The notes beneath the pieces are model-generated. The model was not told the origin of the DNA. It ran no database searches and saw only the letters and a list, made by a program, of their open reading frames with translations. This document shows, piece after piece, positions 1 through 64,000 of a stretch of 64,000 nucleotides of DNA. Source of the DNA: a virus; the IMG/VR virus record IMGVR_UViG_3300046171_000208, positions 1 through 64,000 of that record; one strand, 5' to 3'. Both the position numbers and the translations under genes were made by a program. Within the stretch, counting starts at the first letter, position 1. Every line of letters begins with the position of its first letter.

Positions 1-90
1 AAACTGGATGAATATGATCCAAAGGCATTTATTAAGGACAACTTATCCTTTGAATGCTCTGTCAAAACTTTATTAGATATATTAAGATGA
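1..90 (+). CDS. 3' end of an upstream gene (partial; KLDEYDPKAFIKDNLSFECSVKTLLDILR*)
   Basis: Frame 1 is open from base 1 to TGA at 88-90, overlapping the next ATG (ATGA at 87-90). Confidence 0.6.
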   Translation, partial: KLDEYDPKAFIKDNLSFECSVKTLLDILR

Positions 91-782
91 AAATTCTTAT
101 TCTGACTATTGCAACTAATAAGTACATACAATTTGTAGAAAGATTGTATGACAATATTGAAGAGAAGTTTCTCAATGGTCACGAGATACAAGGTTTATTA
201 TTTACTGAACACGATGTAGAAACATCAGATAATATTAAGGTATCTCAAATTGACCACGAACCTTGGCCAATGCCAACTCTTAAAAGATACAATTACTTTG
301 TAAAAGAGAAAGATTATATTTCACAGTTTGATTACTGTTACTACTTTGATGTAGATATGGGAATCGTAGATAAGGTTGGTGATGAAGTGTTAGATGATTT
401 AGTTGCAACGATGCATCCCTATCAATCATTCTATCCAAAAGAGCAGAGAACATATGATCGTAATCCAAAGTCACTTGCATATGTACCACCAGGTGAAGAA
501 GGTGAGTTATATTATGCAGGTGGATTCAATGGTGGTTCAACAAAAAGATTTATGGAAATGGCAGAGATACTTGCCGATAGAGTCACAAAAGATTTAGAGA
601 ATGATGTCATTGCATTATGGCACGATGAATCACAGATGAATCGTTACCTGATAGATAATCCACCAACTAAATCATTGACACCATCATATTGTTTTGCAGA
701 GGAGCAAATGTATAACTCCGAGTATCCTTATGATGCTAAAATTATTGCATTGAAGAAAGACCACAATGAACTTAGATCTTAG
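87..782 (+). CDS. Glycosyltransferase family 6 (ABO/alpha-1,3-Gal-T-like)
   Basis: IATNKY start, WP..TLKRY, FDVD (DxD), YYAGGFNGG and WHDESQMNRY motifs typical of GT6. Start placed at ATG 87, coupled to the upstream stop. Confidence 0.9.
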   Translation: MKILILTIATNKYIQFVERLYDNIEEKFLNGHEIQGLLFTEHDVETSDNIKVSQIDHEPWPMPTLKRYNYFVKEKDYISQFDYCYYFDVDMGIVDKVGDEVLDDLVATMHPYQSFYPKEQRTYDRNPKSLAYVPPGEEGELYYAGGFNGGSTKRFMEMAEILADRVTKDLENDVIALWHDESQMNRYLIDNPPTKSLTPSYCFAEEQMYNSEYPYDAKIIALKKDHNELRS

Positions 783-1404
783 AGAAATACCTGCTGTCTA
801 TATTAATCTTCAACAAGATGTTGAAAAAAAGAATAGTATTGTAGATGTATTAGACGAATGTGGATTTGAAAATATCATTCGTATAGATGGTGAGTATACA
901 CCAGACAGACCATTAGCAGGTTGTTCTTACTCTCATTACAAAGCATTGAATGAAGTAGAACCACCTTTTATTATATTTGAAGATGATTGCAAAGCAAAAA
1001 ACTTTAGAACTATTATTGATGTACCTGATGACTCTGACGCAGTTTATCTTGGCATCTCATCTTGGGGTAGGATGAATTCTCACTCTGGTCCTTGTGTTCA
1101 ATATGAAGAATTGAACGGTGGTCTTTTGAGAATATATAATATGCTGAGTGCTCATTCTGTGCTATACTTAGATGAGGAATATGTTTCTCTCTGTAGCAAG
1201 ATTGCACATCAATCTTTTGATACTGCACAACATCAAGATATTGGTTTCGCTGAAATACAAAGATACTATAATGTCTATGCATTTGATGACCCTTTGTTTT
1301 ATCAAACCAGTTCTAATGGAACAGATGACTCTTTGACTTCATATCCTACAATTGAAGTAATACAACCAAATCGTAATTTCTGGAAACCAACCGTTTTATA
1401 TTAA
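766..1404 (+). CDS. GT25-like glycosyltransferase
   Basis: YINL near the N-terminus, GCSYSH and IIFEDD motifs. Confidence 0.65.
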   Translation: MNLDLREIPAVYINLQQDVEKKNSIVDVLDECGFENIIRIDGEYTPDRPLAGCSYSHYKALNEVEPPFIIFEDDCKAKNFRTIIDVPDDSDAVYLGISSWGRMNSHSGPCVQYEELNGGLLRIYNMLSAHSVLYLDEEYVSLCSKIAHQSFDTAQHQDIGFAEIQRYYNVYAFDDPLFYQTSSNGTDDSLTSYPTIEVIQPNRNFWKPTVLY

Positions 1405-2300
1405 TGACAATTTCAATCGTTACTGGTGGTGCTGGCTTTATCGGGTCACACATCGTTGAAGAACTTAAAAGATTAGATCATATGGTCGTTGTGATTGATA
1501 ATGAGTATTCTGACAACGATAACTTTCATTGGAGAAAAGATACTTTAAATGTAGATATAGACATCACAGATTATAAAGGACTTAAGAATGCATTCACTGG
1601 TGCTGATTATGTATTTCATCTTGCAGCAGAAGCAAGAATCGGACCTGCGATTGAGAATCCAGTAAACGCACTCAATATTAATACGATAGGAACTTGTAAT
1701 GTATTACAATGTGCAAGAGAAGTTGGAGCAAAGAAAGTATTATATTCATCTACATCATCAGGTTACGGATTGAATGAAGCACCCAATATAGAGACACAAC
1801 CAGATGATTGTTTAAATCCATATTCAGTATCAAAGATTGCAGGTGAGAAGTTATGTAAGATGTATACAGACCTTTATGGACTTAAGACAATTGTATTTCG
1901 ATACTTTAATGTCTTTGGTGAAAGAGCACCTAGAAAGGGTCAGTATGCTCCTGTGACAGGTATATTTTTAAGACAGAAAGCAGCAGGTGAACCACTGACA
2001 ATCGTTGGTGACGGGGAACAGAGAAGGGATTACATATATGTAAAAGATGTGGCAAACGCAAATGTAATGGCAGCAATATCAAATCCAGATGATGATGCAT
2101 ACGGACAAGTATATAATGTAGGGTCTGGAAAGAACTATTCAGTGAATGAGATTGCATCTTTCATATCTGATGATACAATTAATATACCACCACGAATTGG
2201 AGAGGCAAGAAACAGTTTGGCAAATATTGATAAGATACGAAAAACATTTGCTTGGAAACCAGAAATGAATGTAGAGGAGTGGATTAAAACACAACTATGA
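1404..2300 (+). CDS. NAD-dependent nucleotide-sugar epimerase/dehydratase (extended SDR)
   Basis: VTGGAGFIGSH, FHLAA, YSVSK (YxxxK), FRYFNVFG and RDYIYVKDVA motifs. Confidence 0.95.
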   Translation: MTISIVTGGAGFIGSHIVEELKRLDHMVVVIDNEYSDNDNFHWRKDTLNVDIDITDYKGLKNAFTGADYVFHLAAEARIGPAIENPVNALNINTIGTCNVLQCAREVGAKKVLYSSTSSGYGLNEAPNIETQPDDCLNPYSVSKIAGEKLCKMYTDLYGLKTIVFRYFNVFGERAPRKGQYAPVTGIFLRQKAAGEPLTIVGDGEQRRDYIYVKDVANANVMAAISNPDDDAYGQVYNVGSGKNYSVNEIASFISDDTINIPPRIGEARNSLANIDKIRKTFAWKPEMNVEEWIKTQL

Positions 2301-3078
2301 ATAAGGCAAAATTCAAATTAAAAGGACTTCCTCCAGTCTATTGTATTAATCTTGATGGTGAACCAGAAAGATGGGAATCTGCTGAAATATGTTTAAGGAG
2401 TGGGATGTTGAAAACTATACCCGTGTATCTGCATATGATGGTCGTGAAGATGATTTAAGTGATATATTAAAAGGAAAGTATCCTGATGGTATGACATCAA
2501 GTGAAGTTGGATGCACCACCTCACATCTTAAAGCAATGAAGATGTTTCTTGAAACTGATGCACCTTGTGCAATTATGATGGAAGATGATTGTGATATATC
2601 TACAGTACTTCATTGGGGATTTACTTGGAAAGATTTTTACTCAAAGATTCCTTATGATTATGATGTCATTCAATTAGCAATAATCAATCCTGCTACAGTA
2701 TATGCACAGTTACATCGTAGATTTATTAATGACTTTTCAACTGCTTGCTATTTAATTACAAGACATCACGCAGAGAAACTTGTAAGATTACATTGTCGTG
2801 GTGATAAGTATAAACTCGATCAAGGTTCAAAACCGAGAGCAGTTGCAGATGATTTAATATACAATTCTGGTAATACATTCGCAATACCTTTATTTCTTTA
2901 CAAACTTGAACTTGGTTCATCAATTCACGATATACACATTCATGTATTTCACAAATCAAGTTACGAAGGTATATGGCAATTTTGGAGATGTGAAGCAACT
3001 AATATTGAAAATTGGGATAATATGTTTGATTATGATCCATATTTTAATCGTGTTCCACCAGGTTTCGAGAACAAATAA
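2297..3078 (+). CDS. GT25 family glycosyltransferase, split by an apparent 1-nt deletion near 2386
   Basis: ATG 2297 gives MNKAKFKLKGLPPVYCINLDGEPERWESAE, the GT25 N-terminus. It continues in another frame as MFKEW...RVSAYDG...EVGCTTSHLKA...MEDD (ORF 2389-3078). Confidence 0.8.
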
Positions 3079-3162
3079 TAAGTAAAACTTATATTCTTTA
3101 TAATAATTTAATAATTATATCAGGGTTTCTTGACTGGGATCGGCATTTAATTGTAAAGTTTC

Positions 3163-3191
3163 TTGACAAAATTTTATATTTACTATATAAT
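3163..3191 (+). promoter_or_regulatory. Sigma70-type (early/host-like) promoter for the hli cluster
   Basis: TTGACA 3163-3168, 17-nt spacer, TATAAT 3186-3191. Confidence 0.85.
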
Positions 3192-3215
3192 ATTGTTACA
3201 TAAATTAATAATTCA

Positions 3216-3413
3216 ATGACAGTTACAACCGAATCAGGTGGAAGACAAAACGCTTTCCCAACTGAAACAAGACCTTATATCGATGAAAGTGCTTCCTACG
3301 ACGGATATCCTCAGAATGCTGAGAAAGTAAATGGTCGTTGGGCGATGATTGGTTTTGTTGCACTATTAGGTGCTTACATCACTACAGGTCAAATCATACC
3401 AGGTATCTTCTAA
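3216..3413 (+). CDS. hli: High-light-inducible protein
   Basis: AEKVNGRWAMIGF...TGQIIPGIF. Confidence 0.97.
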   Translation: MTVTTESGGRQNAFPTETRPYIDESASYDGYPQNAEKVNGRWAMIGFVALLGAYITTGQIIPGIF

Positions 3414-3538
3414 TGGATCATCAGCATTCATATTGGAGATACGCAGAGAAGATTAATGGTCGTCTCGCAATGCTCGGTTTAGTAATCGGCACAGTCAACT
3501 ATGGTCTATTCGGATGGATAGCACCAGGTTTCTTTTAA
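3413..3538 (+). CDS. hli: High-light-inducible protein
   Basis: MDHQHSYWRYAEKINGRLAMLGL...APGFF; TAATG coupling to the previous gene. Confidence 0.93.
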   Translation: MDHQHSYWRYAEKINGRLAMLGLVIGTVNYGLFGWIAPGFF

Positions 3539-3587
3539 AAAAATGAAACTTAACACACAATTCACAATCAACCAAGAGGAAAAACTC

Positions 3588-3695
3588 ATGACTCCAGAAG
3601 CAGAAAGATTTAACGGATGGGCAGCAATGCTAGGTTTCGTAGCAGCAATCGGTGCATACGCAACAACAGGACAAATTATTCCAGGTATATTCTAA
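3588..3695 (+). CDS. hli: High-light-inducible protein (35 aa, not in ORF track)
   Basis: Manual translation MTPEAERFNGWAAMLGFVAAIGAYATTGQIIPGIF*; GAGG SD upstream. Confidence 0.95.
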   Translation: MTPEAERFNGWAAMLGFVAAIGAYATTGQIIPGIF

Positions 3696-3838
3696 TGACA
3701 AACAAAACAGAAACAAGAACAATCGAAAAGGAAAAGTTTTTTGCAGAGAAGCTTAATGGCAGATTCGCAATGCTTGGCATCATCGCAGGATTAGGTGCTT
3801 ACTTAACAACAGGACAAATCATTCCAGGTTTCGTCTAA
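3695..3838 (+). CDS. hli: High-light-inducible protein
   Basis: MTNKTE...AEKLNGRFAMLGIIAGLGAYLTTGQIIPGFV; TAATG coupling. Confidence 0.95.
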   Translation: MTNKTETRTIEKEKFFAEKLNGRFAMLGIIAGLGAYLTTGQIIPGFV

Positions 3839-3951
3839 TGAACAACAAAGATATCTTCGAGAGAGCAATCGGTAGACCTGCAATGATGGCATTCGTGCTA
3901 TTCGGTGGCATCTACCTAGCAACAGGTCAACTTATACCAGGTATCGTATAA
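3838..3951 (+). CDS. hli: Divergent Hli-like protein (37 aa)
   Basis: MNNKDIFERAIGRPAMMAFVLFGGIYLATGQLIPGIV*. Keeps the TGQxIPG tail; ExxNGR is changed to ExxIGR. Confidence 0.85.
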   Translation: MNNKDIFERAIGRPAMMAFVLFGGIYLATGQLIPGIV

Positions 3952-4040
3952 TGAAAAGTGTACCAGTACCCTTAAAAGTTGTACCTTACATCTTCATGGT
4001 TGCAGTTATGTCTGCTATACCTATGGGTGTACTGGTCTAA
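3951..4040 (+). CDS. Small hydrophobic protein (29 aa)
   Basis: MKSVPVPLKVVPYIFMVAVMSAIPMGVLV*; TAATG coupling. Confidence 0.7.
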   Translation: MKSVPVPLKVVPYIFMVAVMSAIPMGVLV

Positions 4041-4097
4041 TTTTTTTTCCTTAAAAACTTTACAAAACTAAATACTTTAGTAACAAATCTTAATTAT

Positions 4098-4268
4098 ATG
4101 ATTCCCTTCGCAGCAGAAACTTCAATATCACCGTTCATGGCAATACTATGGTGCTTCTATCCAGTAGCATTTCTAGTTGGATTGAACCTATTATTGACAG
4201 CGATGAGCGATGACGATGATGACGATGAAGGTGGTGGAGTAATGACACCAGTATACCAAGGAGCATAA
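4098..4268 (+). CDS. Small membrane protein with acidic tail (56 aa)
   Basis: MIPFAAETSISPFMAILWCFYPVAFLVGLNLLLTAMSDDDDDDEGGGVMTPVYQGA*; CTAAATA at 4068 upstream. Confidence 0.75.
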   Translation: MIPFAAETSISPFMAILWCFYPVAFLVGLNLLLTAMSDDDDDDEGGGVMTPVYQGA

Positions 4269-4342
4269 TGATTTACACATTAACATTCGCATGTGCAGTT
4301 GCATTTACTGCAGTTAACGGACTACCGTTCGTATTTTCGTAA
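4268..4342 (+). CDS. Small hydrophobic peptide (24 aa)
   Basis: MIYTLTFACAVAFTAVNGLPFVFS*; TAATG coupling. Confidence 0.6.
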   Translation: MIYTLTFACAVAFTAVNGLPFVFS

Positions 4343-4371
4343 AACTTAATAGCTGAGGAGTACAAGCTTAA

Positions 4372-4476
4372 ATGACCAAAAACTTTTTAAAAATCCCACC
4401 TGCATGGATGGGACTTGCAGAGTTCGCATTCTTTGTTGTAGTGGGAACTGCAGCAGGATCAGCAGGACTAATATGA
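4372..4476 (+). CDS. Small membrane protein (34 aa)
   Basis: MTKNFLKIPPAWMGLAEFAFFVVVGTAAGSAGLI*; GAGGAG upstream. Confidence 0.7.
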   Translation: MTKNFLKIPPAWMGLAEFAFFVVVGTAAGSAGLI

Positions 4477-4574
4477 AACCAAAAGAAAAAATAAGAATGT
4501 TTTTACCGTTTAGTTGGGTTATCCCTGCAATGATATCTTTTTCTTATATCAATGCACACACATTAAACGTATGA
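4473..4574 (+). CDS. Small protein (33 aa)
   Basis: MKPKEKIRMFLPFSWVIPAMISFSYINAHTLNV*; ATGA overlaps at both ends. Confidence 0.55.
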   Translation: MKPKEKIRMFLPFSWVIPAMISFSYINAHTLNV

Positions 4575-4684
4575 ACTATTATCAGACTTTAGAGATGTTT
4601 ATAGCAATATTTTCAGGAACAGTGTTATTAACCACACTTTTCGTGGTAATGATGTCAACAATGATGGAAGAGACAGATATATAA
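4571..4684 (+). CDS. Small membrane protein (37 aa)
   Basis: MNYYQTLEMFIAIFSGTVLLTTLFVVMMSTMMEETDI*; ATGA overlap. Confidence 0.6.
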   Translation: MNYYQTLEMFIAIFSGTVLLTTLFVVMMSTMMEETDI

Positions 4685-4707
4685 AATTAATTGAGTATTT
4701 ATACTTA

Positions 4708-4741
4708 TTGACTTTTCTGTAAAGTTTTGTTAATATAAATA
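4708..4741 (+). promoter_or_regulatory. Overlapping sigma70-type and T4-type late promoters for psbA
   Basis: TTGACT 4708-4713, 17 nt, TG-T-TAATAT 4728-4736; TATAAATA at 4734-4741. Confidence 0.7.
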
Positions 4742-4802
4742 AATGAGTGAGGGTTTCCTCACCATTAGAAAGGACTCGAAACAATCGTAACCCTGACTAC
4801 CA

Positions 4803-4923
4803 ACTGCTCCCAACCAAGACCTACGTAGGCAGTATAATACTTCGTCTTTCTATCCAGTAGTGAGGGATTACTGGAAATAAATATCGCAACTTCCCTGTTG
4901 CCCTATTTACAAACGTCTTACTA
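4803..4923 (+). ncRNA. Structured psbA 5' leader, PhotoRC-II-like cis-regulatory RNA
   Basis: Hairpins CCAGTAG-tgaggga-TTACTGG (4854-4874) and GCAAC-ttccct-GTTGC (4886-4901) with complementary loops (AGGGA/TCCCT). ACTGC/GCAGT and AAGAC/GTCTT pairings lie upstream. Directly 5' of psbA. Confidence 0.7.
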
Positions 4924-6012
4924 ATGACAACTCTTTCAAAACAAGGTAGACAGCAAAGTCTACTAGCAGGTTGGCCACAATTCTGCGAATGGGTAACATC
5001 AACTAACAACAGAATCTATGTTGGATGGTTCGGTGTCCTAATGATTCCATGCTTACTCGCAGCAGCAGCATGTTTCATCGTTGCTTTCATAGCAGCACCT
5101 CCAGTCGATATCGACGGAATCAGAGAACCAGTAGCGGGTTCTTTCTTGTATGGTAACAACATCATCTCTGGTGCAGTTGTTCCTTCATCAAACGCTATCG
5201 GTCTACACTTCTACCCAATCTGGGAAGCAGCAACAGTAGACGAATGGTTATATAACGGTGGTCCTTACCAGTTAGTTATTTTCCACTTCCTAATCGGAAT
5301 CTCTGCTTACATGGGCAGACAGTGGGAACTATCATACAGATTAGGTATGAGACCTTGGATATGTGTAGCATATTCAGCACCTGTATCTGCAGCATTTGCA
5401 GTATTCTTAGTGTATCCTTTCGGACAAGGTTCTTTCTCAGACGGAATGCCACTAGGTATATCAGGTACGTTCAACTTTATGTTCGTGTTCCAAGCAGAGC
5501 ACAATATACTAATGCACCCATTCCATATGGCTGGTGTTGCAGGTATGTTCGGTGGTAGTCTTTTCAGTGCAATGCACGGTAGCTTAGTTACATCATCTTT
5601 AATTAGAGAAACTACAGAAACAGAAAGTCAAAACTACGGCTATAAGTTCGGACAAGAAGAAGAAACATACAACATCGTGGCAGCACACGGTTACTTTGGT
5701 AGACTTATCTTCCAGTATGCTTCATTCAACAACTCAAGAAGTCTTCACTTCTTCCTTGCTGTATTCCCAGTAGTCTGTGTATGGTTAACCTCAATGGGTA
5801 TCTGTACAATGGCATTCAACCTAAACGGTTTCAACTTCAACCAGTCTGTAGTAGACGCTAATGGTAAAATTGTACCAACATGGGGCGATGTTCTAAACAG
5901 AGCAAACTTAGGAATGGAAGTAATGCACGAAAGAAATGCACACAACTTCCCATTAGACCTTGCTTCTGCAGAGTCTACAACAGTTGCTTTAACAGCACCT
6001 GCAATTGGTTAA
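4924..6012 (+). CDS. psbA: Photosystem II D1 protein
   Basis: Unambiguous D1 sequence ([42 protein letters not shown]); uninterrupted. Confidence 0.99.
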
Positions 6013-6033
6013 TTACTTAACCCAAAACAACTC

Positions 6034-6056
6034 AAGGGGTCGCAAGACCCCTTTTT
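6034..6056 (+). terminator. Rho-independent terminator after psbA
   Basis: AAGGGGTC-GCAA-GACCCCTT followed by Ts; GNRA loop. Confidence 0.85.
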
Positions 6057-6070
6057 CATAGGAAAAATTA

Positions 6071-7147
6071 ATGGTAGCATCTACTTTACAAGCACCTACA
6101 AGGGGTTGGTTTGATGTACTTGATGACTGGTTAAAGAGAGACCGTTTCGTATTCATCGGATGGTCTGGTCTTATACTTTTACCTTGTGCTTACCTTTCTA
6201 TCGGAGGTTGGTTCGTTGGAACTACTTTCGTAACAAGTTGGTATACACACGGTATTGCATCTTCATATCTTGAAGGAGCAAACTTCTTAACAGCAGCAGT
6301 GTCAACACCTGGTGATGCAATGGGTCATAGTCTTATGTTCCTTTGGGGACCAGAGGCACAAGGTTCATTCGTTCGTTGGTTACAACTCGGTGGACTCTGG
6401 AACTTCGTAGCACTTCACGGTGTATTCGGACTCATAGGTTTTATGTTAAGACAGTTTGAAATTGCAGGTCTTGTTGGGATTCGTCCTTACAACGCACTCG
6501 CATTTTCAGCAGTTATCGCAGTCTTCACTAGCATCTTTTTAATCTACCCACTAGGGCAGCATAGTTGGTTCTTCGCACCATCATTCGGTGTCGCAGCAAT
6601 CTTTCGTTATATCTTATTCATTCAAGGTTTCCACAATATAACTCTCAATCCATTTCATATGATGGGTGTAGCAGGTATATTAGGTGGAGCATTACTCTGT
6701 GCCATTCACGGTGCAACAGTACAGAACACTTTGTATGAAGATACTTCAGTCTATACTGATGGTAAGGTTCAGAGTTCTACATTCAGAGCATTTGACCCTA
6801 CACAGGAAGAAGAAACTTATAGTATGATTACAGCAAACAGATTCTGGTCACAGATATTTGGTGTTGCTTTTTCAAACAAAAGATTCTTACACTTCCTTAT
6901 GTTGTTCGTACCTGTGATGGGTATGTGGACATCATCAATCGGTATTGTAGGTCTTGCACTTAACTTAAGAGCATACGATTTTGTATCTCAAGAGATAAGA
7001 GCAGCAGAAGACCCAGAGTTCGAGACTTTCTATACAAAGAATATTCTTCTTAATGAAGGTATGAGAGCTTGGATGTCATCTGTTGACCAACCACACGAGA
7101 ACTTCGTGTTCCCAGAGGAAGTATTACCAAGAGGTAACGCACTCTAA
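6071..7147 (+). CDS. psbD: Photosystem II D2 protein (Prochlorococcus-type)
   Basis: [18 protein letters not shown]...[12 protein letters not shown], with the [19 protein letters not shown] loop. Confidence 0.99.
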
Positions 7148-7172
7148 ACTAAAATCAATATTTGATTACATT

Positions 7173-7203
7173 TACCTCGGAAAAAATTTCGGGGTATTTT
7201 TTT
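7173..7203 (+). terminator. Terminator-like hairpin after psbD
   Basis: TACCTCGGA-aaaaat-TTCGGGGTA followed by 7 Ts. Confidence 0.65.
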
Positions 7204-7254
7204 GCCCTTTAGACTTTTTTTTATTTCCTAAATAAAAATAACTCACAATAGTTT

Positions 7255-7626
7255 ATGGGCATTCTCCATTCTTCTAAAGCGTATGTTTTTAACTTACAAA
7301 CAACAAGTTCAGCAGAGGCAAAGAGATTATGGAGGAAAGACGTAAAAGAGAAATGGCACTTTAAATGTGCATATTGTGGTGATGGTAATAATTTGACAAT
7401 GGATCACGTTGTTCCTAGATCAAAAGGTGGAACAGACTTTACAAAAAATGTAGTCTGTTGTTGTTCTAACTGTAATCACAGTAAAGGGCATCAACCTTGG
7501 GAAGAGTGGTACTTAAATCAAGAGTTTTTCTCATATGAGAAATACCAAAAGATTAGAGAATGGATGGAACCAGATCCACCAACAGACTTATTTCAGTATC
7601 GTCCGAGAAGGAATAACGCTACTTGA
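7255..7626 (+). CDS. HNH endonuclease
   Basis: CAYCG...LTMDHVVPRSKGG...NVVCCCSNCNHSKG. Confidence 0.92.
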   Translation: MGILHSSKAYVFNLQTTSSAEAKRLWRKDVKEKWHFKCAYCGDGNNLTMDHVVPRSKGGTDFTKNVVCCCSNCNHSKGHQPWEEWYLNQEFFSYEKYQKIREWMEPDPPTDLFQYRPRRNNAT

Positions 7627-7677
7627 ATAAATAAATCAGCAGTATATACTGCATACATCGGTAAATACCGTATATAA

Positions 7678-9521
7678 ATGGCAACTCCTTTTAAGTTAAA
7701 AAGGTCTGCAGTCACAGGCAAGCGTCCTGGTTTAGACGATATGCAGATCGGAGAACTAGCAATTAATTTTTATGATGGTCATCTATTCGCAGAAAGAGAC
7801 ACTCAAGGTGTCGGAATAGGAACAACTGTCGCACTACTTACCCCTTGGATAGAGAACTATGGTGGTGGGTCAATAAACTATAATGGAATTGTAACTGCCA
7901 CTTCATATCACGGTAATCAAGTAATCGGAACTCCTGCAGGTGGATTTAAGTCAGGAGCGTTTACGATAGGTAATGCAGATCATACAAAAGATTCAATCAA
8001 CGAATTAAATTTTATATTAGGAAAGTTAGTACCAACTGCACCTGATACATTTGCTGCTGCAAGTGTATCTTTAACAGGAACTGCAGGAAATGGTAGATTA
8101 TGTCAAGGATTTACACCAACTAATAATACAGGTGGTTCAGCACCATCAGCAGGTACACAATATACAAGGAATACAGATAGTACAATTACAACCAACTATC
8201 TTAACGATTACGGACCAGGCGATAATGGCACAGTCACTGGATTTGTAAACGCAGTCGGAGTTGGAACTACAACATTAACTACAGGTACAGATAACGCAAC
8301 AACAGGTGCAGTTCAGATAAATGACAACAAAGATGCATCAGAATCAACAAGAAATTCAGGTATTACATCACAGTTTTATCAAGTATATGATGTAAGATTA
8401 GTAAATGCAGCATCACCAGACGGATATAATAAGGCATTTTTAACTCACGGTTCAGCAACAACTGGTGAGGTTTTCTGGTATGAAGACCCAAGTACAGTCA
8501 GTGCTCCTGTAATTTCATTCAGTGGTGTAACAACACCTGCATCACAAACAGTTGCATATTCATCTGGTATCGCACACTATACAGAGTCAGCAAATAATAC
8601 ATTTACATATGTTCTGACAGTCACAAATGCATCAGGTGATATGTACACTCAAAATACATTCCTATCCTCTGATGGACAAGGTAGTGCATTCCAAAACTCT
8701 GGAAGTAAAAGTTATACAAACTTTACAGGTGGAACCAATCCACCAGCAAGGAACTACGGGGTTGGTGCAGGTGTAACAACACTAATATCAAGTGTTCCAA
8801 GAAATATACACGCAACGGTTACATCAAATCATTTTACTAGATATGATGCAAGCACACCTTATGGATCTCATAATAATCAGAGAGTCAGTTACAGTACAAA
8901 TTTAAATATTATGGGAACATCAGCAACAACATCACAAGTGGACGAAGATAATATATTAGTTTCATCTTTAGGTACAGGTTCAGGAAATGCAATCAGAGTA
9001 AATGCAGGTGCAACTGGTGATACACCTTCACCTATATCATCTACTTTCAATGCAAGTGCAACACCTGCTGTTTATGAAGCAATTGTAAGGGGTGGAACAT
9101 TAAGACACGACCAGACAAACTATACATCATACTTACCAGTTGGTCTTAATCTATCATCAGGTAGAAGTGGCACACAATATTTCCAAATGCTGATTACAAG
9201 AGCTGCTGTATCTCAAATGAATATAGTTGTTACTGGAACTTATGCAGGATGTTTTGTATGTCTTCCAGAAAACTCAACTTGGACTACTGGATTAAGTAGT
9301 ACAAATGGTTGGGCAGATATGTTTGACGCATATTCTGGTGCAGGGTAATCCGAATAATGCTGACAATGGATGTGCCGTTTGGTACAGTGATGTCAGGGTC
9401 GAGTGGCACATTTACTTGTGTGTTTGGTGAAGAATCATCATCAAATGGTAACAACAAAATTTTGGTTCGATTTAAATTGACTTCTGGACAGTCGATTTCT
9501 ACAGTCAGATTCACATCATAG
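7678..9521 (+). CDS. Tail-fibre-like virion protein; C-terminus broken by two apparent +1 insertions (~9345, ~9376)
   Basis: N-terminal KLKRSAVTGKRP...GELAINFYDGHLF fibre-anchor-like motif and S/T/G-rich body. Reading continues (GNPNNADNGC, then FGTVMSGSSGTFTCVFGEESSSN...VRFTS*) to TAG 9519-9521 if two bases are removed. Confidence 0.7.
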
Positions 9522-9533
9522 AGGTATAATTAA

Positions 9534-12500
9534 GTGGCAGTAACAGACCAACAAAAACTCGACTTTCTACTCAAGAAAATTGGTTTCACAAAAACCAAGA
9601 CTGGTTCCGTTGTCGGAACTGGTGCGATAAGTGGTACTGGAAAGCAACCCTTTGCTGAAGCGATACCATCACCTCTGATTATTGCAAATGGTGCACTATG
9701 GAATGAGAGTGGTTCAATATCCACAACACCACCTGGTTCTGATACTGCACAAGTTAAAGTATATCTTGCTGGAACTTCTGGATTAAGAATGACAGCAGAC
9801 TCTACGAGTTCTGGTCAACGTGCTTATATTGCTTACACAACTTATAATGATGCTTCATCTACAAGATTAACTAACTGGATTGATACCCAGTTTGGTGCAA
9901 GTTATCTAATTAAAGTATATAAAGGAGATCCAAATTCAGGTGGTGTTGCATTATCTGCTGCTGGTTCAGGTTCAAATGATGGTTGGTTCTTTGATTATTC
10001 TGCTGGTGTACTAAACTTTAATGATACAAGCGTTCCCAGTGGTGTTACTGATACAAACATATACATTGTAGGTTACAGATACATTGGTAGTACTGGTGCT
10101 CCTACACCAACTGGTGGTGGTAATTTTACATATAATGACCTTGTAGTATCACGTAATTTTCAAGTAGCGGGACTTTCAACCTTCAATGGTCTTGTTGATA
10201 TTAATGCAGGAGGTCAAGCAAATACATTTAAAGTTGAAGATTTAACATCTGGTAGAGTTGTACTTGCTGGAACTGGTGGTGAATTAGAAGATAATGCTAA
10301 CCTAACATTTAATGGATCTACTCTTACAGTAGGTGGAAATGTATCTGCAGTTGATGGAACATTCAGTGGAAATGTTACTGCAGTCGATGGAACATTTAGT
10401 GGTAACGTATCCATTGGTGGAACATTAACATATGAAGATGTAGTTAACGTAGATTCAGTTGGTATCATAACTGCACAAGCAGGTATTCGTGTTACTGGTG
10501 GTGTAATTGAAGCACAAGCAGGTGAGAATAAAATACCATCATTATATTCTGCAATGGGTAATCTTCCATCTGCTGGAAGTTATCATGGTATGTTTGCTCA
10601 CGTTCACGCAACAGGTAGAGGATATTTTGCACACGCAGGTAATTGGTTAGAATTAGTTAATAGAGAAATCAATGGTGTAGTTGGAACAGGAACAGAGACA
10701 TATACTATTGGTAATTTAGTTTCAACATCTTCGACTGCAACATCATTGAATGTTTCAGGAGTTACAACTGTTGTTACTTTAGATGTAAATGGTGATTTAG
10801 ATGTAGATGGACATACAGAGTTAGACAACGTTAATATTGTTGGTGTAACAACATTTAATCATGCAGCTAATGCTATCCACCCATTAAAAATAATTAGCAA
10901 TAATAACACTGGAGGTCTTTCCACATACTTATTCACTACTGGTAATGGCGTTCACGATATTAGATTTGAACAAAGGTACAACGGTAACTGGACTCCTACT
11001 ACTAACCGACATATGAGATTGGTGTGGTCTGCACCAAATGAGAATAATTTTAGTTCTACAAATGGAGATATATTTTCTATAAACCCAAGCACTACTACTG
11101 GCGGTGGTTTAAGTCGAATAGATTTTAAACTAACAGATAGCACTACTGGATTAGTAGACTCATATAGGATGGCTTATGAATATCATAAATTTAATATAAA
11201 AGGAATTGTAGCACTTGAGGTAACTGAAACTGGAATTGGTATTACTGAGAGGTTATATCATCGGGGCGATACTGATACCTTTCTTGCTTTTCCTCAAGGT
11301 AATGTTATTGATTTTTACGCAGGTTCTGAAACAGATCGAAGGATAAACATTACAAGTAGTAGAGTAAGGTTTGAGAATTTATCTACTGGAGTGGATATAA
11401 ATGCAGACTTAGATGTAGATGGTCATACAAATTTAGATAATGTTAGCATAGCTGGTGTTACCACAATGAGTGGAGATTTAACAATTACTGGGGCTCAACC
11501 AGCTTTAAATTTTATAGATAATGGACAAAACCCTGATTATAAACTTTACAACAACAATGGAGCATTAAGACTTTACGATATAACAAATACTGCTGATAGA
11601 TTAGTAATAAACACAGATGGTCACGTTGATGTAACTGGCAATTTGGATGTTGGTGCAGGTATTGATGTCACAGGAAATGCTAATATAAGTGGAGACTTAG
11701 ATGTAGATGGTCATACAAACCTAGACAATGTTAGTGTTGCTGGTGTTACAACCTTTGCTGCAAACGCAAGATTTAATAGCACAATTACTGCTGGTGGTGC
11801 AACTGGATCAAATGGACAATATTTAAAAACAACAGGAACTGGTGTCGAATGGGCATCATTCCCAACAATGAGAACTAACCAGACATTTACTGCATCTGCT
11901 GGTCAAACAACATTCTCGTTCAGTTATACTGTTGGATTTTTAGATGTATTTGTTAATGGTGTTAAGTTAAGTTCAAGTGAATTTACTGCATCAAATGGTA
12001 GTTCAGTAGTATTAAGTGTTGGATCTTTTGTTGGTGATATTGTTGAACTTATTTCATACTACACCGTGTCTGGTGGCGGTGGTGGTGGAGGAGGTATCTC
12101 TAATGTTGTTGAAGATACTACACCTCAACTTGGTGGTAACTTAGATATTTTCAATAAGTCAATTACAGGAACAGGTAATATAAACCTTACTGGTATCGTA
12201 ACTGCTACTAATTTTGTTGGTGATGGTTCGGGGCTAACTGGTATTACTGCTTCTGGTTCAGGAGTTGTTGTAAAGAATAGTGGTTCAGTTGTTGGTACTG
12301 CTGGAACAATTGATTTTGGTGATAATTTATCTGTATCTCCTGCATCTGCTGGTATTGTAACCATTACAGGATCTGCTGGAGTATCAACAAGTCAATTTGA
12401 TGTTAATAAGTTAGATGTATCTGGTATATCGACATTCAAGAGTGCAGTTGATATCAACGCAGATATAGATGTAGATGGACATACCAATTTAGATAATGTA

Positions 12501-14324
12501 AGTATCTCTGGAGTTGTAACTGCAACAACATTTGTAGGTGCAGTAACTGGTAATGTTACTGGAAATGCAACAGGATTAAGTGGTAATCCATCAATTAATA
12601 TTACAGATTTAGATGTCGATGGTCATACAAATTTAGATAATGTTAATGTTGCTGGAGTAACTACTTTTGCGAGTGCAGTGGTTGCATCTGATATACAATC
12701 AAATGCTTTAAGTTTAAAAAATGCTGCTGGTAGTGCAACTTATGCAACCTTTGCGAATGGTGGTGCTTCTGTTCTTAAGTTTAATAACACTGATAGATTA
12801 GCAACAACAAACGCAGGTGTGACTGTAACTGGAACAGTTTCTGCGACTGCATTTAGTGGAGATGGAAGTGCACTAACTGGAATATCTGCTGGTTCAACTT
12901 CTGAAGTAAGAGCAAATACTTTAGTTGTTACAGGTGTATCTACATTCTCTGATACAGTTACAATCACAAAGGCAGCAAGTCCTTTAAAAGTTAATACTTT
13001 AACTACAAATGCTGCTATTGAGATACAAAGAAGTGGAAGTACAAAAGCATATCTTACACCAGAGAGTGGTGAGTTTAGAATACAAACATATAGTAGTGAA
13101 GATATAGCACTTCAAACTAATACTGGTGGTGGAACTGCTGGTGATATTACATTCAAGAGTGTAGATACTGAAATTTTTAAAGTAAAGGGTACTGGTAATG
13201 TTGGTATTCACAGCACTGTTCCAACAAGTAGATTAGATGTTGTTGGTGATGCAAAAGTTTCTGGTGTTGTAACAGCAACAACATTTGTTGGTGCTTTAAC
13301 AGGTAATTCAGATACATTCACAGTAACTGCAAACAACTCTACAAATGAAACTGTATATCCAGTCTTTGTTGACGGTGCTACTGGAAGTCAAGGTGCAGAA
13401 ACAGATACAGGATTAAATTATAATCCAAGTACAGGTGCACTTTCATCACTCAAATTTATTGGTGATGGTTCAGGACTAACTGGAGTTACTGGTTCAGGAA
13501 CTGGTATTGCAATTAAGAATAGTGGTTCAGTTGTTGGTACTGCTGGAACAATCAACTTCGGTGATAATTTAAGTGTATCTGCAATTTCTGGTGGTTCAGT
13601 AACTGTAACTGCAACTTCTGGCATCTCTACGATTAGTGGTGTTGTGAATATTGCTAATGATTTAGATGTAGATGGACATACCAATTTAGATAATGTAAGT
13701 GTTGCAGGTGTAACAACTTTTTCAAGTGACGTTGTTATTAGTAGCACTGGACCTAAAATAAGTTTAAATGATACAAACAACAATCCTGACTATGACATAT
13801 TAAATACTGATGGAACTTTCCAAGTTAACGACACTACAAACGGTTCTGTTAGATTCAGAATTAATAGTGGTGGTCGAGTTGATATACTTCAAAATCTTGA
13901 TGTTGGAAGCAATATAAAATTAGGAAACGCTGGTGTTGTAACTGCAACTTCTTTTGTTGGTGATGGTTCAAACTTAACTGGAGTAACACCTGCTATTGGT
14001 ATTACAACTAACCTTTCAGGATCATTTACTGCAAGTGCTGGATCTGCAGCAACAATCAATACTTTAACTGGGTATAGTGCAAATGATTTAGTTGTTGAGT
14101 ATACAATATACATTAAGAATGGAAGTGACTTCCAATCACAAAAACTATTAGCAATGAGAGATGGTACAACAATTCACTCAACACAGTTTGCAGTGATGTT
14201 TAGTTCTTCACTATTAGTTCAATGTGATGCAACAATCAGTAGCGGTAATATATTATTAAGAGCAACTCCTGAAACTGGAGTTTCTGGTTCAACAACCTAT
14301 AAAATAAAACGTGAGGTTATGTAA
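9534..14324 (+). CDS. Large modular tail fibre / virion structural protein (1596 aa, GTG start)
   Basis: G/S/T-rich; six DxDVDGHT(N/E)LDNV repeats, TYEDV module and an internal duplication KNSGSVVGTAGTI. Confidence 0.8.
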   Translation: MAVTDQQKLDFLLKKIGFTKTKTGSVVGTGAISGTGKQPFAEAIPSPLIIANGALWNESGSISTTPPGSDTAQVKVYLAGTSGLRMTADSTSSGQRAYIAYTTYNDASSTRLTNWIDTQFGASYLIKVYKGDPNSGGVALSAAGSGSNDGWFFDYSAGVLNFNDTSVPSGVTDTNIYIVGYRYIGSTGAPTPTGGGNFTYNDLVVSRNFQVAGLSTFNGLVDINAGGQANTFKVEDLTSGRVVLAGTGGELEDNANLTFNGSTLTVGGNVSAVDGTFSGNVTAVDGTFSGNVSIGGTLTYEDVVNVDSVGIITAQAGIRVTGGVIEAQAGENKIPSLYSAMGNLPSAGSYHGMFAHVHATGRGYFAHAGNWLELVNREINGVVGTGTETYTIGNLVSTSSTATSLNVSGVTTVVTLDVNGDLDVDGHTELDNVNIVGVTTFNHAANAIHPLKIISNNNTGGLSTYLFTTGNGVHDIRFEQRYNGNWTPTTNRHMRLVWSAPNENNFSSTNGDIFSINPSTTTGGGLSRIDFKLTDSTTGLVDSYRMAYEYHKFNIKGIVALEVTETGIGITERLYHRGDTDTFLAFPQGNVIDFYAGSETDRRINITSSRVRFENLSTGVDINADLDVDGHTNLDNVSIAGVTTMSGDLTITGAQPALNFIDNGQNPDYKLYNNNGALRLYDITNTADRLVINTDGHVDVTGNLDVGAGIDVTGNANISGDLDVDGHTNLDNVSVAGVTTFAANARFNSTITAGGATGSNGQYLKTTGTGVEWASFPTMRTNQTFTASAGQTTFSFSYTVGFLDVFVNGVKLSSSEFTASNGSSVVLSVGSFVGDIVELISYYTVSGGGGGGGGISNVVEDTTPQLGGNLDIFNKSITGTGNINLTGIVTATNFVGDGSGLTGITASGSGVVVKNSGSVVGTAGTIDFGDNLSVSPASAGIVTITGSAGVSTSQFDVNKLDVSGISTFKSAVDINADIDVDGHTNLDNVSISGVVTATTFVGAVTGNVTGNATGLSGNPSINITDLDVDGHTNLDNVNVAGVTTFASAVVASDIQSNALSLKNAAGSATYATFANGGASVLKFNNTDRLATTNAGVTVTGTVSATAFSGDGSALTGISAGSTSEVRANTLVVTGVSTFSDTVTITKAASPLKVNTLTTNAAIEIQRSGSTKAYLTPESGEFRIQTYSSEDIALQTNTGGGTAGDITFKSVDTEIFKVKGTGNVGIHSTVPTSRLDVVGDAKVSGVVTATTFVGALTGNSDTFTVTANNSTNETVYPVFVDGATGSQGAETDTGLNYNPSTGALSSLKFIGDGSGLTGVTGSGTGIAIKNSGSVVGTAGTINFGDNLSVSAISGGSVTVTATSGISTISGVVNIANDLDVDGHTNLDNVSVAGVTTFSSDVVISSTGPKISLNDTNNNPDYDILNTDGTFQVNDTTNGSVRFRINSGGRVDILQNLDVGSNIKLGNAGVVTATSFVGDGSNLTGVTPAIGITTNLSGSFTASAGSAATINTLTGYSANDLVVEYTIYIKNGSDFQSQKLLAMRDGTTIHSTQFAVMFSSSLLVQCDATISSGNILLRATPETGVSGSTTYKIKREVM

Positions 14325-16246
14325 TGTACAAATATACTCTTGCTGTTACAAGTGCCGAGTATTGGAATACAATTCACAACGTATTAATAGTTGACTCAAA
14401 TGAAGATGGTATTCCAGACCGAAAGGTAGATTGTTCTGATACGAAAGAACATAGTCCGACTCGTGGAACTTATTGGTTGACACACGAAGAGGCAACTGGT
14501 ATATCAACTCACCCACAAGTCAAATGGATTGAGTTATCTCCGTCAGATTATCGTGAGGTATATCCAGATCCTGAACCTGATACAAAAAGATTTCGTAAGA
14601 ATGTAAAGGTATATCGTGATTTAAGTGCAAGTCCACCTCCTACACCTGCGACATCTGCAGAAGCTGATAGAACTAACTGGGCAGTTAAAAGAGTTGGTGT
14701 TACAACAAATGGAGATGGTTGGCCGAATGTAAATGGTAATCCAACAGCGATTACAAGTGATATAAGTTATAGTTTAACTGGAAAAAATGTTGATTTAATT
14801 ATACAAGATTCAGGAGTTCTACAATATCATCCTGAATTTTTAGATGATGATGGTAAGTCAAGAGTCAGAGATATAATACTTGATGGTCCTTACTATATTG
14901 ATCCAAGTTACTTTACATCAAATAGTTACACATATACAAAACCCGATGGTAGGATAGGAATTACAACTGCATCTGCACACTCTTGGTGGGAAAATTCAAG
15001 CAATCGTTCAGGTTCTTTTTCATCAGTTGGTACAATTTCAGTTCCTGATGCATATACAGTTGCAAACTCATTAGGTATTGGTGGCTCATCACATACAATG
15101 ACTAGTTCACACGGAACTGCGTGTGCTGGATTATCTGCTGGTCGAAATTTTGGTCTTGCTTTTGAATCAAACATATGGACTATATCAATATTTTCTCCTG
15201 CGAATATATCAACTGAAGCATCTTATGATGCAATAAAAATATTACATCAAAACAAACCTATTACTGCAGGTCGTAAAAATCCAACAGTTGTAAATGGTAG
15301 TTGGGGATATTATGCAGGATTTAATTCAGGCACTCAAGTTTATTATAGTTTTAAAGGAAGTGAAGGTAATTTTACTGGGTATAATTCAAGTAGTACTGGT
15401 GTACAGGCACTAGCATATGGATTAGATAATGGTACTGTTTATAATAAACAATTTGCCACATCCTCAAGATCAAACTCTATTGAAACTGCTGGAGATGAAA
15501 TGTCAGCAGCTGGTGTTATTTTTGTAACTTCAGCTGGCAATGATAATCAAAGATTAGGTATAGGTTCAGATGACCCTCATATAAATGATTATCTTACAAC
15601 TCTGAATAGTGCTGATACAAGATCAGGAATCCCACAATATTCTGGTGGTGGCACCTGTCCTTCAGGACATCGTAATTGGATTCATCCATCTAACGTTGGA
15701 TTTGATCATGTAAGAGATATTCACCCTGCTATTTGTGTTGGAGCAATGGAAGAGTATATTGGAACTATTGGTGGAAGTGCCGATTTTAAAGAACAAAAAG
15801 CATCATATTCAAATAATGGTCCAGGTGTTGATGTCTGGGCACCTGCAGATGAAACATTGTCTGCTGGAATGAGAGCAGCAAATGGCGACCAGTTAGGGAC
15901 AGATACAAATTACCCAAGGTATAGTTCTAATTTTGTTGATATGTATTTCAATGGAACATCAGCAGCATCTCCTGTTGTTGCTGGAATGGTGGCATTATTT
16001 TTAGAATCAAAACCAGATGCAACATCTGCTGAAGTATTAGATTTTATAAAAGAACAAGGTTCAAAAGTACTTCCAGCATCCGAGTGGTCTGACCCATATC
16101 CAAGTGATTCTGATGCAGATTATTGGAGACAAGCATATAATAATCGTGGAGCAGCGAGTAGAGTATTATTTGATCCAACTGCTTCGGATACTGAAGTAAA
16201 AATTTCTGGTGTGGAAATCACTGGTATATCATTCCAACAAACATAA
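14324..16246 (+). CDS. Subtilisin-like serine peptidase (S8)
   Basis: Catalytic motifs IIQDSGV (D), SHGTACAG (H), SAGN (oxyanion) and FNGTSAASPVVAG (S). Confidence 0.9.
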   Translation: MYKYTLAVTSAEYWNTIHNVLIVDSNEDGIPDRKVDCSDTKEHSPTRGTYWLTHEEATGISTHPQVKWIELSPSDYREVYPDPEPDTKRFRKNVKVYRDLSASPPPTPATSAEADRTNWAVKRVGVTTNGDGWPNVNGNPTAITSDISYSLTGKNVDLIIQDSGVLQYHPEFLDDDGKSRVRDIILDGPYYIDPSYFTSNSYTYTKPDGRIGITTASAHSWWENSSNRSGSFSSVGTISVPDAYTVANSLGIGGSSHTMTSSHGTACAGLSAGRNFGLAFESNIWTISIFSPANISTEASYDAIKILHQNKPITAGRKNPTVVNGSWGYYAGFNSGTQVYYSFKGSEGNFTGYNSSSTGVQALAYGLDNGTVYNKQFATSSRSNSIETAGDEMSAAGVIFVTSAGNDNQRLGIGSDDPHINDYLTTLNSADTRSGIPQYSGGGTCPSGHRNWIHPSNVGFDHVRDIHPAICVGAMEEYIGTIGGSADFKEQKASYSNNGPGVDVWAPADETLSAGMRAANGDQLGTDTNYPRYSSNFVDMYFNGTSAASPVVAGMVALFLESKPDATSAEVLDFIKEQGSKVLPASEWSDPYPSDSDADYWRQAYNNRGAASRVLFDPTASDTEVKISGVEITGISFQQT

Positions 16247-16262
16247 ATAATCAAAAAGTCAT

Positions 16263-18044
16263 ATGGCAGAGAAGGGTTTTGGTGTAAAGGAGATTAATTT
16301 GATTGGTGCGTCAGGAACACCAACGATTGAGAGTCCTAACAATTTAAATTTAAACGCTGTTAATGTTGCGATTAGTACAAACGCAACTATTGGTGGAACT
16401 CTTGCTGTGTCTGGAAATGTTTCTGTTGGTGGAACATTAACATATGAAGACGTAACTAATATAGATTCAGTGGGTGTTATAACAGCAAGAGAGGGAATAA
16501 AAATACCTGATGATAAGTATGTATATCTTGGATCTGATAATGATTTAGAAATTACGCATACTGGTAGTAATGGAAATATTAATAATAAAACAGGTGATTT
16601 AGTTATAAGAACTCTAGGTTCTGGTGATGATATTTTTATAGATGCTGTTGATGATGTTAATATAAGAGTTCAATCCACTGATAATGCTATTACTTGTATT
16701 GGTGATGGAGCTGTAACTTTACACTATAATGGTGGTGCAAAATTAGCAACTACTAATACAGGTGTGAATGTAACAGGAACTCTCGCTGCAACTGCAGTAA
16801 CGGGTGATGGTTCAGGATTAACAAGTTTACCTGCAGCAACTCCAACTGACTCTGATATTCAGGTTGTATATACTGTCACTGCAAACGGTTCTTCTGCATA
16901 TCGTTTTGCTGGTAATGGTGTTGTAAGTACAGCAGATGACCCAGATTTATATTTAATACGAGGACAGAAATATCGTTTCATTAATAATTCAGGCGGTTCA
17001 CATCCATTCCAAATTCGTGAAGCATCAGGTGGTACAGCATATAGCACAGGTGTAACAAACAACGGAGCATCATCGGGTAATATTGATTTTGCACCAACCT
17101 TTGATTCTCCAGCACAATTAGTTTATCAGTGTACTTCACACTCTGGAATGGTTGGTAATATCTATTTAAGAGATGCTGCTGGTGGTAATACAACTGTAGG
17201 AGTAAGTACTTTTAGTGGTAAAGTAACCATTGAGAGTTCTGTCAACCCTACTTATAATAAAGGTAATTTCGGACCAGGAAGTTTAACTTTACAAAACAAC
17301 TCTGCTGATAACACTGTTGATTTCTCACAAGGTATAGTATTCACTGATAATGCAAATAATGAAAGTAATGGAGGATGGGTACATGCAGCCATCTGTACTG
17401 TAGGAACCACTGGATATAATGGTAATATAATTTTTGGAGTTGATGGTAATGGTGCTGCAAATAATAACTTGTCTGGTATAACTGAACAACTTCGCATTGC
17501 AAATGATGGGTTTGTATCTTTTGGCGGTGATGCTGATTTAGGTTTTATAAGATCTGGAACTAATACACTTCAATGTAAAACAAATGGTACTTTATGTACA
17601 GAGTTTGCTGCTAACCAAAGAGTAAGAATGCCACAAGTGTATAGCACAAATGGTTCTAATATGAGAGATGTTCAGATAGAATCTGATGGTACATTATGTG
17701 CAGGTAATACTTCTATTCGTTTATCTAAAAAGAATATTACATCTCAATCAGATGTTTCTTGGTTATACAATTTAAATCCAGTTACTTTTAATTACAGAAA
17801 AAAAATTGTTGATAAGGTCACTGGTGAACATACTTACTTGGAAGAGGTAGAGGAAGAAACTTCTTATGGATTAATAGCAGAAGAAGTTGAAACTATTAAA
17901 AAAGATTTTTGTTTTTACAATAATAATAAATTAGCAGGGGTTCATTATAACCAATTAATTACTCCTTTATTAAAATCTTTGCAAGATCAAAAGAAAGAGA
18001 TTGATATTCTTAAGGCAGAGGTTGCTGCCCTCAAAGCTAAATAA
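16263..18044 (+). CDS. Tail fibre protein with cupredoxin-like domain and C-terminal S74-type intramolecular chaperone
   Basis: TYEDV module; SHPF...YQCTSHSGMVG; C-terminal KKNI...LNPVTFNY...YGLIAEEV...coiled coil. Confidence 0.8.
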   Translation: MAEKGFGVKEINLIGASGTPTIESPNNLNLNAVNVAISTNATIGGTLAVSGNVSVGGTLTYEDVTNIDSVGVITAREGIKIPDDKYVYLGSDNDLEITHTGSNGNINNKTGDLVIRTLGSGDDIFIDAVDDVNIRVQSTDNAITCIGDGAVTLHYNGGAKLATTNTGVNVTGTLAATAVTGDGSGLTSLPAATPTDSDIQVVYTVTANGSSAYRFAGNGVVSTADDPDLYLIRGQKYRFINNSGGSHPFQIREASGGTAYSTGVTNNGASSGNIDFAPTFDSPAQLVYQCTSHSGMVGNIYLRDAAGGNTTVGVSTFSGKVTIESSVNPTYNKGNFGPGSLTLQNNSADNTVDFSQGIVFTDNANNESNGGWVHAAICTVGTTGYNGNIIFGVDGNGAANNNLSGITEQLRIANDGFVSFGGDADLGFIRSGTNTLQCKTNGTLCTEFAANQRVRMPQVYSTNGSNMRDVQIESDGTLCAGNTSIRLSKKNITSQSDVSWLYNLNPVTFNYRKKIVDKVTGEHTYLEEVEEETSYGLIAEEVETIKKDFCFYNNNKLAGVHYNQLITPLLKSLQDQKKEIDILKAEVAALKAK

Positions 18045-18057
18045 CTAAAAAAATAAT

Positions 18058-18285
18058 ATGGCAAAGAACAGAGAATTATCACAAGTCGGAAATTTTATAA
18101 CGGTCAATGACTCGTCGGGTGCTATTGGCATAGCAAACTCTGTTGGAATTAATACGACTACACCTACAGGTTCTTATGCATTGGATGTTCACGGTACTAT
18201 AAATAGTAACACTGATGTTCAAGTAAATGGTGTCTCACTCGCAACACAAGGTGATGCAACAGCACTTGCAATCGCACTAGGATAA
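18058..18285 (+). CDS. Small virion-associated protein
   Basis: VGINTTTP..ALDVHG fibre motif, ALAIALG end, late-promoter junction. Confidence 0.65.
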   Translation: MAKNRELSQVGNFITVNDSSGAIGIANSVGINTTTPTGSYALDVHGTINSNTDVQVNGVSLATQGDATALAIALG

Positions 18286-18286
18286 A

Positions 18287-18613
18287 ATGGCAAATACCTT
18301 TAAATTAAAAACAAAAGCGAACGTTGGTATTACAACTCAAAATGTTTATGTTGTTCCAAGTGCAACCACAACTGTTGTAATTGGTATTACACTCGCAAAT
18401 ACTTCTGGAACTGGTTGTCTGGTTGGAGTTGGAATTACTCGTCCATCTACAGATGATGTTAAGTTATTAAAAAATGCTCCAATTCCTCAAGGATCATCTC
18501 TTGAATTTATGGCAGGAAATAAAGTTGTATTGGAAACTTCAGACACATTAACAGTAGATAGTGATCAAAATAATAGTATTGATGCTTCATTAACAATAAT
18601 GGAGATAACATAA
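18287..18613 (+). CDS. Small beta-rich hypothetical/structural protein
   Basis: 108-aa ORF in the operon (MANTFK...YVVPSATTTVVIG...KVVLETSD). Confidence 0.65.
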   Translation: MANTFKLKTKANVGITTQNVYVVPSATTTVVIGITLANTSGTGCLVGVGITRPSTDDVKLLKNAPIPQGSSLEFMAGNKVVLETSDTLTVDSDQNNSIDASLTIMEIT

Positions 18614-18614
18614 G

Positions 18615-20912
18615 ATGGCATTAACCCGCATTACAAAGGGTGTCATCAAACCCAACGAGAATTACGATACACATAATATAAATTCAACAGGTATTGTTAC
18701 TTCAGTTGGATTGGATGTAAATGGAAACGCAGATATAAGTGGAAGTTTGTCAGTTGGTGGTGTACTGACTTATGAAGATGTAACAAGTATTGATTCAGTT
18801 GGTATTATAACTGCTCGAACTGGATTAGTTTCACCATATGCAGATATAGATGATTTTGTAAGTGTAGGAAGTAATATTCATTTAGGTAATGCTGGTGTTG
18901 TAACTGCAACAAGTTTTGTAGGAAGTGGTGCTGCATTGACAGGTATTGATGCAACTTCAATTAAAGACTCTGGTGGAAATGTAAAGATACAGGCACAAGC
19001 ATCAGGTGCGATTCATTCTGGTATATCAACATTCTCAGATGATGTAACATTTACAGGAGCAAACTATAATGTCGTATGGGATAAGTCAACTAACAGATTA
19101 AAATTTGATGCTGATGCACAATTAAGATTTCAGGATAGTTCATTTAGAATTTACCATGATGGTTCTGGAACTTCTTTTATTAGAAATACATCTACAAATC
19201 TTAGAATAACCTCTGATATTTTTAGAGTTAGAAAAAATAATGACAGCACTCATTATATTAATTGTGGATCAAATCGTGTTCAGTTATATGAAAGTGGTAA
19301 TGAGAAATTAGCAACCACTAGCACTGGAGTCAACGTCACTGGTAATGTTGTTGCCACAGGAGCAGATATTAATGGAGATTTAGATGTAGATGGTCATACA
19401 AATTTAGATAATGTAAGTATCGCTGGAGTTACAACATTTAGTGATGATCTTACATTAACTGGAGCATCATATAATGTCTTATGGGATAAATCAGATAATC
19501 AATTAGAGTTTGGAGATAATGCAAAGTTATCTTTCGGTGGATCGTCGGATATGCAGTTGTATCATGACTCAAATAATAGTTACATTGATGATTCTGGTAA
19601 CGGAAGTTTATTTTTACAAAGTAGTGGAACAGGTATATATTTTCAAGTCATAGGTGGGTCAAATAGAATGGCCGACTTTAATGTTGGAGGAGATGTTAAA
19701 CTATATCACAACGCAAATTCAAAATTACGCACAACAAACACAGGAGCACAAATAGATACCATTCTTAAATTATATGGAGCTGCTGGAACTGGAGGAGGTA
19801 AATTACAATTAGCAGAAGGTGGAGCAACAAGTGAAATAGGAGTTGAAAGAAGCACTGATACAAGTAGTTCATTACTATTTGGTACAGAGATTAGTGGAAC
19901 TACAGCCACGAGAGCAAAGATTGATACTGCTGGACACTTTATACCTGCTACTGATAGCACATATGATTTAGGATTAACTGGAACAAGATGGAGAAATTTA
20001 TATGCAGATACTTTATATGGTGATGGTTCTAACTTAACTGGTATAACAGGAACAACAATAAACAATAATGCAGACAATCGAATAATAACTGGTTCAGGAA
20101 CTGCGAATACTTTAAATGGTGAAGCAAACATACTTTGGGATGGAGCAACATTAAAAATAGGAAATACTGAATCTCCCTCAAATTATAATAGTGCTTCCGA
20201 TAATATAATGATAGGTAATCACTCTGGACATGGTGGTATTACTATACTATCAGGAACAAGTAGTGGTGGATTCATTATGTTCTCTGATAATAATGGAGGA
20301 AGTGCAAACGCATATCGTGGTCAGATTGAATATCAGCACGGTGGTTCAGATCCTGATCATATGCGGTTCCTTACTGATTCAACTGAACATCTTCGCATTA
20401 GATCAAAGGGAGCACTCATGATAAGTGGTACTGATACTAGTGGTAGCACTGATATGAAACACGGATCTGAAAGTGGTGGTGGTGATTCAAACTCAATTTA
20501 TATTCCGAGAGCAAATTCTACGTTTGATTGGAAGGGTGGAATGGTCATGCGTGGTGTTGGTGGTACTTGGGGATTAAGAATATCCGCACAAGGTGCTATG
20601 ACTACAAATTCTGATACTACTGGTGAAATATTTGGTGTACACCCAGTTGAACCCACTAACCCTACTCATGCTCAAAGTACAGTAGCTGATGCAGTTACTG
20701 ATGCATACTTCCGTGTGATGGGTAATGCAAAGATATTTGCTACAGTTCCAATCTATCAATCAGGTGCAAAACCATTCTATTATAATGCAACTGCAATTAC
20801 ATCGAATGAAACGATTACAACATCATATAATGCAATGTGTGTCGGAAATATGACGATAAATAGTGGAGTAACAGTCACTGTAAATAGCGGTGCTCGTTGG
20901 GTGATAGTCTGA
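18615..20912 (+). CDS. Modular tail fibre protein with C-terminal NAM..G..TI...W.IV domain
   Basis: TYEDV, DLDVDGHTNLDN, INNNADNR and EHLRI modules. Confidence 0.8.
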   Translation: MALTRITKGVIKPNENYDTHNINSTGIVTSVGLDVNGNADISGSLSVGGVLTYEDVTSIDSVGIITARTGLVSPYADIDDFVSVGSNIHLGNAGVVTATSFVGSGAALTGIDATSIKDSGGNVKIQAQASGAIHSGISTFSDDVTFTGANYNVVWDKSTNRLKFDADAQLRFQDSSFRIYHDGSGTSFIRNTSTNLRITSDIFRVRKNNDSTHYINCGSNRVQLYESGNEKLATTSTGVNVTGNVVATGADINGDLDVDGHTNLDNVSIAGVTTFSDDLTLTGASYNVLWDKSDNQLEFGDNAKLSFGGSSDMQLYHDSNNSYIDDSGNGSLFLQSSGTGIYFQVIGGSNRMADFNVGGDVKLYHNANSKLRTTNTGAQIDTILKLYGAAGTGGGKLQLAEGGATSEIGVERSTDTSSSLLFGTEISGTTATRAKIDTAGHFIPATDSTYDLGLTGTRWRNLYADTLYGDGSNLTGITGTTINNNADNRIITGSGTANTLNGEANILWDGATLKIGNTESPSNYNSASDNIMIGNHSGHGGITILSGTSSGGFIMFSDNNGGSANAYRGQIEYQHGGSDPDHMRFLTDSTEHLRIRSKGALMISGTDTSGSTDMKHGSESGGGDSNSIYIPRANSTFDWKGGMVMRGVGGTWGLRISAQGAMTTNSDTTGEIFGVHPVEPTNPTHAQSTVADAVTDAYFRVMGNAKIFATVPIYQSGAKPFYYNATAITSNETITTSYNAMCVGNMTINSGVTVTVNSGARWVIV

Positions 20913-21478
20913 TGGCAAAATTAAAAACAAACGGAGTAACAGATACATCTGGTAATCAGTATGGATTTATAAACGGACAAATAATTCAAGTTCGTAATTA
21001 CATGTATACTGATATATACGAAGATACCATAACAAGTGAAAGAGATCTGCCTGGAATTTTGGGTAATGGATTAGCTGGAATTAAAACTCATAGTAATCGG
21101 AATTGGATACAGTTTGAGGCAACGATACACGCTGGTCAAAATGACACTTGGCGAACTCAAGGATATCGTGTATATTGGAGAGTAGGTCAGAGTGGAAGTT
21201 GGAATGCTTTAAATAGTGCAAATTTTACATCAACAACTTATATTGAAGGAAGTAATGGTCATTGTCGTTCAACAAGTACGATTGCACGATTTGATCCAGT
21301 AGCGGGGTCTTCTGCTTCGGTTGGTGATAATGTTTATTTCAAAATATCATTTGAAGGACATGATAATGGAAATGGATTACACATTAATAAAAACTCATCA
21401 CAAAATACCACTGCACAGGAAAACTCATTTTCTGTTGCATCAACAATGACACTTAGTGAATTATGGAGGGATAGTTAA
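20912..21478 (+). CDS. Putative fibre-tip/adhesin protein, paralog 1 of 3
   Basis: ERDLPGILGNG, HAGQNDTWR and GHDNGNGLHIN shared with the next two ORFs; TGATG coupling. Confidence 0.65.
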   Translation: MAKLKTNGVTDTSGNQYGFINGQIIQVRNYMYTDIYEDTITSERDLPGILGNGLAGIKTHSNRNWIQFEATIHAGQNDTWRTQGYRVYWRVGQSGSWNALNSANFTSTTYIEGSNGHCRSTSTIARFDPVAGSSASVGDNVYFKISFEGHDNGNGLHINKNSSQNTTAQENSFSVASTMTLSELWRDS

Positions 21479-22026
21479 TGAGCACGGTAATTGCAAATTC
21501 AGTATTAAGACCTGGTGATGATAAAGTAATACTTCGTAAATCAGGTTGCATTATGCAAAGTCAACAATATGAGTATAGTAGTGTATATGAAAATAGTAAT
21601 TCAAATAATGTTGAAAGTGATATGCCTGGTGTTTTAGGTAATGGTAGTGCAACCATTACACCATATTTTACAAGCAGTAAGATATTATTTACTGGATTGA
21701 TACATTGTGGACATGAATCTACTTGGAGAAGTAATTTCTTCAAAACTTTTTATCGTATAAACAGTGGTAGTTGGACTCAATTTTCTGGTGGTTTTGGTAG
21801 TAATTTATATTCAGGTACAAATTCAATGTCTCAGACAATTAAATGTTCTTACCTCCTAAGTCCATCTTATTCTTCTGGTAACTCAATTGGATTTAAAATT
21901 AGACATATTGGTCACGCAAATGGAGGTACTCTGCATTTAAATCAAATTAATTTAACAAATACGACTGCTGCCAATAATGTGATTAATGCTCACTCTAAGA
22001 TTTATTTACAGGAGGTGGCACAATGA
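21478..22026 (+). CDS. Putative fibre-tip/adhesin protein, paralog 2 of 3
   Basis: ESDMPGVLGNG, HCGHESTWRS, GHANGGTLHLN. Confidence 0.65.
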   Translation: MSTVIANSVLRPGDDKVILRKSGCIMQSQQYEYSSVYENSNSNNVESDMPGVLGNGSATITPYFTSSKILFTGLIHCGHESTWRSNFFKTFYRINSGSWTQFSGGFGSNLYSGTNSMSQTIKCSYLLSPSYSSGNSIGFKIRHIGHANGGTLHLNQINLTNTTAANNVINAHSKIYLQEVAQ

Positions 22027-22652
22027 GTGAAGTTGTAGTATCAAAAATACATTCACAAGCATCTGACCAGTATCTATGTGCTGCAGATGAACCTGGTTCA
22101 ATTCTTCAGGTTAAGATGTTTGAATATACATCTGTTCATGAAGACAATGCTAATAATGAAAAAGAAAGAGATATGCCTGGTATTTTAGGTAATGGAGGGA
22201 TGTTTATAGAATGTGAAGTAGGAAATCGTATCTTGGTTGAATGTAACATGCAATTGGGGCAAGAGTCTACTTGGAGATCAATTTTTATGAGAGTTTATTG
22301 GAATGGTGGTATGAACCGAGCACCAAGTGGACAACAAGTTTCTGGTGGTAATGGTGCAAATACAACATCAATCACCAACAGTGCCCGTCCAGATGATTCA
22401 TTACTATGGGCAGGGGGTAGTGGTCATAATTATACTCAAAATTATAGTGGAATGTTACATACAGCAAATTGGACTGTTCTCACTCCTCCTGTGATAAATA
22501 AAGGTGCAGTTAATTTTAGAATGACTCAAGTTGGACACAACCAAGGAAACACGTTACACCTTAATCAAAATAACACGACTAATTCAGGTGGTGCCAATAA
22601 TGCTATTCAGTGTGCATCAACAGTCATATTAAAGGAGGTTTATTATCCATGA
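22023..22652 (+). CDS. Putative fibre-tip/adhesin protein, paralog 3 of 3
   Basis: ERDMPGILGNG, QLGQESTWRS, GHNQGNTLHLN. Confidence 0.65.
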   Translation: MSEVVVSKIHSQASDQYLCAADEPGSILQVKMFEYTSVHEDNANNEKERDMPGILGNGGMFIECEVGNRILVECNMQLGQESTWRSIFMRVYWNGGMNRAPSGQQVSGGNGANTTSITNSARPDDSLLWAGGSGHNYTQNYSGMLHTANWTVLTPPVINKGAVNFRMTQVGHNQGNTLHLNQNNTTNSGGANNAIQCASTVILKEVYYP

Positions 22653-23014
22653 ACGTATCACAAGCAATACGAAGTCTTATACCAAATGCAAAATTTACAA
22701 TTACGAACGGTGATTATTCTACAATTGAATGGAGTGATAGTCGCACACAACCAACACAAGGTGAAGTAAATACTGAAGTGAGTCGTTTGATCGCTGCAGA
22801 ACCAATGAGACTCTTAAGAGTTGAAAGAGATAAGTTACTTACAGAGACCGATTGGGTTTCTACAAAGTCAATTGATACTGGTGTGGGTATATCAACAGAT
22901 TGGAAAACATACCGACAATCACTAAGAGACTTACCTTCAAGTGCAAGTCCTGTGATCGATTCTTCTATTATGTGTGGTATATCAAGTGTCACTTGGCCAA
23001 CGAAGCCATCATAA
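22649..23014 (+). CDS. Tail fibre assembly chaperone-like protein
   Basis: LRVERDKLLTETDW...WKTYRQSLRDLP...WPTKPS; AAGGAGG upstream of ATG 22649. Confidence 0.8.
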   Translation: MNVSQAIRSLIPNAKFTITNGDYSTIEWSDSRTQPTQGEVNTEVSRLIAAEPMRLLRVERDKLLTETDWVSTKSIDTGVGISTDWKTYRQSLRDLPSSASPVIDSSIMCGISSVTWPTKPS

Positions 23015-23030
23015 ATAGTCAAAAAGTAAT

Positions 23031-25610
23031 ATGGCGATAACCATAAGTGGTGCTAATAATGTAGATAAGATTCTGGCAACGGATGGAGTCTTAGATTCAA
23101 TATCAGGATTTAATGTAGTCGGTGTGATGACTGCAGGAACTTTTGATGTGACTGGAAAAACAACTACTGGTCATCTTAATATTGGAAGTAATATACAGAT
23201 AGGAAACGCAGGTATTATAACTGCAACAACATTAATTGGAAATGTAACAGGTAATATAAATGCTACATCCAATCTTCTTCTTCAGATTGGTGGTAGTGAA
23301 AAATTTAGAGTCGCATCTTCAGGTCAGTTAGGAATTGGTGGTGCAAACTATGGATCTGCAGGTCAGGTATTAACAAGTGGTGGTTCAGGTAGTGCACCGA
23401 CTTGGAGTACGATTGCATCAGATAAAATCACAGAAGGAAATACAGAAGCAGAAGTAGTAGATACAGGATCAGACGGATATTTCAAAGTTACAACTGAAGG
23501 TAGTGAAAGGCTTCGCATCGACTCAAGTGGAGACGTGCTGATCGGCACAACTGATGATGCCATTTACGGTGATAGTTCAGGTGAAGGTATAGTTCTACGT
23601 AGTGGAGAGTGTATTGATATTAATAGGACTGGTGACTCTATGCTGAACTTAAACAGACTGGGTAGTGATGGTCCAATTATGAATTTTCGTCGTGATGGTT
23701 CTGTAAAGGCTGCTCTTGGCACAAGAAGTAATGCGTTCTGTATTGATGTTAATGGTTCAGAAAGACTTCGCATCAGATCAGATGGAAAATTAGGTATAAA
23801 CACAACAACTACCAATGATTCAAGTGAACTGTTATGTCTCATGGGACCAAGTGGTGATAATGCAACCATAGGAATTAAATGTAATAGCACCACTCATGCT
23901 GGAATACTTGGTTTCCATGACACAGCTGGAACTTTTAGAGGAAGAGTACAATATAGTCATAATACCGATCACATGCAGTTTAATACTGCTGGTAGTGAAA
24001 GACTTCGCATCGGATCGAATGGTTTATTAACTGTTAATGCAACCACTTATGATGCTTTAACAATAAACACAACTGAAAATGGAACAAATGGCCCACAAGT
24101 ACAACTCACACACATTTCGGCATCACCTGCTGCTGGTGATTATGTTGGTCAATTAAGATTTAGTGGAAAGGATAGTGCTGGTAATACAGATCTTTATAGT
24201 AGAATTAGCACAGTCATAGATGATCCTACAAGTGGTCAGGAAACTGCACATTTACAATTTTCTACAAGAGGTGCAGCAGCATTTAATCCTATACTGCGTC
24301 TGAAAAACAGAGGTACTGCAAGTGCTCCAAGTTATACCACAGATGATATTAATGGTATCATTCTTGATGTTTATAATACAGGAAATCCATATCCAAGATA
24401 TATGAATTTCATTGCTAAAAGTGCTGGAAACACTGATAGTAATATTGGATTCTGGACTGAAGCAGTTGGTGGTTCTCCAACAGAAAAACTTCGTATCGCA
24501 TCAGACGGTTTTATAGGTATCGGTGAAGATGATCCACAGACAAAACTTGATGTCAGGGGAACTATTTCCACTGGAAGAAACGTTGCGAGAGAGTTAGGTA
24601 CAATCATTAATATAAGTGCAAACTATGATGGTTCAAGAGTTGGTGGTAATGTAATAAATGGTAATAAAAATTATGAGGCTGGTGCTGATTGGCTTGTTAA
24701 TTTTCCTGCTAATGCTAACCTCACCATTGATTTAGGATCATCAATACAATGTGATAGATTTGTAATATACAACCAGAATGAATATCAAGATTCAAAAAGA
24801 GAAGTTAAAAACTTTACTCTTGAGGGTTCTAATGATAATTCATCTTGGACAACTGTTCTTGATGATAATTGTGGAGCATCAGGTGCTCATGAACCAAATC
24901 CAGGTTTTAGTTTTAGAATGCCAGCAAGTTACTACGATGATGACGAAGGTGTAACTTATCGTTACTGGAAATTTACTATGAAGACTTTCCACGGAAGTGA
25001 TGGTTATGGTGGAGTCATGGAATTGGAATTGTATGCACATTCTACAACCATTCATGGAACGAGTGAAATAATTACTAGTTCTTTGGTTGCTGGAGACACT
25101 TCTGCTGAAACACTTCAAGGTATCAAACGTTTATATGCCTCGAAGGGAATGAACATTTACACTTCTGGAATTAGTGATACTTGGGAAATTACAGAGACAG
25201 GACAAACCACAAATGGTAGTTACATAGATAAAAGCACGATAAGACATAAGAGAGGTGTGATGGCAGTATCATCCTCCTATAATTCTGGAGACTTATTCAT
25301 CAGAATTGATAATCTATATCCTTTATCAGGTAATGCTTGGTGGGTTTGTGGATTAACTATATTGTCAAATGAAATTCAAGGAGGTCAGGGAGGTGCACAC
25401 CATTATGTGACCAGTCTTCAACTTATGGGTTTGGGTACTTGGAATAGTGTTAGCACACAAAATATCGTGGGTAGCATGAGTGTATCGGTCAATCAAAGTG
25501 GATCTAATTATGTTGAATTATTTGTTAACGTCAATGACAGTTCAAGAGGACCTTGTACTGTTATATGTAACGGTGGTACTTTTGATCCACCTCGTATTTC
25601 TTTCCATTAA
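23031..25610 (+). CDS. Modular tail fibre with discoidin (F5/8 type C)-like carbohydrate-binding domain
   Basis: Four E(R/K)LRI modules; LTIDLGS...FTLEGSNDNSSWTTV...YRYWKF...MELELY. Confidence 0.8.
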   Translation: MAITISGANNVDKILATDGVLDSISGFNVVGVMTAGTFDVTGKTTTGHLNIGSNIQIGNAGIITATTLIGNVTGNINATSNLLLQIGGSEKFRVASSGQLGIGGANYGSAGQVLTSGGSGSAPTWSTIASDKITEGNTEAEVVDTGSDGYFKVTTEGSERLRIDSSGDVLIGTTDDAIYGDSSGEGIVLRSGECIDINRTGDSMLNLNRLGSDGPIMNFRRDGSVKAALGTRSNAFCIDVNGSERLRIRSDGKLGINTTTTNDSSELLCLMGPSGDNATIGIKCNSTTHAGILGFHDTAGTFRGRVQYSHNTDHMQFNTAGSERLRIGSNGLLTVNATTYDALTINTTENGTNGPQVQLTHISASPAAGDYVGQLRFSGKDSAGNTDLYSRISTVIDDPTSGQETAHLQFSTRGAAAFNPILRLKNRGTASAPSYTTDDINGIILDVYNTGNPYPRYMNFIAKSAGNTDSNIGFWTEAVGGSPTEKLRIASDGFIGIGEDDPQTKLDVRGTISTGRNVARELGTIINISANYDGSRVGGNVINGNKNYEAGADWLVNFPANANLTIDLGSSIQCDRFVIYNQNEYQDSKREVKNFTLEGSNDNSSWTTVLDDNCGASGAHEPNPGFSFRMPASYYDDDEGVTYRYWKFTMKTFHGSDGYGGVMELELYAHSTTIHGTSEIITSSLVAGDTSAETLQGIKRLYASKGMNIYTSGISDTWEITETGQTTNGSYIDKSTIRHKRGVMAVSSSYNSGDLFIRIDNLYPLSGNAWWVCGLTILSNEIQGGQGGAHHYVTSLQLMGLGTWNSVSTQNIVGSMSVSVNQSGSNYVELFVNVNDSSRGPCTVICNGGTFDPPRISFH

Positions 25611-25615
25611 TAATT

Positions 25616-25954
25616 ATGGCATTTACAACAAGTTGGTCAGTAACTGACCTTGGCAACAAAAAATATGGAGACATCACAAATATAGTGACTGTTGGTGTAA
25701 AGTGCACTGTAGCAGAAGATTCTTACAAAGGTGAGTGGACATCAAGTTTTAAGATTGGAACTGCTGATACGACTGCAGCAGGTTATATTGGATTTACATC
25801 AATCACAGAAGCAAATTGTTTAGAGTGGGTAAAGGTTGCAATGGGTAGCACTACAATGAGTGATGCTCAAGCATATGGTAAACTGATGATTGAAAATCAA
25901 AAATCAAATAGTAGTAATGTTGGGGTGGTTACTAATACTATTCCTTGGTCATAA
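25616..25954 (+). CDS. Small fibre-associated hypothetical protein
   Basis: 112-aa ORF (SWSVTDL...ITEANCLEWVK...IPWS) directly after a fibre gene. Confidence 0.65.
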   Translation: MAFTTSWSVTDLGNKKYGDITNIVTVGVKCTVAEDSYKGEWTSSFKIGTADTTAAGYIGFTSITEANCLEWVKVAMGSTTMSDAQAYGKLMIENQKSNSSNVGVVTNTIPWS

Positions 25955-25972
25955 ATAACTAAAAAAATATAA

Positions 25973-28900
25973 ATGGTATTAAGTAGACTCACAAAGATAA
26001 CTGGACCTGGTGTTGCGACAGACACCAACTGGGTGGGTAATAATGCCGATTTTACTGGTATCACTACCACTGCTACATCATTTAACATTGGTGTAACAAC
26101 AATTCATTCTAATCTAATTGAAGCTCATAATATCAAATCTACAGGTATTATAACTGCAACTGGTGGATCTTTTTCAGGAAATGTTACTGCAGTTGATGGA
26201 ACTTTTACAGGTAATGTTTCAATCGCAGGTACATTAACATACGAAGACGTAACTAATATAGATTCAGTTGGTATAATTACTGCACCAGCACTCGATGTTG
26301 ATGACTTTTTAGATGTAGGAAGTAGTATAAAATTAGGTAATGCAGGTGTCATAACTGCAACAAGTTTTGTAGGTAGCGGTGCTGCCTTAACTGGTATTGA
26401 TGCAACTTCAATTAAAGACTCTGGTGGTAATGTAAAGATACAAGCACAGGCATCTGGTGCAATTCATTCTGGTGTTTCAACTTTTCAGGATATAGATGTA
26501 GATGGTCATACAAATTTAGATAATGTAAGCATAGCTGGTTTATCAACTCATAGTGAAGGGATATTTTTACCTGATAATAAGAAATTAGAATTTGGAAATA
26601 TTAGTGGAAATCCAGATTTTAGCATATATTCTAGTCCTACGTATGAACAGGGTATTATAGATTATAAACGTTCTGGAACTGGTAGAGTATTAAGAATCAG
26701 ATCCACGAATACTCAAATTGAAAACTGGAATGGTCTTGCTCCTATCGCAAAATTTGTTGGTGGAGTTGGAGTTGGTCACGTTGAGTTGAACTATGCGGGA
26801 GATAAAAAATTTGAGACTACTACTAAAGGCATCCAAGTTGGAACTGGTGTCACAATTGAAACAAACGGACAGGCAACATTCACAGGTATTGTAACTGCTT
26901 CTACTTACTATGGAGATGGAAGTAATTTAAGTAATATTACATCAACAACAATAAACAATAATGCAGATAATAGAGTAATAACTGGTTCAGGAACTGCGAA
27001 TACTTTAAATGGTGAAGCAAGTTTAACCTTTAATGGAACTGACTTGATAATGAATACTTCTGGTGGAAGAATATTTTCAACAAGAACAACTGGTGAAGCA
27101 GCATTATTATTAGGTTCAAGTAATGCTGGTGGTGCAAGATTGTACTTGGATGGTGACTCAAATGGCGATTGGTCTGGTAATGATTATGCATATATTCATC
27201 ACGATTCATCTGGCGATTTAAACATAGTTGGAGATAATCCAGCAAACGCATCAAATATTATATTTAAAACAAATACTACTACTGAAAGATTTCGCATCAC
27301 ATCAGATGGTCAAGTTCGCATCGGAAATCCAAATAATTTAGCTGCTTGGGGACAAAATAATAGATTACAAGTAGCAGGAACTGATTGGAGTACTTCTGGT
27401 GTGACCATAGCAAAAATGGCAAATGCTGGATCAGTTCCAAACTTAGTGTTTGGTGCAAGTAGAGGAACAACTCCAGGTACAGTAATCCAAAATGGTGATC
27501 GTTTAGGATATATTAGTTTTACTGGAGATGATGGAACTGATATGCACACAGTTGGTGCTGCAATAGTATCAGGAACAGATGCAGCCTCATCTTCTAACAA
27601 TATACCTGGAACTCTGCAATTCTATACAGCATCTGGTGGTAGCAATACAGAAAGACTTCGCATCACATCAGCTGGTCAATTGGTGATGGGAGCTACTACT
27701 TCAAAGGCAAAGTTTGAAATTAAAGATAATGGTTATTCATCATCTACTGTACTACAAAGAATATCAGGAGATGATGCTAACCCTTACGCACTTATTATTG
27801 CAAATGATACTTGCAATACTGCTGCTGCGTCAGGTTTACAGTTTTTTGTAAGTGACACTGGTGAACATTATGTAAGGGCAAGAGGAAGTTCAACTGCTGG
27901 TAACAATAATTTACGCTTAGTTGCTCAAAATAATGTTTTATTATATTCTGGATCAAGTGAAACTGAAAGACTTCGCATCACATCAAGTGGAAGGTTTGGT
28001 CTTAATCGATCAGCACCACATTATGCAATGCATTTGAGTCCTGCTGATGGTGAGACTCGTATTGATTTACATATGACCAATGATACTACTGGTCATAATT
28101 CTGGAGATGGTGTTCAGTTTGGTTATCAAAATACTGCTGGTGCGTATATCTGGAACTTTGAAAATACTCCTATTTACATGGCAACAAATAATGTTAAAAA
28201 ATTTGAAATTCATGCAACTGGAAGCACTCAAATATACAAGGGTGATTTATTACTTGGACCAGATAGTGTAAGTCAGATGGAAGCCACAATTAGAGCGTGG
28301 GGATGTTCATTATGGTATACTACCATTGATAGTAACTACTACCATGATAGTGGTGGAGAGTTTAGACAGTTTTATAATAAAGGATCATATAGAGGTGATA
28401 ATTACTTAACTGCTTTTAATTGTCCAATTCAATCAGGTGTCGGACCACAGAATCGAAATTTTTGGAGAGGTGCTCAATCTGATACAAGAGCAGAAGGAAG
28501 TTTAAATCTTAATGTTGGTTATAGAGGTGCTTGGTTCGCCATAAGTAGGACAGCACCAAATTACACAGGAAGTTCGTATATTTTTGATGGTAATAGTGGC
28601 GGTAGAGTCTCTATAAGTTTCGACGGATTTGGTAACAACATGGATTCAACAGAATTAAGTTTTCATGCGGGAAGCTCACCTGGACTTAATTCAGGTGATA
28701 GTACTGTAGGTGGTAGATTAGGAAATGCATCCAATGATACCACTTTAAAAATGTATGCAGTCGGTGTAAATATGGAAAATTATAATGCACCTAATAGTAA
28801 GAGAGCAGGAAATCATTTAGGTATATCTGTAATAAATGAAGATGGTACTGATTATACAGCAACTACTGCAAGTCGTTTATCAGAAAATTTAATTAATAAT

Positions 28901-29083
28901 GGTGTTGGTGGTGGCACTAATACTACTAGTGAATTTAACTGGGGAAATCGACACTCCAATGATAGGACTGCTTCTAGTGGTTTGCAATTCTCACAGATAC
29001 TATACTTCGATGATATTCAATTGAATAGTGCACAATGGGATTATCTTGAGCATTATTTCAAAGTAATGTATGGTAACGGATAA
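25973..29083 (+). CDS. Modular tail fibre protein (1036 aa)
   Basis: TYEDV, GNAGVITATSF, DIDVDGHTNLDN, INNNADNR and three ER(L/F)RITS modules; unique C-terminal domain. Confidence 0.8.
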   Translation: MVLSRLTKITGPGVATDTNWVGNNADFTGITTTATSFNIGVTTIHSNLIEAHNIKSTGIITATGGSFSGNVTAVDGTFTGNVSIAGTLTYEDVTNIDSVGIITAPALDVDDFLDVGSSIKLGNAGVITATSFVGSGAALTGIDATSIKDSGGNVKIQAQASGAIHSGVSTFQDIDVDGHTNLDNVSIAGLSTHSEGIFLPDNKKLEFGNISGNPDFSIYSSPTYEQGIIDYKRSGTGRVLRIRSTNTQIENWNGLAPIAKFVGGVGVGHVELNYAGDKKFETTTKGIQVGTGVTIETNGQATFTGIVTASTYYGDGSNLSNITSTTINNNADNRVITGSGTANTLNGEASLTFNGTDLIMNTSGGRIFSTRTTGEAALLLGSSNAGGARLYLDGDSNGDWSGNDYAYIHHDSSGDLNIVGDNPANASNIIFKTNTTTERFRITSDGQVRIGNPNNLAAWGQNNRLQVAGTDWSTSGVTIAKMANAGSVPNLVFGASRGTTPGTVIQNGDRLGYISFTGDDGTDMHTVGAAIVSGTDAASSSNNIPGTLQFYTASGGSNTERLRITSAGQLVMGATTSKAKFEIKDNGYSSSTVLQRISGDDANPYALIIANDTCNTAAASGLQFFVSDTGEHYVRARGSSTAGNNNLRLVAQNNVLLYSGSSETERLRITSSGRFGLNRSAPHYAMHLSPADGETRIDLHMTNDTTGHNSGDGVQFGYQNTAGAYIWNFENTPIYMATNNVKKFEIHATGSTQIYKGDLLLGPDSVSQMEATIRAWGCSLWYTTIDSNYYHDSGGEFRQFYNKGSYRGDNYLTAFNCPIQSGVGPQNRNFWRGAQSDTRAEGSLNLNVGYRGAWFAISRTAPNYTGSSYIFDGNSGGRVSISFDGFGNNMDSTELSFHAGSSPGLNSGDSTVGGRLGNASNDTTLKMYAVGVNMENYNAPNSKRAGNHLGISVINEDGTDYTATTASRLSENLINNGVGGGTNTTSEFNWGNRHSNDRTASSGLQFSQILYFDDIQLNSAQWDYLEHYFKVMYGNG

Positions 29084-29100
29084 ATAACTAAAAAGCAATA

Positions 29101-30000
29101 ATGGCATTCACCAGGATACTTGGTCCAGGTATTCATACCGCATCCAATATAAACAGTCACAATATAAATTCGACAGGTATTATCACTGCGACTGCTTTTG
29201 TTGGAAACTTAACTGGAAATGTAACTGGTGGTGCTAGTAGTATTACAGGTAGTCCATCTGTATCTTTAGGAAATGTAAATGCAGGGATTGCTACATTTAC
29301 AGGAGCACTAACAGGAACCACTGCAAACTTTAGTGGTAATGTAAGTGTTGGTGGAGTCTTAACATATGAAGATGTCAAGAACGTAGATTCTCTTGGTATC
29401 ATTACAGCAAGGTCAGGTGTAGATGTAGATGACTTTTTAGATGTAGGAAGTAATATAAAGTTAGGAAACTCTGGTGTTATCACTGCCACAACATTTAAAG
29501 GTGATGGTGACTTTGTAGAGTTAGATGTAGATGGTCATACTAATCTTGATAATGTAAGTATTGCTGGAGTTGCAACAGCAACATTATTCAGTGGTGCTTC
29601 ACAAATAGGTATTCAATCTGCAGGTACTCAAATTGGTGCTGGTATTACTCAACTTAATTTTGTAGGAACAGGTAATACATTTGCAGTCAATGGAACCACA
29701 GTAGATATTAGTATTGCAGGTGGTGGTGGAGGAACTGGTGCTGGTGGAACTTGGAGTACATACACTGCTGGTATTGCAACCACTAAATCAGTTGGAGTTA
29801 ACACATCAAATCTTGATGATACTGATCTAACTGGTATTGGTAATTCATTCAAAGGATTATACATAAGCAATGGAATGATTGTTCATGATAATGTGTTGAA
29901 TGGCAATCATTATATTGGCACATCAATGAATGGTTTAATGGCAGGTCCAGTAACTATTGATGGTAATCTTGAAATTGACGGTAATTATGTCGTCGTATAA
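29101..30000 (+). CDS. Short modular fibre/adaptor protein with C-terminal NGLMAGPVTI...YVVV domain
   Basis: TYEDV and LDVDGHTNLDN modules; N-terminus resembles that of 18615 (MA.TRI...HNINSTGI). Confidence 0.75.
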   Translation: MAFTRILGPGIHTASNINSHNINSTGIITATAFVGNLTGNVTGGASSITGSPSVSLGNVNAGIATFTGALTGTTANFSGNVSVGGVLTYEDVKNVDSLGIITARSGVDVDDFLDVGSNIKLGNSGVITATTFKGDGDFVELDVDGHTNLDNVSIAGVATATLFSGASQIGIQSAGTQIGAGITQLNFVGTGNTFAVNGTTVDISIAGGGGGTGAGGTWSTYTAGIATTKSVGVNTSNLDDTDLTGIGNSFKGLYISNGMIVHDNVLNGNHYIGTSMNGLMAGPVTIDGNLEIDGNYVVV

Positions 30001-30019
30001 TAAATAAAAATAAAATCAT

Positions 30020-32293
30020 ATGTCAGCGATAAGTCAAAAAAGTATATCTGGTATCACGAGTATCACATCCCCTGCAGGTACTGATGATCAAATTTCGCTG
30101 CATACAAGTAATACAAACGAAGCATTAAAGATAGATGGTGCTGGTAATATTCATATTCATAACCACGTTAGTACAACTGGTATATCTTCAGCATCTAATT
30201 TTAAAACAGGTACATCTGACTTACACTCAGCTGGTCTTAATGTAGCATATGCTGATGTAGATGATTTTGTAGATGTAGGTAGTAATATAAAATTAGGAAA
30301 TGCAGGTGTCATAACTGCAACCTCATTCGTAGGAGATGGTTCTGACTTAACAAATCTACCTGCTGGATTAGGAACAGCATTAAGTGCGACTGCAACAAGT
30401 CCTCTTAATAAAATGTACTACACCAATCAAGTTCTTGGTGTTCCTTCTTCTATAACAGTTGATGTTCCAGCATCTGCATCAAAAGCATATACACAGTATG
30501 CAGATATTAAAGTTGAGAGTAGTGCTGATTTAATCGTTGCTGAAGGAGATGATTTAATACCTGATGTTTTAGGACTAGCAGACTTTGGAACCTTTGGTGG
30601 TGGTGCAAGTGCTGGTAGAATCAGAGTCAATTCAATATCAAATGCTGCGAATGATGGATCACCCACAGTTCAAAAAGGATTAGTTGTCACTGGAGTTACA
30701 ACTTCAACATCATTCAGTGGAAGTGGTGCAAACTTAACAAGTTTACCTGCTGGTCAACTTACTGGCACAGTTGCTGATGCTAGAATATCTACATTAACTG
30801 CATCAAAACTTTCAGGTGCTTTACCTGCAATTAGTGGTGCAAACTTAACTTCATTGCCATCACAGTTAACATTATCTAACAATGCCGACAACAGAGTAAT
30901 TACTGGTGGTAGTGGTGTTAATTTAAATGGTGAATCTACTCTTACATTTAATGGAACACAACTTCATGTAAATGCAGGTGCTGGTTCTAATGTACAAGTT
31001 GATGGAACTGGAAGTTATGGGCAGTTTGCTGGTGTAAAAGTATGGATGGGTTTAAATAGTCTTGCTCATAATACTGCTGTTGGAAATGGTGCATTAGGTA
31101 GTGCGACTGGTGGTGATGACTGCACCGCTATTGGCCATAATGCATATCAGAACGGAACTTCTGGAACAGACAATACAGCTATTGGTTCACATTGTATGGT
31201 CGGAACCGTTACAGGAAGTAGAAATGCTGGATTGGGCCATGGTGCATTAAATAAACTAACTTCTGGATATGACAATACTGGGTTGGGAAGACTTGCTGGA
31301 CTTGAGATGCTAGGTGGATATCAGAATACATATATGGGCTCTTCTGCAGGTGAAAAAACAATCGGAGCAAATAATAATACATTTTTAGGCTTTAAAGCAG
31401 GTATTGATATTACTAATTCTGGAAATCAGAATGTAGCAGTGGGATCTTATGCCTTTAATAAACAAACTGAAACAAGTTTTAATGTAGCAGTGGGTGCCTA
31501 TTCACAAGCTTATAGTAGTGGAGTGGGTGCTGGAAATAATGTTTCTGTTGGTCATGAGGCTCTTAGAGGTGCGAGTAATGCCTCTCCTCTAACAGGAGGT
31601 AGAAATGTTGCAATCGGTAGGGGATGTATGGAGGATTGCCGAAGTGGATATAGAAATACTGCGATTGGCTGGGAGTCATTAAGAAATATAAACACTGGAT
31701 ATGAAAATGTCTGCTTGGGATATGAAGCTGGACGCACAATTAGTACGGGAAATGAGAATATTCTGATTGGAGCTTCAGCAGCACCCTCTTCTACTAGTGT
31801 AAGTAGAGAGATGTTCATAGGTAATGCTACCTCTGGAAATGGTGCTAATACTTTTTATGTTCACTCAACAAGCGGAGCATATAACGGAACTAATAACGCA
31901 AACTGGAACCAAACATCTGATCAAAGAATTAAAAAAAATATAACAAATTATGATGTTGGTTTATCAATCATTAACCAGTTACAGGTAAGAAACTTTGAAT
32001 ATAAAACCAAAGATGAAATTAAGTCTGCAAATCCAGAATTGACTGACGCACTCCAAAGTATGGAAAATGTGTTAGACATTTCAGGTGTGCAGAAAGGATT
32101 AATCGCACAGGAAGCTGAGGCAGTCTCATCTGCTTTCGTGACTACACCATCCACAGGAGTTAAAGCGTTAGTTCCTGATGAAATATTTTGGCATATGCTT
32201 AACTCAATTAAAGAACTGTCAGCAAAGAATGATGCTTTGGAGGCAAGAATTCAAACTCTTGAAACAAAGGTCGCTGCCCTTGAGGGTTCATAA
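30020..32293 (+). CDS. Tail fibre with YadA-head-like NTAxG repeats and S74 intramolecular chaperone
   Basis: Many ~14-aa N(T/V)AxGxxA repeats; TSDQRIKKNI...GLIAQE...coiled coil. Confidence 0.82.
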   Translation: MSAISQKSISGITSITSPAGTDDQISLHTSNTNEALKIDGAGNIHIHNHVSTTGISSASNFKTGTSDLHSAGLNVAYADVDDFVDVGSNIKLGNAGVITATSFVGDGSDLTNLPAGLGTALSATATSPLNKMYYTNQVLGVPSSITVDVPASASKAYTQYADIKVESSADLIVAEGDDLIPDVLGLADFGTFGGGASAGRIRVNSISNAANDGSPTVQKGLVVTGVTTSTSFSGSGANLTSLPAGQLTGTVADARISTLTASKLSGALPAISGANLTSLPSQLTLSNNADNRVITGGSGVNLNGESTLTFNGTQLHVNAGAGSNVQVDGTGSYGQFAGVKVWMGLNSLAHNTAVGNGALGSATGGDDCTAIGHNAYQNGTSGTDNTAIGSHCMVGTVTGSRNAGLGHGALNKLTSGYDNTGLGRLAGLEMLGGYQNTYMGSSAGEKTIGANNNTFLGFKAGIDITNSGNQNVAVGSYAFNKQTETSFNVAVGAYSQAYSSGVGAGNNVSVGHEALRGASNASPLTGGRNVAIGRGCMEDCRSGYRNTAIGWESLRNINTGYENVCLGYEAGRTISTGNENILIGASAAPSSTSVSREMFIGNATSGNGANTFYVHSTSGAYNGTNNANWNQTSDQRIKKNITNYDVGLSIINQLQVRNFEYKTKDEIKSANPELTDALQSMENVLDISGVQKGLIAQEAEAVSSAFVTTPSTGVKALVPDEIFWHMLNSIKELSAKNDALEARIQTLETKVAALEGS

Positions 32294-32309
32294 ATAATCA
32301 AAAAGTAAT

Positions 32310-33812
32310 ATGTCCAGAATACGAACTAATCTAATAACAAATAGAATGGCAAACGGTGCCCCTACCGTTTCCAATGGATTAGTCATATCTGGAGTTACAA
32401 CCTCTACAAATGTTTCAGTTGCTAGTTCAGTAACTGCGACAACTTTTTATGGCAGTGGTGCAAATTTAACTGGTATCACCCAGACAACAATCAATAATAA
32501 TGCAGACAATAGAGTTATAACTGGATCTGGAACTGCAAATACATTAGAAGGTGAAGCAACCTTAACATATAATAGTGGCACTATGTTCCTTTCAAATAGT
32601 GGAGGAGATGCATATTTAAAATTATCAAGAAATGCATCTGTATCTGATGGAACAGCGATAGGTACAATTGATTTTTGTAATAATACTGGTAATACAACCA
32701 ATGCTAGAGTTGCTGCATATGCTAGTGGGGGAAGTAATGTTGGAGGACACCTATACATTGAAACCAGAGACCCATCTAATTCAACACTAAGTGAAAGACT
32801 TCGCATCACATCAGACGGAAAATTTGGTATTGGCATAAATTCTCCTGACCAGACAGTTCATATTCATAAAGGTAGTGCTGGAAGTATAGATTCTTCAACC
32901 GCTAGTGTTCTAACTTTAGAAAATAACACTACTGCAGTTTTACAATTTTTGACTCCAAATAATGTTTCTGCACAATTGCGTTTTGGTGATCCACAAGATA
33001 ATGGTGCTGGATTTATTGACTACAGCCATTCTTCAAATACGATGGCTTTCGGAGTGTATGGTCCAACAAGAATGCAACTTGATAGTAATGGTCATTTAGG
33101 ATTAGATGTAGCGAGTACTACTCAACTTGCTAATAGTAAAATACTAACACTTAGACCAGGTAATGATGATGGTATAAGATTTGTAAGACCAGGTGATAGT
33201 AGTAATAGTCCAAATATACATTTAGATTTGACCACAACAACATCTGGTAGTGCTTTCCCAAGTGGTGAAGCATATACAACTAAGTATAAGACTACAAATT
33301 GTGACCAGATATTTGAAACTTATGAAGGTGGTGGAACTGGTGGTAATATTTCATTCAGAACTCAAAGTTCTAGTGGTGAATCACTTCGCATTAACAAAGA
33401 TGGACAAGTAACACAACCAGCTCAACCATCATTTGCTGCATATAGAAACCAAGATGGTTACGGTTTGAATAATGAAGTATTTCCATTCAACGTAACTAGA
33501 CATAATACTGGTAGTCATTTTAATACAGGAAATCATAGATTTACTGCACCAGTAGCTGGAAGATATTTATTTACATTTTATTCAATTCTTAATACTCAAA
33601 TTAATAGTGGAGTTTATTCTTTTAGAGTTAATAACTCTACAAGTTATGGACATAATGTTCACTTTACTACTGTTAATGGTAATTGGGATCATGTATCCAC
33701 TTCACAAATAATGAATCTTAATTCAAATGATTATGTAACACTGTGGAGTAACTCAAACATAAACTGGCATGGTAATGGTTGGCAGATATTCTGCGGTGAA
33801 CTTCTCTCATAA
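32310..33812 (+). CDS. Fibre protein with C-terminal C1q-like domain (paralog A)
   Basis: PSFAAY...FN...NTGSHFNTGNHRFTAPVAGRYLFTF...LNSNDYV...FCGELLS. Confidence 0.8.
   Translation: MSRIRTNLITNRMANGAPTVSNGLVISGVTTSTNVSVASSVTATTFYGSGANLTGITQTTINNNADNRVITGSGTANTLEGEATLTYNSGTMFLSNSGGDAYLKLSRNASVSDGTAIGTIDFCNNTGNTTNARVAAYASGGSNVGGHLYIETRDPSNSTLSERLRITSDGKFGIGINSPDQTVHIHKGSAGSIDSSTASVLTLENNTTAVLQFLTPNNVSAQLRFGDPQDNGAGFIDYSHSSNTMAFGVYGPTRMQLDSNGHLGLDVASTTQLANSKILTLRPGNDDGIRFVRPGDSSNSPNIHLDLTTTTSGSAFPSGEAYTTKYKTTNCDQIFETYEGGGTGGNISFRTQSSSGESLRINKDGQVTQPAQPSFAAYRNQDGYGLNNEVFPFNVTRHNTGSHFNTGNHRFTAPVAGRYLFTFYSILNTQINSGVYSFRVNNSTSYGHNVHFTTVNGNWDHVSTSQIMNLNSNDYVTLWSNSNINWHGNGWQIFCGELLS
33402..33812 (+). 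repeat. C1q-domain coding repeat, copy 1 (copy 2 at ~34716-35121)
   Basis: Long identical tracts such as TGGTAGTCATTTTAATACAGGAAATCATAGATTTACTGCACCAGT, separated by divergent patches. Confidence 0.9.
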
Positions 33813-33827
33813 ATATTCAAAAATAAT

Positions 33828-35121
33828 ATGTCCAGAATAAGAGCAAACCAAATAACAAATCAGTCTGCGGATGGAGCACCTACCGTTCAGAATGGTCTTG
33901 TAATTTCTGGTGTGACAACCTCTACAACTTTCTCTGGTTCTGGTGCAAGTTTAACTAATATACCATCAGCACAATTAACTGGTGCATTGCCAGCGATTAG
34001 TGGTGCAAACTTAACTGGTATCACCCAGACAGCAATAAACAATAATGCTGATAATAGATTAATTACTGGTTCAGGAACTGCAAATACTTTAGAAGGTGAA
34101 GCAACTTTAACTTTTACCAATTCTGGTTCAGCTGGTCAACTAAATTTAAAGAGGTCAACTTCAACTGATCAAGAAACAATTTTCTATTATAGTTCAAGTA
34201 ATTTAGAGATTGAAACTAGAGAAGCAACTGGTATAAAACTTAAAACAAATAAAAGTGATAGAGTTAACATCACAGCAACTGGTCAAGTTCAACTTCCAGT
34301 AAATGGTCAACAATTAACTTGGGGTGCATCCCAACAGATGAAGTTCTACTATGAGAATAGTGAAGAACGTATGTATCTACAAGGTGATGGTGCATATGGT
34401 TTTGCCTTCAGAGTTAATAGTGGAAATCGCATAGAAATTAGTAAGACCTACTGGTGATGTAACTATGCAAGGTGCATCTGGTAGAAACTTCCTGTGGGAT
34501 AATTCAGATGCAAGTTTATATCTAACTGATAGTGGTTCTGGTGCGAGTGCTAGACTTAAAATAGGATCTGGTCAAGACCTTCAACTATATCACGATGTTG
34601 GTGGAGCAAATCATATAACTTGTGCTACTAACCAAGAGTTAAAAATTTCAGCAAATAAACATACATTTTATGATTATAGTGGTGTTACTAAAAGAATGGA
34701 AATCAATGCCTCTGGACAAGTAACACAATCAGCTCAACCATCATTTGCTGTATATAGAAACCAAGATGGTCATACGTTGAATAATGAAGTATTTCCATTC
34801 AACACAGCAAGATATAATATTGGTAGTCATTTTAATACAGGAAATCATAGATTTACTGCACCAGTCGCTGGAAGATATTTGTTTAATTTTTATTCAATTT
34901 ATAATACAGGTGGTTCATCTCATCAAATTGCATACAGAGTTAATAACTCTACAAGTCAAGGGATGTTAATTCATTTTTCTCACGCTGGTGGTTGGGATTA
35001 TGTATCCTATAGTCAAATGTTTAATCTTAATGCAAATGATTACGTAACAATGTGGAGTACTTCAAACATTAACTGGCATGGTAATAGTTGGCAACTATTC
35101 TGTGGTGAACTCCTCTCATAA
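33828..35121 (+). CDS. Fibre protein with C-terminal C1q-like domain (paralog B), split by an apparent +1 insertion at ~34448
   Basis: ORFs 33828-34457 and 34465-35121 join (IEISKTTGDVTMQGAS) if one C is removed from AAGACCTACT. Same N- and C-termini as paralog A. Confidence 0.78.
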
Positions 35122-35159
35122 ATACCACAGTATAAATAAACAAAAGACTTTATTTTAAA

Positions 35160-35405
35160 ATGATACATACAAGTTATTCAGTCGGCATTACAACAGGTGA
35201 ATATAAAGCACTTCAGTATGTAATGATTGATCAAAAGGAATGGATTGAAAATGCAATCCAAAATCGTGCAAGAATTGCAACGGTTGAAATACAGAATCTT
35301 TATACTCAATATAAAATCAACAAAGGTGAAGCAATCACTGCAGTTGGAAGTACAGCAATTATCGAAGCAGCATATAGTGAGGGTGTGATAGGTATTGCCA
35401 CATAA
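35160..35405 (+). CDS. Small hypothetical protein
   Basis: 81-aa ORF (EYKALQYV..DQKEWIENAIQNRARIA) with TATAAATA upstream. Confidence 0.7.
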   Translation: MIHTSYSVGITTGEYKALQYVMIDQKEWIENAIQNRARIATVEIQNLYTQYKINKGEAITAVGSTAIIEAAYSEGVIGIAT

Positions 35406-35423
35406 ATAATCAGAAAGATATAA

Positions 35424-36797
35424 ATGGCATCCGAGATACGAGTAAATAAAATTAATAACCGTGCTGGGCTGGGTACTGTAGAGTACACTCCCACAGGTAT
35501 TATAGTATCTGGAATTGTCACTGCTTATGAGTTCGATGGAAACTTTGATACAACACCAGGCATTGTTATCACAGGTATTGGAACTGCTCAATCATTAGAT
35601 GTAGATGATTTTGTAGATGTAGGAAGTAATATAAAATTAGGAAACGCAGGTGTTGTTACAGCAACCACATTTAGTACTGCAAATGTTGATATTAATACAG
35701 ATAAAATTGTTGTAGGAACTGGTGTCACAATCGAAGCAAATCAAGTTGCAACTGGTCAGGCAACATTCACAGGTATCGTAACTGCAAGTGCATTTAAATT
35801 ATCAGATGGAAGTAATGTAGGTGGTACTGATTCTGATAGTATGCTGAATACTGTCGGTGGAACTTTGTCTGGTGCTGATATTGTAATTGGTGGTAATAGT
35901 GGTAGTAGTGGAAATGATAATACTTTGTTTGGATATTCAGCTGGAAGATTTATAGCTCTAGGAGATGGGAATTCATGTTTTGGAATTACAGCAGGTAGAA
36001 ATATTGGTGCAGGTATGTGGAATACTTTTATTGGTGGTCAAGCAGGTCGGAATATGTCTTCAAGCAACAATACTTGTGTAGGATATCAAGCTGGTTACAT
36101 GAATAATACCTCTGGTAATACTATTGCGTTTGGATATCAAGCTGGTTACAATGCAACAGGTTCTGGAAGACTTACTGCGATAGGATATCAGGCAGGTAAA
36201 GCTCATACTGGTGGAAATGGTAACACCTATCTTGGATATCAAGCAGGTCATCTAAATGGTAATGGCGACAGGAACGTTGTTATTGGTGATCTAACCGTAT
36301 CAGGATCAAGTGATTATAATCGTGTTACGGTCATTGGTGCTGGTGCTGCTGGTGGATTTGGATCAAATGCGAATGATAATACTGTGATTGGTTATGGTGC
36401 TGGTGGTTCTACATTAACAGGAACAAACAACATTATAATAGGATCTGGTGCGAATCTTTCAGGCAATGTCTCTAACGAAATAACTTTAGGTAATGCAAAT
36501 ATTAATCATTTAAGAGTACCAGGCATTGGAGTTAGTTTCAGTGCAGGTGGTGCTGTCATTAGTGGTATCGTTACTGCAACATCTTTCTCTGGTGATGGTA
36601 GTAATCTATCTAACTTACCTGCTGGTGCTCCTGTTGGTGGTGCATCAACTAACACAGTATTCTTTGAGAATGATGTAGCAGTGGCAGTCAACTATCAGAT
36701 AACTTCAAATAAGAATGCGATGAGTGCAGGACCAATTGCAATTAATGCTGGAATTGCAGTCACAGTTCCATCAGGATGTTCTTGGACTATTGTATAA
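35424..36797 (+). CDS. Fibre protein with N(T/S)xxGYxAG repeats and C-terminal NAMSAGPI...W.IV domain
   Basis: Repeated GYQAG units; VDDFVDVGSNIKLGNAG module. Confidence 0.78.
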   Translation: MASEIRVNKINNRAGLGTVEYTPTGIIVSGIVTAYEFDGNFDTTPGIVITGIGTAQSLDVDDFVDVGSNIKLGNAGVVTATTFSTANVDINTDKIVVGTGVTIEANQVATGQATFTGIVTASAFKLSDGSNVGGTDSDSMLNTVGGTLSGADIVIGGNSGSSGNDNTLFGYSAGRFIALGDGNSCFGITAGRNIGAGMWNTFIGGQAGRNMSSSNNTCVGYQAGYMNNTSGNTIAFGYQAGYNATGSGRLTAIGYQAGKAHTGGNGNTYLGYQAGHLNGNGDRNVVIGDLTVSGSSDYNRVTVIGAGAAGGFGSNANDNTVIGYGAGGSTLTGTNNIIIGSGANLSGNVSNEITLGNANINHLRVPGIGVSFSAGGAVISGIVTATSFSGDGSNLSNLPAGAPVGGASTNTVFFENDVAVAVNYQITSNKNAMSAGPIAINAGIAVTVPSGCSWTIV

Positions 36798-36819
36798 ATA
36801 TTGATGAGGAAATAATCTT

Positions 36820-37386
36820 ATGCCAGTAACTATTAACGGAGACGGAAGCATCACAGGACTCTCAGTTGGGGGTTTAGGTTCTGGTGTTGTAAATACAGCA
36901 TCCATAGCTGATGGTGCAGTGTCAGCTGTTAAAAGGTCTGAAGGTTCTGTTTTACAATTATTGACAGGAGCTATTTCTTCTTACAGTGCAACAACTTCTA
37001 CTTACACAGAAAAAGGAACTCTAAGAATCACACCAAAGAGAGCTGGTTCATCATTCCTAATTATGTTAAGTTTGTATGTTAATAATTATAATAGTAGTAA
37101 TTCAAACTCTTATGCAGCAGTTAAATATTACAGAGATGTAAATGGTGGTGGTGATGTTGATATAGGTGGAATGGAAAGAGCCAATAAAGTTTATGGTCAG
37201 TCTATAGGTACTTTAATTGCTCTTGGTAATATGTGTGGGCCAATACATAAGGTTGATACACCCTCATATAGTTTAGGTAATTATATTGATTATTCAATAC
37301 GGTTAGCACAAACAGGAAGTGGAACCGCACAATTTGCTGCAACCTCAGACTCTCATTATTATAGTATTATGGAGATTGCAGGATGA
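36820..37386 (+). CDS. Putative fibre-tip/adhesin protein
   Basis: MPVTING...GSVLQ...ITPKRAGSSFLI...IMEIAG; architecture similar to the 20912-22652 trio. Confidence 0.6.
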   Translation: MPVTINGDGSITGLSVGGLGSGVVNTASIADGAVSAVKRSEGSVLQLLTGAISSYSATTSTYTEKGTLRITPKRAGSSFLIMLSLYVNNYNSSNSNSYAAVKYYRDVNGGGDVDIGGMERANKVYGQSIGTLIALGNMCGPIHKVDTPSYSLGNYIDYSIRLAQTGSGTAQFAATSDSHYYSIMEIAG

Positions 37387-38066
37387 GCGAACTTAATTTT
37401 ACACATTCAAATGGTAATAAGGTCAAGTTAACAACACCTGATACTTTGGCTGCAAGTAAAACTTTCAAGTTACCTGGTGCCGACGGGAGTTCTGGGCAAT
37501 TTTTGAAAACTGATGGATCGGGTGCACTCTCATTCGCAACAGCATTAACTGGACCAACAGCACCAAGTTGGACAACAGCAGCGTCTTATGATTGTGCATC
37601 TGCCAATCCAAGTGATCTTTTTGCTACGGGATTAACCAATCCACAAGTCATTATGTATGTTTTTCACGAATTAAAACATAGTGCATCTAGTAGATGTATA
37701 ATGCGGATTGGTTCTTCGAGTGGATATCAAACAGGTGGTTATTTTGATATAGGATATTACACTCAAGCTGGTGGTACACCAACTCGCACAAGAGGACATA
37801 ATCAAGGTCAATGGTATCCTCTTGATTATAATTTTACTAATAATTCTAATTTATACAGCGGTAAAATAGTGTTAACTCGAACTTTCAATCGTTGGTCTTA
37901 TCAAACATCCTGTGATGTAAGTTACAATGGTCAGAACACACAGTATGATGTCGGATGGAGAGGTCATAATCGTGATTTTTCATCATCATTAGATCGTGTA
38001 AATATGTATAATGATGGTGGTGGAACTTTCACTTCAGGGTATGTAACTATTTTAACACAATCATGA
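37383..38066 (+). CDS. Putative fibre-tip protein
   Basis: LPGADGSSGQFLKTDGSGALSF fibre motif plus a unique C-terminal domain. Confidence 0.6.
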   Translation: MSELNFTHSNGNKVKLTTPDTLAASKTFKLPGADGSSGQFLKTDGSGALSFATALTGPTAPSWTTAASYDCASANPSDLFATGLTNPQVIMYVFHELKHSASSRCIMRIGSSSGYQTGGYFDIGYYTQAGGTPTRTRGHNQGQWYPLDYNFTNNSNLYSGKIVLTRTFNRWSYQTSCDVSYNGQNTQYDVGWRGHNRDFSSSLDRVNMYNDGGGTFTSGYVTILTQS

Positions 38067-39259
38067 GTACATTAAAAGTAGACGCAATAAGACACAATAG
38101 TGCAACGAGTGATGCAATCACAACAGTATCAGATGGAACTTGCACTGCAAAATTAACTTCGGTAGGAGGAGGACAACTCTCTCATCGCAACATCATAATC
38201 AACGGAGCCATGAACGTGGCCCAAAGGGGAGTGACATCAACCAATACTGGTTATCAAACTGTTGATAGATTCTCTTGTGGTGCTGGTGGTGTTAATGAGG
38301 CTCCTACTTTCGCACAAGTTGATGTTGCAAATGGAACTACTCCATACACTTTAGGTTTTAGAAAATCATTAAAAATAACTAATGGAAATCAAACATCTCT
38401 TGATACTGGTGATGAAATTAATATAGTTTATAATATTGAAGCTCAAGATTTAATTGCAAGTGGTTGGAATTATAAGTCAAGTTCAAGTTTTGCTACTTGG
38501 TCTTTTTGGATAAAATCGAGTGTTGCACAAAACTTTCGTGGTTATATAAGAACTTATGATAATACTGCAACAGCTTATGCTTTTGAAACAGGAACTCTAT
38601 CAGCTAACACTTGGACAAAAATTGTAAGAACAATTCCTGGTAATTCTGGTTTAGATATTGATAATGATAATGGAACAGGACTTCAAATAAGACTTTTAGC
38701 GTACATAGGCACTGCTTATACCGACAACTCAACACCTACACATTCATGGGTTACTTATAATAGTTCAGCAAGAACTCCAGACAATACTTCAACTTGGTAT
38801 CAAACAAATGATGCAACATTGGAGATCACAGGTTATCAATTTGAAGTCGGGGACACAGCAACCTCGTTCGAGCACCGTACCTATCAAGATGAATTCTTGC
38901 GTTGCTGTAGATATTATCAACAATTAACTGGTGATGATAGAGGATATAATGGAGGTGGTAGTACTGGGTCATTTAAAAACTCAGTAATAGGAATTTATAA
39001 TTCAGCAACTGATGTAAGATGCATCTACTATCATATGGTTCCCATGAGAGATTCTCCTACTTTTACTTTGCTTGGTGCAGTGTCTGATTTTGATCTTGAA
39101 CCATTTGATCGTGCACCAAGTAGTATTGCATCAAATAGGATGAGCCCCTTTCAATCAACACTTCTCATAGCTGATAGCACAGGTGCTACTACAGGTAATG
39201 CTTGTCAACTTACAATTGACCAAGCAGCTGGAGGATTAGCATTTTCAGCAGAACTATAA
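38063..39259 (+). CDS. Putative fibre-tip protein with carbohydrate-binding-like jelly-roll domain
   Basis: MSTLKVDAI, RNIIINGAMNVAQRG, QFEVGDTATSFEHR...RCCRYYQ, FSAEL end. Confidence 0.65.
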   Translation: MSTLKVDAIRHNSATSDAITTVSDGTCTAKLTSVGGGQLSHRNIIINGAMNVAQRGVTSTNTGYQTVDRFSCGAGGVNEAPTFAQVDVANGTTPYTLGFRKSLKITNGNQTSLDTGDEINIVYNIEAQDLIASGWNYKSSSSFATWSFWIKSSVAQNFRGYIRTYDNTATAYAFETGTLSANTWTKIVRTIPGNSGLDIDNDNGTGLQIRLLAYIGTAYTDNSTPTHSWVTYNSSARTPDNTSTWYQTNDATLEITGYQFEVGDTATSFEHRTYQDEFLRCCRYYQQLTGDDRGYNGGGSTGSFKNSVIGIYNSATDVRCIYYHMVPMRDSPTFTLLGAVSDFDLEPFDRAPSSIASNRMSPFQSTLLIADSTGATTGNACQLTIDQAAGGLAFSAEL

Positions 39260-39260
39260 C

Positions 39261-39289
39261 TTGACACTTTGAAAACCTTGATATATAAT
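39261..39289 (+). promoter_or_regulatory. Consensus sigma70-type promoter inside the late structural region
   Basis: TTGACA 39261-39266, 17 nt, TATAAT 39284-39289. Confidence 0.8.
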
Positions 39290-39311
39290 AAAGTCAAATA
39301 TATTTTTAGTA

Positions 39312-39524
39312 ATGGCAACTGATCAACAAAATCATTTAAAGTCTGTAACAGAGCAAGCACAAGGTCTTGTGAATGAAATTAATCAACTCGAAGGACAAGC
39401 AAAATCAAAAAGAGATATGCTTTTAAAACTTCAAGGTATCATTGAATATCTACAACAAACTGGTGTTGAAATGCCTGTAGAAGAGGAACCAGAGGTTGCT
39501 CCTGCAGAACCAGTTGAATCTTGA
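39312..39524 (+). CDS. Small coiled-coil protein with acidic tail
   Basis: Heptad-rich 70-aa ORF downstream of the sigma70 promoter. Confidence 0.75.
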   Translation: MATDQQNHLKSVTEQAQGLVNEINQLEGQAKSKRDMLLKLQGIIEYLQQTGVEMPVEEEPEVAPAEPVES

Positions 39525-39555
39525 TTATAAATAAAAAGAAAGAGTTAAAATTTAG

Positions 39556-39957
39556 ATGCCATATATTGGTCGTCCGCAATCATCAGGTGCGTTTGCTAAA
39601 CTTGATGATGTAAGTTCACAATTCAATAATAGTAAAACTGTTTTCAATTTAACGATTGGTAATCAAGCATTTTTTCCTGGCAATCCTTATACATTATTAG
39701 TATCATTAGGTGGTGTTATTCAAGAACCAATAACATCATTCACAATTAATGATGACCAAATAACTTTTGCATCAGCACCACAATCTGGTGCTAACTTTTT
39801 TTGTGTAGTCTTATCTACAACACTCAATACTGAACCATTAAAAACTCTAACTGTAGGAGCAAGGTCAGGGGCACAAACTCTTGATTTACATGGAAGAACA
39901 TTAGCAATAGCAGATCGCTCTGGTACTAAACATACTATCGGTTTCAACCTCACATAA
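39556..39957 (+). CDS. Small virion structural protein
   Basis: MPYIGR...LDDVSSQF...LLVSLGGVIQEP...ITFASAP; homologous to the N-terminal part of 44246. Confidence 0.7.
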   Translation: MPYIGRPQSSGAFAKLDDVSSQFNNSKTVFNLTIGNQAFFPGNPYTLLVSLGGVIQEPITSFTINDDQITFASAPQSGANFFCVVLSTTLNTEPLKTLTVGARSGAQTLDLHGRTLAIADRSGTKHTIGFNLT

Positions 39958-39982
39958 ATAAAAAGAAAGCTTTAACGATATA

Positions 39983-42900
39983 ATGGCGAATAGATTTCCG
40001 TTAATACTGAATACGAGCTCCAATCAAATACAAGAGTTAGCATCTGGAGATACTCTTGACTTGACTGGATCTGGATTGAACTTGACTGGTATTACTACAT
40101 TATCTAGTTCTGCACAATTAAATTTACAAGGTGGTACAAACTTAAATACTGGTACAAGAGGAGATATATTATTTTATAATGCAAGTGGAACAATACAAAA
40201 ATTAAGTTTAGGTGCATCTGGAAAGGTATTAAAATCAAATGGTTCTGATTTAGTATATGGTGATACTGGTTCAATAGCAAATGTATATTATGTTTCTACA
40301 AGTGGTACAGATGCAAGTGGTTTTGGTTCTGCAATAGACAGACCATTTAGATCCATCAAATATGCAGTTGCTAATATTGGCACACCATCAGCAACAGCAC
40401 CTGCGATTATATTTGTAAAAGCAGGTGTATATGAAGAAGCACAATTGCCGATTGTAGTTCCTGCACATACAACTGTTGCAGGTGATAGTTTAAGAGCAAC
40501 AATAGTTAAACCAGCATCTGGATTAGATTCAGGTGGTTCGATACAAAATAATCGTTCAACTCTATTCAAAATGAGTAATGCAAGTGTATTGCAGGATCTC
40601 GTGATGGATGGAATGGGTGGTTATACACCAGGAAGTCCAAATTATAAACCAGAAAGTGCAACAGTTGGTGGTGTCTATCTCGCATTAAACAATGCAAGTC
40701 CAGTCTTAACGAAGTCACCATATATTTACAACGTAACATCATTTGGTAATGGTGCAACTGGTGCTGTATTAGATGGTTCAGTACATGCGAGTGGTAATCG
40801 TAGTATGTTATTCCATACTTATACTGCTGTACATAGTGATGGATTAGGTATTTGGTTGAAAGCAAATGCGAACGCAGAATTAATATCAACATTTACATAT
40901 TATTGTACGATTGGTCTTGCTGTTACAGGTGGTTCAAAGATAAGATCTCTTAACTCAAGTAATGCTTATGGAGAGTATGGTGTTTATTCTGCTGGATTCG
41001 ATTCAGGAGAAACAGCAAACTCTGGAACAATTAAAGGACAGATGCTTGTTTATACAAACGTCCTTACAACATCGTTTACAGATGGTGAACAAGTAACTGG
41101 TGGAACATCAGGTGCAACTGCTTACGTTGTAAACGTACAGGCAGAACCGAAGAGAATGTATATTGTTCAAAGGTCTGGAACATTCCAGTCAAATGAAACA
41201 GTTACAGGTGGAAGTTCTGGTGCAACTGCAACGATGACATCAGGAACTGCAACAGTCAATCAGTCAGGAAGAATACTTGTAACAACATTTTCAACTGCAC
41301 CTGATGCTGGTGACTCTCTCCAATTTGCATCCACAGATGGTAATGCATATCAAATTCAATCAGTAAGTTCCGTAACTGCAAATAGTGTTGCATATAAGAT
41401 ATTAGTATTTTCAACATCAAGAGCAACTGCAGTCGCAGCAGATGTTGCAGTACACGCACGAAAGGAATATAGTCTTGCAAGATTAACTGGTCACGATTTC
41501 CTACAAGTAGGTACTGGTGGAACTGATACAACTAACTGGCCAAATAATCCAACACAATCTCCCGCACAAGCAGATCAAATAGTTACAAACGAAACCGATC
41601 CTGGTCGTGTTTACTATACTGCAACTGATGATTTAGGTAACTTCTATGTTGGAGATCAATTTAAAGTAGACCAAGCAACAGGTAATGTTACTTTGGATGC
41701 GTCTGCATTTAACTTATCTGGTCTTGAATCATTAAGACTTGGTTCAGTTGGTGGTTTGATTGGTGCTGCTGTTGGTGAGTTCTCAACAGATATCACTATG
41801 TCACAGAATAGTGATACAAAAGTTTCAACACAGAAAGCAGTTAAGACATATGTTGATACACTAGATGACATCACTCCAACTGGTGGAACATTTACACTTG
41901 CTGGCATATCCACAGTCACAGGAACTACACAATTTACAAAGCAATTAAACGTATCTGGTGTTTCTACATTCCACGGTAATGTAAATCTATTAGATGGAGA
42001 TCGTCTTCGTGTCGGAAGTTCGGAAGATTTACAAATATATCATGATTCAAATCACTCATACATCGCAGAAAATGGTGGTGGTGACTTAAAGATACAAGCA
42101 AGTGCTGGTAGTATATTCATACAAAAATCTACTGGCGAAGAGATGATCAAAGCGACTGTCGATGGTTCAGTCGAATTGTATCATAATGATATTGTTAGAT
42201 TAACCACTACATCAACGGGTGTGAGTATCGGTGGTTCTTTAACAGTTCCTGGTAATGTATCAATTGGTGGAACATTAACATATGAAGATGTAACAAATAT
42301 TGATTCTGTAGGAGTTGTAACAGCGAGAAGTGGTGTAATTTCACCTTATGCTGATATTGATGACTTTATAAGTGTAGGTAGTAATATTCATCTTGGTAAT
42401 GCAGGAGTATGTACTGCAACAACATTTAGCGGTTCTGGTGCGTCTTTAACTAATTTAAATGGTTCTAATATTGCATCAGGAACTGTTCCTGTTGCACGTA
42501 TTGGAACTGGAACCAAGAGCACTTCAACATTCTATCGTGGTGATGGTACGTTTGCTACAGTTACTCCACCTGCAATTACTACAATCAATAGTGCATCTAA
42601 TAATCGAATAGTTACATCTGATGGTGGAACAACTGTAACCGCTGAAGCAGATATAACCTATAATGGTACTTCTTTAGGTTTAGCTGCTGGTAAAGATATT
42701 AGACTTACAACTGGAACTTGGACAGGAGAAGTAGCTGGTAAGATACAATATCATTCAAATAAAATGTATTTCCAAGGTGGTACTAGTGGACATCAATTAA
42801 GAGATCCTTCTGGAGGCACTACATTTGAAATAGGCACTACTGGTACCTGTGCTGGAGTGAATCTTACACTGGGTCAAGATGTCACATTTAACGGTGGAGC

Positions 42901-43303
42901 TGGTGCTGTAACTGTTAATGCTAATAGTGATATTAGACTTTCTAGTGGAAGCTGGACAGGAGAGGCTACAAAAATTCAACATCATGCTGACCATTTATAC
43001 TTACAAGGTGGTTCTGGTACTTATGGAATTATTTTTAGAGATCACGCTGGAACAGATAGGTGGTCAATACTAGATAGTGGTAACTTACACCCTATGGCTA
43101 ACAACAGTTACGATATAGGTTCTTCATCAAACAGAGTAAGAAACATCTATACTATGGATTTACAATTAAGTAATGAAGGTAGTAAAAATGATGTCGATGG
43201 AACTTGGGGAGATTTCACAATTCAAGAAGGTGAAAGTGATTTATTCCTAATAAATAAACGTAATGGTAAAAAGTATAAATTTAATCTAACAGAGGTTTCA
43301 TAA
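39983..43303 (+). CDS. Tail fibre/spike with beta-helix (pectin-lyase-like) region
   Basis: YYVSTSGTD..G...RPFRSIKYA, IFVKAGVYEE, VAGDSLRATIVKP; TYEDV module; duplicated DIRL..G.WTGE..KIQ.H. Confidence 0.75.
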   Translation: MANRFPLILNTSSNQIQELASGDTLDLTGSGLNLTGITTLSSSAQLNLQGGTNLNTGTRGDILFYNASGTIQKLSLGASGKVLKSNGSDLVYGDTGSIANVYYVSTSGTDASGFGSAIDRPFRSIKYAVANIGTPSATAPAIIFVKAGVYEEAQLPIVVPAHTTVAGDSLRATIVKPASGLDSGGSIQNNRSTLFKMSNASVLQDLVMDGMGGYTPGSPNYKPESATVGGVYLALNNASPVLTKSPYIYNVTSFGNGATGAVLDGSVHASGNRSMLFHTYTAVHSDGLGIWLKANANAELISTFTYYCTIGLAVTGGSKIRSLNSSNAYGEYGVYSAGFDSGETANSGTIKGQMLVYTNVLTTSFTDGEQVTGGTSGATAYVVNVQAEPKRMYIVQRSGTFQSNETVTGGSSGATATMTSGTATVNQSGRILVTTFSTAPDAGDSLQFASTDGNAYQIQSVSSVTANSVAYKILVFSTSRATAVAADVAVHARKEYSLARLTGHDFLQVGTGGTDTTNWPNNPTQSPAQADQIVTNETDPGRVYYTATDDLGNFYVGDQFKVDQATGNVTLDASAFNLSGLESLRLGSVGGLIGAAVGEFSTDITMSQNSDTKVSTQKAVKTYVDTLDDITPTGGTFTLAGISTVTGTTQFTKQLNVSGVSTFHGNVNLLDGDRLRVGSSEDLQIYHDSNHSYIAENGGGDLKIQASAGSIFIQKSTGEEMIKATVDGSVELYHNDIVRLTTTSTGVSIGGSLTVPGNVSIGGTLTYEDVTNIDSVGVVTARSGVISPYADIDDFISVGSNIHLGNAGVCTATTFSGSGASLTNLNGSNIASGTVPVARIGTGTKSTSTFYRGDGTFATVTPPAITTINSASNNRIVTSDGGTTVTAEADITYNGTSLGLAAGKDIRLTTGTWTGEVAGKIQYHSNKMYFQGGTSGHQLRDPSGGTTFEIGTTGTCAGVNLTLGQDVTFNGGAGAVTVNANSDIRLSSGSWTGEATKIQHHADHLYLQGGSGTYGIIFRDHAGTDRWSILDSGNLHPMANNSYDIGSSSNRVRNIYTMDLQLSNEGSKNDVDGTWGDFTIQEGESDLFLINKRNGKKYKFNLTEVS

Positions 43304-43896
43304 TGGGGATAAATTTTTCAAACGGTACAATGGATTATCCGTCGTATGTTTATCATACGGTTTATGTGCAGGATAATACGAGAGAAAGTTTTAGTAATGG
43401 TACCTCTAGTAGAGCGTTAGATCGTTATCAACTAAACAATATAAAAGTTGCCACTACAACTGATATAGTTCATCTTGATTGTAGAATTTATAATCAGTTT
43501 GACGATCACGATGATGAATTTGGATACTCTTGGGAATACAAGAATAGTGGTGGTGGTTGGACAGAAATTAATCAAAATAAAACTAGAGGTATTGATATAA
43601 ACAGTAGAACAGGATTCGCTGGTCACGGTACTCATGACCGTCTTCATTCTAGATACGGTGGACATACATATAGTTGGGGAATAATTTGGAAACCAGGAAG
43701 CATATCAGGTGTTTCACCTGGTGCAATCGATGTCAGACCCTTCATTAAATGTCATGGTAATACAGGTCACACTATGCGTATAAATCATTTTGATGATGGA
43801 TACAATGGTAATAATAGTGAATGGAATAGAGCATCATCAAGTTGGGCTATGGCAGTAGTTTACAGTACAAACGGAGTTATAGATGACACGAACTAG
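43303..43896 (+). CDS. Putative fibre-tip protein
   Basis: 197-aa aromatic/His-rich beta protein; TAATG-coupled to the fibre gene. Confidence 0.6.
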   Translation: MGINFSNGTMDYPSYVYHTVYVQDNTRESFSNGTSSRALDRYQLNNIKVATTTDIVHLDCRIYNQFDDHDDEFGYSWEYKNSGGGWTEINQNKTRGIDINSRTGFAGHGTHDRLHSRYGGHTYSWGIIWKPGSISGVSPGAIDVRPFIKCHGNTGHTMRINHFDDGYNGNNSEWNRASSSWAMAVVYSTNGVIDDTN

Positions 43897-44239
43897 AATC
43901 GACATGATAACTGCCATAAAATTGGTGGTTGATTTAAAAAAAGAGGAATGGAATGGTTTCGCTGTTATAGAACCTGATGATGGATTTTGGTCTGATTTTA
44001 CAGATGAACAGTGGAATACTTATGTCACGATACCTGCTAGTTCAACAGTGACTGCTGTTGATGTTAGGGCAAATTTAGATACACATATTTCTAATTTAAA
44101 TCTTAATGTGGTAAGGGAAAATCGTAGATCTGAATATCCTTCAATAGAGGATCAATTAGATGTGATTTATCATAGTGGAATAGATGCGTGGAAATCAAAA
44201 ATTAAAGAAACAAAAGATAAGTATCCAAAATCATCATAA
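43883..44239 (+). CDS. Fibre-associated chaperone-like small protein
   Basis: RRSEYPSIEDQLDVIYH.G..AWK..IKETKDKYPK. Confidence 0.65.
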   Translation: MTRTRIDMITAIKLVVDLKKEEWNGFAVIEPDDGFWSDFTDEQWNTYVTIPASSTVTAVDVRANLDTHISNLNLNVVRENRRSEYPSIEDQLDVIYHSGIDAWKSKIKETKDKYPKSS

Positions 44240-44245
44240 AAAATA

Positions 44246-47200
44246 ATGCCTTATATTGGTCGAAATCATATAGCGGGTGATCACACAAGCAATTTCAAAG
44301 TGTTAGATGACATCTCATCTTATACTGCGACTTTTGATGGTTCATCAACTAATGTAGTATCTACTGCAAATGAAACATTAAGAATAGTAGAACATCGTTT
44401 CATACAAGGACAGAGAGTAACATATACAAATGGTGGTGGTGGAAATATTGGTGGTTTAACAACAGGTACAGCATACTTCGTTACCCTTGATACTCATAAT
44501 ACAATAAAGTTAGCAACAAGTTTAGCAAACGCAAATAGTAATACAAATATAAATTTATCATCTGTTGGTAGTGGTTCATCTCACACATTGACTGCTGCTT
44601 TTGATGGTGTTAATCAAAATTTTAAAGCAACTCATAGTGGTGGTTCTGATGTAAGAATTAATAATTCAACTCAATTACAAATTGCAATCAATAATGTAAT
44701 TCAAAAACCAAATAATAATTCATCATATACTGAAGGTTTTAGAGTTGTTGATCGTGAAAAAATACAATTTAAAACTGCTCCTACATCAAATGATGTATTT
44801 TGGGGAACTGTAATTTCAAATACGATTGAATCATTTGATATAAGTGATCATACAGTTGATAATTTTACTGGTGATGGTAGTACTACTCAATTTTCACTTT
44901 CAAAAGATGTTCCAAATACTCAAAGTTTACTGGTTACTCTAGATGGTGTCACACAACATTCAAGCGATAAGTCAACAACAAGATCATACAGTTTAATTAC
45001 TGATAATACACTTCAATTTACAGCAGCACCAGGTAATGGTGTTGAAATACAAGTTAAACATCTTGGATTTGCTGGAGCCGCAACTGGAGGAGTTTCTGGT
45101 TTTTATGGAAGAACTGGCAATGTTACACTTACTTCTAGTGATCATATTACAACTGGAGACATCACACCTAGAAATATAAATGCATCAGGAATTGTTACCG
45201 CATCTACTTTTAGTGGTGGTTTTTCAGGTAACATAGTAGGAACATCTGCAACATTTACTGGTAATCTATCAGTCGGTGGTGTATTGACATATGAAGATGT
45301 AACTAACGTAGATTCAGTTGGCATTATAACAGCACAAAAAGATATTCACGTTGGTGCTGGTGTTTCTGCTGTTGGTGTAGGAACTTTTGGTAGTTTAGAT
45401 ATAAGTGGGGATATAGATGTAGATGGTCATACAAATTTAGATAATTTAAGTGTTGCTGGTGTTACCACTATGAGTGGAAATTTAGAACTAAGTTCTGGTT
45501 TTCCAAAAATAACATTTACTGATACTAACAATGATTCCGATTATGAAATAGCTAATGCCAATGGATTATTTCGTATCAGAGATGCTAGTAATTCAGTTGA
45601 TAGACTTACTATCGCAGCAAATGGTGATGTTACCATAAATCAAGACCAAAGAGTACAAGAAAATCTTACTGTCGATGGTGATATAGACGTAGATGGACAT
45701 ACAAATTTAGATAACGTAAGTGTCGCTGGTATAACCACGATGACTGGTAATTTACATGTCGCTAATAGTCAGCCATCAATTTACCTTAATGATCTTGATA
45801 GTGAAAATGATTATTCATTAATGAATAATAATGGTACTTTTGTAATAAGAGATAATGATAGAGGTGTCAACGCATATGAATTATTGGCAAATGGCACTAA
45901 TAAATTTAATGGACTAGTTAATATTGTAAATGGTTTAAATATTGATACAGATTTAGATGTAGATGGTCATACAAATTTAGATAATGTAAACATTGTCGGT
46001 GTCACTACTGCTGCTGGTAATGTTCACGTTGGAACTGGTGTCACAATTGAAACAAATGGTCAGGCAACCTTTGTTGGTGTTGTCACCTTCGGTTCAGGTT
46101 CAACTACGATTGATAATAATGTAGTAAATGTTGGAACAGCATTAACAATAGGACATACACAGGGTTTACAGTTTCATACACAAAATTTACACTCTGCAGG
46201 ATTTGAAGTAAATCAAATTAATTCTTCAGGAATTATTACAGCATCATCGTTCAGTGGTTCAGTTGCTGCATCTAATTTAACAGGAACAGTTCCTACTGCT
46301 AGATTGGGTTCTGGAACTGCTAATAACACCACATTCTTGAGAGGAGACTCAACATTCCAAACTGTTGTTACAGATTTAGTTAATGATAGTTCACCGCAAC
46401 TAGGAGCTAACTTAGATACTAATACCAAATGTATTGATTTTGGAGATAGTAATACTGGTACAGTTAATCGTTTAAGATTTGGAGCTAGCACAGATTTAGA
46501 AATATTTCATAATGGTACGAACAATCATATTGACTGTCATACTGCTGGACAAGATCTTTATATAAGACCCACCAAAGATGTTTATATTCAGGATTATAGC
46601 ACTGATGATATTCATATAAAAATGATAAAAGATGGAGCCGTAGAATTATATCACAACAACGTTAAAAAGCTTGAAACAGGAGCAGATAGAGTAAGTTTCT
46701 ATGGTCATGTAACTATAGCAGATGGCTCTGCATTGTTTATACAGAATGGTTTTACAAATGCTTCGGTTCAAATGAGAAACTCTGGTGGTTCTACTGATGG
46801 AAACTTTGAATTTCTTGTAAGAGATGGTGGAGGTTCATTAGTTGAAGCATTAGAAATTACAAAAGATGCTCATATACGAATACCAAATGATAATAAAAGA
46901 TTAAAACTTGGAGCTGGTGATGATTTTGAAATCTTCCATGATGGTACAACGAATAGATTCCAAAGTAATGGATTAAAAAATTTCCAATTTAATCCTAAAG
47001 ATACTGATGTAGGATTAAAAATTATCGGAGATGGAGCCGTTGAACTCTACCATGATGGTACAAAGAAGGCTGAAACGGTTTCGGGTGGGTTTACAATTTC
47101 AGGAACTTGTACTGCTACTGCATTTAGTGGTGATGGCTCAAATCTAAGTGGAGTTGCTGCATTTCCTGCTGGAACCCGAATGCTATTCCAACAATCATCA

Positions 47201-47602
47201 GCACCAACTGGATGGACAAAAGTAACTTCTGGAGTTGAAAACAAAGCTCTAAGAATTACCACTGGTACTGTTGGTAGTGGTGGTAGTAATAATTTTACAA
47301 GTGTTTTAAACAACAATGTTAGTAGTGGTGGTTCTGGATCTGTATCTGCACATACAGTATCAGAAAATGAATTGCCGAATCACAGACATAATGTTGATAC
47401 ATATAATGAATTTGGTAACAGATATAGCAACTGGACTACTGAAGGTGGATATAGACAGGCACACGCTCACGGTACTAGAAGACCTCCATACACATCTTAC
47501 AGTGGTGGTGGTAATTCACACAATCACTCATTCTCTTTCTCTGCTGGAACATTTAACTTGAATGTTCAGTATGAAGATGTTATAATAGCAGCAAAGAATT
47601 AA
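44246..47602 (+). CDS. Modular tail fibre with C-terminal collar-like/HxH tip domain (1118 aa)
   Basis: Three DxDVDGHTNLDN repeats and TYEDV; C-terminal FPAGTRMLFQQSSAPTGW...HRH...HAH...HNH...VIIAAKN. Confidence 0.8.
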   Translation: MPYIGRNHIAGDHTSNFKVLDDISSYTATFDGSSTNVVSTANETLRIVEHRFIQGQRVTYTNGGGGNIGGLTTGTAYFVTLDTHNTIKLATSLANANSNTNINLSSVGSGSSHTLTAAFDGVNQNFKATHSGGSDVRINNSTQLQIAINNVIQKPNNNSSYTEGFRVVDREKIQFKTAPTSNDVFWGTVISNTIESFDISDHTVDNFTGDGSTTQFSLSKDVPNTQSLLVTLDGVTQHSSDKSTTRSYSLITDNTLQFTAAPGNGVEIQVKHLGFAGAATGGVSGFYGRTGNVTLTSSDHITTGDITPRNINASGIVTASTFSGGFSGNIVGTSATFTGNLSVGGVLTYEDVTNVDSVGIITAQKDIHVGAGVSAVGVGTFGSLDISGDIDVDGHTNLDNLSVAGVTTMSGNLELSSGFPKITFTDTNNDSDYEIANANGLFRIRDASNSVDRLTIAANGDVTINQDQRVQENLTVDGDIDVDGHTNLDNVSVAGITTMTGNLHVANSQPSIYLNDLDSENDYSLMNNNGTFVIRDNDRGVNAYELLANGTNKFNGLVNIVNGLNIDTDLDVDGHTNLDNVNIVGVTTAAGNVHVGTGVTIETNGQATFVGVVTFGSGSTTIDNNVVNVGTALTIGHTQGLQFHTQNLHSAGFEVNQINSSGIITASSFSGSVAASNLTGTVPTARLGSGTANNTTFLRGDSTFQTVVTDLVNDSSPQLGANLDTNTKCIDFGDSNTGTVNRLRFGASTDLEIFHNGTNNHIDCHTAGQDLYIRPTKDVYIQDYSTDDIHIKMIKDGAVELYHNNVKKLETGADRVSFYGHVTIADGSALFIQNGFTNASVQMRNSGGSTDGNFEFLVRDGGGSLVEALEITKDAHIRIPNDNKRLKLGAGDDFEIFHDGTTNRFQSNGLKNFQFNPKDTDVGLKIIGDGAVELYHDGTKKAETVSGGFTISGTCTATAFSGDGSNLSGVAAFPAGTRMLFQQSSAPTGWTKVTSGVENKALRITTGTVGSGGSNNFTSVLNNNVSSGGSGSVSAHTVSENELPNHRHNVDTYNEFGNRYSNWTTEGGYRQAHAHGTRRPPYTSYSGGGNSHNHSFSFSAGTFNLNVQYEDVIIAAKN

Positions 47603-47621
47603 TTATTTTATAAAATTTGGT

Positions 47622-47933
47622 ATGAAACTTGAAGTTGGTAAATTTTGTCCTCTAATTGGAAAAGATTGTATAGGTATGGAATGCTCTTGGTTCACTCAAG
47701 TTAGAGGTAGACATCCACAAACTGGAGAAGAAATTGATGAATGGGGTTGTGCAGTTACTTGGATGCCCGTTCTTTTGATAGATAATACTCAACAACAAAG
47801 ACAAACAGGTGCTGCTGTTGAATCATTTAGAAATGAAACTGTAAAAAAACTACAAGATTCGGTTACTCAAATGAAAATAAAAAACTCAAGTAACACTAAT
47901 AGTTTTGACATAAATAAATTGAAGGAAGTATAA
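47622..47933 (+). CDS. Cys-containing hypothetical protein associated with the fibre module
   Basis: CPLIGKDCIGMECSWF...WGCA...GAAVESFRNE. Confidence 0.75.
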   Translation: MKLEVGKFCPLIGKDCIGMECSWFTQVRGRHPQTGEEIDEWGCAVTWMPVLLIDNTQQQRQTGAAVESFRNETVKKLQDSVTQMKIKNSSNTNSFDINKLKEV

Positions 47934-47945
47934 GATAAAAAAAAA

Positions 47946-48404
47946 ATGAACACTTCATTAACTATATTAGTACCAGATAGATTTATTAGCATTGGAGGAA
48001 CAGGAATAACTGGAATTACTACAGATTTATCTTGGATACCAAGTGATGTATGGGCGGTTCAGTGGAATGGTTCTACAGGACATATAGAATATAATGATGG
48101 GAAGAATAATTTAGATATCAATGATATAGGAATATATTCACAAGCTCAGACTTCATATGATAATGAATTAAGTTGTATTGCAAATGATCCAAATTCTTAT
48201 GATAACAATGTAACTTATCAATGGGAAGTTTTGAGAAATGAAAGAGATGATTTATTATTAATGTCGGATTTTAGTCAATTAGAAGATGTTGGATTCACAA
48301 CCAGTAAAAAAGCAGAGTGGATTGCATATAGAAAATCACTTCGTGATATGCCATTGAACACAAGTGATCCAAAAAATCCTACTTGGCCAACAAAACCTTC
48401 ATAG
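47946..48404 (+). CDS. Tail fibre assembly chaperone-like protein
   Basis: LRNERDDLLLMSDF...WIAYRKSLRDMP...WPTKPS (paralog of 22649). Confidence 0.8.
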   Translation: MNTSLTILVPDRFISIGGTGITGITTDLSWIPSDVWAVQWNGSTGHIEYNDGKNNLDINDIGIYSQAQTSYDNELSCIANDPNSYDNNVTYQWEVLRNERDDLLLMSDFSQLEDVGFTTSKKAEWIAYRKSLRDMPLNTSDPKNPTWPTKPS

Positions 48405-48456
48405 TGTGATATAATAAGAAAACATTAAATTTATAAATCATTATTTAACAAGACAT

Positions 48457-48696
48457 ATGAACTTCGCAGTTTATTCAAAAGAGAGTTGCCCATATTGTGA
48501 TAAAATCAAACAAGTATTAGACTTGACAAAAACCAGTTATGTAGTGTATAATTTAAATGAACACTTTGATCGTAATTCATTTGAGGATGAATTTGGTCAA
48601 GGATCAACCTTTCCACAAGTGGTGGTTGATGGTAAAAAACTAGGAGGTTGTTCTGACACAATCGAATTCTTGCGAGAAAACCAAATCGCAAAATAA
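48457..48696 (+). CDS. nrdC: Glutaredoxin
   Basis: CPYC, TFPQV and LGG motifs. Confidence 0.92.
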   Translation: MNFAVYSKESCPYCDKIKQVLDLTKTSYVVYNLNEHFDRNSFEDEFGQGSTFPQVVVDGKKLGGCSDTIEFLRENQIAK

Positions 48697-48884
48697 CGAC
48701 ATAAATAAATCAACCGACCACATTGATCGTGGTTTTGAGTTGATTCTCTCAGGAGGTAAAAGAAAGAGACCTAAAACATTTCGTCTATTGTTAGATAAGA
48801 TGATATCTTTCTTTAACAAGGACATAAACATTCACCTTGACTTTTATGTGAATGTAAAAACCAAAAAATAATCTCAGGAGAATT

Positions 48885-49106
48885 ATGTTAGCAGTAAGCA
48901 TTGTGTTCGCAGCATTTCTGTTTATATTGTTTCTAATTGTAGGAGTAATAGGTGGATGGGTTGCAAGGGATTACATGATGAATTATCAAGAGGTTGAAAA
49001 AATTCATCCAGAGATGTATGATAGAAATGGTAATATAGTTCCTGACGAAATAGTAGCATTCAGATTTGAAAATCATGACAACAACGACGAAGATGACGAC
49101 GACTAA
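48885..49106 (+). CDS. Hypothetical membrane protein
   Basis: N-terminal TM helix, HPEMYD.NG..VPDE and acidic tail; AGGAG SD. Confidence 0.8.
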   Translation: MLAVSIVFAAFLFILFLIVGVIGGWVARDYMMNYQEVEKIHPEMYDRNGNIVPDEIVAFRFENHDNNDEDDDD

Positions 49107-49671
49107 ACCAAAAGTGGTAAAAGCAAAGACAACAGCAATTCCAAAATTACCTAACATTCCATTTTGTTATGAGGTATTGGAAGCTGCATCAAAACAAAGA
49201 ACTAAAGCAAAGAAAATTGAAGTTCTAAAAACATATGCACACGATTCTATAATGGCAGTATTGATTTGGAATTTTGATGAATCAATAGTATCATTACTTC
49301 CAGAGGGTGATGTTCCTTATGGTAATACAAGAGAAGATAACAGTGTGACTGGTTCTTTATCTGATAAGATTAATGATGCAGTCGGTATGATGAGAGAATC
49401 AGGTTCAGCATCATTGGGGTCTCAAGACCAAGGGAAGGCATCAATTCGTGGAGAGTATACAAAGTTCTATAACTTCTTAAAAGGAGGTAACAGTGGACTT
49501 TCTGGACTCCGTAGAGAGACAATGTTCATCAATATTCTTGAAGGATTACATCCACTTGAAGCAGAGATACTTGTTTTGGTTAAAGATAAAAAATTAACTG
49601 ATAGATATAAAATTACAAAGGATATTGTATCTGCTGCATATCCACAAATTACTTGGGGAGGACGTTCATGA
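49075..49671 (+). CDS. Conserved T4-like/cyanophage hypothetical protein (start may be 49093)
   Basis: WNFDESIVSLLPEGDVPY and RRETMFINILEGLHPLEAEIL. Confidence 0.8.
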   Translation: MTTTTKMTTTKPKVVKAKTTAIPKLPNIPFCYEVLEAASKQRTKAKKIEVLKTYAHDSIMAVLIWNFDESIVSLLPEGDVPYGNTREDNSVTGSLSDKINDAVGMMRESGSASLGSQDQGKASIRGEYTKFYNFLKGGNSGLSGLRRETMFINILEGLHPLEAEILVLVKDKKLTDRYKITKDIVSAAYPQITWGGRS

Positions 49672-50036
49672 CTAAACCACTAGGTGAATTATCACAATCT
49701 GAAAAATCAGAGAAACCAGAAAAGAGAGAAACATATTGGACTTCAACTGAAAAAGAATCTCTTAAAGAATCATATGGTACAGAAATATTAGTTGAAAATG
49801 GTGCTCCTGCTGATGTACGGACAAAAGATGCACCAACTGATGCATCTATCGTAACCTATACTGTTGATGGTAAAGAGCATCAAGATTTAACTAGAGGTCC
49901 CAGAGTCAAGTTGTTTGATATGTATTATGATAAGTTTACGAATCTCAAACGTATTGACTACGGACAGGGAATGATTAAACCATCCTTATGGGGATACAGT
50001 GGTGAAGCAGCACCCAAAAAGAAAAAACGGAAGTAG
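49668..50036 (+). CDS. Hypothetical protein
   Basis: ATGA-coupled ORF (LFDMYYDKF...G.IKPSLWG) with a basic tail. Confidence 0.75.
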   Translation: MTKPLGELSQSEKSEKPEKRETYWTSTEKESLKESYGTEILVENGAPADVRTKDAPTDASIVTYTVDGKEHQDLTRGPRVKLFDMYYDKFTNLKRIDYGQGMIKPSLWGYSGEAAPKKKKRK

Positions 50037-50045
50037 TTTTCAAAT

Positions 50046-50075
50046 ATGGCGGGAAAAAATCCCGCCATTTTTTTT
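50046..50075 (+). terminator. Rho-independent terminator
   Basis: ATGGCGGGA-aaaaa-TCCCGCCAT followed by a T tract. Confidence 0.85.
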
Positions 50076-50161
50076 GTCCTGTAGGGTTTTCACGAAACAA
50101 AACCAATTATTTAGATTAAAAACAGGTTAAAAATCAGTTAAATGTAAAGAATATATAAAAA

Positions 50162-50177
50162 TGTATCGTAAATTACA
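50162..50177. promoter_or_regulatory. NtcA-binding-site consensus
   Basis: TGTA-TCGTAAAT-TACA = GTA-N8-TAC with flanking T/A. Confidence 0.65.
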
Positions 50178-50184
50178 AAACTAC

Positions 50185-50213
50185 TTGCATATATAGAGTG
50201 AATGTGTTACTAT
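50185..50213 (+). promoter_or_regulatory. Sigma70-type promoter; predicted TSS ~50220, at the start of the aptamer
   Basis: TTGCAT 50185-50190, 17 nt, TG-T-TACTAT 50205-50213. Confidence 0.65.
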
Positions 50214-50221
50214 TAACACAA

Positions 50222-50452
50222 CGTTCATCTTATGGGCATCCTATTATCAGCTTTAACTCTTATTGCTAGTCACGAACCAGTCCATTGGACTATTAAGTGT
50301 GATAGGTGGATGGAACTCGCTTATGAAATCAAACAAGATCCATATCTTGATGATGCAAGTAAGTTGGGTTTAATCAACCATTTCAAGTATAAAGTAGAAG
50401 AAGCTTGTAATGTCGGGGAGACATAAGACGCAAGTAAGCCGACTCGGAACGG
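50222..50452 (+). ncRNA. Glutamine-riboswitch-like aptamer 1, with an ORF inserted in its P2 loop
   Basis: CGTTCA + stem TCTTATG(50228-34)/CATAAGA(50422-28) + CGCAAG...GACTCGGAACGG; same core as aptamer 2. Confidence 0.6.
50232..50426 (+). CDS. 64-aa hypothetical protein with hydrophobic N-terminus, nested in aptamer 1
   Basis: ORF track; its ATG and TAA lie in the two strands of the 7-bp stem. Confidence 0.7.
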   Translation: MGILLSALTLIASHEPVHWTIKCDRWMELAYEIKQDPYLDDASKLGLINHFKYKVEEACNVGET

Positions 50453-50455
50453 GTT

Positions 50456-50523
50456 CGTTCATCTCCTACGGGAGACGCACAAGTTGACTGAAGGAACGGA
50501 TATTAAAAACATCCAATTACTTT
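50456..50523 (+). ncRNA. Glutamine-riboswitch-like aptamer 2 (Downstream-peptide/glnA class)
   Basis: CGTTCA-TCTCC-tacg-GGAGA-CGCA...GACTGAAGGAACGG, directly upstream of AGGAG and a YRG peptide. Confidence 0.75.
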
Positions 50524-50535
50524 AGGAGAAAACCA

Positions 50536-50643
50536 ATGGCAAAAGTCACTTATCGTGGTGTTGTTTACGACACCAACAGAAACAAAGCTCAGCAAACAAA
50601 AGAGGTCGAACTCACATATCGTGGCATTGCTCACGCTAAGTAA
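50536..50643 (+). CDS. DUF4278-like small protein (35 aa)
   Basis: MAKVTYRGVVYDTNRNKAQQTKEVELTYRGIAHAK*; two TYRG motifs; AGGAG SD. Confidence 0.85.
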   Translation: MAKVTYRGVVYDTNRNKAQQTKEVELTYRGIAHAK

Positions 50644-50735
50644 TGTTAGTTACTGCAGAAATTTTAGCAGCATCTGCTATATTTCTAACTATCATTTACG
50701 CTGAAGCTAGATTCTTGTATGGATACAAGTTCTAA
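50643..50735 (+). CDS. Small membrane peptide (30 aa)
   Basis: MLVTAEILAASAIFLTIIYAEARFLYGYKF*; TAATG coupling. Confidence 0.7.
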   Translation: MLVTAEILAASAIFLTIIYAEARFLYGYKF

Positions 50736-50740
50736 ATTAT

Positions 50741-50768
50741 AAGGAGGGGTTGTTACCCTCCTTTTTTT
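50741..50768 (+). terminator. Rho-independent terminator closing the riboswitch operon
   Basis: AAGGAGGG-gttgtta-CCCTCCTT followed by a T tract. Confidence 0.85.
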
Positions 50769-50797
50769 GTGCTATAATAGTTGAAACAATAATAACT

Positions 50798-50962
50798 ATG
50801 GACAGAGACAAACTCAAACTAATGGTTCGTAATTTGGAATTATTGGTAGATGACATAAAGGCAGAGGTCTTTTCTGATGTGGAATCTTATGTTGCTCCAC
50901 CTCCTTCTATATCTCAAGATTATGATGAAATATTAGAGGACGACGATGGCTACCCCGATTAG
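50798..50962 (+). CDS. Small acidic hypothetical protein
   Basis: MDRDKLKLMVRNLELLVDDIKAEVFSD...; TG-C-TATAAT upstream at ~50770. Confidence 0.75.
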   Translation: MDRDKLKLMVRNLELLVDDIKAEVFSDVESYVAPPPSISQDYDEILEDDDGYPD

Positions 50963-51116
50963 CAGAGTAAAAAGATTAGTTAAAATGCTTGAAAGATTAA
51001 ATAAACAACCTTATCTTTATGATGAGGATCAAGTCAAATTAATTAAAGAACAACTAAAGATTGCTAAAAATGAATTAGCAATGATTGAAGAAAAAACATC
51101 AAAAGGATTTAAATGA
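50946..51116 (+). CDS. Small coiled-coil hypothetical protein (56 aa)
   Basis: Manual translation MATPISRVKRLVKMLERL...SKGFK*; ATGA overlap with the next gene. Confidence 0.65.
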   Translation: MATPISRVKRLVKMLERLNKQPYLYDEDQVKLIKEQLKIAKNELAMIEEKTSKGFK

Positions 51117-51649
51117 TTGAAATTTTAGATTGTCCATTTGCCGATGAAATCAAAGGTAATTTAATTAAATGGTTTAAATTAGAAAAACAAAATAAAGCAT
51201 CTGGACTTGTTTTGAAGTCAAAGGAACATACTGAACCAGAGACTCCAGAGATTAAAAGATTATTTGAATGGATAGAGAGTGTAGTTCCTGATGTTGCTAT
51301 AAAATTAGCACAAAGTTCAAATTCATTATTTAATGCTGAATATAGAAGGCATACAGCTAATTTTAAAATAGATGCATATTGGGGTCTTTATTATAATTCA
51401 AATTCATTCGTATATCCTCACTCTCATTTTCCTCACGCACTATCTTTTGGATATTATATAAATGTTCCTGTAGGAAGTTCTCCTTTTACATTAATGCAAA
51501 ATAATAAAGAGGATATGGATTTTTATCCTAAAGAAGGAAATTTATTCATTTTTGATAGTTCTATTCAGCATGTTGTAAATCCATCTCCAGTTGCAGGTCG
51601 AATGATGCTTGCAGGAGATATTGCATACCTATCACGTTTTGGTAATTAA
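51113..51649 (+). CDS. 2OG-Fe(II) oxygenase-like protein
   Basis: PHSH...LSFGYY...PKEGNLFIFDS...H.V...R motif layout. Confidence 0.75.
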   Translation: MIEILDCPFADEIKGNLIKWFKLEKQNKASGLVLKSKEHTEPETPEIKRLFEWIESVVPDVAIKLAQSSNSLFNAEYRRHTANFKIDAYWGLYYNSNSFVYPHSHFPHALSFGYYINVPVGSSPFTLMQNNKEDMDFYPKEGNLFIFDSSIQHVVNPSPVAGRMMLAGDIAYLSRFGN

Positions 51650-52291
51650 ATGGAAGTTAAATTAATTAGTGTTTCACCTGATGCCGAAAAACATATGGCA
51701 TATTGTGCTCGTGTGAGCAATCCAAATAATCAGGAAAATGATAATTACGCAGGTCTTTTAAAATACTGCATCAAACATCAGCATTGGTCAATTTTTGAGC
51801 AAGCATTTATGACTCTTGAAATCAATACGACAAGAGGACTTGCTGCACAAATATTAAGGCATCGCTCTTTTACATTTCAAGAGTTTAGTCAAAGATATGC
51901 AGATACAAATTTATTAGATGTAAATATACCTTTACCAGAATTAAGAAGACAGGATACAAAGAATCGTCAGAATAGTATTGATGATATACCAGAGGAACAA
52001 AGTAAAATGTTACTTGGTAGAATACAAAATTATTTTAATGAAGGACTTGATTTATATAATGAACTATTGAGAGAAGGTATTGCAAAAGAATGTGCAAGAT
52101 TTGTTCTTCCATTAGCAACACCAACCCGCATTTATATGTCTGGAAGTGTTCGTTCTTGGGTACATTATATTGACCTTCGTTCTGGACACGGAACACAAAA
52201 AGAACATATGGATATTGCAAATGCCTGTAAGTCAATATTTATTGAACAATTTCCTACTGTATCAGAGGCATTAGAGTGGAGTGAGAGTTAA
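51650..52291 (+). CDS. thyX: FAD-dependent thymidylate synthase
   Basis: HWSIFE, QILRHRSFTFQEFSQRY, ECARFVLP and TQKEH motifs. Confidence 0.97.
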   Translation: MEVKLISVSPDAEKHMAYCARVSNPNNQENDNYAGLLKYCIKHQHWSIFEQAFMTLEINTTRGLAAQILRHRSFTFQEFSQRYADTNLLDVNIPLPELRRQDTKNRQNSIDDIPEEQSKMLLGRIQNYFNEGLDLYNELLREGIAKECARFVLPLATPTRIYMSGSVRSWVHYIDLRSGHGTQKEHMDIANACKSIFIEQFPTVSEALEWSES

Positions 52292-53777
52292 ATCAATTTG
52301 TATAGTTGGTGGTGGTTCATCAGGATGGATGTCTGCTGCACTATTATCAAAAAACTTACCAGAAACGAAAATAATATTAATTGAATCAAACACCATCAAA
52401 CCAATTGGTGTTGGTGAGTCAACTTTGGCTGAATTTAATTATTATTTGAATGCTCTCGGATTGGAAGATAAAGATTGGATGCCATATTGTGATGCTACTT
52501 ATAAAACATCAATAGCATTTAAAAATTTTAGAGATGGAGACGGTGAAAGATTTCATTATCCATTTGGTCATTATGATTTGAGTGGCAAAGAATCTTTGGA
52601 AATTTTTTACTTACTACAAAAAAAATATGGTGAAGAAATATATTCCCCCGAAGAGTTTGCAAGATTTGTTAATAAAGATGTATATTTGGCAGAATTTAAT
52701 AAAATTTCAAAAACTACACCGAATTCAACATTTGACTTTAAATTTAATATAGCATATCATTTGAATGCCAATAAATTTGGAGAATTTTTAAAGAATAAAT
52801 TTGCAATACCAAATGGAGTTACAATAATAAATGCTGATTTAAATACTATCAAACTTGATGATCAAGGATACATTGATTATATAATTGCTGACAATAAACT
52901 TGTAAAAGCAGATTTGTTTCTAGATTGCACTGGATTTAAATCTTTATTACTTGAAAATTCAGTAAATTCTGAATTTATATCTTTTGAAGATCAACTACCT
53001 AATAATTCTGCATTAGTTTCGCATATACCATATACTAATAAAGAGACTGAAATGAAGAATTACACCGATTGTGTTGCCATGAATTATGGATGGTCATGGA
53101 ATATTCCATTATGGAGTGATATTGGTGTCGGTTATGTTTACTCAGATAAATTTGTTGATGATAAAGAAGTCGAAAGTGAATTCAAAAAATTTTTAAACAT
53201 AGATTGTGATTTGAGAAAGATTAATATCAAACATGGTAAACATAAAAAGGCTTGGTTAAAAAATGTGATTGGTATAGGATTATCATATGCTTTTATCGAA
53301 CCTTTAGAGTCAACAGGTTTACTAACCACTCATCAAAATTTACTTGTATTATCTAACATCCTTAAAGATAGAAAAGTAATTAATAAATTTGATATTGATT
53401 TCTTTAATCAAAAAACCGATAATTACATTGATGTAATGAAAAATTTTGTTGTATTACATTGGATTCTATCATCAAGAGATGATAATGAATATTGGAATTT
53501 TTGTAGAGAAAAAATTGATTATAGAGGAGATATTTTTAACGTGATGGAATCTTTACTTAATAAAAAAACAGATAATGTAGGATTTACTTATATTATGGCA
53601 GGTATGAACTACAAATTGCAATTTCCAATCATTGATGATTATTCATATTATTATGGTGATAAGTGTAATCATATTCATGATGGATATATGCAAGAAAAGA
53701 AATATATGTTACAATGGATAGAGGATCAACAATCTCACTATCATTTTTTATGTGATAATGTATATGGGTCTAAATAG
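52281..53777 (+). CDS. Flavin-dependent (tryptophan-type) halogenase
   Basis: VGGGSSG, IGVGEST, CDATYK, DCTGF, WSWNIP and FIEPLESTG motifs. Confidence 0.9.
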   Translation: MRVKSICIVGGGSSGWMSAALLSKNLPETKIILIESNTIKPIGVGESTLAEFNYYLNALGLEDKDWMPYCDATYKTSIAFKNFRDGDGERFHYPFGHYDLSGKESLEIFYLLQKKYGEEIYSPEEFARFVNKDVYLAEFNKISKTTPNSTFDFKFNIAYHLNANKFGEFLKNKFAIPNGVTIINADLNTIKLDDQGYIDYIIADNKLVKADLFLDCTGFKSLLLENSVNSEFISFEDQLPNNSALVSHIPYTNKETEMKNYTDCVAMNYGWSWNIPLWSDIGVGYVYSDKFVDDKEVESEFKKFLNIDCDLRKINIKHGKHKKAWLKNVIGIGLSYAFIEPLESTGLLTTHQNLLVLSNILKDRKVINKFDIDFFNQKTDNYIDVMKNFVVLHWILSSRDDNEYWNFCREKIDYRGDIFNVMESLLNKKTDNVGFTYIMAGMNYKLQFPIIDDYSYYYGDKCNHIHDGYMQEKKYMLQWIEDQQSHYHFLCDNVYGSK

Positions 53778-53798
53778 TACACATAACTTTATAATTAT

Positions 53799-54047
53799 AT
53801 GGCAACATACCCTGTAGTAAATACAAAAACTGGTGAACAGAAAGAAGTGATGATGAGTATCACAAAATGGGATCAGTGGTGTAAAGATAATCCTGATTGG
53901 TTGAGGGATTATTCTGATCCCTCTACTATGCCAGGTGTTGGTGAAGTCGGAGAATGGAAAGATAAGTTAAGAAAGAGTAAACCAGGTTGGAATGATGTGC
54001 TTAAAAAAGCACAAAAATCACCAGGTTCTAGAGTAAAACCACTTTAA
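53799..54047 (+). CDS. Conserved cyanophage hypothetical protein
   Basis: MATYPVVNTKTGEQKEV.MS...PGWNDVL...PGSRV. Confidence 0.8.
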   Translation: MATYPVVNTKTGEQKEVMMSITKWDQWCKDNPDWLRDYSDPSTMPGVGEVGEWKDKLRKSKPGWNDVLKKAQKSPGSRVKPL

Positions 54048-54051
54048 TCAA

Positions 54052-54810
54052 ATGCCAAGAAAAAAGAAGACTAATGGGGATCAACCCATAGGTATCGGTT
54101 TAACTACGAAACAAATGAAACGTAAGAAACCGATTGGAAATAGTTACCTTCTTGATATTGAACCCATCACAGATAATCAAAAAAAACTTTTTGATGCATA
54201 TGCAGAGGATAAACATCTAGTTGCATATGGTACTGCAGGGACAGGTAAAACATTTATTTCATTATATAATGCTCTTGCAGATATTCTTGATGAAACTACA
54301 CCATACGAAAGAATATATCTCGTTCGTTCTTTAGTTTCAACTCGTGAGATTGGGTTTTTACCTGGTGACCACGAAGATAAAGCTGATATTTACCAGATAC
54401 CATATAAAAATATGGTTAAGTATATGTTTCAAATGCCAACTGATGCTGACTTTGAAATGTTGTATGGTAATTTAAAAGCACAAGAGAGTATAAAATTTTG
54501 GAGTACTTCTTTTATAAGAGGAACTACATTAGATAATGCGATTGTAATTGTTGATGAATTTCAGAATCTTAATTTTCACGAATTAGATTCAATTATGACT
54601 CGTATTGGTGAAAATAGTCGCATTATGTTTTGTGGTGATGCTAGTCAATCTGATTTGGTTAAAACAAATGACAGGAATGGCATACACGACTTTCTTAACA
54701 TCTTGCGTAAAATGCCATCCTTTGATATAATAGAGTTTGGTATCAATGACATAGTTCGTTCTGGACTTGTCAAAGAATATATTATTGCAAAACTTGATAT
54801 TGGTCTTTAA
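54052..54810 (+). CDS. phoH: PhoH-like ATPase
   Basis: GTAGTGKT, IGFLPG, FIRGTT, DEFQN and GDASQSDL motifs. Confidence 0.97.
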   Translation: MPRKKKTNGDQPIGIGLTTKQMKRKKPIGNSYLLDIEPITDNQKKLFDAYAEDKHLVAYGTAGTGKTFISLYNALADILDETTPYERIYLVRSLVSTREIGFLPGDHEDKADIYQIPYKNMVKYMFQMPTDADFEMLYGNLKAQESIKFWSTSFIRGTTLDNAIVIVDEFQNLNFHELDSIMTRIGENSRIMFCGDASQSDLVKTNDRNGIHDFLNILRKMPSFDIIEFGINDIVRSGLVKEYIIAKLDIGL

Positions 54811-55493
54811 TGTTTAATCATGTTGATATTGATCTTCCAAAATTAAAAAGGGAAACTATAGATGGTGTTCGTTACTATTCTGTTCCTGACGAAGATGAAT
54901 TAATTAAATTAGTTTCAATCACATCTGTTACCAGTCATTTTAATAAAGACATCTTTGTTAAATGGCGAAAAAGAGTAGGTGATGAAGAAGCAAACCGTGT
55001 TACTAAGGCAGCTACCACCCGTGGTACTGATTTTCACACTCTAACTGAACATCATTTATTGAATGATGAGAAACTTCCAAAAGTTCCTCCGATTTCTAAT
55101 TTTCTGTTCAGTGTGGCGAAACAAAAAATTGGTAATATAAATAATATTTACGCTTTAGAGGGTTCGCTCTACAGTAGGCAACTAGGAATTGCTGGAACTG
55201 TTGATTGTATTGCAGAATACGAGGACGAGTTAGCGATAATAGACTTTAAGACTTCAAAGAAACCAAAACCAAGAGACTGGATAGAACATTACTTCGTCCA
55301 GTGTATGGCATACGGTTGTATGTTGTATGAATTAACGGGTATATCTGTTAAAAAATTAGTAATTATTATGTCCTGTGAAAATGGAGAATGCATCGTCTAT
55401 GAAGAATACAACAAAGCAAAGTACATCAAACTCCTCGGAGAATACATTAACAAATTTGTTCAAGATAAACTGGAAATCTATGGAACCGAATAA
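54810..55493 (+). CDS. PD-(D/E)xK exonuclease
   Basis: SITSV, RGTDFH, AGTVDCIA, IIDFKTS and YFVQ..AY motifs. Confidence 0.88.
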   Translation: MFNHVDIDLPKLKRETIDGVRYYSVPDEDELIKLVSITSVTSHFNKDIFVKWRKRVGDEEANRVTKAATTRGTDFHTLTEHHLLNDEKLPKVPPISNFLFSVAKQKIGNINNIYALEGSLYSRQLGIAGTVDCIAEYEDELAIIDFKTSKKPKPRDWIEHYFVQCMAYGCMLYELTGISVKKLVIIMSCENGECIVYEEYNKAKYIKLLGEYINKFVQDKLEIYGTE

Positions 55494-55743
55494 AGAACTA
55501 GAACAGGCAATCGAGAATAAATTCTTGACCCCATCTAAATTTGCAATCGAAATCGAAAAGATTGTTGCAGCAGAAGAAGACTTCAATTACATTGATGCAA
55601 TCTGCTACTATTGCGAAACTAACAATATTGAGGTAGAATCAGTATCGAAGTTAATATCCAAACCTTTAAAAGAAAGATTAAAATGGGATGCAACCCGTCT
55701 TAACTTTATGAAACCTACATCAAGAGCAAAATTGCCTTTATAA
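55480..55743 (+). CDS. g33: Late transcription coactivator gp33
   Basis: KFAIEIEKIV...YIDAI..YC..NNIEVE.V.KLISKPLKE; synteny with g59 and g32. Confidence 0.85.
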   Translation: MEPNKELEQAIENKFLTPSKFAIEIEKIVAAEEDFNYIDAICYYCETNNIEVESVSKLISKPLKERLKWDATRLNFMKPTSRAKLPL

Positions 55744-55946
55744 TGAAAAAATCAGAATTGATTCATTGGAGATTGCAAGCGATGCTTCGTGAGCATTCTT
55801 TCCCTGATTTACAATACTTGGGTGTAAGACCTGACAGTATCGGTGTTGACCAACACTGGTATAAAATAGGAGAAGCAGAAGTTCCTGTTGACTCAATTAC
55901 AGAATTAGATAGTGAAGAGGAAGAAGATGAAAGTGACTCCATTTGA
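55743..55946 (+). CDS. Hypothetical protein
   Basis: 67-aa coupled ORF between g33 and g59. Confidence 0.7.
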   Translation: MKKSELIHWRLQAMLREHSFPDLQYLGVRPDSIGVDQHWYKIGEAEVPVDSITELDSEEEEDESDSI

Positions 55947-56523
55947 AACCTACCAATCATATCTATCAATGAAAAGTCATTTTACGAACCGTAAGTATGA
56001 CTTTTTTAGGTATGGTGGTAAATCTCGTGCAACTATGACATCCTTTAATAAAAGGAAAGATAAGTATTGGTTTGAGAAAACGTCGAGAAAATATTCTGAT
56101 GACCAGATTGTTGATTTTCTATTAGCAAATTTTGTGACTACAGATAATCCAAAAAACTTATGGATTGGTGAGATTATCAATTCTGGGGAAAGAACATATG
56201 CAGATTGGACAAGAAGACAACAGAGTATTTCTTATCTGTTTAAAGAAGAATGTTCTAAATTATTGGAAGAATATAAACTTGATGAGTTGTTTGAGTGTGG
56301 AAAAGGACATCCGATTATATTGAAGAGATTTCTAGGTGGTGATATATCATTAGAAACATTTGTTATCTTTGATATTATATTTGCGTTTTCAGATAAGTTT
56401 GATGAAAAACTACTCGATCCCGTATGGGAAACCGTAAGTTTGAAGATAAGGAAGTATAAACCTTTCCTAAATATTAATGTATTCAACTTTAAAAAAATAC
56501 TACGGGAAATCGTAAATGAGTGA
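55927..56523 (+). CDS. g59: Helicase loader gp59
   Basis: YLSMKSHFT..KYDFF.Y.GK, FNKRKDKYWFEK and ISLET; synteny. Confidence 0.9.
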   Translation: MKVTPFETYQSYLSMKSHFTNRKYDFFRYGGKSRATMTSFNKRKDKYWFEKTSRKYSDDQIVDFLLANFVTTDNPKNLWIGEIINSGERTYADWTRRQQSISYLFKEECSKLLEEYKLDELFECGKGHPIILKRFLGGDISLETFVIFDIIFAFSDKFDEKLLDPVWETVSLKIRKYKPFLNINVFNFKKILREIVNE

Positions 56524-56848
56524 TTTTTTCGATTCAAACATAGTTCGTGAAGAACTACAAGAGATAAACGAATTGCAGTTATCTATTTACAAGAATGCAA
56601 TGAAGTTTGGAACTTTTAGTCGTGAAGATAAAGTTGACCACATAGAAAGACTTACTGAATTATTAGAAAGACAAAAAGTAATGTACACTCGCATTAGTCT
56701 CTCTGATGACCCAGAAGCAATTGAACTCAAGATTCATTTACAAAAATCAGTTGAACTTATGGGTTTCCCAGAAGGAACTGATATGTTGTTATTATTCTCT
56801 GGTATGTCAAATACTATCGAGAATCTTAAGAACTCTATTGACAATTGA
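56516..56848 (+). CDS. Conserved cyanophage hypothetical protein
   Basis: FFDSNIVREEL...ERQKVMYTRISLSDDPEA. Confidence 0.8.
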   Translation: MSDFFDSNIVREELQEINELQLSIYKNAMKFGTFSREDKVDHIERLTELLERQKVMYTRISLSDDPEAIELKIHLQKSVELMGFPEGTDMLLLFSGMSNTIENLKNSIDN

Positions 56849-56866
56849 TTCTTAATCTGTTATAAT
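56838..56866 (+). promoter_or_regulatory. Consensus sigma70-type promoter for g32
   Basis: TTGACA 56838-56843, 17 nt, TG-T-TATAAT 56858-56866. Confidence 0.85.
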
Positions 56867-56905
56867 CTAATTATCCAAAATATCCAATTTATCCGAGGTA
56901 TCTAA

Positions 56906-57793
56906 ATGTCTTTTAAAGACCTTAAAAAGCAGTCTAAACTTGGCTCTTTAACAGCAAAACTAGTTAAAGAAGTTGAGAAGATGAACAACACGGGCGGTAA
57001 CGCTGATGACCGAATCTGGAAGCTAGATGTAGACAAAGGAGGTAACGGTTATGCTGTTATCAGATTCCTACCTGCACCCGAAGGTGAAGATTTACCATTT
57101 GTAAAACTATATTCACACGCATTCCAAGGACCTGGTGGATGGTTCATTGAGAACTCACTCACAACACTTGGACAGAAAGACCCAGTTTCCGAGTATAACT
57201 CATTACTCTGGAACAATGGTACTGATGCTGGAAAAGAAACAGCAAGAAAGCAGAAGCGTAAGTTAACTTATGTCAGCAACATTTATGTTGTAAAAGACCC
57301 TGCAAATCCTGATAACGAAGGTAAAGTATTTCTATACAAGTATGGAAAGAAAATCTTTGACAAGCTTACTGCAGCAATGCAACCAGAGTTTGAAGATGAG
57401 GAAGCAATCGATCCATTCGATTTCTGGCAAGGTGCTAACTTTAAGTTAAAAGCAAAGAATGTCGCAGGTTATAGAAACTACGATAGTTCTGAATTTGCAG
57501 CACAAAGTCCTCTACTTGATGACGATGATGCAATGGAAACACTCTGGAAAAAACAGTTCTCACTTTCTGAAATTGTTGCACCAGACCAGTTCAAGGCATA
57601 TGATGAGTTAAAGACTCGTCTAGATTATGTTCTTGGAAATAAGAAGTCCGCTGCACCACAGTTTGAAGAGGAAGATAATGATCGTGGTCAAGCAGAAGAG
57701 TTAGTAACTGCTGCTGTATCAAAACCAACTCCTGCTGTTGCAGAAGAAGAGGATGATGCACTATCATACTTTGCGAAACTCGCAGAAGAATAA
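56906..57793 (+). CDS. g32: Single-stranded DNA-binding protein gp32
   Basis: DDRIWK..DK.GNGYAVIRFLPA, YKYGKKIFDK, YRNYDSSEF and acidic C-terminal tail. Confidence 0.97.
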   Translation: MSFKDLKKQSKLGSLTAKLVKEVEKMNNTGGNADDRIWKLDVDKGGNGYAVIRFLPAPEGEDLPFVKLYSHAFQGPGGWFIENSLTTLGQKDPVSEYNSLLWNNGTDAGKETARKQKRKLTYVSNIYVVKDPANPDNEGKVFLYKYGKKIFDKLTAAMQPEFEDEEAIDPFDFWQGANFKLKAKNVAGYRNYDSSEFAAQSPLLDDDDAMETLWKKQFSLSEIVAPDQFKAYDELKTRLDYVLGNKKSAAPQFEEEDNDRGQAEELVTAAVSKPTPAVAEEEDDALSYFAKLAEE

Positions 57794-57810
57794 TTACAAA
57801 GTAATTGTGT

Positions 57811-57837
57811 AGGGGGTCAAACGACCCCCTTTTTTTT
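57811..57837. terminator. Terminator between convergent g32 and g53
   Basis: AGGGGGTC-aaac-GACCCCCT followed by a T tract. Confidence 0.85.
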
Positions 57838-58561
57838 ATGGATTTACAGTTTCGGTATTATCTGTTGCAACTAAACTTGATGTTATATAATTTGAACTCT
57901 TATCATACCTAAGAATATCTCTTAAATCATTAATAAATGTTTGAACAAATCCATTTTTTAATACATTTATTTTTCTCTTTTCTTCATTTTTCTTATATTC
58001 ATATTCTAAATTAGTTACTGCCCTCGCTATTTTATCTGTGGTTACTGTGTATTCAGTTTTATCATCAAGTTGATTGTTTCCCTCTTGTGAAATTAAATTG
58101 TATCTATTTGTACCAAATTGAGTCGATGATCCATATATTTTAAAATCAACATCAACAATAAGATTAGGTGGTAATATTTGACGATCCTGACTATCTCTTA
58201 TTTCAAAGGTTTCATAATATCTTATAGCACTCATTTTTTCTTCTGAACCATATTTTTCTAAGGCATAGTCATAAACTTGGTAATCTTGTAATGGCCATTC
58301 GTGATTGATGTTAGTTATTCCAGCAACTAAAATTACAATATAATCTAATGAAGAATCACCATATAGAAAGTCTGCAAGTGTATCAGGTCTATCTCCATCT
58401 TTTATAACTAATTTTTGTTGAGCGATTACACCACTTCTTACATAATCCATCAACTTAGCACTACGAAATATATTTTTTATAATAATGTAATCACTTGCTG
58501 AATTTTTATGTGATAATGGCGATTGATATGCTATATCTGGTAATTCTCTGAATAATCCCAT
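57836..58561 (-). CDS. g53: Baseplate wedge protein gp53
   Basis: KNIFR, IKDGDRPDTLA..LYGD, I.....EWP and EYE...NEEKRKI motifs. Confidence 0.85.
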   Translation of the reverse strand: MGLFRELPDIAYQSPLSHKNSASDYIIIKNIFRSAKLMDYVRSGVIAQQKLVIKDGDRPDTLADFLYGDSSLDYIVILVAGITNINHEWPLQDYQVYDYALEKYGSEEKMSAIRYYETFEIRDSQDRQILPPNLIVDVDFKIYGSSTQFGTNRYNLISQEGNNQLDDKTEYTVTTDKIARAVTNLEYEYKKNEEKRKINVLKNGFVQTFINDLRDILRYDKSSNYITSSLVATDNTETVNP

Positions 58562-59793
58562 TAGTATCCAACTCCTGGTCCTGCACCTACTTGCTGATAA
58601 TCTTCATGATAGATTGGATTGAGCTCTTTAAATGTTAAACTCATTCTGATATTCACTGGTGTTCCATCTTCATATGAAGTATATGTACCTGCATTAGTAT
58701 AATTAACACTCATACCAGTTAACGCACATAATTTGAATGAATGTAGAAATGGATGATCAACATCATCTTTTAAAAATTTAAGTTGAAAAACATCTGGTGA
58801 TTGTATGAATATACCTGCAGCAGTTCCGTTAAATTCTCCTGCTTTTGCTGCCATTGATGCTTTTAAGCGTCTTATAATTTGTTTTACAACATCGCCTTCT
58901 TTGGGACTTCTTGGAGAAAATGTTATACTATATGGAAAAGTTCTTAAATTTACTCCTTTGAAAAGTAGTTCTAAATTATTATTAAGAATTTGACCTGTAG
59001 AACGTGAGATAACACTTTGTGGACTCACGTTTGAACCTAATGCTCCAATCGCTGCACCAGATAATGCTGCTCTTACTGCACCTTGAGTTTCAGGTTTCAA
59101 ACCAGGAATATCAATTCCAGTATTTAATGCAGTAACTGCTGCTTGTGCTGCAGCTACTCCATCTTCGACAAGATTGCCACCCATTGCTTTTTGTGCAACT
59201 GCAAGTGCACCAAGTTCAAGTGCGTTTGCACGATCTTCACCCCAAGTAATTGAATTTGAATCAGTTAAATCTTGAGGGATAGGTAGTTCAATTAAATATT
59301 TCATTAATCTATTTGCATCTTTACTCATTCTTGAGTTAGCATCAGTTACTTTAAAATCTATTCCTGGTCTTTCTGAACCATTCATCAATTTTCCTTTCTC
59401 ATTATATACCTTTAGTTTATTCTTATCACCTTCAGGTAGAGCCATCTTTTTTTTATCTTCTGAAGTTATTGCACTAACTTTACCGTTAGCACCTTTTTCT
59501 TTTTTAAACATATTAACTGGTGTTACTGTTGCTCCAGCACCAGATTCTGGTGGTTCAAATTTTAGACATTTTATGACAAGTCTGTCACCAGTTCTTTGAC
59601 TTGGACCTGTAGCAAGTGGGTAACTCAATGGTGGTAATTTTTTATTTCTTGCTCTACTTGTAATTTTTCTATCTCGTGTAGCATAAGTAGGTAATTGATT
59701 GCCAGTTTCCAAAGCCTGTTCAACACCATCCTTATACTCTTGTGAAGCGTAATATGATTCTTGCTGTTTATAATCGGCAGGATAATTAGGCAT
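58561..59793 (-). CDS. g48: Baseplate tail-tube cap gp48
   Basis: LPIP, NNNLELLFKG..LRTF, PRS..E, CALT..SVNYT and L.FKEL motifs; synteny. Confidence 0.8.
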   Translation of the reverse strand: MPNYPADYKQQESYYASQEYKDGVEQALETGNQLPTYATRDRKITSRARNKKLPPLSYPLATGPSQRTGDRLVIKCLKFEPPESGAGATVTPVNMFKKEKGANGKVSAITSEDKKKMALPEGDKNKLKVYNEKGKLMNGSERPGIDFKVTDANSRMSKDANRLMKYLIELPIPQDLTDSNSITWGEDRANALELGALAVAQKAMGGNLVEDGVAAAQAAVTALNTGIDIPGLKPETQGAVRAALSGAAIGALGSNVSPQSVISRSTGQILNNNLELLFKGVNLRTFPYSITFSPRSPKEGDVVKQIIRRLKASMAAKAGEFNGTAAGIFIQSPDVFQLKFLKDDVDHPFLHSFKLCALTGMSVNYTNAGTYTSYEDGTPVNIRMSLTFKELNPIYHEDYQQVGAGPGVGY

Positions 59794-59804
59794 ATATAAT
59801 TTTT

Positions 59805-60152
59805 TTAACTATTTAGACGGATTTTGACAAAAGGCAGAGTTCTTAAATCTCTTAACTCCATTTCATCTACTTTATACAGTCCTCCAACAACTTCTGGGAA
59901 TGTATATTGTCTCATTTCACCCCAGTGATAATTTAATCCTTTGAAACCCCAAGAGTAAACGTTAGTTACTGCAACGAGTGGATGTTCATCATATGCAATG
60001 TTGGGTGTCTTTGGTTTATATACAAAAACGTAGTAATTTCCTTCTTCAGGTACATTACTTCCTTCAGTTAAAACACCTAGTATTTCCTGTGTTAAATCAT
60101 CAGCACTCTCGGTGCCATACAGGTTTTGCATTATAGGATCTAAACGACTCAT
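59805..60152 (-). CDS. Short DNA end protector gp2-like protein
   Basis: G.YYVFVY.PKT...YD..PLV...GF.GLN.H; position between g48 and g4. Confidence 0.55.
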   Translation of the reverse strand: MSRLDPIMQNLYGTESADDLTQEILGVLTEGSNVPEEGNYYVFVYKPKTPNIAYDEHPLVAVTNVYSWGFKGLNYHWGEMRQYTFPEVVGGLYKVDEMELRDLRTLPFVKIRLNS

Positions 60153-60583
60153 ATATCTAACTCTTTTTCTGTAATTACTTTAAACTCCCACATTCGGTCA
60201 GCACAATACTCTCTTGCTGCTTTCCATTTTGCTTGGTTTCTTGCATATTCAAATGCTTCACGAATATAACCTTTGGTTTGTCTTTTTGGTCTTTTTGGTT
60301 TAGTTGTTTGTTTAAGTGGTTTCACTTCAATCAGATATCTTTTTATTTTACCTGTGTTCTCTTGAACCTTGATATAAAAATCTGGAAAGTACCTATGTAC
60401 TCGACTATCGTGAGGTGAGATGTATGGGAGAGCAATCTCTTCACTTCCCCACTCAAGAATTTTAGTGTTTTTATCACAGTACACCATAAACTTTCTTTCC
60501 CAAAGTGACCTGTAAATAATATTAGTCGGATCACCTTTATACTTTCTAGGATATGATGGATAGTATTTTCCCCTATAAGCCAT
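60149..60583 (-). CDS. g4: Head completion nuclease gp4
   Basis: YRSLWERKFM, WGSEEI, HRYFPDF, IEVKP and NQAKW.AA motifs. Confidence 0.93.
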   Translation of the reverse strand: MAYRGKYYPSYPRKYKGDPTNIIYRSLWERKFMVYCDKNTKILEWGSEEIALPYISPHDSRVHRYFPDFYIKVQENTGKIKRYLIEVKPLKQTTKPKRPKRQTKGYIREAFEYARNQAKWKAAREYCADRMWEFKVITEKELDI

Positions 60584-60613
60584 CTAAATAACTATACTAT
60601 AGAAGTATTTAGA
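60583..60613. promoter_or_regulatory. Pair of opposed late promoters in a 30-nt divergent spacer
   Basis: TCTAAATA (+, 60583-60590) and its reverse complement TATTTAGA (60606-60613). Confidence 0.75.
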
Positions 60614-61444
60614 GTGCCAGCACCAAGACCAAGAGGGATATCAGATATAATGCCTAAGTTACAGAATGTAGCTCAGACATCTCAATTTTTAGTTAAATTT
60701 GTTGTACCAAGAGGTGATTGTCGTAGATTTTTAAGACAGAAAGGAATAAATGATCGTTTTATATCAGATAATGTAGGATTACTTTGTAGTGATGCAGTTT
60801 TGCCTGGAAGTGCAATGGCAACTCTTAATACTGCTGGTGATTATCAAGGTGTTATAGAAAGATTTGCTCATACAAGAAATTTTACACAAATTAATTTTGA
60901 TTTTTATGTTGATAATGAATATAAATCGTTAAAATTTTTAGAGCACTGGATGGAATTTATATCAAGTGGATCAATTGCCGATCCTTCATCTGATACCTAT
61001 CATTTTAAAATGAAATATCCTGATGAATATAAATCAAATGATACGAGGGTAGTTAAGTTTGAAAGAAATCATTCTCAATTTTTAGAATATAGATTTATTG
61101 GAATGTTTCCACTGTCTCTTAATTCTACACGAGTTTCATATCAAAATTCCACTGTACTAAAAGCAACTGCAACGTTTAGTTTTGACAGATACGTTTGTGG
61201 TGAAACTAGTTCTCTTGCAAGAGCTTTAGGATTAGATTTGAATAATCAAGCTGCGAGAGATAAAAGAGCATCAGCAAGGCAAACTGAAAGAAATAATAAT
61301 AGTTTGAGTAGAATAATGAATGACGATTTAGCACTACTTAATTCTGGAACAGCATATAGAAATCTACCTCCTGAATTAGTTGGTGGAGGAATCACAAGAA
61401 GATTTGGAACAAATACTACTTTGACACCATTTAGCGAAAGATAG
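60614..61444 (+). CDS. Tail-tube-fold baseplate protein (gp54/gp19-like)
   Basis: LLC..A.LPG, FYVD..Y..LKFLE.W, Y.F..MFP and TFSFDRY motifs. Confidence 0.7.
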   Translation: MPAPRPRGISDIMPKLQNVAQTSQFLVKFVVPRGDCRRFLRQKGINDRFISDNVGLLCSDAVLPGSAMATLNTAGDYQGVIERFAHTRNFTQINFDFYVDNEYKSLKFLEHWMEFISSGSIADPSSDTYHFKMKYPDEYKSNDTRVVKFERNHSQFLEYRFIGMFPLSLNSTRVSYQNSTVLKATATFSFDRYVCGETSSLARALGLDLNNQAARDKRASARQTERNNNSLSRIMNDDLALLNSGTAYRNLPPELVGGGITRRFGTNTTLTPFSER

Positions 61445-61491
61445 ATTCCAAAAACACCTATAAATAATCATACTGAAGTGTAGTAATTATT

Positions 61492-62211
61492 ATGCCTTTA
61501 CCAACCATTTCAACTCCAACGTATGAGTTGACATTACCATCATCTAATAGAAAAATTAAATATCGTCCTTTTTTAGTTAAAGAGGAAAAGATTTTAATTA
61601 TAGCGATGGAAACCCAAGATACAAAACAAATTGCAAGAGCAGTAAAAGATGTTCTAGCAAAATGTATATTGACAAAAGGAATCAAAGTTGATAAACTTGC
61701 AACTTTTGATATTGAATATTTGTTTTTAAATATTCGTGGAAAATCTGTGGGAGAACATATTGAAGTGATGGTCACTTGTCCTGACGATGAAAAGACTCAA
61801 GTTCCAATGTCAATCAATATTGATGATATTAAAATTAAAAAAGAGAAAGATCATTCTACTGACATTTCTTTAGATGGTACTTATACTTTAAGAATGAAAT
61901 ATCCATCTTTGAGCGAATTTATTAAAAATAATTTCGATTCAATGACTGATATGAAAGTTGAAGATACTTTTGAATTAATTTCATCTTGTATTGATCAAGT
62001 ATATTCAGAGGAAGAAACGTGGTCGCATCAAGAATGTACAAAGAAAGAGTTATCAGATTTTGTTGAATCTCTTAATTCCAATCAATTTAAGTTGGTTGAA
62101 AATTTCTTTACAACTATGCCTAAATTATCTCATACTGTTAAAGTTACTAATCCAAATACAAAAGTTGATAGTGAAATTAAACTAGAGGGGCTGCAGAGTT
62201 TTTTCGGATAA
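61492..62211 (+). CDS. g26: Baseplate hub assembly protein gp26
   Basis: MPLP...PTYEL.LPS, KYRPFLVKEEKIL, FDIEYLFLNIRGKSVGE and EGLQSFF end. Confidence 0.9.
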   Translation: MPLPTISTPTYELTLPSSNRKIKYRPFLVKEEKILIIAMETQDTKQIARAVKDVLAKCILTKGIKVDKLATFDIEYLFLNIRGKSVGEHIEVMVTCPDDEKTQVPMSINIDDIKIKKEKDHSTDISLDGTYTLRMKYPSLSEFIKNNFDSMTDMKVEDTFELISSCIDQVYSEEETWSHQECTKKELSDFVESLNSNQFKLVENFFTTMPKLSHTVKVTNPNTKVDSEIKLEGLQSFFG

Positions 62212-62213
62212 GT

Positions 62214-62393
62214 ATGGCACACGAGGATCTTGTGTCATACTATAAGTTAAATTTTGCTTTGATGCAACACCATAAATATAGTTTAACTGAACTTGAGAAT
62301 ATGATTCCGTGGGAGAGAGAAATTTATGTTTCACTTTTACAACAGTATATTGAAGAGGAAAATTTAAAAGCACAACAAGAACGTAATGGATGA
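62214..62393 (+). CDS. g51: Baseplate hub assembly catalyst gp51-like (59 aa, not in ORF track)
   Basis: Manual translation MAHEDLVSYYKLNFALMQHHKYSLTELENMIPWEREIYVSLLQQYIEEEN...*. Confidence 0.85.
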   Translation: MAHEDLVSYYKLNFALMQHHKYSLTELENMIPWEREIYVSLLQQYIEEENLKAQQERNG

Positions 62394-64000
62394 GGAACAA
62401 GGTTTACAATCACCAATAGCAGGAGGTATTAGAGGCATCAGGAGAAGTGTATCCTCCAGTGTCTTTACAGGTCGTGCTGTTGCACCTCAAGCAGTTCAAC
62501 CTGTTTCTCCAATGATTCAGGCACCACCTCAACCACCACAACCAGATCCACAAACAACAAGTTTACTTAGTCAGAACTCATTAACTTTAACAAGTGTTTC
62601 GGGACAATTATCTGCCATATCTGAACAGATATTTTCTTTGAATAGTTCACTATCAGTAATTAAATCAAATTTAGATGTAAGTGATCAAATAGATAGACAA
62701 AGAGAAGGAGCAAAACAAAAAAGAGATGCGATATTAGCAGAGCAAGGATTAAGGGAAGGAAAAGAATCAGAACTAGAAAGAAAAATACAAACTGCTTTAC
62801 TTGCTCCAGTAAGAAGAGTTGCAGGTTTTGCTCAAGGTATATTAAGTAGATTGGGTAATTTTTTATTCATTCTTACTGCAGGTTGGTTAACTGACAAAAC
62901 TTTATCATTTTTAAGACTAACATCCGAAGGAAATGTTGATAAATTAAATGAATTTAAAAGAAAATTCTTAATTGACCTTGCACTTTTAGGAGGTATAGGT
63001 TTAGCACTGACTATAGGAATTGGAAAAATAGTTGCAACAGTAGGTGCAATATCAGGTTTAGCTTTAAAATTTGCATTCTCTGCATTACTAGCAGCACCAT
63101 TTCTTGCAGCATTAAAATTTATTAAAAATAATGTTGATAATTTTGTCAAGAATTTTGGATTATATGTGCGAAATCTTCTTACAAAAGGTCCAGGAAAAGT
63201 TGTACAAAAGTTAGGATTACCTTTGTTAGGAGTGGGTGGTGTTGCAGCACTGTTCCCTAAAAAAATTGGAAAATTTTTTAAATCAGTATTTGGAAAGAAG
63301 ATAATTGGTGAAGCAGTAGAAGGAGCTGCGAAAACAGGTGCAAAAACGGGAGCAAAAAGTGGTTTAAAAGCTTTAGGACCAATTGGAATAGGTCTTGAAT
63401 TAGCATTAGCACCTATCTTCGCATTCTTTGATTATAAAGACAGAAAAGAAAATCTAGGTCAAACAGAGGGACAGGCAAAAACTGGAGCAAGTGCAACTGC
63501 GATTGGTGGTATAGCTGGTACTCTAATTGGATTAACTTTAATACCAGAACCACTAACAAGTGCTACTGGTTTGATAGGTCTTGCATTATTAAGCATGTTC
63601 GGTGGAATGGGTGCTGGAAAATTAGCTGATACAGTAACTGGGGCTAATAAGAATAAGGGGGATTCAGCTCCAGAATATACAGTTGAAGGAAGGGCAGATG
63701 GTGGTCCTGTCGATGCTAAAAAACCATATGTAGTTGGAGAAAAAGGACCTGAACTATTCAGTTCAGAAGTTGCTGGAATGATAACACCAATTAACTTTAA
63801 AAAAGATTCAAAAGTATCAGACCTTATATCATCGTTTGATCAATCGGCAGAGGTCACAGTTATTCCTTTAAGCACTTCAGAAAAAGGAATACCAGCAAGT
63901 GCAACTATGGCAACTAGTTCAAGCACTCCGAGTGATTCTTTACCAAATATACCATCATCTGATTTTGCAAATAGTTTTATTGGATTTTCTGAATCTGTGT
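62386..64000 (+). CDS. Tape-measure/baseplate hub-like protein (runs off window end)
   Basis: Frame from ATG 62386 appears open to the window end (spot-checked). Helical, G/A-rich hydrophobic segments and GRADGGPV...YVVGEKGPELF motif (~63690-63760). Confidence 0.7.
   Translation, partial: MDEEQGLQSPIAGGIRGIRRSVSSSVFTGRAVAPQAVQPVSPMIQAPPQPPQPDPQTTSLLSQNSLTLTSVSGQLSAISEQIFSLNSSLSVIKSNLDVSDQIDRQREGAKQKRDAILAEQGLREGKESELERKIQTALLAPVRRVAGFAQGILSRLGNFLFILTAGWLTDKTLSFLRLTSEGNVDKLNEFKRKFLIDLALLGGIGLALTIGIGKIVATVGAISGLALKFAFSALLAAPFLAALKFIKNNVDNFVKNFGLYVRNLLTKGPGKVVQKLGLPLLGVGGVAALFPKKIGKFFKSVFGKKIIGEAVEGAAKTGAKTGAKSGLKALGPIGIGLELALAPIFAFFDYKDRKENLGQTEGQAKTGASATAIGGIAGTLIGLTLIPEPLTSATGLIGLALLSMFGGMGAGKLADTVTGANKNKGDSAPEYTVEGRADGGPVDAKKPYVVGEKGPELFSSEVAGMITPINFKKDSKVSDLISSFDQSAEVTVIPLSTSEKGIPASATMATSSSTPSDSLPNIPSSDFANSFIGFSESV

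Follow-up and report, generated by a model that had tools for sequence, protein, structure and literature searches.

Open reading frames nested in the hairpins of predicted glutamine aptamers of cyanomyoviruses

A glutamine-aptamer core that appears to be split by a 64-codon gene is supported by the viral DNA analyzed here. Among the matches listed, an intact nested ORF of 49–69 codons lies within aptamer 1, aptamer 2 or both in 80 of the 99 related loci with full flanks, which makes the nested ORF the majority state of cyanomyovirus glutamine-riboswitch arrays. The earlier description, made from the letters alone (hereafter the sequence-only reading), had treated the layout as that of a single locus, and this view has to be widened. 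The window, by which we mean the whole stretch of DNA analyzed, is 64,000 nucleotides long (positions 1 to 64,000 of the IMG/VR record IMGVR_UViG_3300046171_000208), and the array and its operon are on the plus strand.

Results

Anatomy of the tandem array

In the window, aptamer 1 (copy 1) consists of two halves. The 5′ half (50222..50234) begins with CGTTCA (50222–50227), in which the P1/PK strand CGTTC is followed by A, and continues with TCTTATG (50228–50234), which holds the ATG at 50232–50234. The 3′ half (50422..50452) comprises CATAAGA (50422–50428), which holds a TAA stop at 50424–50426, and the core CGCAAGTAAGCCGACTCGGAACGG (50429–50452), of the form CGCA...GGAACGG. The two halves of the core are ~200 nt apart and are joined by a perfect 7-bp helix, 50228–50234/50422–50428. 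The nested gene of 64 amino acids (50232..50426) is present in the ORF list and matches the phrog_6471 family profile; it starts and stops inside the two strands of this helix and has no Shine-Dalgarno (SD) sequence. A linker (50453..50455; GGTT if counted from the end of GGAACG) separates copy 1 from aptamer 2 (copy 2, 50456..50499), a compact glutamine aptamer recovered by both an RF01739 match and a pattern match, which reads CGTTCA, TCTCC-tacg-GGAGA and CGCA...GGAACGG. The tandem cores, the stem and the position of the ORF had been located exactly to the base in the sequence-only reading, and the nested 64-codon ORF without an SD is also as it had described.

The core had been likened to a glutamine riboswitch. 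This is borne out by copy 2, which matches RF01739 above the gathering score (35.5 bits, gathering score 35) and scores 30.3 bits with RF01704, below the gathering score of 33. It is also borne out by the two halves of copy 1, in which the P1/PK helix CGUUC:GAACG and the junction nucleotides (CA, CGCA and GGAACGG) are complete (50222–50227 and 50429–50452). Copy 1 has no Rfam match even at E ≤ 10, as expected because of its 187-nt insert. Similarly, Rfam gives no Glutamine match anywhere in L002 and L004, two related loci with ORFs in both aptamers, and the prediction that covariance models would miss such a split design holds in these cases. The ORF-less ortholog of copy 1 in P-TIM68, a natural proxy for the loop-deleted copy 1 of the sequence-only reading, reaches 28.8 bits with RF01704 (E = 1×10−5), below the gathering score of 33, so that the compact aptamer-1 type is itself a borderline family member by score. 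One compact aptamer with the same 3′ core as copy 1 (locus L037) passes the Rfam threshold for RF01739 (35.1 bits). The chance expectation of the compact-aptamer pattern in the window is zero, and the 3′ core is found at two places only in the 101.7-kb record, with none in the reversed control. On these sequence matches, the interpretation of copy 1 as a glutamine-aptamer core split by a protein-coding gene is supported, and ligand binding is predicted.

Recurrence in related cyanophage loci

Related loci were gathered from viral contigs with a 17-mer of the copy-1 3′ core, which retrieved at least 120 loci; since these are related metagenomic contigs and the probe was taken from copy 1, the counts and P values given here overstate independence. 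Among the matches listed, the 99 loci with full flanks are of the array types cO (40), OO (25), cc (18), Oc (14, the type of the window), c (1) and cOc (1), where c denotes a compact and O an ORF-bearing aptamer, and nested ORFs are commoner in aptamer 2 than in aptamer 1. A YRG peptide ORF is found 3′ of the array in 98 of these 99 loci.

Loop length in aptamer 1 is bimodal among the matches listed: 72 loops are compact (0–18 nt) and 50 are large (176–212 nt plus one of 484 nt). An intact ORF of 60–69 amino acids is present in 49 of the 50 large loops. Its ATG lies 4–7 nt 3′ of CGTTCA. The ORF ends within the 3′ stem strand in some loci, the window among them, and at the TAA of the core CGCAAGTAAG in the others. 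In aptamer 2, all 80 large loops among the matches listed carry an intact ORF of 49–67 amino acids. In 75 of the 80, the stop is a TGA or TAA just before AGGAACGG, so that a shared D-A-K-A-D tail is read from the aptamer core. This tail, D-A-K/Q/N-A/V-D-stop, corresponds to the translated core GA-CGCAAAAGCCGAC-TGA in L004 (L004:641-817) and 75 other loci among the matches listed, and the stop triplet of the aptamer-2 ORFs is also carried by compact aptamers. The recurrence of intact ORFs, which start 3–7 nt 3′ of GTTCA, in 49 of 50 and 80 of 80 large loops among the matches listed rules out chance.

Both ORF-bearing and ORF-less versions can be found in named phages. In a distant blastn search of a phage collection, P-TIM68 spans the same query with 195 fewer bases; it has the same upstream block and both cores, and its aptamer 1 is the hairpin TCCTT-aaca-AAGGA, with no ORF. 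In the marine virus AG-341-P01 and in phage P-HM2, each of the two aptamers has an ORF in its hairpin; in AG-345-E15, only aptamer 1 does. In a close relative from a marine metatranscriptome, the whole ORF is replaced by the 12-nt GCCCAACAGGGC, which forms a compact hairpin, and the flanks are joined from 50227 to 50429. The 484-nt aptamer-1 loop belongs to L017 (IMGVR_UViG_3300031774_002111), which has TGTTCA in place of CGTTCA, lacks an ORF at the usual position, and may be a decayed or rearranged copy.

Coding status of the nested ORFs

The ORF family of the window evolves as protein-coding sequence. After the codons overlapping the stem and the core were trimmed, the median dN/dS is 0.19, with no value of 1 or more among the 566 pairs; column entropy is highest at codon position 3, followed by position 1 and then position 2. 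The aptamer-2 ORFs, which are more diverse, have a dN/dS of 0.50 with saturated dS. Among the matches listed, the frame is intact in 129 of the 130 large loops of the two aptamers. The protein of the window matches phrog_6471 (E = 6.7×10−15, residues 3–60 on profile positions 4–62 of 66), and the aptamer-2 protein of P-HM2 matches phrog_504; Pfam contains no family for either protein. Nine residues (H14, H18, W19, C23, W26, E32, L47, K54 and C59) are invariant among 38 homologs. AlphaFold2 predicts three helices for the nested protein of the window, with a pLDDT of 79.5 overall and above 90 at residues 21–50. No fold match was found in the PDB at E ≤ 0.001, and the ESM Atlas returned viral hypothetical clusters only. 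On the evidence of selection, frame and homology, the nested ORFs are real genes.

A protein homology search with the nested protein returned 16 metagenomic relatives. No cellular homologs were found, and the two matches to genomic contigs are both phage-like. The first is on a contig of a Prochlorococcus single-cell assembly, which is exactly as long (189,106 bp) as the viral contig L047. The second is on L125 (PAQA01000006.1), a 16.6-kb contig that encodes a relative of the nested protein. This contig was assigned to a Rhodospirillaceae MAG, but probably is cyanophage DNA placed in the wrong bin. In a profile comparison, the proteins of aptamer 1 and aptamer 2 align from Cys to Cys (probability 81%, E = 1×10−5), which suggests a distant relationship between them; such a relationship would fit duplication of a unit made of an aptamer plus its gene.

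Conservation and folding of the split aptamer

The split aptamer looks to be maintained. Among the matches listed, CGTTCA, which lies outside the search pattern, is kept in 49 of the 50 ORF-bearing loci, in register with the closing helix ~200 nt away. Also among the matches listed, copy 1 and the commonest compact aptamers have identical 3′ cores, and 3′ core variants largely coincide between ORF-bearing and compact aptamers. P1 and the junction nucleotides are invariant across 38 ORF-bearing homologs, so that P1, which never varies, gives no covariation evidence. The closing helix does vary: its positions 1–3 pair in all unique ORF-bearing copies among the matches listed, and its positions 3–5 show exchanges among C-G, U-A, A-U and G-C pairs. 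The energy of the closing-helix duplex is −8.0 kcal/mol versus −5.2 kcal/mol with a shuffled 3′ strand. The stem is both conserved and co-varying in homologs, a check that the sequence-only reading had proposed. The closing helix was not recovered by RNAalifold on the MAFFT alignment. Besides P1, RNAalifold finds in the 38 homologs only a small co-varying hairpin, located over the His-Trp codons, and two minor stems. We also considered a conserved rod-like fold of the ORF interior, which was rejected because RNAalifold on the 38 homologs shows no conserved long-range structure inside the ORF.

The leader of the window has a minimum free energy of −84.3 kcal/mol with the 7-bp helix closed (z = −2.5 versus shuffles). 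We further investigated the contribution of the interior by replacing each ORF interior with random stretches of the same locus. The closing helix forms with a probability of 0.64 with the real interiors versus 0.23 with the controls in aptamer 1 (P = 4×10−5), 0.68 versus 0.19 in aptamer 2 (P = 4×10−6), and 0.82 versus 0.23 in the window. Mononucleotide shuffles give the same picture as the genomic-interior controls, and the ORF interiors are 9–11 kcal/mol stabler than the controls. Since the real interiors favor closure, the coding sequences seem to be shaped for aptamer closure. In these models, pairing of the AUG with the 3′ strand has a probability of 0.76 in aptamer 1, 0.52 in aptamer 2 and 0.99 in the window. 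Openness of the start region falls from 0.55 to 0.26 once the 3′ strand has been added; in the window, the opening in the nascent RNA is small (0.42 versus 0.36). In the crystal structure of glutamine-II, a regular helix with a tetraloop cap forms the stem-loop and stacks on the PK helix, which contains the ligand and all the highly conserved nucleotides (PMC6698751). The data on helix closure fit this structure.

The surrounding operon

The gene upstream of the array has its own terminator at 50046–50068. A candidate NtcA-type box, GTA-N8-TAC, can be read at 50163..50176, upstream of the array. It lies ~45 nt upstream of aptamer 1 and is kept in P-TIM68, L002 and L003. Among the matches listed, an NtcA-type motif is found at most 90 nt 5′ of the first aptamer in 78 of the 99 loci. 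Positional conservation of the sequence block in P-TIM68, L002 and L003 points to a weak candidate promoter, TTGCAT-N17-TACTAT (50185..50213), which agrees with the consensus at 7 of 12 positions. A loose −35/−10 pattern fits 70 of the 99 loci among the matches listed, and a promoter scan of the window did not call the TTGCAT/TACTAT pair. If this pair is the promoter, the center of the NtcA-type box would be near −51, which is neither the activating position of −41.5 nor an overlapping repressing position. One RNA contig starts at 50182, upstream of the predicted transcription start site (TSS), which the sequence-only reading had placed ~12 nt 5′ of the nested ORF; Logan contig ends sit at conserved repeat borders and so are uninformative on the TSS. 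Contigs identical to the nested ORF are found in RNA libraries of several marine studies, which is weak evidence and indicates presence rather than transcription.

Downstream of the array, the SD sequence TAGGAGA (50523..50529) precedes by 7 nt the ATG (50536) of a DUF4278 "downstream peptide" gene (50536..50643). This gene encodes an IF17-like peptide of 35 amino acids with two YRG motifs, which matches PF14105 (30.6 bits, cut-off 25.3) and phrog_5049. Its stop is overlapped (TAATG) by the ATG of a 30-amino-acid hydrophobic ORF (50643..50735), which has no family match in PHROG or Pfam and has a homolog at the same place in P-HM2. An intrinsic terminator called by the terminator scan (50741..50763) ends the operon. 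Two other RNA families were seen in these genomes. A PhotoRC-II RNA (RF01717) is at 4788–4888 of the window (58.1 bits, gathering score 39). A manA RNA (RF01745, ~163 bits) lies directly 3′ of the operon terminator in L002 (L002:1075-1274) and L003 (L003:971-1172); the window has no manA RNA match.

The linker between the two aptamers is 3–5 nt long in all 117 tandem loci among the matches listed. With so short a linker, the GAACG of aptamer 1 can pair with the CGUUC of aptamer 2, which excludes both P1 helices. The resulting GAACG-loop-CGUUC hairpin has an energy of −2.5 to −4.8 kcal/mol in the window (50446–50460) and in the 117 loci among the matches listed, and on these models the two sensors may be coupled through it. 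Constrained folding (n = 31) gives the DUF4278 SD an accessibility of 0.56 when aptamer 2 is enforced and 0.55 when the inter-aptamer hairpin is, against 0.54 in the unconstrained fold; these secondary-structure models ignore ligand and tertiary contacts. In the gifB model, folding of the aptamer releases a paired ribosome-binding site and so turns translation on (PMC6212724). These folding models give no support for a simple SD-sequestering platform at the DUF4278 gene and, with SD accessibility unchanged, leave the output on the downstream gene unexplained. Pairing of TCTCCTA (50462–50468) with TAGGAGA (50523–50529) over 7 nt was considered and rejected, since the local UNCG-capped hairpin competes with it and no ensemble signal is seen.

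Discussion

Taken together, we favor the following explanation, which we hold to be somewhat probable as a whole. The array would belong to a short cyanomyovirus operon of an NtcA-type box, a tandem glutamine riboswitch, the DUF4278 gene, a hydrophobic peptide gene and a terminator. The variable stem-loop of aptamer 1 (P2 of glutamine-I, P1 of glutamine-II) would have been extended around the 64-codon gene; as this stem-loop points away from the ligand pocket, the aptamer could still close, with the 7-bp helix bringing CGUUCA to CGCA...GGAACGG. With the AUG and the UAA of the nested gene in opposite strands of the helix, 5′ and 3′ respectively, ribosome occupancy of this gene would exclude the folded aptamer and vice versa. 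The sequence-only reading had proposed such exclusivity between folding and translation, and it follows from the geometry. While the ~190 nt of the ORF are being transcribed, the AUG would be free and usable. After synthesis of the 3′ strand, and when ribosomes have left the ORF, closure of the helix and of P1 would follow, and we infer that glutamine would stabilize the closed state, in which the nested gene is off and the array acts on the DUF4278 gene. The nested gene would be translated in the post-transcription window and whenever glutamine is low. The structural part of this interpretation is supported; the proposed regulatory part is plausible.

A stronger version is a two-way translational switch, in which the fold buries the AUG of its own nested gene, the array activates DUF4278, and ribosomes on the nested gene reset the sensor or hold it open. 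We put this forward tentatively, as a possibility that falls somewhat short of an even chance. If it is true, low host glutamine would lead to small Cys-X36-Cys proteins and high host glutamine to the IF17-like peptide, which may inhibit glutamine synthetase.

The nested genes could instead be passengers, an explanation that we consider unlikely. The loop would then be an insertion-tolerant site at which small genes borrow the operon promoter in a tight phage genome, and the aptamer would serve the DUF4278 gene only. The start and stop codons would lie in the stem only because nothing else fits, and the conserved aptamer halves may serve as homology arms for cassette swaps between phages. This reading would be in line with the coexistence of cc, cO, Oc and OO arrays among related phages, the near-identical flanks of ORF-less and ORF-bearing versions, and the several diverged families of nested proteins, for which no cellular homologs were found and the two genomic-contig matches are phage-like; the stem-loop is also structurally peripheral (PMC6698751). 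It would not account for the closure-friendly ORF interiors relative to same-locus controls, which suggest selection at the RNA level as well as on the protein. A degree of coupling is also difficult to escape, since the AUG pairs with the 3′ strand in most loci, and the layout is both old, as dS is saturated, and the majority state among the matches listed.

It is improbable, in our estimation, that gene insertion inactivated copy 1 and left copy 2 alone to sense glutamine, the 5′ half being kept as leader or for initiation of the nested gene, and the 3′ half because it is coding or serves aptamer 2 as a partner. Copy 1 does lack an Rfam match, the 3–5 nt linker does permit its GAACG to pair with the CGUUC of aptamer 2, and in many relatives the 3′ core is also coding (a GRK-stop or DAKAD-stop tail). 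In the window, however, the ORF stops 5 nt 5′ of the core, which is non-coding there, and coding cannot explain the conservation of 50429–50452. Moreover, CGTTCA and a co-varying closing helix are kept over ~200 nt in 49 of 50 loci among the matches listed, the same cores occur in compact aptamers of which at least one passes the Rfam threshold (L037), and an unselected relic would not have stayed intact over the divergence seen among the ORF families. That the 187-nt insert is merely a structured RNA hairpin extension with an accidental ORF, as the missing SD and the extra stability of the leader (z = −2.5) and of the interiors (9–11 kcal/mol) might suggest, is scarcely credible against the dN/dS of 0.19 with variability concentrated at third positions, the frame intact in 129 of 130 large loops among the matches listed, the invariant His, Trp and Cys columns, the confident AlphaFold2 core and PHROG matches, and the lack of conserved interior structure beyond one small hairpin in RNAalifold.

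The aptamers share the core CGUUCA, hairpin, CG(C/G)A and GGAACG with glutamine-I (RF01739), glutamine-II (RF01704) and the leader of Synechocystis gifB (IF17) (PMC6212724; PMC2864571; PMC6698751). They also resemble the known glutamine riboswitches in their tandem arrangement, their link to a DUF4278/YRG peptide gene and a nearby NtcA-type box. The described glutamine riboswitches have a short capped stem-loop, whereas here the hairpin encloses a whole gene with its start and stop in the helix or core, and the Rfam models miss the ORF-bearing copies. Like the tandem glnA RNAs, the arrays place two aptamers of the same class in series before one gene (PMC2864571); they differ in the fixed 3–5 nt linker between mutually complementary P1 strands and in the coding insert carried by one or both aptamers.

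Some likenesses extend beyond riboswitches, and each is partial. Group I and group II introns carry ORFs in peripheral loops, and leader-peptide attenuation is known from ermC and trp. The arrays share with the introns a gene placed in a peripheral loop where a functional RNA tolerates it structurally, without a splicing or homing function, and with the attenuators a fold that is decided by the position of a ribosome on a short ORF. Unlike in ermC and trp, the competing fold here would be an aptamer for a metabolite, in place of a terminator or anti-SD hairpin, and the ORF encodes a conserved folded protein rather than a disposable leader peptide. A structured regulatory RNA and a small-protein mRNA are combined in one transcript in RNAIII/hld of S. 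aureus and SgrS/SgrT of E. coli. The arrays share this double role, which is also that of yfr6, but the ORFs of RNAIII/hld and SgrS/SgrT are not known to lie inside a ligand-binding aptamer helix. In yfr6, which was first called non-coding and later recognized as a Downstream-peptide leader plus ORF (PMC2864571), the ORF is downstream of the aptamer.

No description of an ORF inside a glutamine aptamer was found in the literature searched, including PMC6212724, PMC9004378, PMC5473149, PMC6698751, PMC12379486 and PMC9964418. The original motif paper noted tandem glnA RNAs and short downstream ORFs (PMC2864571), and its text and supplements do not mention ORFs inside the hairpin. Klähn et al. 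showed that glutamine riboswitches activate gifB, the homolog of the DUF4278 gene, in Synechocystis and did not mention phages (PMC6212724). According to a riboswitch census, cyanophage genomes contain only two glutamine aptamers, and phages seldom rely on riboswitches (PMC5473149); one 17-mer, by contrast, recovered at least 120 viral contigs with such arrays here. If our interpretation is true, riboswitch use by phages is badly undercounted, because the commonest phage form among the matches listed is invisible to covariance models.

In existing descriptions, riboswitch aptamers are compact, non-coding domains that precede the genes under their control. With a gene inside the aptamer's own helix, the same nucleotides would be claimed by both ligand sensing and translation. 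Such a regulatory architecture would be new, and through it a single RNA sensor could control two genes oppositely. The system is small, abundant in the ocean and present in cultured phages such as P-HM2; these phages, together with P-TIM68, which naturally lacks the ORF and can serve as a control, make a direct test of the hypothesis feasible. The hypothesis touches on how cyanophages may read the nitrogen status of their hosts.
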